In this document: in pieces, positions 1 through 64,000 of the stretch | How the letters are laid out: every line of letters begins with the position of its first letter | How positions within the stretch are numbered: position 1 is the stretch's first letter | Source: Lepidodermella squamata | Taxonomy: Eukaryota > Animalia > Gastrotricha | Direction: 5' to 3' | Length of the DNA: 64,000 bases | Assembly (NCBI GenBank): GCA_047495785.1 | Contig: JBLDXI010000002.1 | Location: forward strand, 1,488,001-1,552,000 | The notes under the pieces: generated by a model | The model's input: only the letters and a program-made list of their open reading frames with translations | Databases searched by the model: none | What the model was told of the DNA's origin: nothing | Made by a program: the position numbers and the translations under genes

Positions 1-2281
1 CTTTGATAGCCTTTGCGTTCCTCCGCGACATGTTCGACCCGCACGCCGGCACATTCTGCTCCTCCTTAATGCAGTGTTGCCTCACCGTTCTACGCTACGG
101 TGTTGTAGGCGACCTATTCGAGCGTATCGGCGCCGCTTCCCGCCGTCTCATACACATCTACGGCTACGACCAAACGTTCAATCGATTTGCAGTTGCCGTT
201 GCGTTTTCGATTTCCTTCTTCATCATCTTCACTACAATTGGCCTGAACGTCATTTTCGGCATCATTGTCGATACGTTCTCGGAGTTGCGAAACAAAAAGT
301 GGACGGCCGAGGCGGATATGCGCGATACTTGCTTCATCTGCAGCCAACAGAGCCATGAATTTGAGCATCACGCCAACGTAAGACAAATTTAAATTGTCAG
401 AAATCAGGCAAAAAATAGACAAATTCTCAAAAATTTATAAGAGGAAGTAAACACCTTGCCCATTTCCAGTTCACAATTTTTAGCGCGAAAGCTGATTTTC
501 TAACCTTCCATGATTTGTTTTGTCCAAAGTTGCGGTACCTTGAAATTTGGTATTAATTTTTTTCGTTATCTTTTCCGCTTAATTATGCGGCGACAAGCTT
601 TTCAAATTAATTGAACGTTGTCAGTGTTTTTTGCGTAGTGTGCGGGGCCTATAATTAATTGGGGAAATATTTCGGCGAAATCAAGTATACGCGTTGGTGT
701 CTAATTCCTGGGTTGTTGATTTTGCGAGTTGATTATGCTGTCAAAAATGCCCTATTTTGTTAGTTGTAATGATTGTCGCACCTGTCAATCTTGCGACTCG
801 TATCCTACGTGTCTTTTTTGACTACTACGGCGAAAATTTTTAAATGCTGTCAAAACGAACGTGGGAAATGGACATTCGCGGAAAATCCCGTCAAAATCGT
901 CACTGTCATTCATAACTTGATGTCTTTTTGTTGATTGTCGGAATTCTGTGCTTGTCATTCAAAACCTAGTGTACGGGGTGTTCCATTTTTCAAAATTTGC
1001 CACAATTTTAAGCAAATTTTAAGACATGATTGAAAATTGAAATGACGAAAAACGTGAATAATTTGAAGTAAATTGTGTGTAATTTATTTTTCAGGGCTTT
1101 CAAACTCATGTACGGCACGAGCACAATATGTGGGCTTACGTGTTTTGTAAGTTCGAAATTTTCGAAGCTCCATCATTTGATAATAATTGCCGCTTTAGAT
1201 ATAATACACCTTCACGAGATGAAAATCAACGAGTACACAGCGCTTGACTTTTACGTCAAAAAATTGGTTAGTTTCGAGAGAAATGACCTGGAAATTTATT
1301 GAAATTATTTTCTTTAAGTTGGACCAAGGAAAGTTTGACTTCTTCCCGATGAATATGGCCCTGTCGCTGCGCGTTAATAAAGAGGCGGATGCGGCGGACG
1401 TTAAGCTGGAGCAAGTCCTCGGAAGTGTCACGTGGCTTGTCGATAAGTTGCAAGAAGAGGAAGCGCGTAAACAACGCGATGCCGAACGCGCGCGGCAGCT
1501 CGAATGGGCGCGCAAGTACGGCCGGCAGAAAACCGAGGCCGGGCGTGAGGAGATCAACAACGAACTCCCGTTCTACCCCCTGCCCAAGCCGTTGGCTGGG
1601 TCGGCGCTGTCGCTAGAGAGCAGCCGATCAAGCCAGTCGGAGGACGGCAGCCTGGATCTGCCCCATGATACGGGCGATTTGCCGGAGTTGTCGTCGATTC
1701 ATCACCTGAGCGGGCCAACCGCGCATTCCTCGATATCGAGAATGCCATCAGGCGGCGCGTTGATGCCGCCGTCGAGTGGGATCCCAGGCGGGTCGCGCAC
1801 CCCGAGTGGCGCCAGGACCCCGCGGCCCATCCTAGGCAGCACCAGTGACCACCCTCCACTCCAAGAAACGGCCTCAGCTCGACTAGCAGCCCTGCAGCAG
1901 AGCCAGCTGAGGGCCATGCCATCCGGGCGCCCGGCCTCCACCGTCCCGTCGCCCAGGGCGTCGATTTCGGGCCGCACCTCGCCGATCCCAGCGGCGACCC
2001 TGCCGGCCTTCCCGTCGTCGCCGGCGCCTCTCAGAGCCGCCATTGCGACAGCGCCTAGCACGATCGGTGGCGCCGACTTCCGCGTCGGATCGCCGACCGT
2101 CTCCGAAATGGACCCGCACCTGTCGCTGCCGGCGACCAGCACCCTCTCGTTCCCGCCCCTGTCGCCGCCCCTACCTCGCGCCGCTCCCCCGGCGCCGCCA
2201 CCTGCTCAGCAAGAACAACCAGGCGACCGGCCTGCGTCATCCGCGACTTCCGACTCGCCCCAGCCGCCCTCGGAAATTTAA
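1..2281 (+). CDS. Inositol-trisphosphate/ryanodine receptor-family Ca2+ channel, 3' end (exons <1-377, 1095-1146, 1199-1266, 1319-2281)
   Basis: S6 helix LNVIFGIIVDTFSELR and CFIC...HVRHEHNMWAY zinc-finger motif, both typical of ITPR/RyR C-termini. GT-AG introns keep the frame. A Pro/Ser-rich tail follows. Confidence 0.88.
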
Positions 2282-2541
2282 TGAAAAAAATATGTCAAAA
2301 AATAATTCAAAAATTTGCGATAATAATAATATACCAATGCATGATAAAGCACTTGAAATTATTACTGAACATTATAACGTATTAAATGGCCCGAATTTTT
2401 CACTGAACATAGTCTCATCTAATTTATATATGATATTTATTATATTGGAAATGAATGCAAAAGTTACCTGTCGATACTTTGTATTTATGCTTGCATTTTT
2501 ATTTTATCTCTCACTTGCGATAACTTTTGCTTTTATTTTTC

Positions 2542-2544
<3 letters not shown>

Positions 2545-2572
<28 letters not shown>
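2545..2572. repeat. (TC)14 microsatellite, downstream of the channel gene stop codon
   Basis: Read directly from the sequence. Confidence 0.95.
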
Positions 2573-2575
<3 letters not shown>

Positions 2576-4121
2576 CTCAGTTTGTTGTGTAAGGTGGATA
2601 TGATGACGATGATTTAATTGGTGCATGTTTTACAGCTGTATTTTTGTCTTGTGCTCGATATATATAATATCCAACGATTGTTATGATGGAAAAAGTATAC
2701 TGTACAAATAATTTGAATAAAATAATAAAGTTGCGACTTCAAAAATCTTGCCGACTTTATTTTCTTGGTACCAACTCGGCCTCACTTCCAAATATCGGGC
2801 AGCATTCAAAGCGGAATGAATCGCTGAATGCACAGAATCTCTGCAATTTTCATTGAGCTGGATCCTCGCAGTTTGGCCCTAATTTGCTTTCATCGTCCCA
2901 TTCTTTCCTCGTGTCACAGTTTTGAGCTTACATTCGAGCGGATTATTTCTGACATTTTTGGAATATTTGTTTCAGGTCACCGAGTATGGTGATCGCGTTC
3001 AATCAGCGTGGGGCGCAATGGTCGCGTGGGTACACAGATAAGGAAAAAACAAAAACAAAAATAACTGGGTGCGTGATTATGGTGTTTAAAATTGATCAAA
3101 GCGGGGGTGAAAAATCAGCGTCTGGAGAGGAACCAAGCGAAACCGAGTCGACACAGGGACGTACAATCTATATCCACCTACTCTTGGGTCCGCGTTTCGT
3201 TAAGCGTATTTTTAGCCTCGAAAACAGTGAGATAACCCTGGAAATTTGATTTAAAAGATGGCAGGATCCTACGCAAAAGTGCCAGCTGTGTCACAGTTCG
3301 CTAACAGCCTGATGAGAGTATCCCATTTCCTTTAAATGCCCTCGACTACAGTGGGTAGGTGGGGGAGGAGAATGAACCGTGACTGATTGGGGCCTAGACA
3401 ACTTATGAAGCTTATTAACAGACCTGACAGGGAAAGAAACTAAACATCTGAAAATAGCGGGGGTGAGTTCAGTTCGCCCGAATACCCAAATACCCTGGAT
3501 CCCACGCGGATATGAACAAAGGTAAAAATAATTTAAAAAATGATCAAAACAACGGAGTCTCTTGCTATCGCGATGCTAGAAAATAGGAAGAAAAAAGAAG
3601 GAGAAAAAGAAGCCTTATGCTACCAAATGGACATAGGATTTCCCACGCGCGCTAAATTTTGAACTGATATATTTTAAATACAATATAGCGCGAAAGTTCT
3701 ACTTCTTTTTGGTGGCATAAAAGGTATTTCACGGTTGAATTTTTATTCATTTTTTTATACAGCAATATCTCCTGTCGAAAAACCGAATTTTGCGAGGTTG
3801 AATTTAAAGACAAACGAATGTTGAAATCAATCATTGCTTTATTGTTCCAATTTCCGACGAAAATAACGTTTGTTCACAGTTCACAGCGCTCTAGGGCCTG
3901 GCAAGGTGCCGCAAAGAGGCTCCAGATAATCCAAACAGCGTAGAGAGATATGAATACATTCGTATAGAGGCGATAATATCAAAAATGTCAACGCGAATTT
4001 CTTATGACAAACGTAATAGACAATGGTGACACTCATGTTATGCTAGTTTCGGTGTTTCTCTGCTATGAATCTAATTAATTTATAGTGTGAGAGCGAAATG
4101 TCCTTCAAAATCAATAGGTTC

Positions 4122-5674
4122 CTAGAGCATTATCGGATTGGTAAGAAATTGTCCACCTAAGTAGAACGGTGGCGGGCCCTGATCGTTGCAGTTTGCGAAG
4201 TCGCCGACGCCCACATTGGAGACCGCCCGCGGATAGTCAACTAAATGGAATGCTGAGGGCAAATCAGCGCTGACGCCGTTCGTTAGGACGATTTTCATGA
4301 CTTCGCTGAAAAAATAGCTGTTGCCACCATTGTTGTTACAATTCATTGAAGACAAAGCTGCTGAGTTTCGATGATCCCCACCACCTTGAATGGTGTTTTG
4401 AATGCAGCCGATCAGTTCAGTAGTCCGCCTCAAAAGCGAGGCGAGAACATTCATCGCAGCAATGCGCCGCTTCCCGGACGACCAGCTGTTTTCGCCGTAG
4501 AATGATGGCCTTTTAATTCCCTGGTTGCCGTAGTTTTGCTGAAACCTCTCGGCAATAGTTTCACTGATAGCTGTATACACGTTGCCGATCAAGTCGACCC
4601 GCCGCGGGTCCTCAAGTAGCGATGCTTCATTCGCGGCTGTTTGACTGCCATTGTAGAAGAAAATTGAGGCGTAGATCAAAGCGAATTCGATTTGCGAAGG
4701 TCTGAGTTCGGATAGTACTACGGCAGTTTCCATGTAGATTGACTCGAGTTGGCGCAGAGGTTCGCCGAGACATTCTTTCGCAATTTGCCACGAATTTCCG
4801 GTTCGCTCGAGGGAAAAGAGATTGCAAAGAGCTTCGAGTGCGATTTGCTCGGGCGGGATTGAAGTGTTATGCAAGTTTTGACTTGTGTTGAAGAAACTTC
4901 GAGCGGCCAGAAGTGGAAAGAGCGTTTTTGCAAAAAGTATCACGCGGTCTGAAACTGTAACCTTCGAAAATCCTGTATTAAAACAATTGTTTAAGGAGGG
5001 TTTTAATTTTTTTCAACGAATTTACCTGGTAAGTTCCGGATGAATTCAGCAGCTACGGTGATTTGAGCATCGAAAGCGTTTCCGGTCAGATGGTTCCAGA
5101 TGATATGCGGCGTCATTTGCCAATCAAGCGTAACCGATCCAACACTGCAGAACTGATTGAGAATTCTTGCGGCTTCGATGATGCGCTGCTCGAATTCGGC
5201 TATCAAGCTATCAGTACAGGGCGAGCCGGCATCTTGTGGTATCGAGTTGTTGGTCGGTGTTTCTTCGCTGGCGCTGCTGAATCCGACTGCATTGAGTGAT
5301 GATTTTCTTCGTTGCCGTTTTCGCATTATTGGTTCGGTTAGCAGGCGCTTTTGCGATTCGAGTTGAGTCAGATAGGCGGAAACCTGAGCTCGCTCGTCGG
5401 CTGTTGGTCGGCCGACCCGAACTGCGGACATCGACATTCCAGCGGCGAGGCAAGCGTTGAAGCGGCATAGCTTGCAGTTCGAACTGACCGTATCCGGCGA
5501 GTGGCGGCACGTGTAGAAAGGGTGGGCGACCAGTGAACGTTTGAAAAAGTTGCGGCAACCCTCGCAGCTGAAAGCGCCGTAGTGCCGGCCAGAACTCGAC
5601 ATGCCGCAAACCTCGCACGGCACGAGGCGCTTCAAGTAAGCCAACTTGCTAGGTTCTCCGGCCTTTTTCTTCAT
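4122..5674 (-). CDS. Divergent nuclear hormone receptor (exons 5674-5026, 4972-4122)
   Basis: DNA-binding domain CEVCG...HYGAFSCEGCRNFFKRS...CKLCRFNACLAAGM. The ligand-binding-domain signature FIRNLPGFSKVTVSDRVIL is rebuilt across a 53-nt intron. Confidence 0.9.
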
Positions 5675-6536
5675 GTTTTCGCGGATTGATCAACAATTGT
5701 GCCGAAAAAAATAAAAAGATCACACGACTTTTTTTTTTATAAATGCGGGTAAATGAACGAGACAGGCGAGCGTACGATATGTTTGTATCTATTGACACTA
5801 CCTGGGCATTATATATACCTTCAGCCCCTGTCTGTCTGACTTCAGGCGAACTGTCACACGGCATTTATCATCACGCAACGCCCTCTGCTTCTACATGTAA
5901 ATTTCACTTAGTGATTTCGTCAATGTCACATGCTGGGAATTACTGAAACTAAGGCGTCGTATATACTCGACGATTCAGTTTATAGAAATTGACTCGATAG
6001 CCGTCCAAATCGTCCAAGTTACACACGACTGCTTTCATTGACACAGTTGCGGCCTGTGACACTCACCTCGTAATGAAATTGACCGGATTTTCGCGGTGAT
6101 AATCATTTATATCATGGCTACTTTGTTCCAAAAATTAGCCCGGACTAGGGAAATTAAATTTTGCGCACCTTGGCAGTGCAGCCCGCGTGACCAAACGTTG
6201 TTTGTACATTCAAATAAAAGAACGATCCAAGTGCAGTGTGTAGACATGCCGAATCATTATCCGGGTACTTCAAATTAGTGCCCAATTAGATGCGAAATAG
6301 ACATCGTGTATTCTAGTCCCTCGGATAGAATTAGATTTTAAACAACATTAGTAGTAACCATTATGGGCCACATTTGAAATATTATTGTCGAAGTATGTGT
6401 ATGAAATAGGACGCAATATGTAAAAGACGGCAAAATAAAATAGGCTTCAAGTTTCAGCAGTTTTTATTTCTCGTCAGCTCCGCAATCATAAAGCACTCTA
6501 TTTACCGTAACACAATATTTTTAATGCATTCGCTCT

Positions 6537-7406
6537 TCAAATTTGACCGCCCATGCCCATGCCGACCATAGGTTGGCCAGGAGCGCCAGCAGCAGCAGCA
6601 GCCTGAGGCTTGGCATCCTTGTGCTCAGAATATGGGACGGGGTACAATTTCTCTTCCTTAGGATCGACGATGATGACCTGATCGGGCAGGGGCTTGCGAG
6701 GGCCGGTCTTGCCGGTCGGGTCGTGGTCAAGCATGATTTTGACCTTGATACCGAGCACACCTTGCTTGAGCAGGACGTGTCTCACAGCCTGATCCAGGTA
6801 GTCATTGCAGGGCTCGCCGGAATGGATGAGCAGACCGTCCTGGAACTTCATAGCCTTAGCACGCTGGCCACGAAGCTTACCGGAGACGATGAGTTCACAG
6901 CCCTTAGCACCAGACTCCATGACGAAGCGGAGGACACCGTAGCACGCACTAAATCAAGCGCATAGAAATTATAAAAGACATAGGTTAAGGTGGCAAGGCT
7001 GACCGGCGAACGGGTAGACCACCGATGAGCTTGTAACGGAGGGATTCGCATTGAGCGACGGCCGAAAGACCACGGTTTTGCACTTTGTCGGCATAGATCT
7101 ATATAAGAAAACCTTAAATCGGTCCTTCAGAGCTGAAGTTAGCAGACTTACCTCAACTTCACCCTCGCCGAGACCAAAGCGGCGTTGCACAAACGAGGTA
7201 AGCTCGCGGATGCGGCGACCCTTCTCTCCGAGAATGTTATTGGTCTTGGTGGCCTGAAGAATGATTTCAGTCTTATTGCCGCCAACACGGACTTCGAGGC
7301 CAGTGTAGCCATCTTCGGCAAGCTCCTTCTGGAAGAAGTGGTTCAACTCAGCTTGAAAGACACCGTCGGCAACGATCTTCCTCTTCTTAGAAATCTTGTG
7401 GGCCAT
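6537..7406 (-). CDS. RPS3: 40S ribosomal protein S3 (exons 7406-7152, 7098-7004, 6948-6537)
   Basis: [47 protein letters not shown]; two short GT-AG introns. Confidence 0.98.
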
Positions 7407-9000
7407 CGTCTATGGATTAAGACGCTAAGATCTAAACGTAAAAAGTAGTATTTTATGTCTATCATATGGCCAGAAACTAGAAAAGATGAGTCAATTTCTA
7501 AGATGGTCAATAGCAGTTTGTGGCGTATAGTTCGTAGAAAACCAAACCACCAGCACTTTCAATATCAGCAAACAGCATACTCAGCATTAATTATCGGCAA
7601 CATGTTCAGCTCAGAATCAAGTAAGTAGTAAATGCAAAGTCACAGTCATCATCATCATCATCATTATTGTTCAAATTCATTTAGTTCAGTAGCATCGCAA
7701 ACTCCACTCACACTTGGCTTGCACATCATCAGCAATCAGCGAGTAAAAGAAAGTCGAAATGCTTTGAAGGTGAGATGCGAAGAGATAGAAATAGTGAACG
7801 CCGCTGCCATGTGTATTTGTCGCAAAAAGGTTGCGATCAGCGCAGATCAGATGCAGCTTCCACTCCGAAAACCCCCGAAGAGCGCTGACCGCATCACCCT
7901 CTCTTTACGCGTTGGCCGGCAATAAAATAAAAAATTTATTCGGTGCTAAAATTCATTCATTTATAAGAAAATGTTCTATTTTAAAAAATTGGTCTTTTTT
8001 AAAGTTCTAAAACTAATGAAGTACACGTTGTATTGCTTCGAAATCCATCTAGATTTCTCTATGGAGCAACACAGCAAGACCAACGAGACGTTGTAAACAG
8101 GGCAAAAAACGTAAAGAAATGTGTATGTGTGTCTCACGCATTTTACGACGCTTTTGTTTTGCCTATTTGAAACGACCTGGCTAGAGGTCATATGCTGTCC
8201 TTGTCCAATTGTTCGGAGCTACCCGTCCACGGTTTGTGAACGAGACATGAGGCTTTTGAACGATTTACAGATTTATTTAGACTTGATGTGTTACGTGTTG
8301 GCATTCGCTTCCCCATACTACACCTTGCGCGAATACTAGAAGCTCACTGGCGTCGGCTGATGTTTACTGTCCAAGTGTGCCCAGGATAAATTTTCGTTAG
8401 CAGTTAGCAGCAGCTACGTCTTTCGTTGTTTATTTGAAGCTTGTGGTGATGAGTATGAATACACTTTAAAAAGCCGGCTATCTAATTTTGGATGGTTTCT
8501 TACTCACCCCTTCCCCCTATTTTACGCGTTTCTGTCGTTTTAAGCATATTTAATGCTGAGGATATTCATCTCGTGCTTAATTGTGACCATCGACTGTATT
8601 ATATCCTTACACCTTCTAGTGAAGGCTGAGTTATTTTCCCATCTCGGCTTACGTTGCACAAAATTCCTAAAAATTTTTCATTTGATGTCTCGGCCTGACA
8701 TGCTTGGCACGAAGAAGCCTGGATCACATGGCGATCGCCGAATTGTTCGTAAAGATTTAAAATAATTATGGATTATCTACGTAGGCGCTTCAATGGAGCT
8801 CTTATCTTAGCACAAACGCCCACACACAATATTGCACGTTAGCGATACCTTTCTCGAAATCATTTATCATTCCCGGCCGCGTTTTTTATCTACAGTAGAT
8901 AAGTCTTGACTTACTTATATTTCGCGGTGCTTCATCATTCATTCATTTGATTTTTCTTCCAACTTTTGTTTGTAGTAAGTTATTTGACCTACATTTTCAA

Positions 9001-9733
9001 ATGTCGTGCTGCGACACTAAGAAAACTGCGTCTTGCTCGTGCAACCCGTGCAAGTGCAGCCCTTGCAGCTGCGGAACCTCTTCCAGCCGCCCTCTTCAGC
9101 CAGGCCAGCCGGCACCTAATTTCAGCGGAGTCGCTGTTGTCAACGGAAAGTTCCAGAACATTAGCTTAGCTGACTACAAGGGCAAATATGTCGTATTCTT
9201 CTTCTACCCGATGGATTTCACCTTCGTCTGCCCAACCGAAATTATTGCCTTCTCTGACCGCGTTGAGGTACGACATTCATTTAAATCATGCCCCGTTGAC
9301 AATCTTCTGACTTTTCTTATAGGAGTTCAAGAAATTGGGCGTCGAAGTGATTGGTTGCTCGACTGATTCGGAATACACCCATCTTGCCTGGATCAACACC
9401 CCTCGCAAGCAGGGTGGCCTTGGTGATCTTAAGATCCCACTCCTTGCCGACAAGAATGGAGCTATTGCTCGTTCATATGGTGTTCTCAATGACGAGGGTG
9501 TCGCGTTCCGTGGCCTGTTTGTCATTAACCAGAGCGGAGTCTTGCGCCAGATCACCGTCAATGACATGCCAGTTGGTCGCTCTGTCGACGAAACTCTGCG
9601 TTTGATCCAGGCGTTCCAGTTCACCGACCAGCACGGCGAAGTCTGCCCGGCCAACTGGAAACCCGGAGAAAAGTCGATGAAGGCCGACCCGAGCGGTTCC
9701 CGAGAGTACTTCGAGAAGGCCTCGTCGAAATAA
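9001..9733 (+). CDS. PRDX: Typical 2-Cys peroxiredoxin with a Cys-rich N-terminal extension (exons 9001-9267, 9323-9733)
   Basis: [13 protein letters not shown] peroxidatic motif, GGLG motif, GEVCPANW resolving Cys, C-terminal YF motif. Confidence 0.97.
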
Positions 9734-10045
9734 ATGCTGTAATAACTAGGACAGCAACCGGACCAATAGTTTGACTGAAATCATGATAGACTTGATTAGT
9801 GATAAGCCTCCAAGTTCAATTCAGTTTTTCCATCCGGTGAGCATAATTCTGAGTAGCTTGGTTGAATTCATGAAACCCGTGATTTCTACACGCTTCCGCT
9901 GCATGAAGCTGTATTTTCTCCCCGCAAATTTGATTGCCAAATTTATTATATTAATATGTGAAGCAATAAAAAATAAAATTTATTAGTCCCTGCTAAAATG
10001 ACTTGGTCTTGTTTTTGTTCTCCAATGTCGTAGTGCACAAATTAT

Positions 10046-12036
10046 ATGAAAATCCTGAACAGAGTTGCTGTTTTCAATAATACCATCTGGCGAAACCTTT
10101 CGAGAATGATTCAGGCGTCGAAGTGGCTAAACGAAGCTGTTGATACTGAAACCGGCAAAGCATTCATCCGAAGCGTAGATGGCGACGAAAGGCTGAGAAT
10201 TTCCCTGAAATTTATTCGCCCGGAGAATAACGGCGTCAAATTTTTCAATTTCGAACGCCTGAAAGGCGAAAATCTGGCCACAACTTTTCAACGCATGGCC
10301 AATAACATTCAAAGGGAACTGAAACCAAGCGCTAAAAAGACGAAGGCTGATAAGAAGGCTGCCAAAACAAACGGTTGCGATGATAAGGAAAAGACCCAAC
10401 CGGAGAGTGAGAGATCTACCGTGCGCCTTTCATTCAGAGATAAAATTTGTCTTTTCAGGTGAAACGAACATTTCGGCTATTGATATCGCGTTATTTAAAA
10501 ACGGTGAAAAACTCGATGCGTCGCAAGTGACCAACGGCGAGGCGTGGGAGGCAGCGACGGAGCTGAAAATAGGCGATACGGTGTATCCCCTGGCAAAAAA
10601 CTACCCGACAATCGTGCTGCTTCAAGTTTGCGACACACCCATCGCAACGTACCCCGTTCCGGTGAAGTGCCACCTCGAATTCGCTGATCAAGCCGACTGC
10701 TTGTTTGAATGGTTTGTCTCGAGTAAAAACAAGGAAAGCTCCGATCTTGTCGGAGTTTTGCATAAAAATTGGAACAAAGTTGCGGAGGGTTACTCGTACA
10801 CACCTAGCGAGGCTGAGCTAGGATGCCATTTACTGCTAAAATGCACCCCATTTCAGCGGGGTCCAGATGGAAATATGATAACTGGTGAATCTCAACTATC
10901 CCAATCTTTGCAACCTGTGGTCTCAGGTCCGAAAGAGTGTCCATTTGAAAGGAGGCAAAATAACCATCTTCCGAAATATTCATCTGAGGAAGAAAGAAAG
11001 TAAGCCTAGACAATTTAGATTGTTCGTTTTTATTCTGTTTTATGCTTGTTTAAGGCAAGTTTTGCGGGTGGTGTCGTACAATGTTCTTGCCGAATGTTAT
11101 ACTGATATGGCTGGGACTCAAGAAAATCTCTTCCCATACTGTCCCGAAGAATTTCTCGATTTCAAGTACCGGAAAATGTTACTCTTAAAAGAAATACCTG
11201 GTTACCAAGCCGATGTCATATGCCTTCAGGAGGTCGACCGACACGTTTTTGAGGACGATTACCGTCCAGCGTTGAGATCAGCTGGTTACGAGGGTCAATT
11301 AACGCTGAAAGCTCGTGAAGTCAAAGAAGGAATAGCCATGTTTTACCGGAAAGATCGGTTTGAACTCATCAGTGTTAATTCGCATTATATCGGCGGAGTT
11401 CTGGACAAGGACCCGGATTTTGCGGATTTGAACGAGCGAATCTCAAAAGTTCCCCACATTCGAGAAACGTTTGTAACCCGGTCGTCAGTCGTTCAATTTT
11501 CGCATTTGATCGACAAAACCAACAACCGCCATTTGTTAGTGGCTAACACCCATTTATACTTCCATTGGTCTGCTGATAACATCCGGCTGCTGCAAGGCTT
11601 CGTTTCAGCTCGGTTACTATCGCGTGCAAAAGCTGAAATTGTGAAGAAATTCGGCGTTGAACCTAGTATTTTATTTTGCGGCGATTTCAATTCGGACTAC
11701 CGATGTGGAGTTTATCGGTTGTTTACTAAAGGAAAAATTCCGGGAAATTTCAACGAATTTTACCAGGGCGGTAAACAGAATTTCATCCCGGATCTAGGCG
11801 ATATGATTCAGACTGATTTGAAGCTGTTTTCGGCATCTGGGACCCCGGAATACACGACTTTTGTCTCAGCCTTTGCGGCATGCATCGACTACATTTACGC
11901 CGAACGTGAAAAATTCGACGTTTTGAACAAGCTGCCGATGTATGAGGAGGAGGAATTTCTGCCGATGACTGCGTGTCCGAACCAAGTTTTCCCGAGTGAT
12001 CATTTTGCGATCGTTGTCGATATGAAATACAAGTGA
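10046..12036 (+). CDS. PDE12: 2',5'-phosphodiesterase 12 (EEP/CCR4-like) (exons 10046-10406, 10459-10999, 11055-12036)
   Basis: RVVSYNVLA, LFPYCP, DVICLQEVD, ANTHLYF, CGDFNS, CIDYIY and FPSDH motifs; N-terminus resembles a mitochondrial presequence. Confidence 0.92.
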
Positions 12037-12173
12037 AAACACTGCTCCTTATTTAAAACCAAAGCGTTATTTTGATTTTAAATTTTGAGAATTTTCAATT
12101 TATTCTTGCGCTTTCATGGTTATTCAAGAAGAAAAAATAAACAAGAAGGACTGCGCATTTTCTAGTCTTTAGG

Positions 12174-12775
12174 ATGACTTCTAAAAGAATTTTGTTAATC
12201 ACTGGCGAACCTGGTGTAGGAAAAACGACGCTTGTTCGAAAGATTTTCGCTGAATTATCCCCAGCTACGAAAATCGGCGGGTTTTACACCGAAGAGGTGC
12301 GTGAGAATGGCAGCCGAGTCGGCTTTGACATTGTAACATTAGGCGAAAACTCGATTCGAGCAGAATTGGCGAGAAAGGGTCGCCAGAGTCAGCATTTCGT
12401 TGGCTCCTATGCTGTTTTTACGGGTAGCTTGGAAAAATCTGTCTTGCCTGTTATTGAGGTCTAAATTTCGATATTTACCACCGAAACCATAATTATTTAC
12501 TGGAATAGGATTTGACCAGATATCAAGTGACAATAATCGACGAGATCGGCAAAATGGAATTCAAAAGTCGAAAATTTGTCCAAGCCATGTCGAGGATATT
12601 TTCCGCTAATAATGGCCCAGTTTTGATAGCGACCGTCCCGCTGAAATCAGCCCCTGGCTTGCAATTTGTCGACGATTTGAAAGCTAGAAGCGATGTTGAA
12701 CTCTACACCATTACATATCAGAACAGATCTACTATACTACAATCGATTTTGACTCATGTAAAGGGCTTAATTTAA
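12174..12775 (+). CDS. NTPCR: Cancer-related nucleoside triphosphatase (exons 12174-12458, 12509-12775)
   Basis: ITGEPGVGKTT P-loop, GFYTEEVRE.G.RVGFD, IIDEIGKME. Confidence 0.95.
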
Positions 12776-12821
12776 ATTGGGCGACTATAATTTTATCATA
12801 GACTCATTACTTTTGAAAAAA

Positions 12822-13950
12822 ATGGAGACAATATCGGAATTCTGTAATATGTGGCAAAACTTGTTCAAAGACGCGCCTTCACTGGCTAATTGGAACGAAA
12901 TGGATCTCGAAAATATGATTGAGTGGGCTCGTCATTGTGAAAAAGTGAGTCAATTGATACCTAAAAATTGATAATTCACGTTTTTTTATTAAGGCGATGT
13001 TAGAAGAGCTGAAGTTAACAGAGCCTGGTACCTCCGCTGAAGATTTGGAAACGTTCAACAGTGGAGTTGTTGAAAACTTCCCTTACCTACCACCCAGTTC
13101 TAATTACGCCATAGAACTCGCGAATGCTACTCAAAACATCATAAAGGTTCGATTTCAACTACAAAATTTGAAGAAAGCCCAACTTGTAATTTTGTAGGCG
13201 CTGATTCAAAATCCTTATCTCTCCGACCATTTGCTCAATCATCTCATTCGAGTTCTATCTCGCAGCGATAACAATCTATCCGAAAGTATCATTTCGTCGG
13301 TTGAAAATTGCGTTAGCCAGAAAAATCTAGCCGAAATTTTGCTGAGCCATGACGCTGTAAGCCAGAATCTTTCACAAAACATGCCCTTTCAAGCAAAAGC
13401 AAAACTCATCGCGAACAGACTGATCTGCATCTGGAAATTACTGCCGCCGCCTGAAATTAGCAACTTCTTCAAGCAACCGATGGAAACTGAAGAGACGGCT
13501 CGTGAAAAGTCGATTGCTTCGATTTTGAACGAAAATTTGAACTCCTGCTCGCCTGCTGTTATTTTATTCCTCCTAAAAGAAGTCGCCTTAATTAATGGCT
13601 TGAACGAAGTTGTGTATCACTGTACTTTGAGTAAGCAATTTCAAGCGATGGAAAGTGTTGGACCCGATTCCGATGATATTGTTGGCTATGTTTGCGTCAA
13701 ATACCCCGGATTTTTCAACTACTATCTCTTGTATTTGCTGCGTAAACTTGGCCAAATCGAAGGATCTTCCCTGGATGACGATAAATCAATTGAAGAATTC
13801 GACGTGTTGAGGCGGAGATTTCGAAATCTTGTCAACGCTGATGCAAAAATTAACAGAGCAGTGAAAAAATTGTTAGCTGACCGGCGGGATCGGCCGTTAT
13901 GTGATCGGCGAGAAATTTACGACCAACTACTCTCAGAATTGAACGGATAG
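12822..13950 (+). CDS. FANCF-like helical protein (3 exons: 12822-~12944, ~12994-13146, ~13198-13950)
   Basis: N-terminal WNEMDLENMIEWARHCE and LIQNPYL resemble the FANCF W-D-x6-ALxWAxY and LLxNxxL motifs as I recall them. Introns are short GT-AG. Orthology is unverified. Confidence 0.55.
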
Positions 13951-14071
13951 ATAACCTAACTCAGCTATTTACTACTGATCTCTTGATTGTTCCGGTAATA
14001 AAATTTACAACGAATCGTTCACGAGGTTTTATTCTTGCAAAAAAGATCGGTTATTTTAATGAGGATCAAAA

Positions 14072-15373
14072 TTATTCTTGTGTAACATTTTCGCCGTCTT
14101 CATCGTCGCTCTGTTGACGGTTCAAAGCACGGAGTCTGCCAACGGGCTGCTGATTCGTTTTTCCCTTCTTGTTCAAATTCAAGTTCAAATCAGGGGGAGA
14201 GGCCAACTCTGATTCTTTCTCGTATTCTTCGTAATCGTCATCTTGAGAGGCGATAGTTGAAATCGCAGCTAGAATCTGGACGCCAACATCGATAACAGCG
14301 ACTAGCACGACAGCCCGGCGATTTTTCAGACCTAAAACTGCCAGGGTTGCTGGAACAAACGACTGTTGGGTGATTTTATCCAAAGCAGCGAGTGCCTTCA
14401 AAAATATTAAGTCATTAAAATAGATGAAACTCCACGAAATTACCTCTCCTAATCGACGCAGGTCAATCAAAGCTTCGAACTCTGATTCTCGAACGGCTGA
14501 ACCGCGTGGCAGGTTATTTGACGCTCCGCCAAGTGCGAATTGCTGTTGCGATGCTTGATTGTTGTAGTCGGCACAGTTGAAAACGGGGAGATCGTTGAAT
14601 TCAGCCTCAGCGTCGAAAGTCATGTTATCCATTTTAAAGCTGAGCAAATGACGGCGAGGGTCGATTCGCAATTTCGCAATCGTTTTGCCATCCTAGAAAA
14701 TTAACAATTAATAATCTCAATTTTAAGGAGGATTTATTCGCACCTTGCTTAGGCTAGAAAACCGGTCAATAACCAGCTTAATGTGCCTGAGATCATTCGG
14801 CATTCCAATACCGCACGGAGGAATGTGATCGGTGAAGAACGAAGGCACTTCTTGGTACGAAGGCCAATGGCGTCGAGCAACCCATTCGAGGCCGAGTTTG
14901 TGATCGAGAAAAAACGAAGAAATTCCACCGCTTACGTCAACTCCGTCCATACCGGCGTCTGGAACCGAGGTCGACAGCTGCTCACGTCGCACGACGAGAC
15001 AAGGTTTATCGCCCATTTTGGCTAATTTGATCAGAAAAGACAGGCTGCGGTCGGTGGAAGATTTCAGCGTGAAAGCTCGAGCGAGGGGTTCAGTGTCTAA
15101 ATGCATGTAAATGCCGTCGTCCTCAGGTACCATAGTTTCTATCGCGTAGTCGGAAAACATCTGCTGGATATCAAGTTCGCACAGCAACGCGGAAACGCAT
15201 CGACTAGTTGCAGAGGCGTTACTAAATGTAGCTGCACTGGTCGGCATAACAAAGGAGACTCGGTCTTTTCGCAGAATTAACACAACCACTTTCGTCAGCT
15301 TGTGAATCGCACTGGTTATGCGGCTTAGGGCGATCATCTGCCCAGGTTCGACGCATTTCGCTTTAAAACGCAT
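14072..15373 (-). CDS. HUS1: Checkpoint clamp subunit HUS1 (exons 15373-14744, 14692-14444, 14395-14072)
   Basis: N-terminus MRFKAK...LSRITSAIHKLTKVVVLIL matches the Hus1 pattern, as do IKLAK..KPCL and RRHWPSYQE. Confidence 0.85.
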
Positions 15374-15441
15374 AGTAAAAAACTAGGTGAATTCAGAAAA
15401 ACACGTTTTATTTCGCAATAAAAAACAACAGACGGATAGTT

Positions 15442-16356
15442 TCAATCATCATCGTCGTCATCGTCATCTGAAGATTCATCAGAGAAAGACCCAGGATCTT
15501 CCATGGGCCTGTACGACTTGGGGCGCGCGTAAAGCGGAGGTCTGCCACGAGGACGGCCGCGGCCTCGCACAGGTTGGCTACTTGTCGGCTGCTCTTCTTC
15601 CTCTTCTTCTTCATCGTCGACGAAATACGACTTCCGCTTCTCTTTCGGTGCAGGAAACATGACGGGATCGTGTTTCCGCAAAATTTTTACCAGATGAGAC
15701 GGAATAATTATACCCAGATCGTCGGCATGCCATTTTATGTCAGAAGTTAAAGCTCCGGGAGTGAAAATGATATCCTGGCAGAAGTTGCACAGGAAAACGC
15801 GTTGACTGCGGCGGGCATTCGGGCGTTGCTGCACGCAGGCAGCGTGGAAAAAACATCGACAAAGAGTGCACTGCATCGTCGGAAAGCCCGAGTTAATTTC
15901 AGCGCACACGCCAACAGTGCAAGGCTTGAAAACATTCTTCGAGATCATTTCTGCTGCGCGCTTTGCCTGCTCTTCACGCTGCCGCTGAAGGGCCATCTCC
16001 TTTTGGCGCTGTTTTTCCATTTCATCGACTGTGGGTGGCTGCACCTGAGGTATTTTCGTAGGATATGGATGATTCAGTGTAGGGCGCCCCTCAGGAAAGT
16101 GATTTGAACAAAACATAGTAATTGTTTCCGCATCAAGCCACGGAGCTTTTGTCAGCAGCGGGCGAATCCATTGCAAACGCTGTTGTGACCTTGTCTTCGG
16201 GACAGGATACATGAAAAAAGGTTCCGGACAGCCACATCTGTTGTGCAAGTAGTCGCGGTGAATTTCGCAAGGAGTTCGAAACCACTTCAATAACTTGTCC
16301 TTAGTGTTAGGGCAGTGTGGCACTGCACAACACTTAGGCTTTATTTTCATCGCCAT
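15442..16356 (-). CDS. Intronless THAP-type zinc finger + PHD finger + AT-hook + acidic tail protein
   Basis: THAP: CCAVPHC...W...FCSNHF..PYPT. PHD (C4HC3): CTVGVC...QCTLCRCFFHAACV...FLCNFC. AT-hook: GRGRPRGRP. Poly-D/E tail. Confidence 0.85.
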   Translation of the reverse strand: MAMKIKPKCCAVPHCPNTKDKLLKWFRTPCEIHRDYLHNRCGCPEPFFMYPVPKTRSQQRLQWIRPLLTKAPWLDAETITMFCSNHFPEGRPTLNHPYPTKIPQVQPPTVDEMEKQRQKEMALQRQREEQAKRAAEMISKNVFKPCTVGVCAEINSGFPTMQCTLCRCFFHAACVQQRPNARRSQRVFLCNFCQDIIFTPGALTSDIKWHADDLGIIIPSHLVKILRKHDPVMFPAPKEKRKSYFVDDEEEEEEEQPTSSQPVRGRGRPRGRPPLYARPKSYRPMEDPGSFSDESSDDDDDDDD

Positions 16357-16979
16357 TTCTAAACAAAATCAAGTGAATATCAATATACTAAACCTTGAGC
16401 AGCATAAGCAATTAAACTTGGTGAAAAAATCTGTAAATTATTATGGGCTATGGGCTCCACTCCTTGCTATAATTTACTTGCTAGGCTGACAGAAAGTTGC
16501 TCGATATTTTTCGAGAAAACTGCAAAAAGTCTTGGAAACGACCGAATTGTTAGCAAAGCTATGACGACCAGCGCTGGTCGCTGGACTTAAGATAGTGCTT
16601 ATACAAATACAAAACAAGCTCAATTGGAATTCAACATTCAACGTTTTCGACAAAAAGCTGCCAGATTGCATATGTCATTCATAGAGGACAGAGAGTTAGG
16701 GGTCTGGGATCTGGGAGCGTGCGGTTCTGTCAATAAACCCAAAAGGCTTTTTGCATTTTTCGCGCCGAAAATTCGAAATCAAGCAAAGTTTTTCAAGCAA
16801 TTTTATGTACAACAATTTGAAATAACAATTAAATTAAATTGAACAATTTTTACAGCAAATATATTTCTTGAGCTACCATGGCGACGCGGCCGGCGGTCCT
16901 TGAATTCATCGAAGTCGACTTGAATCTTCAACGACCCTCTCACTTGGGTTTATGATCACAGCTGTTCGGTCCTTCAATA

Positions 16980-19900
16980 ATGAACGAATCAAGCGCAAAG
17001 GTTACAATCTCCAAGTATTCCTCGGTGATTCTGAATGGTCAAATTCTGCTGGATGTCATCCCCACGCCACCAGCTGATACTATCAGAGTCTTTCTAAGCT
17101 CAACAGCGACAGGTAAATGCCATTTCCTGTAGATAACTATATCGTGTTATACGCAGATTAATGAAGTGAATGAGTATTTGTTTCAGCTTTTTCTTAGCTT
17201 CCGAATTCAGAGACTTATAAATTTAACGGAATTAAACTGAAGTTGCTCTTCGCTCCTATTATAGCTCTTCTTGGAGATGAAGGTTTGAAGTTACGATTTG
17301 TCTCACCAGTTTTGGCGGAAAGCTTCATTTCCTTTGTGTTTATTTGCAAGCCAGTTGATTTACGATTATATTTTTTTGGAAAATCGTGTTTTCTGATTGT
17401 ATTTGGCTTGAGACATCTTCCTATCCACTTAGATTTTTCCGACGAGCGGTCGGCGATATGGCAGACGGTTTCCCCGAAAATACGCGATTGGACGAGAGCA
17501 AAGTATGGTCTGGAGTTTCAGGTATGCATGCTAGCTACCGCGAGAATGAATTCCTAGGTAAACGTTTTTTCCTTATTACAGCTAATCGATTTGCATTGGG
17601 AGGAGAGGCCGGAGATAACGGAGGATCAGCTGACGCTGGATTTCGTCCGCCAAGAACTTAGATACTGCCATCAGACGTCACTTGGACCTTGTTTCGTCGG
17701 TCTTATTGGTCAGCGGTATGGCAGACCGCCACTACCTGTTACGATTCCCCAGGATGAATATGAAACAATTCGAAGCTCACTAGCTCGTCATTTATCTCGG
17801 GAAACTAGAGATGCAGATCTTCTCGATCGGTATTTCATCCTAGACACAAACGGTATTCCGCCTGTTTACCGCCTCGTGACTGCTGGGGACAACATCAACA
17901 GTGCCGCGCCAATCGGAGGCAAGCTTCGGGCGCTGTCAGAAGCTAGCAGGCAAAAGCTCAGTGAAGAGCTTCTAAGAGTTCGCACGCTGTTACAAAAGGG
18001 CGCCGAATTATCAGTAACCGATGGAACCATGGAAGCTCAAGCCGCCGAGAAATATTTGCGTTCTCTGTTGGATCAGGAGCTTCGCCTAGGCATTGGGGAG
18101 AGTGCGTTGGTCGACAAACGTTGCTTAGTCTTCATGCGATCTATATTGGATTTGGCTGAGCAAGCTGAACGGGGCGACGCTCTTGTGGTGCCGACATTAC
18201 GACGATATGCTGAGCTTTTAGAAGCTGGAACGAATCGGGTTCATGCGGGAGCTGTTGCCGAGCTTAGCCCTAGTAGCCAGCAAATGTTGGACCTCTTACG
18301 CGAAAACCTCATCGAGGTGAGATTACCTACGGAGAATGTTAAACAGGCTAAAGTTATCTGGAGATTCGACAAAGGCATTTGCCCGGACGTTTATACTCAT
18401 AGATCATACTTGGATCAGCTGTGTGACATTTTCTACAGCACGATAATTCATTTGATCAAAGAAAATATTGGCATCCATCAGCAACTCGTCACAGAGCCAT
18501 CCAGTGCCCACGAAAGGTTCAAGTGGGATGCTCTTCACAGTTGGTATCTGGTGCAGCAAATGAACGTTACAGACTCATTGTACATGGGATACGATTTCCA
18601 GCTCGAAGCTATTAGAAACTATGTTCGTGCCACTGTTGACGATCCGAATGGAGATAGCGAGGCCGCTCAAAATCGCCAGCCTCTTATAATTTGCGGTACA
18701 CCCGGCAGTGGAAAGTCAACCCTGATAGCCCGCTTGGCAATCGCAGCGAGAGATTGGTTGAGCGGTAGCTCTGTTATTGTTCGATTCTGCGGCATGAGTG
18801 CTGCCACGAATTCACTTCTTCTTATTCTGGAGAGCGTTTGCCGCCAACTGGAAGCTGTAATTGCTGGCCCCAGTTTCAGCTTTAGTACCAGCTTGCCCCC
18901 ATGCGAAGATTTGTTAATCGCAAGAATGTGGCGATTGATTTCAAGCGTGCCTCGTAGTATGGCTTTAGTCCTGCTTTTCGATGGTGTGGATCGACTGGAT
19001 CCACCGTTCCCTGGATGGTTACCGCCAACTCTTCCACCAAATGTCAGCGTTATAGCAACTGTTACTGCTGCCAACATGGCCCAGGCTGTTCGAATTTGCG
19101 GAATGGGCGGTATTCTCCCAGAAAGCAATATTGTCGAATTGAACGGATTGGCACCCGAAGATTCCGCTGAACTTTTGAACAGCTTGCTGGATTCTCGCGG
19201 CCGTCGCCTCACAATTGACCAAAGCCACATTTTCACGCAACTTATCGATCACGTTGCGAGTGTTGAAGAATCAGGCTGCTTACCGCCACTTTACATCTCG
19301 TTACTGGCGAGTATTGCGGAGACCTACGCATCAGATCAAATCACGCCCGAGGCAAATATTACATCGCCGTTGCCGAAATCGCTAGCCGAAGCAATAAACT
19401 ACCTTTTTGACAAGCTAGAGGCAAGATTTGATGCCAAAATTTACCCCCAGTTTTTAATTCATTGAATTCCAGATTGCACATGGTTTTACCGTTGTTTCGG
19501 CCATGTTTTCCCTGCTATCAGCTGCAGGTTGCGCTTTAACGGATTGCGAGATTGAGGATGTTCTGTCTTTAGACGAAGCGTTCATGGCCGTTATTCACAG
19601 TGGCGACATTTTCGCCGCATTGAAAAACTCGACCATAGTTCCAATTAGGCGAGCTCCGCCTGTTTTATGGATTCGGCTTCGAAGCGATTTGCGTCAATTT
19701 TTACTAGCTACGTGGGAAACAGGTGGCCAAACAGCTTGGTGGTGAGAAATTCTATTTAAAAAATTCTGGCAATATTATATTTTTTGTTTCATTTCAAGGT
19801 GGCGGCATAGTTCCATGGCGGCAGCCGCTCGCCTACGCTATTTGAAAGACGGCGGAGATGCCCATCGCCGTTTACATTCTCGATTAACCGATTATTGGCT

Positions 19901-22900
19901 TGGCTCAAGTAGCAACAATAATTCAAATTCCATGTCACTGTCCAGTGAACCAAAAACTCCAGTCAGTTCTACACCATCAATATCAGACGCCGTTCCATCC
20001 GAAGCAACACACCCACCAGCCCAAATTCAGCCAAACTCACCTAAAATAACTAGCAATCTGTTGATTCCTCAGCCAATAATTCTTCAGAAATTCGGCTACA
20101 AAACTCATAATGTTCGAAAATTGCGGCATTTACCGACCCAGTTAGCCGGGGCAGAGCGTTGGATTGAGCTTTGCTCGTATTGCCTGTTCTCCTACGAGTG
20201 GATTTATCACAAAACATGCGCTCTAGGGTTGACTGACGTGATTTTGGACTATGCGTTAACAAATGGATCTTCAAACCCAGTTCACCCAGTTGAAGCTAGT
20301 TTAGTCGCGGAGGCTTTGAGGGATATCGGTAAAACGGTTGATTTCGGGGTTATCATCGGCGATTCGGCGGACTCACCCAAGCGCCCAGCTGCGATAAATT
20401 GTCTCCCGACTGAGTTATCCGCCCGATTGCTACCCTACGCGGATTCCTCGGAAAATATTCGCAGTTTGATTGTTCAATGCGATCTATTGGGTTTGAGCCA
20501 TACTGCATTGCTGCCGCTTTTACCTCACCCATCGACCCCAGGAGCTGCGTTGCTGGCTGAGTTGACATTCCGCCCGGAAGGATCGCCGGCTAGCCCTGAT
20601 AATATGTGTTTAGTCGAAACCCCGGATGACCACATTCTCCTATTCGCTAAAACCGTGAAATCTTCGAGAATCGGCTGTTTCCAGCTCCCGGTTCCGAAGA
20701 GGCTCGGAGCCCCTGAAGGGTCATCTCAACAGCAAATGCCGGTCGCTTTGCCATGGGATGTTGAGTGCTCGGCCGGGCGGATGTTGGTCAGTGCCGAGTG
20801 TGGTTTAGTCGCAACTGTTGATCCAATGACAAAACGAGCGGTTAAATTACACGATTTAAGCTCCGGAATTTTCTTCGGCCAGCTGATACCCAGCCCATCA
20901 GAACGGTCACCTCCCCAAACGAGTGAAGCCAAAAACCCATTACTTGCGATGATTAAACCAGCCTCGCTGTCAAGGACCGAGATTCTATCGATTGAACTAG
21001 AGGCCGGGATTCTTTTTGTCTGCATTCAAGCTGGCGAGTCGGATTGCAGCGAAGTTCAGGCGTTCAATCTTCGCGAATGCCCGGACGCGTTGCTATGGCA
21101 ACAACAGCAATCGATGTCTCAAACGCCTAATTACTGGACTCCGCCGATGATTTCATCGATTATGCTGCCTGGTAAAGCGAATTTTATGACGCCGTCTCCG
21201 AGTGGTCAAAACGTTTACTGCGGAGTTGGTTCGATGATTTGCATCGCCTCGTTAGACTCCTGCCAGGTAGAATTCATCCTACCAGCTCCTGGGCGAATTT
21301 CCAGTGTCGCCTCAACTACGGACGAAAATTGCATTTTAGCCCTATGCCAGGACGATCCGTCAATTTTGCTGCTGAGTGACCACAACCGATTTTCAGCTGT
21401 TGAAGCGTTGACGTCAGACGGCGCTAGGATTCAATTTGAAAAGATCAAATTATCGCCGAATGATTCTTACGTAGCGGTCTGGAATCGGGGTATCATCGAC
21501 ATTTTGTCATGCGCAAGTGCGAAACAGTTGAATCGACTGTTGAACCCATTTGCCGCCCCTCCAACGCAAGAGGGCGTTGTTGCGAATCAAACGCTATCAG
21601 AAATGCACGCATTTTCCGAGATTATTTTCACCCCGAATGAGGAGACACTCATCGCATCGGCCGGGCGGTGGTTGTTGCTATGGAAACCAGTGAGCGGCCA
21701 ACCAATCGCGCGGCTTCAAACCGAACTTGGCGTGATTGATAAACTAATCCCGGCTGCGAAGGGTCGGTTACTGGTCAGTCACGTGAAAGGTTCGGCGAAT
21801 ATTCAAGTTTGGAACTTGGAAATGAGCTCGTTAACGGGGAATCCTACTGTACCCAGCGTCCAAGCCCCGAGTTTACCCACCCTACCCGCTGCGGGTATAG
21901 ACCACCTACCAGGGCCTATTGAGGAGTTGACTGTCGTAGCGGAGGGTCAGTTAGTCTACGCTAAGTTGCTGAAGAGCCAGATTATCGGAGTTTTTTCAAT
22001 GGCGAATGGTCGATTGGTTCGAGCCTTGGAGCACGACAGCATGGTCACGGCGGTCGTGCCAGTCGCATCCGGCCAGTTTTGCCTCGTCTCAACCATCGAT
22101 AACACCCGCAGAAATGCGGCTAATCGGCTCTGGGACGTGGTTGATAGCCGGGTTATGTGGCGTTTCGGCAACGACCATGGCTTCGCGACCGCCCTTCACA
22201 AATCCGACTGCATCGTCCACATCGCTAGAATGACCGAAGTCTGCACTATCCACGACCCGTACACGATTTTCATGTACCGCTTCAGCGCCGCCGATAGCCC
22301 GAGCCAATCGACTGACAGCTCAGCGGCGCCGCCTCAAAATCGGTTCGAAGTTCTGCGGCTGTTTTTCGAGGTTCGCTACGTGTTATCGAAGCCGTTCATC
22401 ACCGAGGACGATAGCCGCTGCGTGTTCATGGTGGCTGAGTCGTTCGATGACCGTACTGATGTGTATTCCGGCCGGGCTGTTTGCGTTTGCGACATTTCCG
22501 GGTCGAACGGGTCGTCGCAAAATACCGGAATCGCCATGTTTGGCGTGTCGCAATTGTCAGATTTCGTGAATGTCTCCGAAATACTTTCAGTCCAGCCCTG
22601 CCCCGGGTCGCCTAATACCGTCATTGTTTTCTACGCCAGTTCGGTTTCGAGAATGTCGAACCGGTCGGGCGTTACGAATATTGACACGAAGGCGATGAAC
22701 TCGCGGGCCGGGTCGATTCTATCAACCGCGCCGCAGTCGATGCCGAACTCGCGCCGTAGCCAGCGCCCGATCACCGAGCCGGGTAGTAAGCCGCAAACTG
22801 CTGCGACTCAGACGATTAAAACAGCGAGTCAGCAGGGCGTGAAAAGCGATAATAGAGATGTTGGGTTTTTGATTCTGGACGTGACGACTGGCACGGTTAT

Positions 22901-24490
22901 TCGCTGTTGCGATCACTTTTTGGCGCCTAATAGCCTGCCTCTCTCGATTTCGCCTGATTTACACACCTGTCTAGATGCAAATGTAAGCCGATCCTTACTA
23001 AGAATATATTTTCAATTTTCCTGGTTTTTTAATTTAATTTTTTTTCGATTGAAAAAAGGAAATATACCGTAATTTGGCATCAGAAAAACTTTGGCGGAAC
23101 CAAAGTCGAAGTATGCCAAAAGTCAATTTTTGGCGAAGCATTAGTTCTGAATTGAACACTCTTATATATTGAACATCTTACTTATTCTATTATCTTATAG
23201 AAAATGTTACGCTGAATTTAATGCTGATTTTTAGGATTATTTTGGTCAATCTTGACCCGCACGAAATATCCGAAAAGTGATTTCAGGCCACTAGAAAATT
23301 CCAAAATTAGGTTCCGCTCACCATAAATTTGTTTCCGTTGAAATGAGGACTCATTTGGCATTGGAGAAAATAATGTTTTTGAACTAGGTTTCGCTAAAAA
23401 AATCGAAATTCGAGCCTCAGGTGGGCAAGGTGATTCCTGATTTTCTCGTTAATTCTTAGGAATTTTTCTGAAGGTCGATTTTCGCTCTAAAGTTGAATAT
23501 GGAGAATTTTAAGCAAAATACGCCGAGTTTCCAACTTTCAGCCCTGAAAAGTAACCTTCGAAGCCTAAAGTTACGGTACTAGGGACTAAAGAAAAATCTT
23601 CAAACGTTGAATTTCAGGAATTTCGGCAGCTTTTAGAGAAAGGTACATCATCTTTTCTTGAATTTCTTGCTATTTTGGTTAACAAAAATGGACCGAAAAT
23701 TCTAAAAATGAACAATTACTTCGAGGCCTGGGAACTAATTATTGACTCTTTCATCTCTTTTTTCCAGGGAGCTATGTACGATTTGGTCACGTGTCAAATG
23801 CGACTTCCAAGTGTCCACGAACGCGGCTGGCCAGCCAAAACGTTCCTGCATGGCGGCAAACTAGTCGTATTTGCCGAACCGCCCGGCGACTCCAGCAACA
23901 ACCGCCTCCAAGTTCTGCGAAGTTCCGACTGCAAACTCGTCGGCTGGGTGCGCATGTGGTCTGCTATCACGTGCGCCGCGATTTACGGCAAAGACGACCG
24001 GGCTAAATTGATCATCGGCCTGGCGGACGGTTCATTTACCGCTTACATGGTCGTCGATAGGCAGACCGACCCGGCGACCCTGCAATTCGAACAGCAGAAT
24101 ATGACCGCCCTATCCGAGGTCCTCCCGAACCGAACTACCCCGGTCGCTTACGCCCAGTCGTCTGAGCTACTTCAAATGTTCGTGTTAGGGCGAAGTGGCG
24201 CGGAACGAAATGCGAAAACTGCGCCGCTTTTCATGTACAAGGAGGGCAGGTTAATGGCCCCGGCGGCTAGTGCCAAGGAGGGTATGATGACTGCGGGCGG
24301 GCGGCCGCCTTCGGGCAGCGTTTCGACTGGGACTTTCAGCAAGCGGCGCCAATCTACCGGCAAGCCGATCACGCCTCCAATGCGGCCGTCCTCCGGGCTG
24401 TCGGCTTCGACGGCCTCTTTCACTCGAGGTGGCCTTCAGCAGCACAATAGACCACGAGATTTCAGATCAGCGGCATGCTCATTGATGTGA
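16980..24490 (+). CDS. NACHT and WD-repeat protein (NWD1/NWD2-like); exons 16980-17112, 17433-17521, 17582-19420, 19473-~19741, ~19799-22982, 23768-24490
   Basis: DUF4062-like IRVFLSST..DFSDER...GLEFQLIDLHW; LGPCFVGLIGQRYG; Walker A GTPGSGKST; Walker B LLFDGVD; EIEDVLSLDE; NVRKLRHLP; degenerate WD repeats. Confidence 0.88.
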
Positions 24491-24901
24491 AAAAACTATT
24501 TTTCAGACTATTTATATCAATGAAATAATAATATATTCCGACGAGTGACTTATTAATTTTTTTCCATATCGAAATAATATTTTTCCATGATTTTATTTTT
24601 CTGGAAATTTACATTCTGCTTTGAAAAATTTGAAAAATAAAATAACTATTTTCACTTGTTCTTATTTGCGTTATCGCTCTTCTCAGAAGGAAGAGCCCAA
24701 GAAATCGCCCGAAGGCTCATTGAATGTTCCCGCGCACGGAAATCTTTAGTAAAAGGCGAAAGATTTGTACGTTTTGCGTGGAAACCAGAGTAAATTTAAA
24801 TGCCACCGTTTATATGTCCGCATTTTACAGTGATAGTAATCAGACCTGGCATTATTATTTGGTTATTCCTAAAAATAAAAAATAAAAATAAAAAAAAAGT
24901 T

Positions 24902-24940
24902 CGAGGCTGCCAGGAGTTGAACCTGGAATCTTCTGATCCG
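24902..24940 (-). pseudogene. 3' half of a tRNA-Arg(ACG) gene, followed by an oligo-T tract
   Basis: The minus strand reads CGGATCAGAAGATTCCAGGTTCAACTCCTGGCAGCCTCG, nearly identical to the 3' half of metazoan tRNA-Arg(ACG), including the T-arm/B-box. The 5' half is absent. Confidence 0.8.
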
Positions 24941-26121
24941 CATTGTCCGCTTGAGAATGAAGTTTAAAAGGCAAGCCCACACGCAAAAAATAGTGGTTCT
25001 TCGGTGCGTTAGTGAGCTATAATTAGTCGCAACACATGCTTTACACCTGGATACAATTTCTTTTCAATTGTCGAAACTGCTTATTATAATCGAGGTAACA
25101 ATTTTTTCCCAGTAATCACGACGGGAATTTCAATCTTTCATTTATTTATTTTTACCAATATTGCTCTCTGCGGATTTCTCCATTCCGTAAAATTTTTCGC
25201 TCAAATTATAACAAGTTGGTTATGATATATAGAAGTGTTATACAAAAATCGAACTTGCGAGAACAAACAATAATATAATTTGCATGTTTAAAATTCTCAA
25301 GGTCGAAATTTTAGCGAAACAGTAGCGACTCGATAGAAAAAACAGACAATAGCTCTACACAGCATATAGAGAATGATTATTTCCGATTTTACATATATTA
25401 CACATCTCATCTCTTTAGTAATACAAGTAGCTTATACAGTTTTTTCTTCTCACGAGAATAAAGACCGTAGAAAAACGAAGACAAATTTCCGTCGTCTCAG
25501 ATACTGTTCAGTTTTTTTTGTACAATGATGAGAATTCTGTGGAGAATCGAACTCCTGTTTTAATACTATACACTTGAAATTCATTCGCTCGTCGAGAGAT
25601 GGGCATATTACAAAAAAGATAATGGGATAAAATATTTTTTGCTATTTTCAGATTCTTCAAAAAAATATAATAATATGACAGTCAAAATAGCAATTTCCCC
25701 TCAGAACGACATTTCCTTGCGCGACTAAAAGCTTTTGAATAAAATATTAGAAAAGAAATGAGACTCTTCGCATTTTTTCATGTGCGCCGAGAGAGGTTAG
25801 AACTGAAAACATGGTCTTGAATGCAGAGAAAAAAAGAGGGGAAAAACAAAATGACTGCGAAAACGGACATCTCGTTTTTCCGTGTATATTTTGGCATCTT
25901 GGTATTGCACGGATTATACTGATAAAATTAATTCAAGAGAGGAAACATAACAATGGGCAGTTGATTGTAAACCTGCTGAGCCCGCGATGCATGGTACAGT
26001 GAGACAAAGCGATTTTGGTCTTGAAAATAGTCTTATAGCGAAGAACTGAAAATTAATTAAATTTTTCAGATGATATAATAAAATGACAAGATAAGAGAGC
26101 TGCTGATGTAAAGCCGGGGTT

Positions 26122-27542
26122 TCAGCCTTCGTGGTGTAACATTCGAACGGCTGCTTCATCTTCCTTCTTCTCGATCAAATACTCGTCGCCACCTATCGCT
26201 GCCATATAAGGCAAATGCCGTATCTCCTTCACGTGTTTGTAATTTCCAGCCAGGCATATGATAAAATTCAACTATAACAATAAGAGAATAATTTAATTAG
26301 AATAAATTAGATTTTGCAAATATTACATTTCCGAATAAAACCAATAATGTCCCGACTACTGCGAAAGAAATGGCAATAATGAAGCTCCAGCCCTATAAAA
26401 TTACAAGGTAATTGAATTATTAAATTATTCCAATTTTTGACAAACCCTTTCGGTGAAATTTTCCAGATCGCGGCCGCACATATGGGCCGATTTCCGATAA
26501 GGTCCGTTAATTCTGTAAGAAATTTGCGAATTGTGCGTAGTATTTGACCCGGTAACGTAGTCGACAAAAGGAACCGCTGTTGTTGTATCGTCCGCCGATG
26601 GTACTGAGGTGATGATATTGTCATTATTGACCGCATTTACCGGCGCCGCCAAAGCGACAATGGAGCCGGGCGCTTTGATGCGCATGCCGTAGTGGCGCAA
26701 GTCGATGCAGCCGCGAAGTGTCGGCTCTCTGAACGTGGTTGTGGCGAAGAGAAGAAGCAGCGGTATGACTTGTGCCGTGAACAGTAGCGTCCAGATGAAC
26801 TGGAAGATGTACGCTAATGTGAGTGCGAAGCCGTCGCAGCAACGTGTCACACAGTTGCGCCCGGGTGTCATCAACACGTGCCGGCTCGTTTCTCCGCTCG
26901 CGTAATGGTTAATTATCAAAAATTTGGTGGCTAATACAACTGTCACACCGGCGACTGCTATTACGAACCACGGCCAAATAGGACACCTATAAATTTTTAA
27001 AACACAAGAAAATATTGATGAATCAAAGGATGAAAGATGAAAGCTGAAACTTCGAAAATTCGAAGTAATTTTTCTACTAATTTTGGGGTCTATTTCAGAA
27101 TATTGATTCGATTATCATCCATAAAGTCGAAAAGAAGTGAATTTTAATAAAGTAATCGATAATGCGAGATCCTAGTCCTTCAAGTGTTCACATGAATATA
27201 GCACCGAAAATCGAAATTTAGTTTAAAAATTCAAAATTTTAAGGCGGACTTTTTAAAAAAAAATTACATTTTGCCGAGGATAAAATCTGCTGTCATTTTC
27301 GTCCACACGATGTTGCCGCCAACGTAGCCACCGCAACCGAGACATATGATGAGCCACGAGGCCAGCGAAACGCCGGGTATACGCGATAGGCAGCCGAGGC
27401 AGCCGGTTTGATAAGGCCTTCGGTACCGTGATTTCGTGGCTATTGTCGCTTCGGTGCCGCCTTTTTTCGGCGAACCGCCTGCCGCCTGGTCGTGAAGGTG
27501 CCGGTGCTCGTCGTCTTCCATGGGCTCATGATGACCTCCCAT
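26122..27542 (-). CDS. M6/DM20 myelin proteolipid-family tetraspan protein (4 exons)
   Basis: GCLGCLSRIPGVSLASWLIICLG (M6 TM1 pattern), CIDLRHYG, and final exon LNFIICLAGNYKHVKE...HHEG* ending at TGA 26122. Confidence 0.85.
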
Positions 27543-28120
27543 TTAACAACGAATTTTTTCAATTTTTAAATTGATAAAATCAGCCGAGTGTCTCCGTTGT
27601 ATTGATCGGAATTCGATTTAAAGGGTAATTATATATATATATAAATGCGAATATTTTTCGCGCACGATCTTTCGTCTGATTTGTTGTGAATGGTAATTAT
27701 ATTTTATCCTAAAAATAAATAAAACAAATAAACAACAAGTTGTAGCATCAATGTGGAAAAGCGACTAGTCATCATCAGTAAATTTTAGGCTATTACTATA
27801 ATAAAGTCGGCGAGCGAAATGTGGCAGTTGATGGGCGCCAACGCGCCGCCTTAATGGCGAAGAAGCTTTGCGTGTACAAGGCAAAAGGCCATCATTATGT
27901 TATCATCAAGCCTACATCGCCATTATCGCGTATAAAGCGCGGGGCCAACACACAACAAAATGATGATGAGCGCGCGATGAAATGCCGATGAGCGTATGTA
28001 TCAATAAAACGAAGAGACCGCGCCGATCGATCGATCAGTCGATGGCAGCGCGCTGGCTTCTCGGGCGCGCGCGCGTGTGCGCATTATACGGCCGCGGGGA
28101 AATAGTCGCTGCAGCAGCAG

Positions 28121-28195
28121 CAGCCGAGAGACAGCAGACAGCGACAATGAGGACGATGATGATGATGATGGCGATGATGATAATGATGATGATGG
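28121..28195. repeat. Imperfect (ATG)n/(GAT)n low-complexity tract in the long upstream region of the M6 gene
   Basis: gatgatgatgatgatggcgatgatgataatgatgatgatg. Confidence 0.8.
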
Positions 28196-30841
28196 CGGCC
28201 GGACGCACAGATAGGGAGGGAGCAGCCCTGACGAGAAAACATGGTGCTGTTAATACGATAATAAATACATAGCATCATTCATTCGTATGTCATTCACATT
28301 TTTGCTTCGGCTCTGTCGCCGGCGCTTTCTTCAAGGCTTCTCAGGCGCGCTAATAAGACCACCAGGCCGCAGGTCGATATATACATATATATAGACAAAA
28401 GTTTGGACCGCGTATAAACACGATGCGGATATGTCCAGTATTTTAATGCAATAATACAGAGCGGAAAGGCATACAAACTACTGCGCTGGATAGAGTGTGT
28501 ATATGGAAGTCTTCAAAATCGATTGTGGTCAGCTGCTGCTGTGGCTCATCGCCAGGCTAATAAATTACAATTGCTATGTATTTGCCTAAATAAAATGTCA
28601 CAAAACCTGTGAGCGAAGCGACGGGGCTGCTGTGCACACACGTGTGCGTATATGTTGTATAAATAACAATAACAATAATAATAATAATAAAATATAAAGA
28701 AAATTATTACCATAAATCTATAAAAATGATGTGCGTAATGTGGAACAGAGCTAACACACATACACGTGCCACGGCCAAAACATCTCGCGCGCGGGAAATA
28801 TAGAAAAGGTGCGCGTGTTTTATTATTTATTACAAATAAGAGACGATGCGAATAACGAACGGCGATGACGGGGAGCAGCACAGAAGGGCGGAGCATATAT
28901 ACATCCGTCACCCGTGTAGTGAATAGAATAACGATCGGCCTGATTATTATTTGATATTCACCGCCATCAAAGCTGCTAGCATGTGTCAACGGTAATAACG
29001 CTACTGTCGAGTGTGGATTTATGAAAAATAATGCGTTGCGTAAACAAAAAATCGATCACACCGCGCGCGCTAAATTCAGGTAGTGCGCAAACTTTGATAT
29101 ATTCCGATGGCTTTATAATAATATAATCCAACCGCATTATAAATGAGCAAAAGGTAATTCAATGATATATATATACGCGAGAAGTTCACGCTGTATCTAC
29201 GAGACATAATTCAATGCAGGTGTTTACTCAGCAATCGGCCTTTACTGCCCAGAAAACGATACATTTCCCGAAAATTGAATTGAAAAAATCACGATTTTAT
29301 GCGAAAAATATTAGCCGGTATATGGTTCTAATTTAGCGCGCGTGATTTCCTGTAAAACCGTTTCGGTATGATAAACGGTTGTATGATAAACGCGAGGCAA
29401 ACAGCGGCTGCAAAATAGATGAGCGGAAAGATGCCTAACCCTGCCAATGTTATCACCGTTGAATATCGGCGCCGACCAGCAGCGGCAGCAACAACCCTGA
29501 ATATAGATTTCTTACACGTCAATTATTGCTGGAAAATAATAATATTATTACAATAAGATGCAAACGGTAAATTCGTAACGGATGGTGTGTATGTGTATAT
29601 TTGGTCATTATGTTTTTGTAGCCGCTCGCTCGCTCGCTCGCGGATTACGGATGAGAGGAGACGTATAGAAAGAAACAATAACATTCTAATTTTTACGCGA
29701 ATAAAATGCGAGTAAGATGTAGATATGGTATTATTATTACTATACATCACGAGGATAAAGCGCGGTTTCACTCTTTGACCACAAGGTATAAAAAAAACTA
29801 GTAAGTTTATGAAATACGGTTAGTAATAATATACTATAAACTTAGTCTCACACCATAAAGCTTCGTCTATCTGTAAAATACACCTGATATTTGCGGTAAA
29901 TAATCCTTAGCAGGCTCAACTAGTACCTCTGCTCATTTTTTTCCACACATAGTATAAAAGCAAAAAGGTATGAGAAGCAACAACAAAGAATATTATAATA
30001 TTTGAGTATATAACGCAAAAAAATGCAGATAGATTCATTATCATCTTAATAGTCATCACGCGTTTGGTTTCACTTAACGAAATATGCACTGGAGTGTGTA
30101 GCAAAAATAATTTTCTCACCGAGCGTGCCCCGAAAATTACAAACCAAGAGATCAAGGATACTTGAGAATTTCAGATGAATGGCTGCAAGTACGATAAATA
30201 ATTCCATCCACTTCATTACTCATTGACGATGGCACGAATGCCAGTCATTAAAAAGGTATCGACAAGGTGTGTTGTCATGATGCTAATTTTTTAATGAGAA
30301 TTCCATGATGCGGTAAATTAACGAAGCTGGTCAAAAGCTATCCTGGGAGTGTATTTCAGGGTACACATTTTTATTTACTTAGGTATCTATGAAAATCCCT
30401 TCGCACTGCACTTTGATAAATTTGTCAGGGGAGCGAGAGTGTTCGGTGCAAAATCATGATTTTTTTACTCGCAGTAATTTGCGTAAAAGCAACGAACATC
30501 TCTCTCAGAGGCGCTGTTTCGATGTCAAATGTAATTTTCATTTTCGATCACGCGATTTTTTTCCGAGTTAACCGTCATGCGATATATGCGCAAAATTCAG
30601 TGAAGATGAAGAAAATAAATTTGGCTATTCCTATTGTTTATAAACAATCTTTCCCTTGATTTATTGGTAAATAAAAATTCCGAAGGTATCGGTGAGGTGT
30701 AGGAAGCCTTCTTGTCAAAATAAATAAAGACAAAGAATAAACAAAGGAGGCATTTGTTTATGACGACAAGTCTATCCTTATTCTATAGCATTTCTGCAAT
30801 AAGTATTACTGGATGTAATCATGCTTGAAAATAGAAACGTG

Positions 30842-31788
30842 ATGTTGATGGAGCTTATGATAATAGTTGGATTTATTGGTACCCTAATTACGGGTACCAA
30901 TGGTAAGTGCGAAGCCTCGCTAATTTAATATACGCGAGTGTTTTTCTCTTCTCGCTTGATTTCATCTTTCAGCCAAGTGTAGCTATTTTCGAAAAATTAA
31001 GCCGTTTTGATGTTTCCTGCAGGTATGACATGCTACAGCGGAGTGAGGCGGAACCCGGCTCCTGATCCGGGCGACAAAACCGAAATGGCTCCAGATGCGG
31101 CGAGCGGGGTGTTAATTCTGAATGACTGCGATTTTTGTTCGGTATTTATCTATATCGCCATTTTTTATTTTCTATTAAAATCCGAACACAGGCGACTAAG
31201 AGTAGGACTAGCGACCCGTTACCTTACCATGCTGTAACGTGGCGTTGCGGCAAATTTCCTCCTGGAATCAATGAATGTTCGAAAATGTTCATGATGAAGC
31301 AAACGTCGACGAGCGAACAGGTATATAAGTTGATGATAAAACCAAGCTATGCTTTTAAAATCTTTCATTTCAGACTTCTTGCCAATGCTGCGAAGATAGG
31401 TAACACAGTTGTTTTCTGATATCTCTTGATCAATTTTTGAAGGAATTTTTACGCCAGATGCAACGGCGATACGTCTTGCAAACTTTTCCCAACTAACTAC
31501 TACTATCAAAGCTTTTTTGCCAGAGGAGGCGTTGGTCCCAGGTTTTTGTCACCTCAGGTATTATGCAGTTTTCAATCACGTTTTATTACTATAATAGCTC
31601 TAGCTATCTTTCGCATAGTTCGGCGGCCATGGTATGACAGATACAAGCCCTATCAAATCTCCGAAATGTCAGTACATGGGGATCCAAGTTGCGCAGCTGT
31701 GCGAGTCTCTTTTCCAGCCGAGAACAGAAGTATAACTCGATACTCATGTGATCAGATAAATAAAATCAGCGGATTGGATTTTCTTTGA
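30842..31788 (+). CDS. Secreted or membrane Cys-rich Ly6/uPAR (three-finger)-like protein; exons 30842-30902, 31023-31141, 31192-31320, 31374-31399, 31443-? (3' end uncertain)
   Basis: Signal-peptide exon MLMELMIIVGFIGTLITGTNG, then MTCY...DCDFCS...WRCG...NECS...SCQCCEDR...RCNG, joined in frame by four canonical introns. A hydrophobic segment follows. Confidence 0.6.
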
Positions 31789-31844
31789 ATAATAAAATAG
31801 ATTTTCATAGACTGGCTGATAGGACTACGAGAAGTAACTTCAAA

Positions 31845-33456
31845 TCATCGGAACAATAATAATTAACGTCATCGTACCATTTTTATCTGAAACCATCGGA
31901 ACCATCGGAAGACATAATTCGCTATTAAAATTGCATTATTTCATCGGAAAAGTTTCAATAACGGCATATTCCGACACTTTAAGATGACGATTTCCGATGA
32001 ATAATTAGACAGCTGTTTCCACATTTCAACCCGTCTTTCGAGTTGTCTTTCGAGTTCGAGGTGCGTCTTTCGAGTTGTCGTCGACGTCGGTCCTCCGTTG
32101 TTTCCTTCGTCGACAGAAACAGCTGGTGAGCTCGACCTCGACCTGACAGTTTCGACAGTATTCGAAGCGATAACTGTTAACCGACTACGACCACGCCTTG
32201 GCTCAAAAACCACAGGTTCAGCTTGGCCTGGAACCAGAGCCGTACCACGACCACGGCTAACCCCACGGGTAACACATTAGCCTTAAAATCTCAAGCCCGA
32301 AACACGTGATAATAGACGTCGTGATGTAACCAGCGCCGTCTGCCATGACTGCGATTGGCAACTACAGGGGCATAAATTTTTTCAGCCCTCTGAAAATCAC
32401 CTCATAGACCCGTCCGTTTTCGTTGCTGGCAACAGCGAGAATAATCGGGTTGAATTTTCGGTTGCGATCTGACGAACCACGAATGAAAATTGTATGGCCT
32501 CCTTGGATGACCTTGTGGGTCGCATCGATTTGAAAGCACTTGGCCACAGCTAGCAAATTGAGAAGAAAATTGCGAGAAATCACCACGGTCCAAAAGGGCT
32601 TTTCTCCTTTTTAGCTGGCTGCTTGTCGATTTCATAATCGATCACATAAGGCGACTTAACATCGACAGGTCTGGCGCTGCGAGATTCGCAACAAGCTCGA
32701 AGCTCTGTAGTGCCGAACGAGCCTACGGCAGCAGGGCCGACTCTTGATACCTAAATCTTTCTCTTCACCACTTGTTTCAGGTCGGAGACTTGACGGTCCG
32801 TAATGCCAGTCCCATTACAAGTTGGCGAGCGATAAACTTCGGGGCGTCGTTGATGTGGTCAGCCACATACCGAATTTCGGCCGTTATAGGTACGAATTTT
32901 GCCGGGTGGATGGATGTGCTTCCCACTGCACGAAAACAGGGCCATATCAAACGAGACCAGGCTCGACTTCCTAGGACCTTTGCAAGGCCACCAAGATATT
33001 CGCAAAGTAGCTAAAAAAAATCCCGAAGATCGAAATTTGTCGATTATGTCGTGGCGGAAAAAATTGTTAAAATGTGATCTGAAAATTTCAGAAAAAATAT
33101 TCGAACGACATGGAACATGGAGTACGGCAGGGTTTCAAAGGTATCGAAGTCATCGTCATCCGTTGCCTGCGGTTCTCGGTGACGAATTCATCCTCGTCAT
33201 CAACGATTTCGGGGTCTTCCTCATCCTCATCAGCGGATTCAAAAACGAATTGAATTGAAAAACGAACATCATCTGAGGCTTAATTTCGCAAAAATTCCAT
33301 TTTTTATCAATAAAGCAATCTTGAAATATTACCACTAAACCTATATAGACTTTTCCGATGAATTAATCGCGTGTTCCGATAAAATAGTATGCATGTTTTC
33401 GATTCCGATGGTTTAATGCGAAATTTTCTGAAAAATTGTTTTTATTGTTCCGATGA
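31845..33456 (-). mobile_element. Decayed Mutator-like (MULE) DNA transposon with degenerate terminal inverted repeats
   Basis: Minus-strand remnant FQIDATHKV...G.SDRNRKFNPIILAVASNE...YEVIF, plus PIAVMADGA in another frame (MULE DDE core), broken by stops and frameshifts. TCATCGGAACAATA (31845) and TATTGTTCCGATGA (33443-33456) are inverted copies, and CATCGGAA repeats at both ends. Confidence 0.8.
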
Positions 33457-33729
33457 AAAGATGTGGGATGTGGGTCCTTACAAAGTTTGATAAGTCAATT
33501 CTATGAAGTCAGAATTCAGTAAGCCGAGGCCATTTGTGATCAGAAAGAAAATCACAAGAATTTGTGATCACAATTTGGTAACGCTTGAAGAATATAAATA
33601 CTTACCTACTGCGTGCAATTGGCAAAACTTTCAAAAGTCCAACTTAAACTTCAACGAGAACCGATTCTTTATTAATTTGAGTAATTAACGACTAATGATT
33701 CTCAAGTTAATGTTACGTATGGTTTACTT

Positions 33730-34984
33730 ATGTTTCACATTCTTTTCATATTAATTTGTGCAGTCCACCCACAATCTATCTACAGCAAAGGTATTGTTAA
33801 TTCTGCAATCGCTCGAGCGATTGTAAAATGCCGGGTCGATTGCACCATCTTACTTTTTGCAGATGATTATGTTGCCAAATGCGATGATTCGATTTGCGGA
33901 GGCGGCATGGGAATCTGCAAGATAAAATATTATGCATCTCTACTTTTTCTCGGAAATGAGGATGCAAAGCAATGCGATTGCCTCGTCGACAGCGGCAGGC
34001 GCGGCAGACGCTGCGAAGAAGACATCAACGAATGTGCAGAAAATGAACATGCTTGTGGGACGAAAGCTATGGGGTCGACGTGTAAGAATACGGTGTCTTA
34101 CAAAGACAAGGAGGGAAAAATCACAGGCAGATGTATGTTATAAATAAGGATTTCATGTTAATTTTCAATTGCTCTTTTTCAGATAAATGCGAATGTGCTA
34201 AAGGTTACGGTGGAGAATTTTGTGAAAGAATTACCACGCCAGATCTTTGCGAAAGATATAAGCCGTGCCGCAACAAAGCAACTTGTGTCAATATTCCAGG
34301 TGATGAAAAAAAGAACGTATCTTCCAGTTTTCAGTGCAATTGCATGGCTGGATTCACAGGTAAACTATTTGAAACACAATATGTTATATTTTGATCTGGG
34401 GTACCTGAGCCGGAGGAAATAAGCTAATAAGTTTGCCGGTTTTTCATCACTTGCCCGCTAAAGCATGTGACAGCAACTTTAACAATAATTAAATTAAATA
34501 ATGAAACAATTTTTGTAGCACGAAATTTTTACAGCTAGAAGTGTAGGACTGTTTTTCCGGCTCCAGACACCCCAAATCTTTATAATTGAACCTGTGAATC
34601 AATTTTGATCATTTTACAGGTGCGCAGTGTGAAATTAATGTGGCCCCTTGTACTCAATATATCAAGAAGTGCCGAAAGTTTGTGCCGAAATCTCGATGCA
34701 TTCAGGAGACAGTGGTCACGGAATCTTTTACGGACATAGTACCACGATGTATTTGTCCGAAAGGTGTTGCCCACACAATTTGCTACAACCGGAAAACGAA
34801 AAAACACGATGAGCCATGCGTGCTAGGTCTCCCGTGTCAAAACGGCGGCAAATGCGAGGGCAATCGTTGCGCCTGCATCAATGGTTACGTTGGTCTCAAC
34901 TGTGAATTGAAGGACAATCCGTGCCGATACAAATGGTCTGCTACAGATGCGCAACTGCGAGAAAATGGCTGTCCAAGGAAATGA
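33730..34984 (+). CDS. Secreted multi-EGF protein (about 5 EGF-like modules, no TM); exons 33730-33790, 33863-~34133, ~34183-34360, ~34620-34984
   Basis: Signal peptide MFHILFILICAVHP; EGF modules CEEDINECA, CECAKGYGGEFCE, CNCMAGFTGAQCE, CQNGGKC...CINGYVGLNCE; ends RENGCPRK*. Confidence 0.8.
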
Positions 34985-35561
34985 TAACATCTTCTACTTA
35001 TTCGACGTTCCGTTTCACAGCGCTGAATTAAATAAAACCTACTATATGCCACCTGTTACAATTTTCAACCATGAATAATTCCGGGTAAATTGTGCCTCTG
35101 CAAATACGAGTTATCAACGCGTCACTAAACACAATCATCATCGGTAACACCCTTAGCGGCGTGAAAAGTTGTCATGTCTAACTGCAGCTAACGGCCACCT
35201 CCCGTGCTTAATGGTCCAAAGTGATCGAATTAGTTACGACTCCCAGTTGTTTAAGTTGCTGCTCACTATGTCAAGTGTTTACTCAAGTGGAATGTGACTC
35301 GGCTTTGTATAATTTATCACCAGAAATTACGCACTTTACCAAGTTGACCGATCATAACCGTGAGAAGCGTTCAGGAAATGAGTAAACAACAAATTAGTGT
35401 GCAGCTCTTTACGCCGACTTTTCAATCAAAATATTTTATTTGCCCCATAAAGACAACAATAATGGAATTAGCATGATGAAATTGCATTTGTAGAAAAAAG
35501 AACTATCACAACTTAAATTAGCCGCAAACGAATGGAAAGAGCATTATTCTTCAAATAAAAA

Positions 35562-36323
35562 TCAACAATTCCAAAGCCATTTATCGAGATCGTGCCGAGA
35601 AGGGAAGCGAATCCATTCATATTTTTCCAGCAAGGAAGTATCATCACAAGGCAAGCGGAAAACAGCATCTTCTCTTAGGATTATTTCCAGTGAATACCTG
35701 GAGCGCTGCATTCGATTCAGAGTTAAATTAACGGCGAGCAATCCTCTTGAGGTGATTCGAAAGCAGTCTTGGATAATTACTTTAAATAAAAGCGGACAGC
35801 ATTTGCAAATTTCGAGCAAGTCTCGATCGCGAAGCACACCAGAATGCGAAACGTCCAAAATCCGTAAGGTTTTTGCTAGACCAGATTTGGCGATTGAGCT
35901 GAAGAAATTAGGAGGTAACTTGATGTCACGAATTACTAGGGCCTTTGCTTGCTTCGGTAAATCACTGAAATTGAGCTGACTGAAATCCATTTTCGTGAAA
36001 TGCAACTCAGCTAGATGAATGCAGTGTTTTTCAATCAGGGTCAGCGCGTGTTTCGTTATTATGCTATTGTGACTAACAGAAGCATGGGCCCAACTGCCAC
36101 TGATGGCTAAGCGATAAATGTATCGGCATAATTTGAAAGAGAGAAATCCTTTCAGTCGTTTCGCCGAGCCCATTTCAGAAGTAGGAATAGTGACACTTTT
36201 CCAAAGTAAGCAACTATCATTGATCTTCTTCCACCGTTTACAGACTGAGCGGAGGCGCATTCGATCGGAAATCGAAGTTCTGCAAAATATATTCACCAGC
36301 ACTTCGGTTGGTAGCAGATCCAT
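35562..36323 (-). CDS. Intronless F-box/LRR protein (FBXL-type)
   Basis: F-box LPTEVLVNIF...LRSVCKRWK; cysteine-containing LRRs LRILDVSHS, CPLL, CFRITSRGL. Confidence 0.88.
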   Translation of the reverse strand: MDLLPTEVLVNIFCRTSISDRMRLRSVCKRWKKINDSCLLWKSVTIPTSEMGSAKRLKGFLSFKLCRYIYRLAISGSWAHASVSHNSIITKHALTLIEKHCIHLAELHFTKMDFSQLNFSDLPKQAKALVIRDIKLPPNFFSSIAKSGLAKTLRILDVSHSGVLRDRDLLEICKCCPLLFKVIIQDCFRITSRGLLAVNLTLNRMQRSRYSLEIILREDAVFRLPCDDTSLLEKYEWIRFPSRHDLDKWLWNC

Positions 36324-36689
36324 TTGACAGAAACAGTGAAATAAAAACTAGATAACTTATGGTGTAAAAAATGAGAATTGCGTAAAATCAATTAGAAAGA
36401 TTTCCGGATACGTTAGCCAACTCATTCCCGTCTCTCATGAAATCTTAAGAACCCACGAGAATATTATATCTGAACGAAATAAACAGGAAAGCATGAATTG
36501 CAACCGGTAAAAATATCAATAAGTATCAAGTATCAATTTTCATAAAAATAAAACCCGAAACCCGAAAGGGTACATGCGCTCAATTGCAAGGAAGAGAAAT
36601 GTGAAAAACTTGTATCACAATCAACATTTTCGCTAGAGAAGTGATCAGCCGAGCAACTCTTACATGCAATAGCGGTCCATATTTTATTC

Positions 36690-36782
36690 CCATTCCTAAT
36701 CCCAACCTTAACGCTAACCCTTACTCGAATCTGGAGCCCTGGACGTAAACGTAAACATAAACCTAACCCCAATCATAAACCA
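36690..36782. repeat. Degenerate hexamer (TAACCC-like) tandem tract
   Basis: cctaat cccaac cttaac gctaac ccttac ... cgtaaa cgtaaa cataaa cctaac cccaat cataaa. Confidence 0.6.
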
Positions 36783-37485
36783 TCGCAATGCCACCAACCC
36801 ACATGTAAGTAGTCATATCGATCTTGCTATTTACTGGGCCCGTCCATGTCAATTTCGTAGCCGAGTAATGAGCGTAGAAACCGGAGAGTTGAAGAAGTTC
36901 GTTAACGTTACAGGAAGGAAGATGAATTAGTAGGCAGTACGCAGTATGTCCCTTGTCCCTCTCGATTCTCGCTGAAACTCGCAGAAATGCCTCGTTTGAC
37001 TTCGACAATTACCGGCTCACAGAACAAAAAAACCGCACGAAAATGTTGCTAAGAATTTTGAAAAGTTTGAGCGCGGTAAAATTTCTCACTTTTAATTTTG
37101 TTTAAATGTTAAACATTATTAAAACTTTATAATCATTGATTTTTTGAAAAATGTATTTTTACAAATTTTTAAAAACGCGCGCGGCTTTTGAAGTGGCCGC
37201 CGCCCCCGCCCGATCCTCAAGTGGTTTTTCTGTTCCCGGCCATACCTCGCTTCATTCAAAATTCCGTGCGTGTGGTGAGCAATCGCCCTACGTTGAGCGG
37301 ATAGCTATTCGCTACAACATTTTTATGCTGATGCAATTACATGCGCCACCCCACTCCATCTACATACGTAGATCCTAAACTCCGCGTTTTATATGATTCA
37401 AAATCCGAACTTTCAAACTTTGCTTGCCATTGCTCATATTTCCAGTTTATCGTATATTCATCTCCTAAGCTACTTTTTGTTTTAG

Positions 37486-40400
37486 ATGAGACAACTGGCT
37501 TGGTGGTTACATACTTTTCTTGTCGCTGCCCAGTTCATCTCATCGACCTATTCGTTCACCTGCAATCCCGGATGCCAGAGCGGTTACATTTGTGCCGTTA
37601 GTGATAGTTCCGTGAACTCCACGCGCTGTGTGAGTGATCCGTGTGCTGCCGAAGCTCAACGATGCAATACCCGGGGATCTTGCAAGTCTATCCTGCTGGA
37701 AGAAGGCGTTACCTATAAATGCGAATGCAAAGCTGGCTACTCCGGACAGGATTGTGGTTCGTTTTCATCTGCGAATGGTTGCTACCGAAGTCCTTGCCAG
37801 CATTCCGGCATCTGTACTCCTATTAACGAAGAAGATTACACTTGCTCATGCGAAGGCACCGGTCACTTTGGTCGGCATTGCGAAGTGGAAGATTTGTGTG
37901 CCACCCAACCGTGTATTAACGGCGTCTGCGAACTAGTATCGATGGGCAATACATTGGTAACTAATCGCCGCTGCCGTTGTCGGCCAGGTTTTACAGGCGA
38001 TAATTGCGAGATTGATGTTAATGAGTGCGCAACTTCGCCTTGCAAGAATGGCATGGAGTGCGAAAACTTGGCTGGTTCATATCGGTGCCACTGCTCGCCG
38101 CAATTTACTGGAATGAATTGCTCAATTCCGATTCACAATATGTGCTCTCCTGATACTTGTTTAAATAGGGGAATCTGTCGGTTTGGATCCAATGGCCCGG
38201 TTTGCGAATGTCGCCCTGGGTGGGCTGGAGATTTTTGTCAACTCGACGTCGATGAATGTCGAACAAGGACATGTCGCAATGGCGGAACTTGTCTTGATCA
38301 CTCAAATGGTACTAGTTGCTTATGTCTTCCCGGTTGGACAGGTCCTAACTGTGAAATCGACGTTAATGAATGCTCACTCCCGGGCTCTCGAGATTTATGT
38401 AAAAATAATGGTGACTGCATCAATGTAAATGGATCATATTACTGCGTATGTCCGATCGGCTACTCGGGACGCGACTGTTCGATTGTGCTGAATATGTGCG
38501 ACAAGAAAGCGAATCTATCATGTTTGAATGGAGGAGTCTGCAAATCAGAAATTGGATTCTATCGTTGCGAATGCCAGTCTGGTTGGCAAGGCACTTTCTG
38601 TGAGTACCGCAATCCTTGTGCCAGGAACCCTTGTCACAACGGTGGCAGCTGTGTACAGCTTTTCGATCAGCCCGAAAATCACCGTTGCTACTGCCCTCCT
38701 GGTTTCACCGGCCCTAATTGTGAATCCGATATCAACGAGTGTGATATGAATCCTTGTGATCAGCAGGTCGGGGCTACTTGCGAAAACACTATCGGCAGTT
38801 TCATTTGCCACTGTCCGCCTGGTCTTACTGGGCAGTTCTGCAGTGAAACGTCTCTGTACAACTGCTCGGCATTCCAGCCCTGTTCAAATGGCGGGACTTG
38901 TTTGCCCAAAATTGGGGGCTTTGAATGTCTTTGCTCAGTTGGATTTTCAGGCCTGTCGTGCGAGACAAACGTGGACGAATGCGCGCAAAATCCGTGCAGG
39001 AATTCGGGAACATGCATTGATGGCATTGGAGCCTTTAAATGCTTATGCGCAGCCTCTTTCACAGGTCGACGTTGCGAATCAGTCGTTGATTTATGCGCGT
39101 CAGATCGCGACTACTGCTATCACGGCGGCACCTGCACAACCGTGACTGACCGACTGGGACATGCTCGGCCTAAATGCCAGTGCCGGCCTGGGTATATCGG
39201 CGATCGTTGCGAAGCTGATGTTAACGAATGCGCTAGCAAGCCATGCAGCGCTGTGGGAACATCGTCATGCGCAGATCTTAGTGGTGACTATCTCTGCCTT
39301 TGCTACCCTGGTTTCACGGGGCGGAAGTGCGAAACAATGATTTCGAACTACCCAACTCCCTCGCCGCCAAGTTCATTGGAAACCAAGGGCAAATGTTCAG
39401 CCAATTGCGTTGCGCTGTCCGGGAATAACAAATGCGATTTGGAATGCAATTCAAAGGAATGTAATTTCGATGATGGCGACTGTTCGGCTGATTTCAGCCT
39501 ATCATCCTGCCCTCTTGGTTGCGATGCTGTTTTCGCTAACGCCCAATGCGACCCGATTTGCAATATCAAGGCTTGTCTCTACGACGGAAATGACTGTTTG
39601 TTAGACCCGTTCGAGCCGTCGCGTTACATCGGCGGCATTAAGGCGACTTATCCGATGAGTTGTCGCGCATTCCATTCTGGACCTAGTTCGGTATTGCTGT
39701 TCAATTTATCGTCACTTGTCGGGGCTGTTACCCGGGAAGAGCCGCAATCTTTTCAGCAAAACACGGCAAATGAGCAAAAATGTCAAGTTTCCCTCATGTT
39801 CGACACAAAACGCTGCGTTAAGGACTGGTGCCCGAAAACTGCGGAAGAGTGGGTTAATTTCGTCCAAAACAACCCTCGCGAATACACGCCGGAAGCTCTG
39901 GTTAACGAAAATGTCCCTGAAAAGAAATCCGGCCCTTCTAATTCTGAAATAATCATTGCTAGTGTTGTGTCATCTGGCGCGCTGATTTGCGCGGTTTTGA
40001 TCATCGCCTGTGTCCTTAATGGTAAGCGGGTTAGGACGAAAACGTGGTTCCCGCCTGGTTTTTTCGATGTTTTGCGTCTCTCTGATCAAAATACCAGCCA
40101 TAACCCGGCGAAACGGGCGAAAATTACGTCTTCAAGTACTGCATCGACCTCTCAGCAGGTTGTTTTTCCGGGCAATCATCATCACCCACAGCAGCCTAAT
40201 ACCACTTTTTACGACCCGGCTATGGTTGGTGCTAATGCGATGATGTTAATGACGCCGCCGGACAGACGCGAGTTGGATTTGGTCGACCCGCCTGGTCCGG
40301 ACGGTCTGACGCCGCTGATGTTGGCGTGCACTAGTTCGCATTTGAGCAACCCACCGCAGCGAGTTGCCGAGATCGTCCAGCAATTAATTTTACGCGGCGC

Positions 40401-43400
40401 CAACGCCCAGGCGAAAACGCACCAGCGCGAGGAGAGCGCGCTGCACTTGGCCGCGCGGTACCGAAATGCGGTCGCCCTGCGCACTCTGCTCGATTTCTGC
40501 CCCGACCCGAACGTACGTGACGCGGAGGGCAAGACACCACTGCACTCGGCGGTGGGCGCCGATGCCCAGGACTGCATGCGGGTAAGTAGTAGAGTTATTT
40601 CCTCCCCCTGCCCAACGGTCTCGTCATAATTAGCCGGGTACCACAACGGGTTTTGTTGATCTATTGCGGCCGCGCGTGCGTTGCGCAAGTCGGTCAACAC
40701 TCGGGGCCGGGTTCATCTTGACGAACACGCGTGCCGAAAGACGCGCTCGGATTTCCGCGCTTCGAGAGCGTCTTCCTTTTCTCGGCACTGTCTAGCTCCT
40801 TGCTATTTGGCATTGCCTCATAAGTGTTTCGTTTACGTGTTTGATTGACTGATTCAACAACGCACCGTGCGGTCTCACTATTTCAACGCTTCTAGTTACT
40901 ATCAAAATATTTATTCAATTTTGATATCATTTCAATTTACACATGGATATTTGAATTACGCTCTTGAGGAAGCGATTCGCGGGAGAAAAATTCGAACTTT
41001 TCGGAAAGGAAAGAAAAGAAAAAAAGAAAATTTTAAAATTTTAAGGATGATTTTTTAAAGTTTATTTTTCTTGAATTCGGCTTTTCAATTTGGAAATTTC
41101 GTATTTTTCAAAAGCCATGAAAATGTGAGTAAAATTTGGAAAATTCAGAAAATCTCAGAAAGGACGAGGGTCGGTTATAGGCTAATGTCGGCCTACGGTG
41201 CAAATTTGATGAAATTAATATTGCTAGAAAGCCCGGGATGTGCTGCGTCCAATTACATGGTCTGTAGTTAGGTCAGAGCTACTTGGACAGGTGAAAAAAT
41301 TCATCAAAAGTGACCAAAAACGCTTTTTCTGACACTTTGAGCGATTATTAGGGGCACAGCAGACTCGAGTTCCTAAAATATTTTTAGATCAAAATGAGCG
41401 TCTCAACGAGAAGAATCTTATTATGCAAGAAAAAATTAGGAAGTCAGGTCTGCTGGGGATAGAGAAAAAACCGATTTGCGAAAATCGCATGTTTTTCGTT
41501 GAAATTTGTGGTTTTCAGAGTCATTTGACATTGACATGAATTAATTTTTTTTATTTTTGAATTGGATTTCAAATAAGCTATATATTTCAGTCTACCTAAT
41601 AGCATGTTGAAATTAATTAATTTTTTGCCGCAGGAAAACGCTAATGAATTTGATGAGTTTTGAGTCATGTGACCGGTTTTAACGTCAAATAGTATCAACT
41701 TTACCGAATATTGTACCCACTACCTGAGCGTTTCGCCGCACCCGGATAATTTCTATGTTATATGACAGTCATTTCTTGATTACTAAAATTAGTTTTGAAC
41801 TATTTTACACCTGGGGCGGATTTTACCTACTAACCGGCCCTCGTTCTTAGCGGCTAAATAAAAAGCGAGATTGAGCCTTTTGCTGTTTCCTTATTTGTTT
41901 TATTTTAAATTTCTCTGAATTTCTACAATACAGTGGTTGTTGCGCCATCGGATGATTCACATTGATGCAAGGATGAATGACGGTACAACAGCGTTAATTT
42001 TGGCGACGCGCCTGTGCCTGAACGCCCTGGTGACCGACCTGGTGCGATGCAACGCGAAGCTGGATACTCAAGATAGTCTGGGCCGAACGGCGCTGCATTG
42101 GGCTGCAGCTGTCGACAACGTCGAGGTTTGTATCTCATCATTTGCCCACCACCCTGTAAATGCAGACCCACGCCCGCTCGCTTTCCCATCGTTATTATTA
42201 TTATGATTACTTCAACAATTTGTCATAACAATTTTTCGCGCATCGATTGAGCCGCCTCGCCTCGGCCACGCGTGTGACCGTGGGAAAGTCGCGCGCGCGC
42301 TGACACGTCGCTAAAACAAAGACATTTTATGTATATTAGACGGCGAGTATTGTTACGATTATAACAACGCTACACAGCAACTAGTATTTATTATTACACC
42401 TCGTACCTCGTATATACCTGTCACGGTTGTCGACAACGCGGTGTTTTCACCCGCCGTCCGTATTAGGCAGGCATCATAAAACAAATCCGCGCCGCGACAC
42501 GGCGACGACGGATTCAAGTGGCAATAAAGCGCGCGCTCTCTCTCTGTATTTGTCGAGGTATTATTCCTCATTAGCTGGAATGAACGCGCGTTGAACTTGC
42601 TCTAGGTGTAAAATCCGCAAAGTGGCCGTGTTGATACTGTAATGATGAGATGAAACTGATGTAAGTATCTGATATATGCCGCGCTTTATTTCAATCCAGG
42701 CCATTCAACTGCTGACCAGACACGGAGCTGATAAGGATGCTCAGGATGCTCGAGAGCAGACGCCGTTGTTCCTGGCGTGTCGCGAAGGCAATCAGAGTTC
42801 AGTGGTCGCCCTGCTTGAAATCGGCTGCCAGCGCGATCTGGCAGACCATGCCGACGTCACGCCTCGCCAGGCCGCGTCCGAGGCCGGCTATCGCGAGGTT
42901 GTGCGGCTGCTGGACGAATTCGTGCCCGACGCATCGGGCGGTGTAGCTAATGCAGCTGCCTCTGCCAATTTCATGATGGCTCAGTTGCATCAGCAGCAGC
43001 AAATGGCGTTGAATCTGCCGGCGACGACGTCGAGCCAGGGTGCAGCAGCTAGCAGCCAGCAACCGGTTAAACTCGAATCGAATACTCCGGGTCCAGTCAC
43101 CTATAAACAAGAATTTGTTGCCGCTGCCGTCTCCACCTCCTCTGCTACAGAGAAGGGTCAAAAGGTACAGTGTTGAATCGAATGAAATGAAATTAATGAC
43201 AAAAATTACAAAATTGAAAGAAATTCCGTTTTGAGAGCTTCTCAGTTTCCTTATGAGATGAAAAAGGGTCGATCCTATGAATCGGTGAAATATTTTAGAA
43301 TGAATTCAGGGACAGGTTTTAATCGAACGGAATAAAATTTCAGAATTTCGGGATTTTTTTCCTCGATTTTCAAGTCCTACGGAAAAGATTTCTAATTTTT

Positions 43401-44466
43401 TGTTTACGAATTTTCGTGGATTACTAAAAATTGGAATTATTATTGATCAGGCCGTTTCCGGAAATCTAAAGAAATGAAATTTGCGTTCAGCCTTCCAAAC
43501 CAGAATGTTGTAACTCGAATCAATACTCGAAATTTACAGAGCATTCGAAAAAAATTCAGGAAAATTGTTAAAATTCAATTATCATTTACATTTTCTTACG
43601 GAGACTGGTCAAATTTTTGAGCTCAAGTTAACGTTTATAGTAGTTCAGTTAGAATTTATAGTTTAGAGGTAAAAGATCCAGATTTCTGGAAAAATTACAA
43701 ATGAAAATTTTGAATGAATGAAAATTATGAATGTTCTGGTTATCATCCAATACTAATTTGTCTATTTTAATTGATATTTTAGCTGTTCGTGGATTTGCCT
43801 CCGCCGTACTCTGAGAAGCCTTCGACGACTGTCACCCCCGGGGCGGATAGCTCGAGTCAGTGGGCAACATCGTCGACGTGGAGCGCAGCTAACCAGCTGG
43901 GCGTGACGTGCCAACCCGGCACATCCGGAACGTCCTCGATCTCGCCCCATCATCAAGCTAGCAGTTCCAACCGACTACCGGACAACTTCCTAACCCCGTC
44001 GCCGGACAATCACTCGTCACCCCCGTCGACCTCGCCTAATCAACAGGTTCAGCCGACCGAAGCTGGCCACCAGGCGTACTTCGCTGTCGGGGTTGCGTCG
44101 AACTACGGCACTCAATCGCGTCAGCAGCGCCGGGTTGCTAACCAAAGTTTGTTGACAACCCAGCGGCAGGCGCCTCAAATTCAATCTCATCAAGCGTATA
44201 CAATCGAGACGCAATTCTACCAACAGCAACAGTATCCACCCGTTTCGGCAGCTACCCCGTACGCGGGCGGCTACGACCCGGCTTCGATGACCCTGGTCGC
44301 CGGCCATCAGCAGGCGGCCGCTTACTACTACCCGGCCCAGACTCAATCTGCTCAATTACAGAACCCAGTCGCGTTTTACCCACAGTCACAACAGGCGCCT
44401 TCGACATCAACGCAACAACAACAACAATCGCAGCAAAACAACTCAGATCCAGCTGTGTATTTTTAA
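37486..44466 (+). CDS. Notch: Notch-family receptor, reduced (14 EGF, 2 LNR, HD, TM, RAM, ANK, PEST); exons 37486-40581, 41934-42126, 42700-~43164, 43783-44466
   Basis: Signal peptide; EGF repeats; LNRs; TM followed by KRVRTKTWFPPGF (RAM WFP); ankyrin repeats GPDGLTPLMLA, ESALHLAARY, DGTTALILATRL, GRTALHWAAAVDN, EQTPLFLACREG; PEST FLTPSPD. Confidence 0.95.
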
Positions 44467-45676
44467 ACTAGGAAATTTCGGTATTCCTCCTTAAAAAAAT
44501 GCATATTATTATATATATTATTCTGCTATTATTCTGAGAATTATTATATCGAAAAACTTACATTTTGTTGGCGTGCCATCTGATGGCCGATTTTTTTGAA
44601 TTTTACTGTTACCATAGTTTTTTCGACGATTCTTATTGTTCTGGATTATACGCATAAAAATTGTAAAAAAAAATTTCTCACCTTAAATTGGGACGACAGT
44701 CAGAGATTTTCTATGTATACAAACCAACGACCATGACGAGACGGCTCTTCTTCGGTATCGAAGCTTTAAACTCAATGTACAAAAATGCGACAGTTTTAAA
44801 AATTCAACGTATTTTCTATTCGTGGATACTGCTTGTTGACGCTTTTTTCTGTAAATATTTGAAATCATGTGTATACATTTTTTTGAGGCAGATTTTCTTC
44901 CATTTTTATTCACAGTGATCGAAAAAAATATTTGATGCATCTAAAAAAAAATCGGTTTTTAATCGCGTTGTTTTTTTCTTTTATCGAAATAATTTTCTTG
45001 TTGTGTTGGTGTGAAACGTGTAGAAATTATAGGTGATGACGATCGCTCACGGTTTTGTTGTTGTTTCCTCGCTCTTCCTTTCTTCTTGCTGCTACTGCTG
45101 TCATACTTATAGTACATTCCTCACGAGTGCTAATTTTTGATGCCATGACTTGTTTTCTTCTTCTTCTTCCGTTTTTAACTGCTTAACAACGAAGTTGCGC
45201 TTTGAAAAGTCAATAAAAAAAGTGAAATTGAGGCGAATTTTTCGGTCAAAAATTTGAGCTGGTTCACGAAATATGGGCAACACGACTACACCTGTGTGGA
45301 GGGTGAAGTGGGCGATCCGTAATAAACTTCCTGTTGAGCAAACAACGATAAGCCCTCCGTGCTCCGCTAAAACGTTAGATAACGGCCCTGCAATAAGGAC
45401 TTGGCACTGGTTCCGGTGCCAGCAATGCTGCGATAGGTCACGATATACGTATAGTCAGATGTTCAAGAGCTTCGAACTTGAGGCAAAGCAACAACAGGTG
45501 TCGGCTGTAAACTCGTCGCGACTTATTTATTGAACTTTGAACTACCTTATAACAACAGGAAATGTGGGGTATATTTCGACTGGCAGCAAGGCAAAACAAC
45601 AATAAAAAATCATCAGCAAATATTGAGCGAAGACAAAAAATGGCAAATGAAATGCTCAAGACGAAAAATTCAACTA

Positions 45677-47474
45677 TTAGCACCGGGTTTCGAAAAGTCG
45701 AGACGATCCACTCTTCAAAGCTTCGGCATCGTTTTCACAAAATGCCGTTTCCAGTTGGTTTTCACCGGAGAAAATCGCGATTTTCATCGGGTAAATCGCG
45801 GGTCGGCCGAATTGCCATTGCGAAATGTCCAGCCTAAAAAAATCGCATTAGAAACGGAGTAGGAAAAGTAGGATATAAAATACCAGGCTGCATCGTGTTC
45901 CCATTTCATTTCAATAGATTGAATTTTTCGTCCCAAATCAATAGGTGAGGTGATTAAAAAGTCGTAGGTCGCGCCCGGTTTTATCAGCGCCGTATCTTCG
46001 GCAGTCACATGAATGAAAGATGTCGAAGAATTTTCACCAGCTACCTTAAAATATAGCCTTCCTTTTTGCTCCTTATTACTACGCTTCGCCAAAATTAACT
46101 GCACGTGAAAATGATATCCTGTCAAAATTCCGAATTAATCTGATTGTGAAAAAATTAGGAAGATTCTTACTGCAAAATGGGGAACTTTCGCCAGTCGCCA
46201 TCCAATAGACATTATTGATAGAACTATCTTTCGGTTTCAAGGCCAAATTTCCGGCACTATTACAACTTCTGTTGAAGCCATCGACCGGGCATCGCAGGCA
46301 GCGTCCGGTTTGGAATTCCTTCCAACTCGAGCAAGAATAAGATCGCCACGGGCAGGACGATCCAATGGTCTCAGTCATGTATTCATAGGCACGAATGTGG
46401 GGACAGATGAAGATGTTGCGAAGACTGTCCATCACATCGCTGTTAGCCAGCATCATAGCTCGAATCGGGCTTTTCGCGCCAGTGCAGCCTGGTTGTTGGA
46501 TGCCACCGTTCACGTAGACATCGACATGGCCAGACGCTTGCCAAATTCCGAAACCGCCGTTCAACAGCAAAGTTTGAACTAAAGACCCGGCATCAGTGTG
46601 AATCACGTCGACGAACTGAGCGTCGGTTTCGTCGAGTCGGATCAGCGGGTCCATGTCTTGGAAGTAAGGATCAGCTGGGTCCATACCGGTTATCCGGCCT
46701 AAATTCCCACGTAGCTCGTGCCCGGTATACCCGGCGATATGGGCCCCTAAACTGTGCCCGATAATATGAACGTCAGAGTAGTGCAATGAAGTTTCTCTCC
46801 AAAGAAATTTGATGAATTTCGCGATTTCAGCCCCGACGACTCTAGTATTGGCAACAGCTGGAATAAAAATTGGTGATTGAAGATTTCTCAATTGATATAA
46901 AAAATTACCTTGTCCGTATAATGTCTGCGACCCTCCGCTCCAATCTACGCAGAATACGTTGACATTATCGCTTTCAAGAAATCGCTCCGTCATAGTTTTA
47001 AGCCACGGATGGGTCCCCCAATCAACGAAGCCGTGAACGATGAATTTTGTTGGTAACGATCCATTGAAGTAGGAATTACGCAAACTTTCATTGTCACCAG
47101 CCTTTAGTGGCACAAAGTTTTGCGGATTTTTGCGTGTGAAGAGGTAAAAATGCGTGTCGATATCTTCAGGGTTGTCGGGTAACAAGGCGATGCGGCCAGG
47201 TGAGTCCCAAGGGTCACCTGTGTTGAAACAACCCAAATCTCCGAAGCAGACCTCTTGAACAATTCCTAAACACAGTTTTCAGATGCGGAGACTTCTTTTT
47301 AGGAATAATATTACCTCGGAGAGCCCTTGTTTTGTTCTTGACCATCAAATCAAGAAGGTAAAAATCGAAATTTCTGCCCGCCAATTGCCTTCCTGTGGGC
47401 AAGTGAGCAGCGTTCGATGGCTTCAGATGTACCAAAGCCACGAGAAACAAGGATATACTAATTTTGCACGACAT
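45677..47474 (-). CDS. Secreted pancreatic lipase-related protein with PLAT domain (5 exons)
   Basis: Signal peptide; IVHGF; nucleophile VHIIGHSLGAH; ITGMDPADP; VDVIHTDA; CPHIRA; last exon ends ...RLFETRC* (TAA at 45677). Confidence 0.92.
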
Positions 47475-48073
47475 TGGTTTTGGAACGTCCTTCAAATGAA
47501 CTTTAAATTGTTGAAAATGACTGATAGCTTTAAAATATGAGTATTCAAGTCAAACTAGAAATTGCAAAAACCACCTATTACCACATCCACTCCTAACGTA
47601 TAGAGGCGGTCATTGGAGGATGAATTTTAATGAGCTATTTACGTGTTTAATTAATGCCACATAGCCTATTTGGCGTCAGGTTCACGCCTAAACGTTCTTC
47701 TTCAGTTGATAGCTATCCGGAAAACTTGATGGGTTTGCCTTGTTTACACAGTCTGACTCAATTTACCGTTGTAAATCGTAATCATTCCTGATGCGGTTTC
47801 GCTCCAGAATTTGAAATAATTTTAGTTGCGTAAATCACGCTAACTGGTCGAACTATCGAATTACTCACTCACCCAAGTATTAATTATTAATTACGTCACC
47901 TCTTTTATGCAGTGGACCTGACTGGGATCACTGAAAATACCACAAAAACAACAATATTTTCCATTTTATAATTTTTATTTCAGAAACTGAAATGAGCAAA
48001 CAAGACATATAACATAGCATAATCAGAAATCATAAGTTATTTATCATTGACTATGAATAATATTGGGCTAGGT

Positions 48074-50014
48074 TTAGTCAACTTCTTCGACGGTTGGGCC
48101 ACGGTTGTTTGACGTCGAGCCAGCCGAGCGTGACTGATTGCCGCCATCGGTCTTGCCTGGGTTGCTCGAAGAGTTGTTGCCGCCATGCAGTTTCGTCATA
48201 ACTGGCGAGCAGACCTTCTGCAATTCCTGCGATTTGTACTCGATCTCGTCCTTCTCGGCGGTCGTGTTGCGATCGAGCCAAGAAATCACCTCTTGGCACT
48301 TGTCCTTGACCGTCTGCTTATCACTCGCCGACAGATTCTCGCCCGCATCTTCAACGGCTTGCTTGTACGAGTAGGCCAGGTGTTCGAGGCCGTTTCGAGC
48401 CGCAACCCGTTCGCGCTGCTTGTCGTCGTCAGCCTTGAACTTTTCGGCCTGAGCCACCATTCGCTCGACTTCTTCCTTCGACAGCCGCTTCTCGTTCGTG
48501 ATTTTGATCTTGTTCGATTTTCCAGTCGCCTTCTCGACCGCTGACACGTTGAGGATGCAGTTAGCGTCGATGTCGAAGGTGACCTCGATTTGCGGGACAC
48601 CGCGAGGCGCCGGCGGGATTCCGGTCAGATCGAAGCGGCCCAGCAAGTTGTTGTCCTTCGTCATCGCCCGCTCGCCTTCGTAGACCTGGATCGTCACGGC
48701 TGATTGATTGTCCGAGTACGTCGTGAAGGTCTGCGTGGCTCGAGTCGGCACTTTCGAATTGCGCTCCAGCAACTTGGTCATCACTCCACCGGCGGTTTCG
48801 ATGCCGAGACTGAGCGGGATAACATCGACCAGCAGGACATCCTTGACAGTGTTGTCGGTTACGCCTGAGAGAATCGCGGCTTGAACAGCGGCGCCATAAG
48901 CGACGGCCTCGTCCGGGTTGATCGACTTGTTGAGTGGCTTGCCCATGAAGTCAGTCAATAGCTTCTGAACCTTCGGGATGCGAGTCGAACCGCCGACCAG
49001 GACGACCTCGTCGATCTTCGATTTGTCCAGCTTGGCGTCGCGGAGGGCCTGCTCGACTGGTTGCATGGTCTTCTGGAACAAGTCGTTGCAGAGCTCCTCG
49101 AAACGGGCTCTCGTGATTTTCGAGTAGAAATCGACGCCTTCATGCAGCGAGTCGATCTCGATGTTGGCCTCGGTGCTGCTCGACAGGGCTCGTTTCGCGC
49201 GTTCGCAGGCAGTTCGAAGGCGGCGGAGGGCTCGCGAGTTCTTCGAGATGTCCTTGCCGTATTTGCGCTTGAATTCGTCGACGAAAAAGTTGACCATGCG
49301 ATTGTCAAAGTCCTCACCGCCCAAGTGAGTGTCGCCTGACGTAGCCAGCACTTCGAAGACACCGCCGTCGACTGACAGGATCGAAACATCGAAGGTACCA
49401 CCACCAAGGTCGAAAATTAGGACCTTCTTCTCCTGCGACTCGTGTTGTTTATCGAGACCGTAGGCAAGAGCAGCCGCTGTTGGCTCGTTGATGATTCGCA
49501 TGACGTTGAGACCCGCAATCGCACCAGCGTCCTTCGTCGCCAGTCGCTGTGAGTCGTTGAAATAGGCCGGAACCGTGATGACGGCATCGCGCACCTTGTG
49601 GCCCAGGTACGCCTCGGCGGTCTCTTTCATCTTAAGTAGGACCATCGATGAAATTTCCTCGGGCGCGAATCGTTTCGGCTCGCCCTTGTACTCGACCTCG
49701 ATTTTCGGCTTGCCGGCCTCGTTGACGACCTTGAACGGCCAGTGCTTCATGTCGCTTTGGACGATCGGGTCGTCGAACCGCCGGCCGATGAGGCGCTTCG
49801 CGTCGAAAACTGTGTTCTGCGGGTTCATCGCGACCTGATTCTTGGCACCGTCGCCGATGAGTCGCTCGGTGTCGGTGAACGCGACGTAGCTGGGCGTTGT
49901 TCGGTTGCCCTGGTCGTTGGCGATGATTTCGACCTTGCCATTCTGGTAGACACCGACGCAAGAATACGTCGTGCCCAGGTCAATGCCGATAGCTCGTGAT
50001 GTTGATGTAGACAT
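48074..50014 (-). CDS. HSP70: Cytosolic inducible-type HSP70, intronless
   Basis: [37 protein letters not shown]-terminal GPTVEEVD. Confidence 0.99.
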
Positions 50015-50144
50015 TGCAGAGATAATCAAGCGATATCAATGAAACAGTGGTTTAAAAGCGCAGTTGAAAACTTTTAGTAATAGCTCAAGATTGTAACTTC
50101 GAATTTGCTTTGAGAGAGGATGCTGAGGGTCAGCGGCCGTCGGA

Positions 50145-50243
50145 AATATATACAGCATACCGAAAATTCCAGAAAGTGCGAGAAAAATTGCGAATATTCG
50201 AGAAAGTTCGCGAATGTTCTCGAATGTTCCACGCATGAGTCAT
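50145..50243 (-). promoter_or_regulatory. HSP70 promoter: TATA box, long heat-shock-element array and AP-1-like site
   Basis: TATATA at about 50147-50152. From 50161 to 50230 there are 14 phased pentamers, 12 of them perfect nGAAn/nTTCn. ATGAGTCAT lies at 50235-50243. Confidence 0.9.
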
Positions 50244-50960
50244 CACAATGCAACACTCCTTTTTCATTTGATTGCTCACACGTGCGGCGCGCATTACAAC
50301 ATTGAAGGCTGTCAAGTAATTATTACCAATTGCTAGCATAGAAAGCACCGATTTAGCTAAGGAATTCCCTATTTTTCGCCTGCTTTCGACGTAAATTGAT
50401 TAGAAATGCCGGATGTCACCCAAGTCAGATCTCTTTTTACAATTTAGCTATATACCCGCCGAGCCATGGCTTGTTCGATCAGGGGCGTCAGCAGTGGATT
50501 GTTTTGGTTGATCAAACAACTCACAAAATGAAAACCCCTCTTCTGCCTATTTCTATAGAAAATGGCTCAAATTGCCTATAATGTGGAGGAAATGTTAGCG
50601 GAATTGCCAAAAATTTCTCGCCTCGCTCGAACTCCCGATACGTTTGATATTTCCTATTGAAAATCGGAACTCTTTGACCTTGGATTCTCCTGGTTAAGCC
50701 CCTGTATTCGATACAGATTTAAAATAAAAATAACCGAAACTCTAAAAATCGCTCTTTTATTTTCGTTTTCCTTTAAAGCCACGCGACGAAATAATAAATA
50801 ATAGCCAAATTATTACAACGTATCACACAATAAGTCTAGCGACTGATTTTTCACCTCGAATAACAACACGATATAAAGCTGAAACGTGGATTTGCGATCC
50901 ACCGCATAAACTTCACGAACAAGATTCACAAATTTAAATGAGATATTGAGACGAAATAAA

Positions 50961-53900
50961 TTAACTGACGCCGGACGCTAGTATCAGACCAGCTGAGAAC
51001 CTAGAACTCCCGCCACTCGCGTTCGGCGGCGATGTCGTGCCGAGGGTAGGGTCGATCGAGTTACTCGGCCGTTGAGGCGGATGCCCAGTGAAAAGGCACG
51101 CGAACAGATCCGGCTCAGATAGATCGACCACGGTCGACCTCCGATACGCTTCAATGCGTTGTTGCCGCCTCGACGCAGGGGTAGTACCCTCGAGACTAGC
51201 CGCGGTTGGGGCGGCGGCTGATAGCACCAAATGCGTCCGCATCGACTGGCCAATCACAGACTGGCGGATGAAAGCAGCCGCCGATCTTCGATTCACGATC
51301 AACCCGCCCGGGGCGACGCTGGCTGAGGCGAAGAAGAGCGATGTGCTCAGATGCTGGCGGTTTGTCGCCGCATTACCCGAGTTGGTTTGCACGGCCGGGG
51401 CGGCTGCGGCAATTTGGGCCGGGTTGACATGGTTCAGTCGAAACGCTCCGATTCCTGTTAGACTAACCAGCAATACGAATGGGGTGATAACAGGGCTGCC
51501 ACCCGAAGCTTGATACAACCGGTCCAGGGTGAATTGGAGCCGTTTCAAGACGAGATCCCGGTCAGAATCCGGGTCTTCGAGGAAACATAACACTGCGGTC
51601 GGGTGGTGGTGGTGAAATTTAAGGCTGCTGCTATCCTGCGCGAAATTGTCGAGATTCGGCGATAGAACTGTTAGCTCGATCGCAGAATCGGCCCAGTACA
51701 ACACGCCGCAGTCGATCGAGCCGTCGTAGGGCGGCTTCGAATTCGCGTGGGGTAGAATAGGCCGTGGCCACGCGACTGCTTCAAGCAACTCCCAGAACAA
51801 CGGACTGACTTTACTCGAGTCCATATCAGGAATCAGCACTTCATTCGCACTCATCGCCTCGTCATCGGCCGGGCAGTAGAAACACCATAGAGTCGCGGAT
51901 AGCCGGTCGGATAGCACGTCGATTAAGGAGGATAGCGACGGAGCTGTTGGCGCTTCTAGGTCTAACATCGCAAACCGGCCTCGCTGCCCTGCTGTCGGTT
52001 TAGTGTAGGCGAGATGGTTCAGCAGCAACCGGTCTAAAAACAACTGGTTTTGCGTCGGGTCGATTTTCGTCGGCGGTTTAGGCGGCTCGGCCGGTTTGCC
52101 GCGTGGCATAGTCGCTAATTTCGCCTGAGTCCTCTGAGCGTCCTTCGCCAACAAATTCCGCATAATTTCCGGCTTCGAATCCGTCCACGACCCGGTCAGC
52201 GTTCTCGGCAAATTCCAATCCGCCTGAACCGTGCCGACAAAATCCGTACCAGGCGGCTGGAATCTGCGACCAATCGCCCCGCCCGGGGTTGGTAAACTCG
52301 AAATCGGCGATGTATGAATCGCATTTAACGAAGCATGGCTATCCGGGCTGGTCACTCCAAAACTCGGCCGCTGATCATTCGCCGGCAAATTCGCCGTGGT
52401 AATCGGCTGGGTTGAGAGTAGCCAACAGAAACGACCATGCGGGTTGCGAACCAGCATCAAAACGCCGTTGTTAAGGTGGTTCGGCGGCAGATCGCCAGAA
52501 GGCCGAGTCGGTAGAAAAGTAGCCACGACACTATCGCCCAGACTATACGTGTGCTCTTCGATTAAAGAGCCGGATTTGGCCGGGGTTGAAGACGGTGAAA
52601 CGGTCGAGGAAGCCGCGCCTCTGATGTATTGCCTCAAAAGTGCTTCGTCCACGCAACAGCTCGTAGCAAACGGGCGGCAAATTCCTGACATCTGTGAAAA
52701 AAAAATTTTTTTGAAGGAGGATTTTTACGCCATTTTATAGCTTACTGGAGGGGAGGATAGAACGACGTGAAGTAGCGTTTCTGCGCTCAATTGGACCCGC
52801 CGAGATACTGGTAAGATCGTGACTGGCGTTGTTGGTGTCAATGCTTGGTTATTCGAGCCATTCGAGGCGCTGTTTGGTAAATCTGGGCCTGATTTCGCGT
52901 CAACCGATGACATAGTCCCAGTGAGGCCGAGTTCGATGACTCGCATGACCCGGGCGAAAAATTCGCGGCAGGCGATGAGAGGACTGGCCGAGGGTGACGA
53001 CGCTGGGATTGAGCCGAAACCGCTGCCGCAGTTTGCAACCCAGATCGAGAGGCAACCATAAGCCGCCACTATGACTGAATGTAAATCACGAGAGTGCTCC
53101 GTAGGAGGGCGTGAGCATTCAGTTTCGATCATTTGGCAAAGTGATAGCATGACCATGAAAGCAAGTTGTTGCCCGCTGGTAGCCGCCTGGGTACTGACAC
53201 TTGAGGCTTTAGCCAACAGGGGCGCAAGTGCAGATAGAAGCTCCAAGGCTGAAATTATAGAAAATAAGTCATTTTCCGCTTAATTTATTTATTTTAACAA
53301 ATATTTTAATTTTTTTTTAATTTTCCAAAAGGGCGTACATCAAGGTTTCGACAAATCAAAAATTAAAAATTCACAAAAATTAATTTTCAAATTTCAAAAT
53401 TTTAAGGTGGGGGAAAAAAGCGACAACAATCGATCAAGAAAGGAAGTTTAAATCACAAAAATATAAGAATTCAAAAACTAAATATTTAGAGCATTTCCCA
53501 ATTTATAGAAAAAAATTACCGCATAATTGACGGCCTTGAGGGGCATGATCGCGCTGCCCGCTGCCACCAATTTTCTGCGAAGTCGCTATAAGAAGCCGGC
53601 AAACAGCAGGTAAGGCGCTTCCGAACAACGCGATCGGGCTTTTACCAGCCGACTCGCCCGTCGCGGCCTGCTGGTGTGAAATAGCTGAGATGAGAAGCAC
53701 CAAAACTGACGCAAGTTGCAGTTGCAAGGTTTCGAGGGAATAAGTCGCTTGAACCACGGTTGCATCAGACGTCGAAGAGGAAGAATGCTCGGGAAACAAT
53801 GAAGCGATTAAACAATCGAAAAGATTGTCGATTACAACACCAAATGCCGAGCCAGGAAGCGAACTTAAGGCACATGTAATCGCTAGGGTCGAGTGTAAAA

Positions 53901-56257
53901 TTTTCTGCTCGGCAATTAAATTCGTTTTCAGAGCGACCCGGCAAGCCTGAACTGCGTCAGGCACTAGGAAAGTCACCCCGGGTAACTGGCCGTGGAAAAG
54001 CCAAGAACAAGAGCCGTTTAGGAGGATAGCTCCAATCAGATGGGGATGGCCTGAATTCAAACTCAGGCCGATGATTTGTTGAAATCTCGCAAATTTCTGC
54101 GTTGAAATTTCAGAATGAGGCCCCCAACGACGATAGGAACCCACCAATCGACAAAGAGCACCCAGCGCCTCGGCACAGCCCGTCGAAAACAGACGCAGGA
54201 GCTGAAGAGATGGATCTGGAGTTTGCGTCACCGTTTGCATCGCATTTTGAATCGCAGCCTCTAGTTCAAGGGTGGAACCTGACCTAGGCCGACTATGCAT
54301 TTCTTGCGGGCCGAAAAACGGGTCTTGTTGCGACAGCACCGTGAAAACGGCATCCATCAACCACTGCCCGACCAAATTTAATAAGGTGGACACGGCTGGT
54401 CGGACATTTTTCGGGCACGCTACTGATACTAAGATGTGAGGCGTCGAGTTTTGAGTCGACAGATTTGAACTCGATGACCCACTTGAGGAGATAGTAACTG
54501 AGGAAGCGCTTTGGACGAGATTCGAAACAGCTGACCCGGACCCACTCAGTCCACCTGATTGTTGCCCCTTTTGAAGGGTAGGATCGGAACCCAACGCCGC
54601 GACACTTTGCGCGGATATCGAGTTTGGAATTGACATAGTGCTTGAACCAGGCGCCATACCCTGATTCAAGTTCGGTGGAGTTGAAATCGGAACTACCGTG
54701 CTCGAACTTTGGGCGACCGTTGATGAGCTGGAATGAGTAAGCGAGCCCATGAAACCAGCCATTGAAACAGGCCGGCCGACAACTTTTTGCGTTAAAACTT
54801 TCCGTGATGATTTTCGTTGATGAGATCCTGATTGCGAGCCTTGGCCTCCTTGAGCAGCATTTGCTTGTCCAGCTCCGCCTTGCAGTGACCCGGAGGAAAC
54901 GCCGGAATTCATCAGTTCGTCCTGGTTATCAAAGCCAACTGCCTGTGCAGGGCTCAGTAGATTCAACTGACTGGCTTGAATCGTCGAGCATTGAATGCCA
55001 AGAAGTAGATCAGAAACACAGGCAAGAGAATAAATTGATGAGTGGAAAATTGCAGGCAGCGCTCTAACAAATGAAATTAACTGCTCCTGGCTCGGCTGCG
55101 GTGACATATTAGCACTTTGAGGCAATGTCGATAAGAGGAAAGCACTCGGGCGGCATAGATCGGCTGATTTCCCCGCGGCATGTAACAGTCTGTACCAAGT
55201 TTGCGATAAAACAGTCGGTTTCGCCTGAAAAGCTGGTGCCAAATAAGCCCCTGAAATAACAATAGGTAAGGGGATATATGGAACAAAAATAAGATCTTAC
55301 AGTGCATTGATTGTTGGGCGTTAACAGCATTGACAGCAAATCCTTGGATATTTCTGTCGGGAAAGCAAGTTGAGGTAAGGAGTGATGTTAGCCAAACAAC
55401 TGCTACGCCCCATTGATCAACAACGGGTTGCGAATGACGCCATTTCGGCAATAATGACGCCAATGTTTTCCACAAAGGAGGCGGTGGGAAACAGGAAACG
55501 CAGGCTGCTAACCACAGATGCACCAGAACCGAAGCAGCTCGCTGTGAAAATTCTGGCAGTGGCGAGAAGCCTGATCCAACGGATTGGAAAACGATACTGG
55601 ACGTCCGCAGCGCGAAAACGAGGACCTGCTGCCAAACGTCGCGGCGAATAGTTGCAATATTGTCGCGCGCTGTTTCTTCAATGCGACGAAGAACTAGATG
55701 ACACAGCAGCGGTTGCTTGGCTGTAAAAACTCAAGTAAAATTTGATCGGGAAGATGATTTGCGGAAAACTCACAAGATTCCCGAAGGCGAAAAATCTCTA
55801 CGAGCATTTTCAATAACAAATCCAGGTAAAATTCATGTCTCGCAACGATCGGAGCCGGCAGTTGAGAATATCTCTCCACTATCAACGCGGCAATCTAATG
55901 AATAGTAAATGCATAGATGGAGCTTGCAATTAATGACCAACTAACCCATTCTGTGCAAATGGCTACGCACTTGGCAAGAGGTTCGTAGTCAATGGTGGAA
56001 AGTGAAAGTCCGTAGGTAAGCAATTGAATGAAAAACTCTGTACTGCCGACAGAGGCAAGCGCAACCGTTGCCTCCTTCCCTCCGATAGTTATTACAACTT
56101 CATTAGTTCCAGGTCGAATAACGCTAACGGATTTGAAGAGCGTGAGTAATACACTTCTGCTGTCTTCCGCCGGGAAACATCGTAACAAAGAAGATGATGA
56201 AACGGCGTTGACATCGCTTTCCAAGTCTATACAAGCGGCATCACTGTAAGAGTCCAT
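50961..56257 (-). CDS. RALGAPB: Ral GTPase-activating protein subunit beta (multi-exon)
   Basis: FPPPPLWKTL...WRHSQPVVDQW, QTWYRLLH, HSRDLHSVIVAAYGCL..W, GRFCW and VLYWAD match RalGAP-beta motifs. Confidence 0.85.
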
Positions 56258-57546
56258 TACAAATGCCTAGAAACAAAATTATGCCCTTGGAGATTGCCAA
56301 TAATACAAGGAAACGGGAAACGGAGGAATACTTATTCTTGTTAGAATAGTCTAAGAGTCAGGATTGAAAGAAAAGATTAGCTCCGACATTGGTTCAGAAT
56401 GATTACCGACATTAACAACCATGCTACGACATACTAAAATAAACATAATCATAGCACTTAAATAAGACATCAAAGTGTTCCGATGGCGGAGATGATGAAG
56501 AGCACGGTAGAGGGGGAGGGGGCTTCGTACTTCGTAATGCCTTCTCCGCATTTTCCATTCGACCTCAACTGGCCAATACGCTCCTAACCATCATTACGAA
56601 TGGGAGGGCCCTTATTATACGGTAACAGCTATCATGACAAGGTGGGATCTTAAAAATATCAATTCATTTTTCATTTTTCCAATACTTCAAATCTTTCGCT
56701 CAGCGAAATGCATTACATCACGCAGTCGCCAGCCGCCACGCGTTGGTTTGTCCGTAATTCAAATACCTCAATTTCAGAAAATGGGCTGGTGTTCTGAGAA
56801 CTATGTTCTTTTTGGAAGAAACATTATTTCTGCTTTCTGCCACTTGTTTGCACCGCAGATCGGCAGCTATAAGCAAATCTCAAACCCGGACGATTTTGCC
56901 CCGCCAATTTTTTTGGAACCAAGCTTTTATTACCGCCAAATGTTTTGAACTTTATTATCGCTTATCACGTTATTTATAGCAAAAAAGAATATTAATAATA
57001 ATGGTATGCTGAGACATAAGGTAATTTTTGAAAATTGCGCGCGGAAATGCGGGGTTAGTGGGTTTCATCGGGTACGAATGCTGGCGAATATTCACGGAAA
57101 ACTCGTGAAACACACAACACACAACGACTTTGAGCAATGTAAGGCAAAGGCATTAAGCGTCAAACGAGAGACGAGGGATACTCAAGTTATCTCCTGTTCT
57201 AGGCAAAACGTGTGATAGAACACCGCTCTGGCGAATCAGAAGAAGGAGTGCATACATTCATACTTCGTTCGTCGATTTTTAGCGTTCGAATGCTTATGAC
57301 GTGGTGTTTTTGTCCGTTGCCATTTAACTCAGAGCTTTCTCTTTCTTCTCTGTTGTTCTCAAGGGCAAGCAGGCAAGCTTTACATAATAAACTCGTTATT
57401 ATTATGTACTTAATTTATTATGTACTCGAATGTCGAATGCAAAGCGCGGCATTCGACATTCGAGCCCATTTCGCGTAGTTGGGCTATTGATTTCCGACTT
57501 TCTCATACTGAGATATTTTTCCGATTTAGATTTTGGCTTATTTTGA

Positions 57547-58371
57547 ATGATCTGGATTGCAAGTTTATGGCTTACCTTGTTGTTTGCGGAAGTGAGCGCT
57601 ATGGATTGCTATGACCCTGAGATCCCGCCACCCATAAGAAATTCCATCTGCAATGTTGAGAGCGCCAGGGAAATGGGGACATTCACCAGATGGCGCTGTT
57701 CATGTAAGGATGGCTACGCATTGGAAAATCCACAGCATAATCTACTTATTTGTTATGCTGATAACAAAACGGCACCAAATGAACCTTCTTGCAAAAAGTC
57801 TTGTGCAGTTCCCAACCCAGCCCACGGTAGATGGATCAATGCAGAAATAGGCTCACTGGTACTAAATGGCGAATCAATTGTAGAAAGATGTCTTCAGCCC
57901 CCGCCAGGAATGAAACAGGCCCGAATAATGGTTTGCCGAGACGGCATATGGAGCTCGTTATGGCTGAGTACTTCATGCAGCCTGCAAAGTAATCAGCAAT
58001 ATTTTTTATGTAACTTAATTTTTATTTGGATATTTATTTGAATTTCAGCTTGTCCTCCGGCCCCTATGTTGGCGGGTTCGATTTCTCGATGTTATCAATC
58101 ACATGAAAACTTGACAGCAATCGATGAAAGACCAGAAAAGCCACCATCGAGATTTAATTTATGTTACGAAGGCGGCCGGGCTATTTACTGGTGTAAAGAA
58201 GGCTGGGAGCCGAGCACAACTGCGCACAAATCTGCCCATGCAACTTGTGGTTACAACGGCGATTGGTCGCCCATATTTCCGTACGATTTCAGATGCGAAT
58301 ACGTTACGTCTTCCTCCAATTTCTCATTCGCATCATTATTTCTAATCATCACTGCTGCAATTTTACACTAA
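57547..58371 (+). CDS. Sushi/CCP-repeat surface protein, probably GPI-anchored (exons 57547-57988, 58049-58371)
   Basis: Signal peptide; CCP-like modules CSCKDGYAL, CAVPNPAHG...VCRDGIWS, YWCKEGW...TCGYNGDWSP; short hydrophobic C-terminus with no cytoplasmic tail. Confidence 0.75.
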
Positions 58372-58509
58372 ACTTTTCACATTTGTTGAGGTTGTGCAAA
58401 TTTTTATACTTATTCTTGAAGAAAAACGGTGCTTTCGCTTGCTTTTTTTATTGAGAAAACGACTGAAGTATTTACGATATATTTTTCATTTGTAGAAACA
58501 CTTAAAGTA

Positions 58510-59397
58510 ATGTCAGGCATTGGAATGACGAGCAGGAAAGCTAAATTGCAAGAAGCCACCGCTTTGTACGAAACCCTGAAATCCGAGTTCGAACACGAAA
58601 AGAGCCGCAACGTTCAAAAATGCGCCCAAACTTTGACGAAGCTGAAGTTGATGCTCGCCGATCTGAGCTTCATGCCAACTGTCGCGGACAATGCATCGGA
58701 CCAAGAAACGCTGCTGGCTCGAAGCGTTTTGGAAATCGCGTGTTTGTTGGCTGTTGAAATGCGCGACTTGCCCGCTTTTGAACGCAACATTGCTGAGCTC
58801 AAGTCTTACTATTCGCTGGACAATGTTGACTTCAAACAATCTCCTTACACCCACCACCTTCTTGGTAAAATTTTGATTTATATCCGTCTCTAATCATTTA
58901 AAAATTTTGTTTGACCAGGTCTCGATCTGTTGTGTATGTTGGCTCAAAATCGGCTGGCTGATTTCCACGCCGCTCTCGAAGTCCTGCCCCGTGACATTTT
59001 GCGTTCATCGCCCTATGTTCACCATCCGATTCAGCTGGAGCAGTTTTTGATGGAAGGCTCTTACAACAAAATTTTCGCTGCCCGTGAAACCATGCCGGCT
59101 GAAAACTACCGCTTCTTCATCGACATGTTGCTGTCGACGGTTCGCACTGAAATCGCCAGTTGCATCGAAAAAGCGTACGATCGAGTGTCTTTCCAAGACG
59201 CGGCTCGTCTGCTCTTCTTGAATACGCCTCAAGAGCTGAGCGAAATTGCTCAAAAGCGTAGCTGGAACTGCAATGCTGTGGCTAACGAAATCGTCTTCCG
59301 CCAAGCACCGGCGAATGCGGCTGCGAACTCTGTTGCGGCCGATGAGATCGGCAAAAATTTGCTAGGATACGCCCGCAGCCTCGAAACGATCATCTAA
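58510..59397 (+). CDS. PSMD8: 26S proteasome regulatory subunit Rpn12 (exons 58510-58864, 58919-59397)
   Basis: LARSVLEIA, FERNIAELKSYY, LLGLDLLCMLAQNRLADFH, LEQFLMEGSYNK, IRTEIA-like VRTEIASCIEKAY, YARSLETII. Confidence 0.96.
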
Positions 59398-59725
59398 ACT
59401 CTTTGGCTTCATTCCGTTATTATTATTCTCATCAAATGAGAGAAAAATGTTAATAACTGTTTGTGAAATGTTTGGTTGGTATTTCAAAAATACCGGCTTG
59501 TGTATTCTAGCTGCGTGAAAAATAGGTTTGCAAATCTTTCAGAAATAAAATTGAAACAACGCCAGCTCATGAGTTCGTTTTCACATACTCCGAGAAAAAT
59601 TCCAAAAAGGCTCCGTTTTATTCAACAAAAATATTATTAAGGTATTTTGAGTATCGCTTGATCACAGATTCATGAGATAAAAAGAAGTAACAAAATTTAT
59701 CATTTTTGGCGCATGAAAAATAATA

Positions 59726-62700
59726 TCACGTTGGCACTAGTTGTTTCAAGTTATCACCATTACTTTTGGCTTTGATATCAGCAATATCGTTCAAATGATT
59801 TGCTAAATCGACTGAGTATGCGTAGTCTTCAATAGACCCATCAGATTCACCCAATTCACCGCGAATCAGCCCGCGCAACCGGTAAAGCTCCGGATCGTCC
59901 GGTTTGAGCCGGATCGCCTCCTCAATATCAGCTCGAGCAGCGTCCAGTTTTCGCACCATTCGATGCAAAATCGATCGATTGAACGCGATGTGATGAGCAT
60001 GTGGCGATATTGGCTTAGCAGCCGCCAAATCACGGAACGCGGCGGCTAAATCGTTCAAACGCGTCAGAGTAATCGAACGATTTATCAAGGCGGTTTCATT
60101 ATTTGGCGCGAACAAAATCGCTCGATCGAAGAAGTCTTTCGCCTGCTCCCACCGTTTGTTCGTCATAAAAATATTCGCCAGGTTGAAGTAACCAATCGAA
60201 AATCGCTGATCAAGCCGAAGTGCCTCTCGGAAATCTTTCACCGCAGCTTCTCGGCTGTTCATGAACAAATTACAAACAGCTCGATTGTTCAAAATTTCGG
60301 CAGATGGACGGATCCGAGCGGCCGTACTCAAATCTTGGTACGAAGCGTCGAAGCTCTTCGCCTGCAGACTGACAACGCCCCTCATTTCACGAGCCCTAGC
60401 CAAAGCTAGAGGCGCGGCCTTACTTCGCTCCAACATAGTGATGACGATAGAAAATTGGCGATAGGCTTGGTGTAATTTGCCAGACATTTGCAGGGTGACA
60501 GCGAGGTTGATTCGAGCAGCGTGGAGGGTGGGGTTGATAATCAACCGGCGCAAAAATTCTTTCATTGCGTATTTCCGAGCTGGAAGAGTATTGTAATCGA
60601 TCAAAGCATTCGCGCGGCCGATGTAACCATCGTCGAAATCCGGATGAGACGCAAGAACTTTCGAATACGTCAAAACAGAGCGCTTCAAGAAGTTTTGCCT
60701 GTGAAGAAAAATCACATAAATTTCGATAAAATTCAGGGTAAAATTTCTTACTTGTGGTAGCAAAGAGCCAAAGCGTGAACCAAAGCTGCATTTTTCGGTT
60801 GCATATTCGCTGCATTCCTGAAATCAGCCAACGCATTGGCATAATCTCGCCTATTGAAATACAGCAAGCCGCGATTGACGTAAGTCTGATACGTAATCCT
60901 GTTCGTTCCACGTTGCGTTTCGACTAGCAAAATCGTTGAGTAATCTCGCAGTGCTAGTTTAACACAATCAGCCATTTGTTGAGAGCAAGCTCGGTTAAAC
61001 AGAGCCAAAACGCAGCCCCGATCGAGGCGAGTCGCTTCGTTCAGATCTTCAACAGCGCCGCGGTAGTTGTGGTGGTAGTACTTGAAAGCGCCTCGATAAA
61101 CAAAGGCGCGAATACACCCGCGTTCCAGCTTAATTGCTTCATTACAGTTCGCAATAGCGAGTGGCCACAATTTACGTTGCGCGAAAAATACAGCTCGGGT
61201 GAGGTAGGCTTCGAAAATTTTCGGGTCATGCGCCAATGCTCGATGAATATCTTCGATTGCTCGCTGATGTTTCAGCGCGAAACGAACAACACCACGACGA
61301 TAGTAAGCCTAGAAAAATCCAGCTTAATAATGCGTTTTCCTGAGTAGTAAAATTTCATACCTCAGCGTAGTCTGATTTCAGCTTTATCGCGTCGTTGAAA
61401 GCATCCAACGCTGCTCCCCACATTTTCATGTTCGAATAGCAGCGACCGAGTAGGTAATACAGCTCAGGGGCTTCATCAGGCCATTTCGCTGCGATGACAT
61501 CCCGTTTAGGTCGCTATATTTCAAATAAAATAAGAGAAATGAGATCAGGCTATAATTTTAATCCAAACTCAAATGAATGGAAATAAGTGCATGAAAAACG
61601 ACATTATGAAGGCAGCAATGATCTGTAGAAATCGGAAAAATCTAGCTATTAGTAAAATAGAGCTTTAGCTCATGCAAAAAGTAAGAAAAAGTCTTATTTG
61701 AAAAGTAAGTTTTCAACGAAAGAAAAGGAGAATCCGTACATCACCCGGGTGAAGCTTGTCAAACGTCGATAATGAATCATTAGCGCCACTCTTCAACATC
61801 CAGAAATCAGTTTAAGAATTAAACATTCAAAAATTAAGGCACGACAACAGTAAAACATGCTTAAAATATAAACACGCAAACGTTTTAAAATTAAATAATT
61901 TAAAATTTACCCCACTGCCGTCATCCTTAAAAAGTGCGAAATCAAGATTAAAATTGTTGCTGAACTTTCGCAAATGATCAATGAGAAGGGAGAGAAAAAT
62001 AGGTCGCGTATGATTAAAACAGTGAAGAATAAAATTTGAAAAAATGACGATTGAAAATTGAAATCCAACTTAATATTTCAGACAACATTAATCACTCACT
62101 GCGTCTATTGACTCAAAAACTGTATGAGAAGTGGCTTTATTCCATTCTTCCATGGATAAGCCCAACTCAGCACGATACTATATAAGCGACAACACGAATT
62201 AGGTCCACAGTAATAAGAGCAAGCCGAAAAAGTTGCCAAGATCAAAGCGAAAAGCAAAAAATAAGGTGGATAAATAAAAATACCATAGCGTTGATCGCGT
62301 TGGTGAAACATTCAGCTGCTTGTTGGAAGTTGCGAGCTTTCATATAGATTTTCCCGAGTACGATAAACGCTTGAGCCGACGTGACAGAGCTTCGCAGTGA
62401 ACTTTGAAGAATTTCGATAGCTTTATCAAAGCGTTTCAGGAATGCCTGGACGAATGCTTTCTGGAAGACGGCCGAACCAGGTCCACGGTCTTGCTGAGCT
62501 TCGGTAGCTTGCCGGATGCAAAATGCGGCTAATTGGTAGTTTCCGGTTGACAGAACAACAGCACCCTGAAATTAGCAAAAATTACATAAGCTCATTCAAA
62601 ATTAGTTTATTTACCCTATGAACATAGACCGCATAATCGCTAGGATCAAGATGGATTGCCTTAGTGAAATCTTTCAAAGCCTCAGCGTACTGAAAAGAGA

Positions 62701-64000
62701 GATTAAAATATCGGAAAATTTGAGAAAAATTGTTTCCTCACATTTTTGGTTTTATTGTACGCCTCAGCCCGGCATAAATAGGCCTGTCTGTAGGTCGGAT
62801 CCGCCTTAACCGCGGTGGTAAATCTTCGAATCGCTCTGTTATAATCGAGTCGTTTATTAAGGTAGATTCGACCCAAGTTCGTATGAGCAGCAGGGTGGTC
62901 ACGATCTAGCCGTAAAATGGCCTCAAAATCTCCCTCAGCTTCCTCATCCAAACCGAGTTCGAAATACAAAATTCCGCGATGTAATAGCGCCCGGATGTTA
63001 TTGACTGAACTATCCAACAGGATGGAAATGCTGAAATCTGACAAGGCCCGTTCCGCATATAATTTTCGCAATAGACAGCCGCGTTGGAAGTAAGGCTCAG
63101 GATCATTAGGTTTAAGGTAGATCGCCGCCGAAAAATCAGCACAAGCCAGCTCGTGGCGGTTTTGTTTAACCAAACACTGGCCTCGTAGAATATACATATC
63201 AGCATTGGCTGGTTCGCGTTCGAGAATTTGCGTCAAATCTTGAATGGCGACAGGATAATTATTTGTTCGAATGTAGTGCTTGGCGTGGCATAGCAAAGCC
63301 GTTGTATCGTTTGGCATCAATTGATTCGCTCGCATGTAATCCTCCATAGCGAGAAGCGGCTCCCCTTTCTACAAAAAAATCTAAAATTAAGGAGGAAAAT
63401 TCGAAAAAATGAAATCTCACCCTTTCGTATAGTTTAGCCCTCAGGAAATAAGCTTCAGCATTGGCAGGGCTTGATCGAATAGCCATGGTATAGTCATCAA
63501 TTGCCTCTAAAATGTCCTCTCTTTCCGTGTATATTGCAGCTCGAGACATGTAGGCCCCAGCGTGGAAGCGATAGATCCTAACAATCAGGTTCAAATCAGC
63601 AACAGCCATCGAAACTTTATTCTCGACCAAATAGATGAAATGACGATGCCAAAGTGCATCGACAAAATTCGGCATCAGCTCCAAGGCGCCGTTCAAATCA
63701 GCCAGGGCTGAGACTAATTTCCCGAGTTTCCGCAAAATCGCACCCCGACGGGTCATAGTGATAGCTTTTGTTACCGGCTTCAACGGCCGCTCGAGTAAGG
63801 CGGTTAGCCTATCGACCTCTTCCTCCATAATCGCAAATTTCTCACGCTCGAGTTCGTCATCGGTCGTTCCAGTAACCGGCGGCATGTCAAGGTCGAAAAT
63901 TTCGTTGGTTATCACGACTTCAACAGCATCCTCCTGAACTTCAGCTGCTTTTTTCTCAGTATTCATCAGGACAGCTAGACTTTCAGCTAGAGCGGCCGAG
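59726..64000 (-). CDS. Large TPR-repeat protein (TTC6-like), 5' end beyond the window
   Basis: Several exons of tandem TPRs (A..D...AI.L.P...AY..RG pattern), spliced through short introns; stop codon at 59726. Confidence 0.85.

Follow-up and report, generated by a model that had tools for sequence, protein, structure and literature searches.

An expressed peroxiredoxin gene that encodes a cysteine-rich, metallothionein-like N-terminal tail

Peroxiredoxins (Prx) are now seen as peroxide receptors that hand oxidation on to partner proteins, and metallothioneins are the textbook reservoir of zinc that is set free by oxidants. In some peroxiredoxins, extensions of the N-terminus reach into the ring that the protein forms. 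The N termini of human Prx4 are directed to the inside of the ring, and an invisible 40-residue extension probably reaches its centre (PMC3234919). The single Cys of this extension makes inter-dimer disulfides; the C51A replacement left both activity and decamer stability unaffected, and neither the ordered structure nor activity depends on the extension (PMC3234919). For the 29-kDa Cys-rich peroxiredoxin of Entamoeba histolytica (EhPrx), cryo-EM revealed density at the decamer centre that perhaps represents the flexible residues 1-23, and the extension runs on into an alpha-helix, Cys24-Glu39, that bridges monomers; among Entamoeba Prx, differences in the length of the N-terminal extension correlate with catalytic efficiency (PMC13532219). 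In the tardigrade protein RvPrxL, the N-terminal region is disordered, makes contacts inside the ring and holds the oligomer together in 100 mM H2O2 (bioRxiv 10.64898/2026.04.10.717662). The pore of the Prx ring has already been put to use in bionanotechnology as well, via artificial N-terminal His-tags.

The gene described here lies at 9001-9733 on the plus strand of a 64-kb stretch of DNA, the whole of which was analysed and is called the window below. It has two exons and a 225-aa product, and its features are collected in Table 1.

Table 1 Features of the tailed peroxiredoxin gene (positions are those of the window)
Feature	Positions	Strand	Description
Polypyrimidine tract and 3' splice acceptor	8950-8975	+	tttttcttccaacttttgtttgtAG; 5' leader joined there (cDNA contigs)
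5' UTR	8976-9000	+	25 nt, without ATG; A at -3 of the start codon
Exon 1, coding part	9001-9267	+	89 codons: tail, linker and first half of AhpC-TSA
Cys-rich, metallothionein-like tail (codons 1-29)	9001-9087	+	ends (CSCNP)(CKCSP)(CSCGT)-SSS; present in mRNA
Three CxCxx pentads	9034-9078	+	six Cys as CxC-x2-CxC-x2-CxC
15-nt tandem repeat	9039-9067	+	TRF: period 15, 1.9 copies, 85% matches
Intron	9268-9322	+	55 nt, GT..AG; 55-nt skip in contigs of X8, X9 and X2
Exon 2, coding part	9323-9733	+	136 codons and TAA
3' UTR	9734-9998	+	AATAAA at 9965-9970 and 9972-9977; poly(A) added at about 9998

Judged from its motifs, the product is a catalytically intact typical 2-Cys peroxiredoxin of the Prx1/AhpC subfamily. 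Both exons match the AhpC-TSA family (Pfam PF00578; exon 1 with residues 34-88, E=4.5e-16; exon 2, E=1.5e-17) and the C-terminus matches 1-cysPrx_C (PF10417; E=2.9e-15), in each case above the curated cut-off. Exon 1 also aligns, from residue 28-36 onwards, with solved Prx1, Prx2, Prx4 and a Schistosoma thioredoxin peroxidase (E ~1e-24). The active-site motif PxxxTxxC is present as P70-x3-T74-x2-C77, with the codon of the peroxidatic Cys77 at 9229-9231, and it is accompanied by the conserved Arg in FRGLF (residues 151-155) and the resolving Cys197 in EVC197PA (codon 9644-9646). The protein also has the eukaryotic motifs GGLG (residues 120-123) and YF (218-219), and should be an active, hyperoxidation-sensitive and decamer-forming peroxidase.

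Residues 30-225 align end to end with animal typical 2-Cys Prx (Prx1/Prx2), and the catalytic motifs are common to both. Among the best 120 of 4,968 matches, the closest database protein is P0001, with about 75% identity across the aligned core. For the part of exon 1 that aligns, identity to the closest database proteins reaches 81-83% (83% for P0001). The N-termini differ: cytosolic Prx1/2 start a few residues ahead of PAP-x-F, whereas the tailed Prx has 28 more residues, among them 8 Cys. In the alignment with P0001, the tail has the look of 28 residues inserted straight after Met-Ser.

The tail has its Cys at positions 3, 4, 12, 14, 17, 19, 22 and 24, as a CC pair followed by three CxC pairs. 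Residues 1-29 comprise 8 Cys (28%), 8 Ser, 3 Thr and 3 Lys, with neither aromatic residues nor His. A preliminary description of this DNA had reported 8 Cys in the first 24 aa (CC and three CxC) and a Ser/Lys/Thr-rich composition lacking aromatic residues, in frame with the Prx core and with no other Met before FYPMDF. Translation from ATG 9001 reproduces the Cys pattern exactly and agrees with the rest, including a stop-free frame.

When all six frames of the 64-kb window were scanned for stretches of 25 aa without a stop and with at least 7 Cys, the tail and one more site were the only ones returned. Because the scan finds the tail alone, bar the antisense of a CAG/CAA repeat, the tail is not a chance open reading frame. 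The second site, at about 44,380-44,460 on the minus strand, is a TGT/TGC-rich spurious open reading frame, antisense of a plus-strand CAA/CAG (poly-Gln) repeat. Since 9039-9067 is a 15-nt tandem repeat, the CxCxP pentads grew through local duplication.

Transcript evidence was drawn from Logan contigs of four runs (X1, X8, X9 and X2) aligned to 8500-10050, and the contigs that cover the tail stem from three studies. We take the runs to be cDNA libraries, though the run records make no mention of RNA, because X1 holds the SMART cDNA adaptor. In a 926-nt contig of X8, positions 8974-9265 are fused straight to 9321-9946, and contigs of X1 and X8 have a loose A20 behind 9998, downstream of both AATAAA signals. 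The intron is the sole joint found in the Prx contigs, and no joint touches or removes the tail. Given that the contigs are unbroken from 8974 via the Cys-rich codons into the spliced core, the tail is present in the mature mRNA. The transcript check of the N-terminus that the preliminary description had called for is thus provided by cDNA of all three studies. At least one further 2-Cys Prx paralogue is expressed (X8, X9), with contigs that match only the conserved 9214-9240 and 9558-9591. This paralogue has a different upstream sequence, so that the tail is a feature of one paralogue and not of every Prx gene.

Genome matches of the X1, X8 and X2 contigs begin only at 8974/8975. Ahead of 8974 the X1 contig reads TCTGCGAATTTGATTTGTGTCTA and the X8 contig GGGGTGTCTA (GGGG+TGTCTA), while the genome at this 5' junction reads ttttgtttgtAG and then TAAGTT (tttgtAG/TAAGTT), with a polypyrimidine tract followed by an acceptor AG at 8974-8975. 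The 25-nt leader was not found in the entire 64-kb window when its 20-nt core was searched with 2 mismatches allowed. Given this absence, the leader of the Prx mRNA is probably a trans-spliced leader, attached to an unpaired acceptor that lies 25 nt upstream of the ATG. A conventional 5' exon further upstream in the window was considered and ruled out, as the leader core is absent even at 2 mismatches. A literature search found no paper containing the 3' part of the leader.

There is no ATG among the 50 known bases that precede ATG 9001, and the next in-frame Met after M1 is M71, within the active-site motif FYPMDF. Initiation at M71 would remove part of the Prx fold. ATG 9001 is the sole usable start, and because the next Met lies in the active site, no functional tail-less isoform can arise by alternative initiation.

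Two observations concern the surroundings of the gene. Upstream, X1 has low-depth contigs (~5-20x) at 8517-8811 with two joints between opposite strands, 8591/8693 and 8668/8773. Inverted repeats that might account for these joints were sought at 8400-8900 and none were found; the contigs could be chimeras from library construction or come from a weak unannotated transcript. Downstream, a gene at 10046-12036 encodes a PDE12-like 2',5'-phosphodiesterase/EEP nuclease (matches to PF21171 and PF03372). It begins 48 nt past the Prx poly(A) site, a spacing that is operon-like, and has an acceptor-like tcgtAG at 10029-10033, 12 nt ahead of its ATG at 10046; contig coverage is zero at 10008-10050.

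A relative allows a first look at how the tail evolves. Run X2, from another study and a differently labelled organism (organism B), provides further pieces along with one spliced contig that spans 8975-9418. Over the covered coding sequence, organism B differs from the reference at 14 sites, of which 12 are synonymous, one changes the stop codon from TAA to TAG and one is the replacement T26S. Within the tail all 8 Cys are kept, and there are 3 synonymous changes in addition to T26S, which is conservative. The resulting pN/pS of the tail is about 0.09 (Nei-Gojobori site counts), a value that comes from a single low-depth contig and one close relative. With pS set to its gene-wide value of 0.107, neutral evolution would predict about 7 replacements in the tail, against 1 observed (P = 0.007); when the tail alone is used, the probability of one or no nonsynonymous change is 0.03. 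These figures, from one low-depth contig of one relative, are suggestive of purifying selection on the tail.

Beyond organism B, the tail was sought in several collections. It is absent from the best 120 of 4,968 Prx matches in an index of 5.8 billion proteins. The active-site motif is present in 118 of these best 120, and 37 of the 118 have an N-terminal extension of at least 15 aa; a Cys cluster occurs in the extension of only one of the 37. This protein, P0031, comes from a Tara Oceans metatranscriptome (ERR1712050) and is an animal-type, Prx1-like protein with CCNCCC immediately ahead of a second start, MSVK; where it truly starts is uncertain, and it could be a second, independent Prx with a Cys cluster or a translated 5' UTR. 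Word-index searches with the tail region gave zero candidates, in a weak test that missed P0001 despite a shared 9-residue PLQPGQPAP. Patterns including MSCCDTKK and NPCKCSPC found no tail-bearing locus among the 80 loci listed from JGI metagenome contigs; the two with the longest N-terminal coverage among those listed (L074 and L022) have stops or unrelated sequence at the position of the tail. The statement in the preliminary description that animal Prx1/2 lack such an extension is therefore in keeping with the closest peroxiredoxins, those among the best 120 of 4,968. The look at related taxa for the same fusion that it proposed finds the fusion in organism B and in none of the best 120 matches. 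We found no report in the literature of a fusion between Prx and metallothionein or of a Prx with a metallothionein-like CxC array, and no paper on the CNPCKC motif.

With residues 1-40 as the query, an exhaustive phmmer search returned only two matches among 1.84 billion cluster representatives, both with E ~7e-4. The representatives stand for clusters at 50% identity, so that a tailed Prx could sit behind a tail-less representative. Both matches are environmental: P0121 has 244 aa (locus L001, 37-771) and P0122 has 101 aa. They contain 2 or 3 copies of a module C-x-C-N-P-C-x-C-x-P-C-x-C-G-x-S with acidic spacers between the copies, and in the alignment of five module copies the invariant residues are the six Cys, one Pro and one Ser. 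Neither protein matches a Pfam family above the cut-off, and metallothionein families appear only below threshold. From the pattern of their repeats, P0121 and P0122 look like an uncurated modular thionein-like family.

By composition, metallothioneins have more than about 15% Cys arranged as CC, CxC or CxxC, no aromatic residues and little or no His, and this is the composition of the tail. Metallothioneins share with the tail the CC and CxC pairs, the richness in Ser, Lys and Thr and the lack of aromatic residues and His, and the tail is about as long as a single metallothionein domain. In modular metallothioneins the module is repeated between spacers, as is the related module of P0121 and P0122. 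Metallothioneins are small free-standing proteins, however, whereas the tail shares its frame and its exon with an enzyme core of 196 residues.

Profile comparisons fall short of a family assignment. The best Pfam match of the tail is Metallothio_Euk (PF12749), whose score of 11.6 bits (E=0.29) lies below the cut-off of 22. A comparison of language-model features places the tail nearest to the Atlas cluster Metallothionein/Metallothio_5, at 0.83, which is below the Atlas's reliable level and a lead only. Solved metallothioneins gave no match at E<=10 with either the tail or the module profile, and among PDB sequences the shared-module profile found only an integrin EGF-like fragment (E=0.3). 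The tail is thus thionein-like in composition and motif, without demonstrable homology to a known family. The metallothionein signature proposed in the preliminary description stands as a pattern of composition and motif, and no curated family matches it significantly. No core motif of the MRE, ARE or HSE type occurs in the 1 kb upstream of the gene, and the promoter therefore gives no support for regulation by metals; for the MRE core TGCRCNC, which may not be the core used in this taxon, 8000-9000 has none, compared with 0.55 per kb on average across the window.

What the tail might do can be considered in the context of the ring. With the leader joined at 8975 and translation from ATG 9001, each molecule bears a 29-residue tail with 8 Cys. 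By analogy with published structures, the N-termini would face the central hole of an (alpha2)5 decamer, where ten tails with 80 thiols may crowd the pore. Arrays of this kind, with a CC pair followed by CxC-x2-CxC-x2-CxC, supply the ligands for Zn/Cd or Cu(I) thiolate clusters. We therefore lean, tentatively and at somewhat less than even chances, towards a tail that acts as a metallothionein-like thiolate module, in which soft metal ions would be bound close to Cys77, the residue that reacts with peroxide. Oxidation of the tail, whether direct or passed on by the sulfenate or disulfide of the Prx, could then cause release of the metal, cross-linking of the ring, or both. A coupling of peroxide sensing to Zn/Cu release, or a built-in reductant on the decamer, had been proposed in the preliminary description and is likewise hypothetical. 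Against this reading, Cys-rich low-complexity matches can be convergent. A bolder version, which we consider unlikely, is that the decamer is a redox-gated metal cage. In this scenario the thiolate clusters of the tails would lie in the pore, perhaps shared between subunits, peroxide sensed by Cys77 would be relayed to them and Zn or Cu released, and (CxCxP)3 would be an undescribed thionein module that is also found in repeat proteins of other eukaryotes.

Rather than binding metal, the tail could be a purely redox-active segment whose thiols form disulfides, within or between subunits, inside the ring; it might stabilise the decamer under oxidative stress, serve as a sacrificial thiol buffer or hand oxidising equivalents on from Cys77-SOH. 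The inter-dimer disulfides within the ring of Prx4 (PMC3234919), the preservation of the RvPrxL oligomer in 100 mM H2O2 (bioRxiv 10.64898/2026.04.10.717662) and the correlation between extension length and catalytic efficiency in Entamoeba (PMC13532219) would all fit such a role, as would purifying selection on the tail. Yet 8 Cys in CxC pairs far exceed the needs of cross-linking, CxC disulfides are strained, and a Ser/Lys-rich composition without aromatic residues is the pattern of a thionein, not of a disulfide knot; in Prx4, moreover, C51A altered neither activity nor the stability of the decamer (PMC3234919). We regard a metal-free tail as rather unlikely. S-palmitoylation of Cys3 and Cys4, perhaps extending to more Cys as in cysteine-string proteins, might instead tether the Prx to a membrane. 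The CC at 3-4 is followed by the basic Lys7 and Lys8, presumably resembling the dual-palmitoylation N-terminus of the GAP-43 type, and the animal-type P0031 has its CCNCCC in an N-terminal extension as well, albeit with an uncertain start codon. Such a lipid anchor seems improbable, since the next six Cys, along with Pro and Gly, make up a regular (CxCxP)-type array that is common to the modular thionein-like repeat proteins, no hydrophobic residues lie close to the Cys, and the N-termini of the decamer face the pore, an awkward position for membrane insertion (PMC3234919).

The tail may also have no function, as a recent low-complexity extension that arose by the 15-nt tandem duplication after the start codon and is tolerated because it dangles in the pore. 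The tandem repeat itself, the lack of a tail in the closest Prx relatives (best 120 of 4,968) and the dispensability of the Prx4 extension for ordered structure and activity (PMC3234919) are all consistent with this origin. A neutral extension is difficult to reconcile, however, with a pN/pS of 0.09, with the retention of 8/8 Cys in the relative and with 1 replacement seen where about 7 were expected, and we give it little credence. That the tail is not made at all, being spliced out, skipped by use of another start or produced by an assembly error, was suggested only by the suspected GTAAGT donor at 8975, from which splicing might have removed the Cys-rich segment. This suspicion has been overturned: contigs are continuous over 8974-9265, the AG at 8974-8975 is an acceptor, genome and contigs of three studies agree, the 55-nt intron is the only joint found, and no in-frame Met lies between M1 and M71. 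The absence of the tail from the protein is thus extremely improbable.

If the metal-thiolate module is real, a natural Prx-metallothionein fusion that is expressed and under selection would be a ready system in which to test the coupling of peroxide sensing to metal release, and it would show a functional use of the pore of the Prx ring. A redox-gated cage, if true, would have peroxide sensing and metal signalling or buffering hard-wired in one particle. Should the tail prove inert, it would be a minor, lineage-specific curiosity.

From the perspective of Prx architecture, it is useful to set the tail beside the extensions described to date. Prx4 and RvPrxL have lineage-specific, disordered N-terminal extensions in the ring interior, much as is proposed for the protein studied here. 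The extension of Prx4, however, has one Cys behind an ER signal peptide and is not thionein-like, whereas the tail has 8 Cys; RvPrxL, also not thionein-like, is a basic, nucleic-acid-binding protein that has a KRKR nuclear localisation signal and lacks catalytic activity. N-terminal extensions of Prx rings already offer two kinds of cargo, a Cys that makes disulfides in Prx4 and a segment that binds nucleic acid in tardigrade PrxL, and the tail would represent a third. A further likeness is EhPrx, the different Cys-rich Prx N-terminus that the preliminary description had mentioned for Entamoeba and that is indeed published (PMC13532219). Its N-terminal extension is likewise Cys-rich and is flexible at residues 1-23. 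By its published description, the extension of this unrelated protist consists of a segment and a helix, in contrast to the Ser/Pro/Gly-rich, regular CxC array of the tail, and we assume from the taxonomic distance that the two arose independently. Prx N-terminal extensions that use the pore are already known from Prx4, EhPrx and RvPrxL, and the one from Entamoeba is Cys-rich; the metallothionein-like CxC array appears to be what is new.
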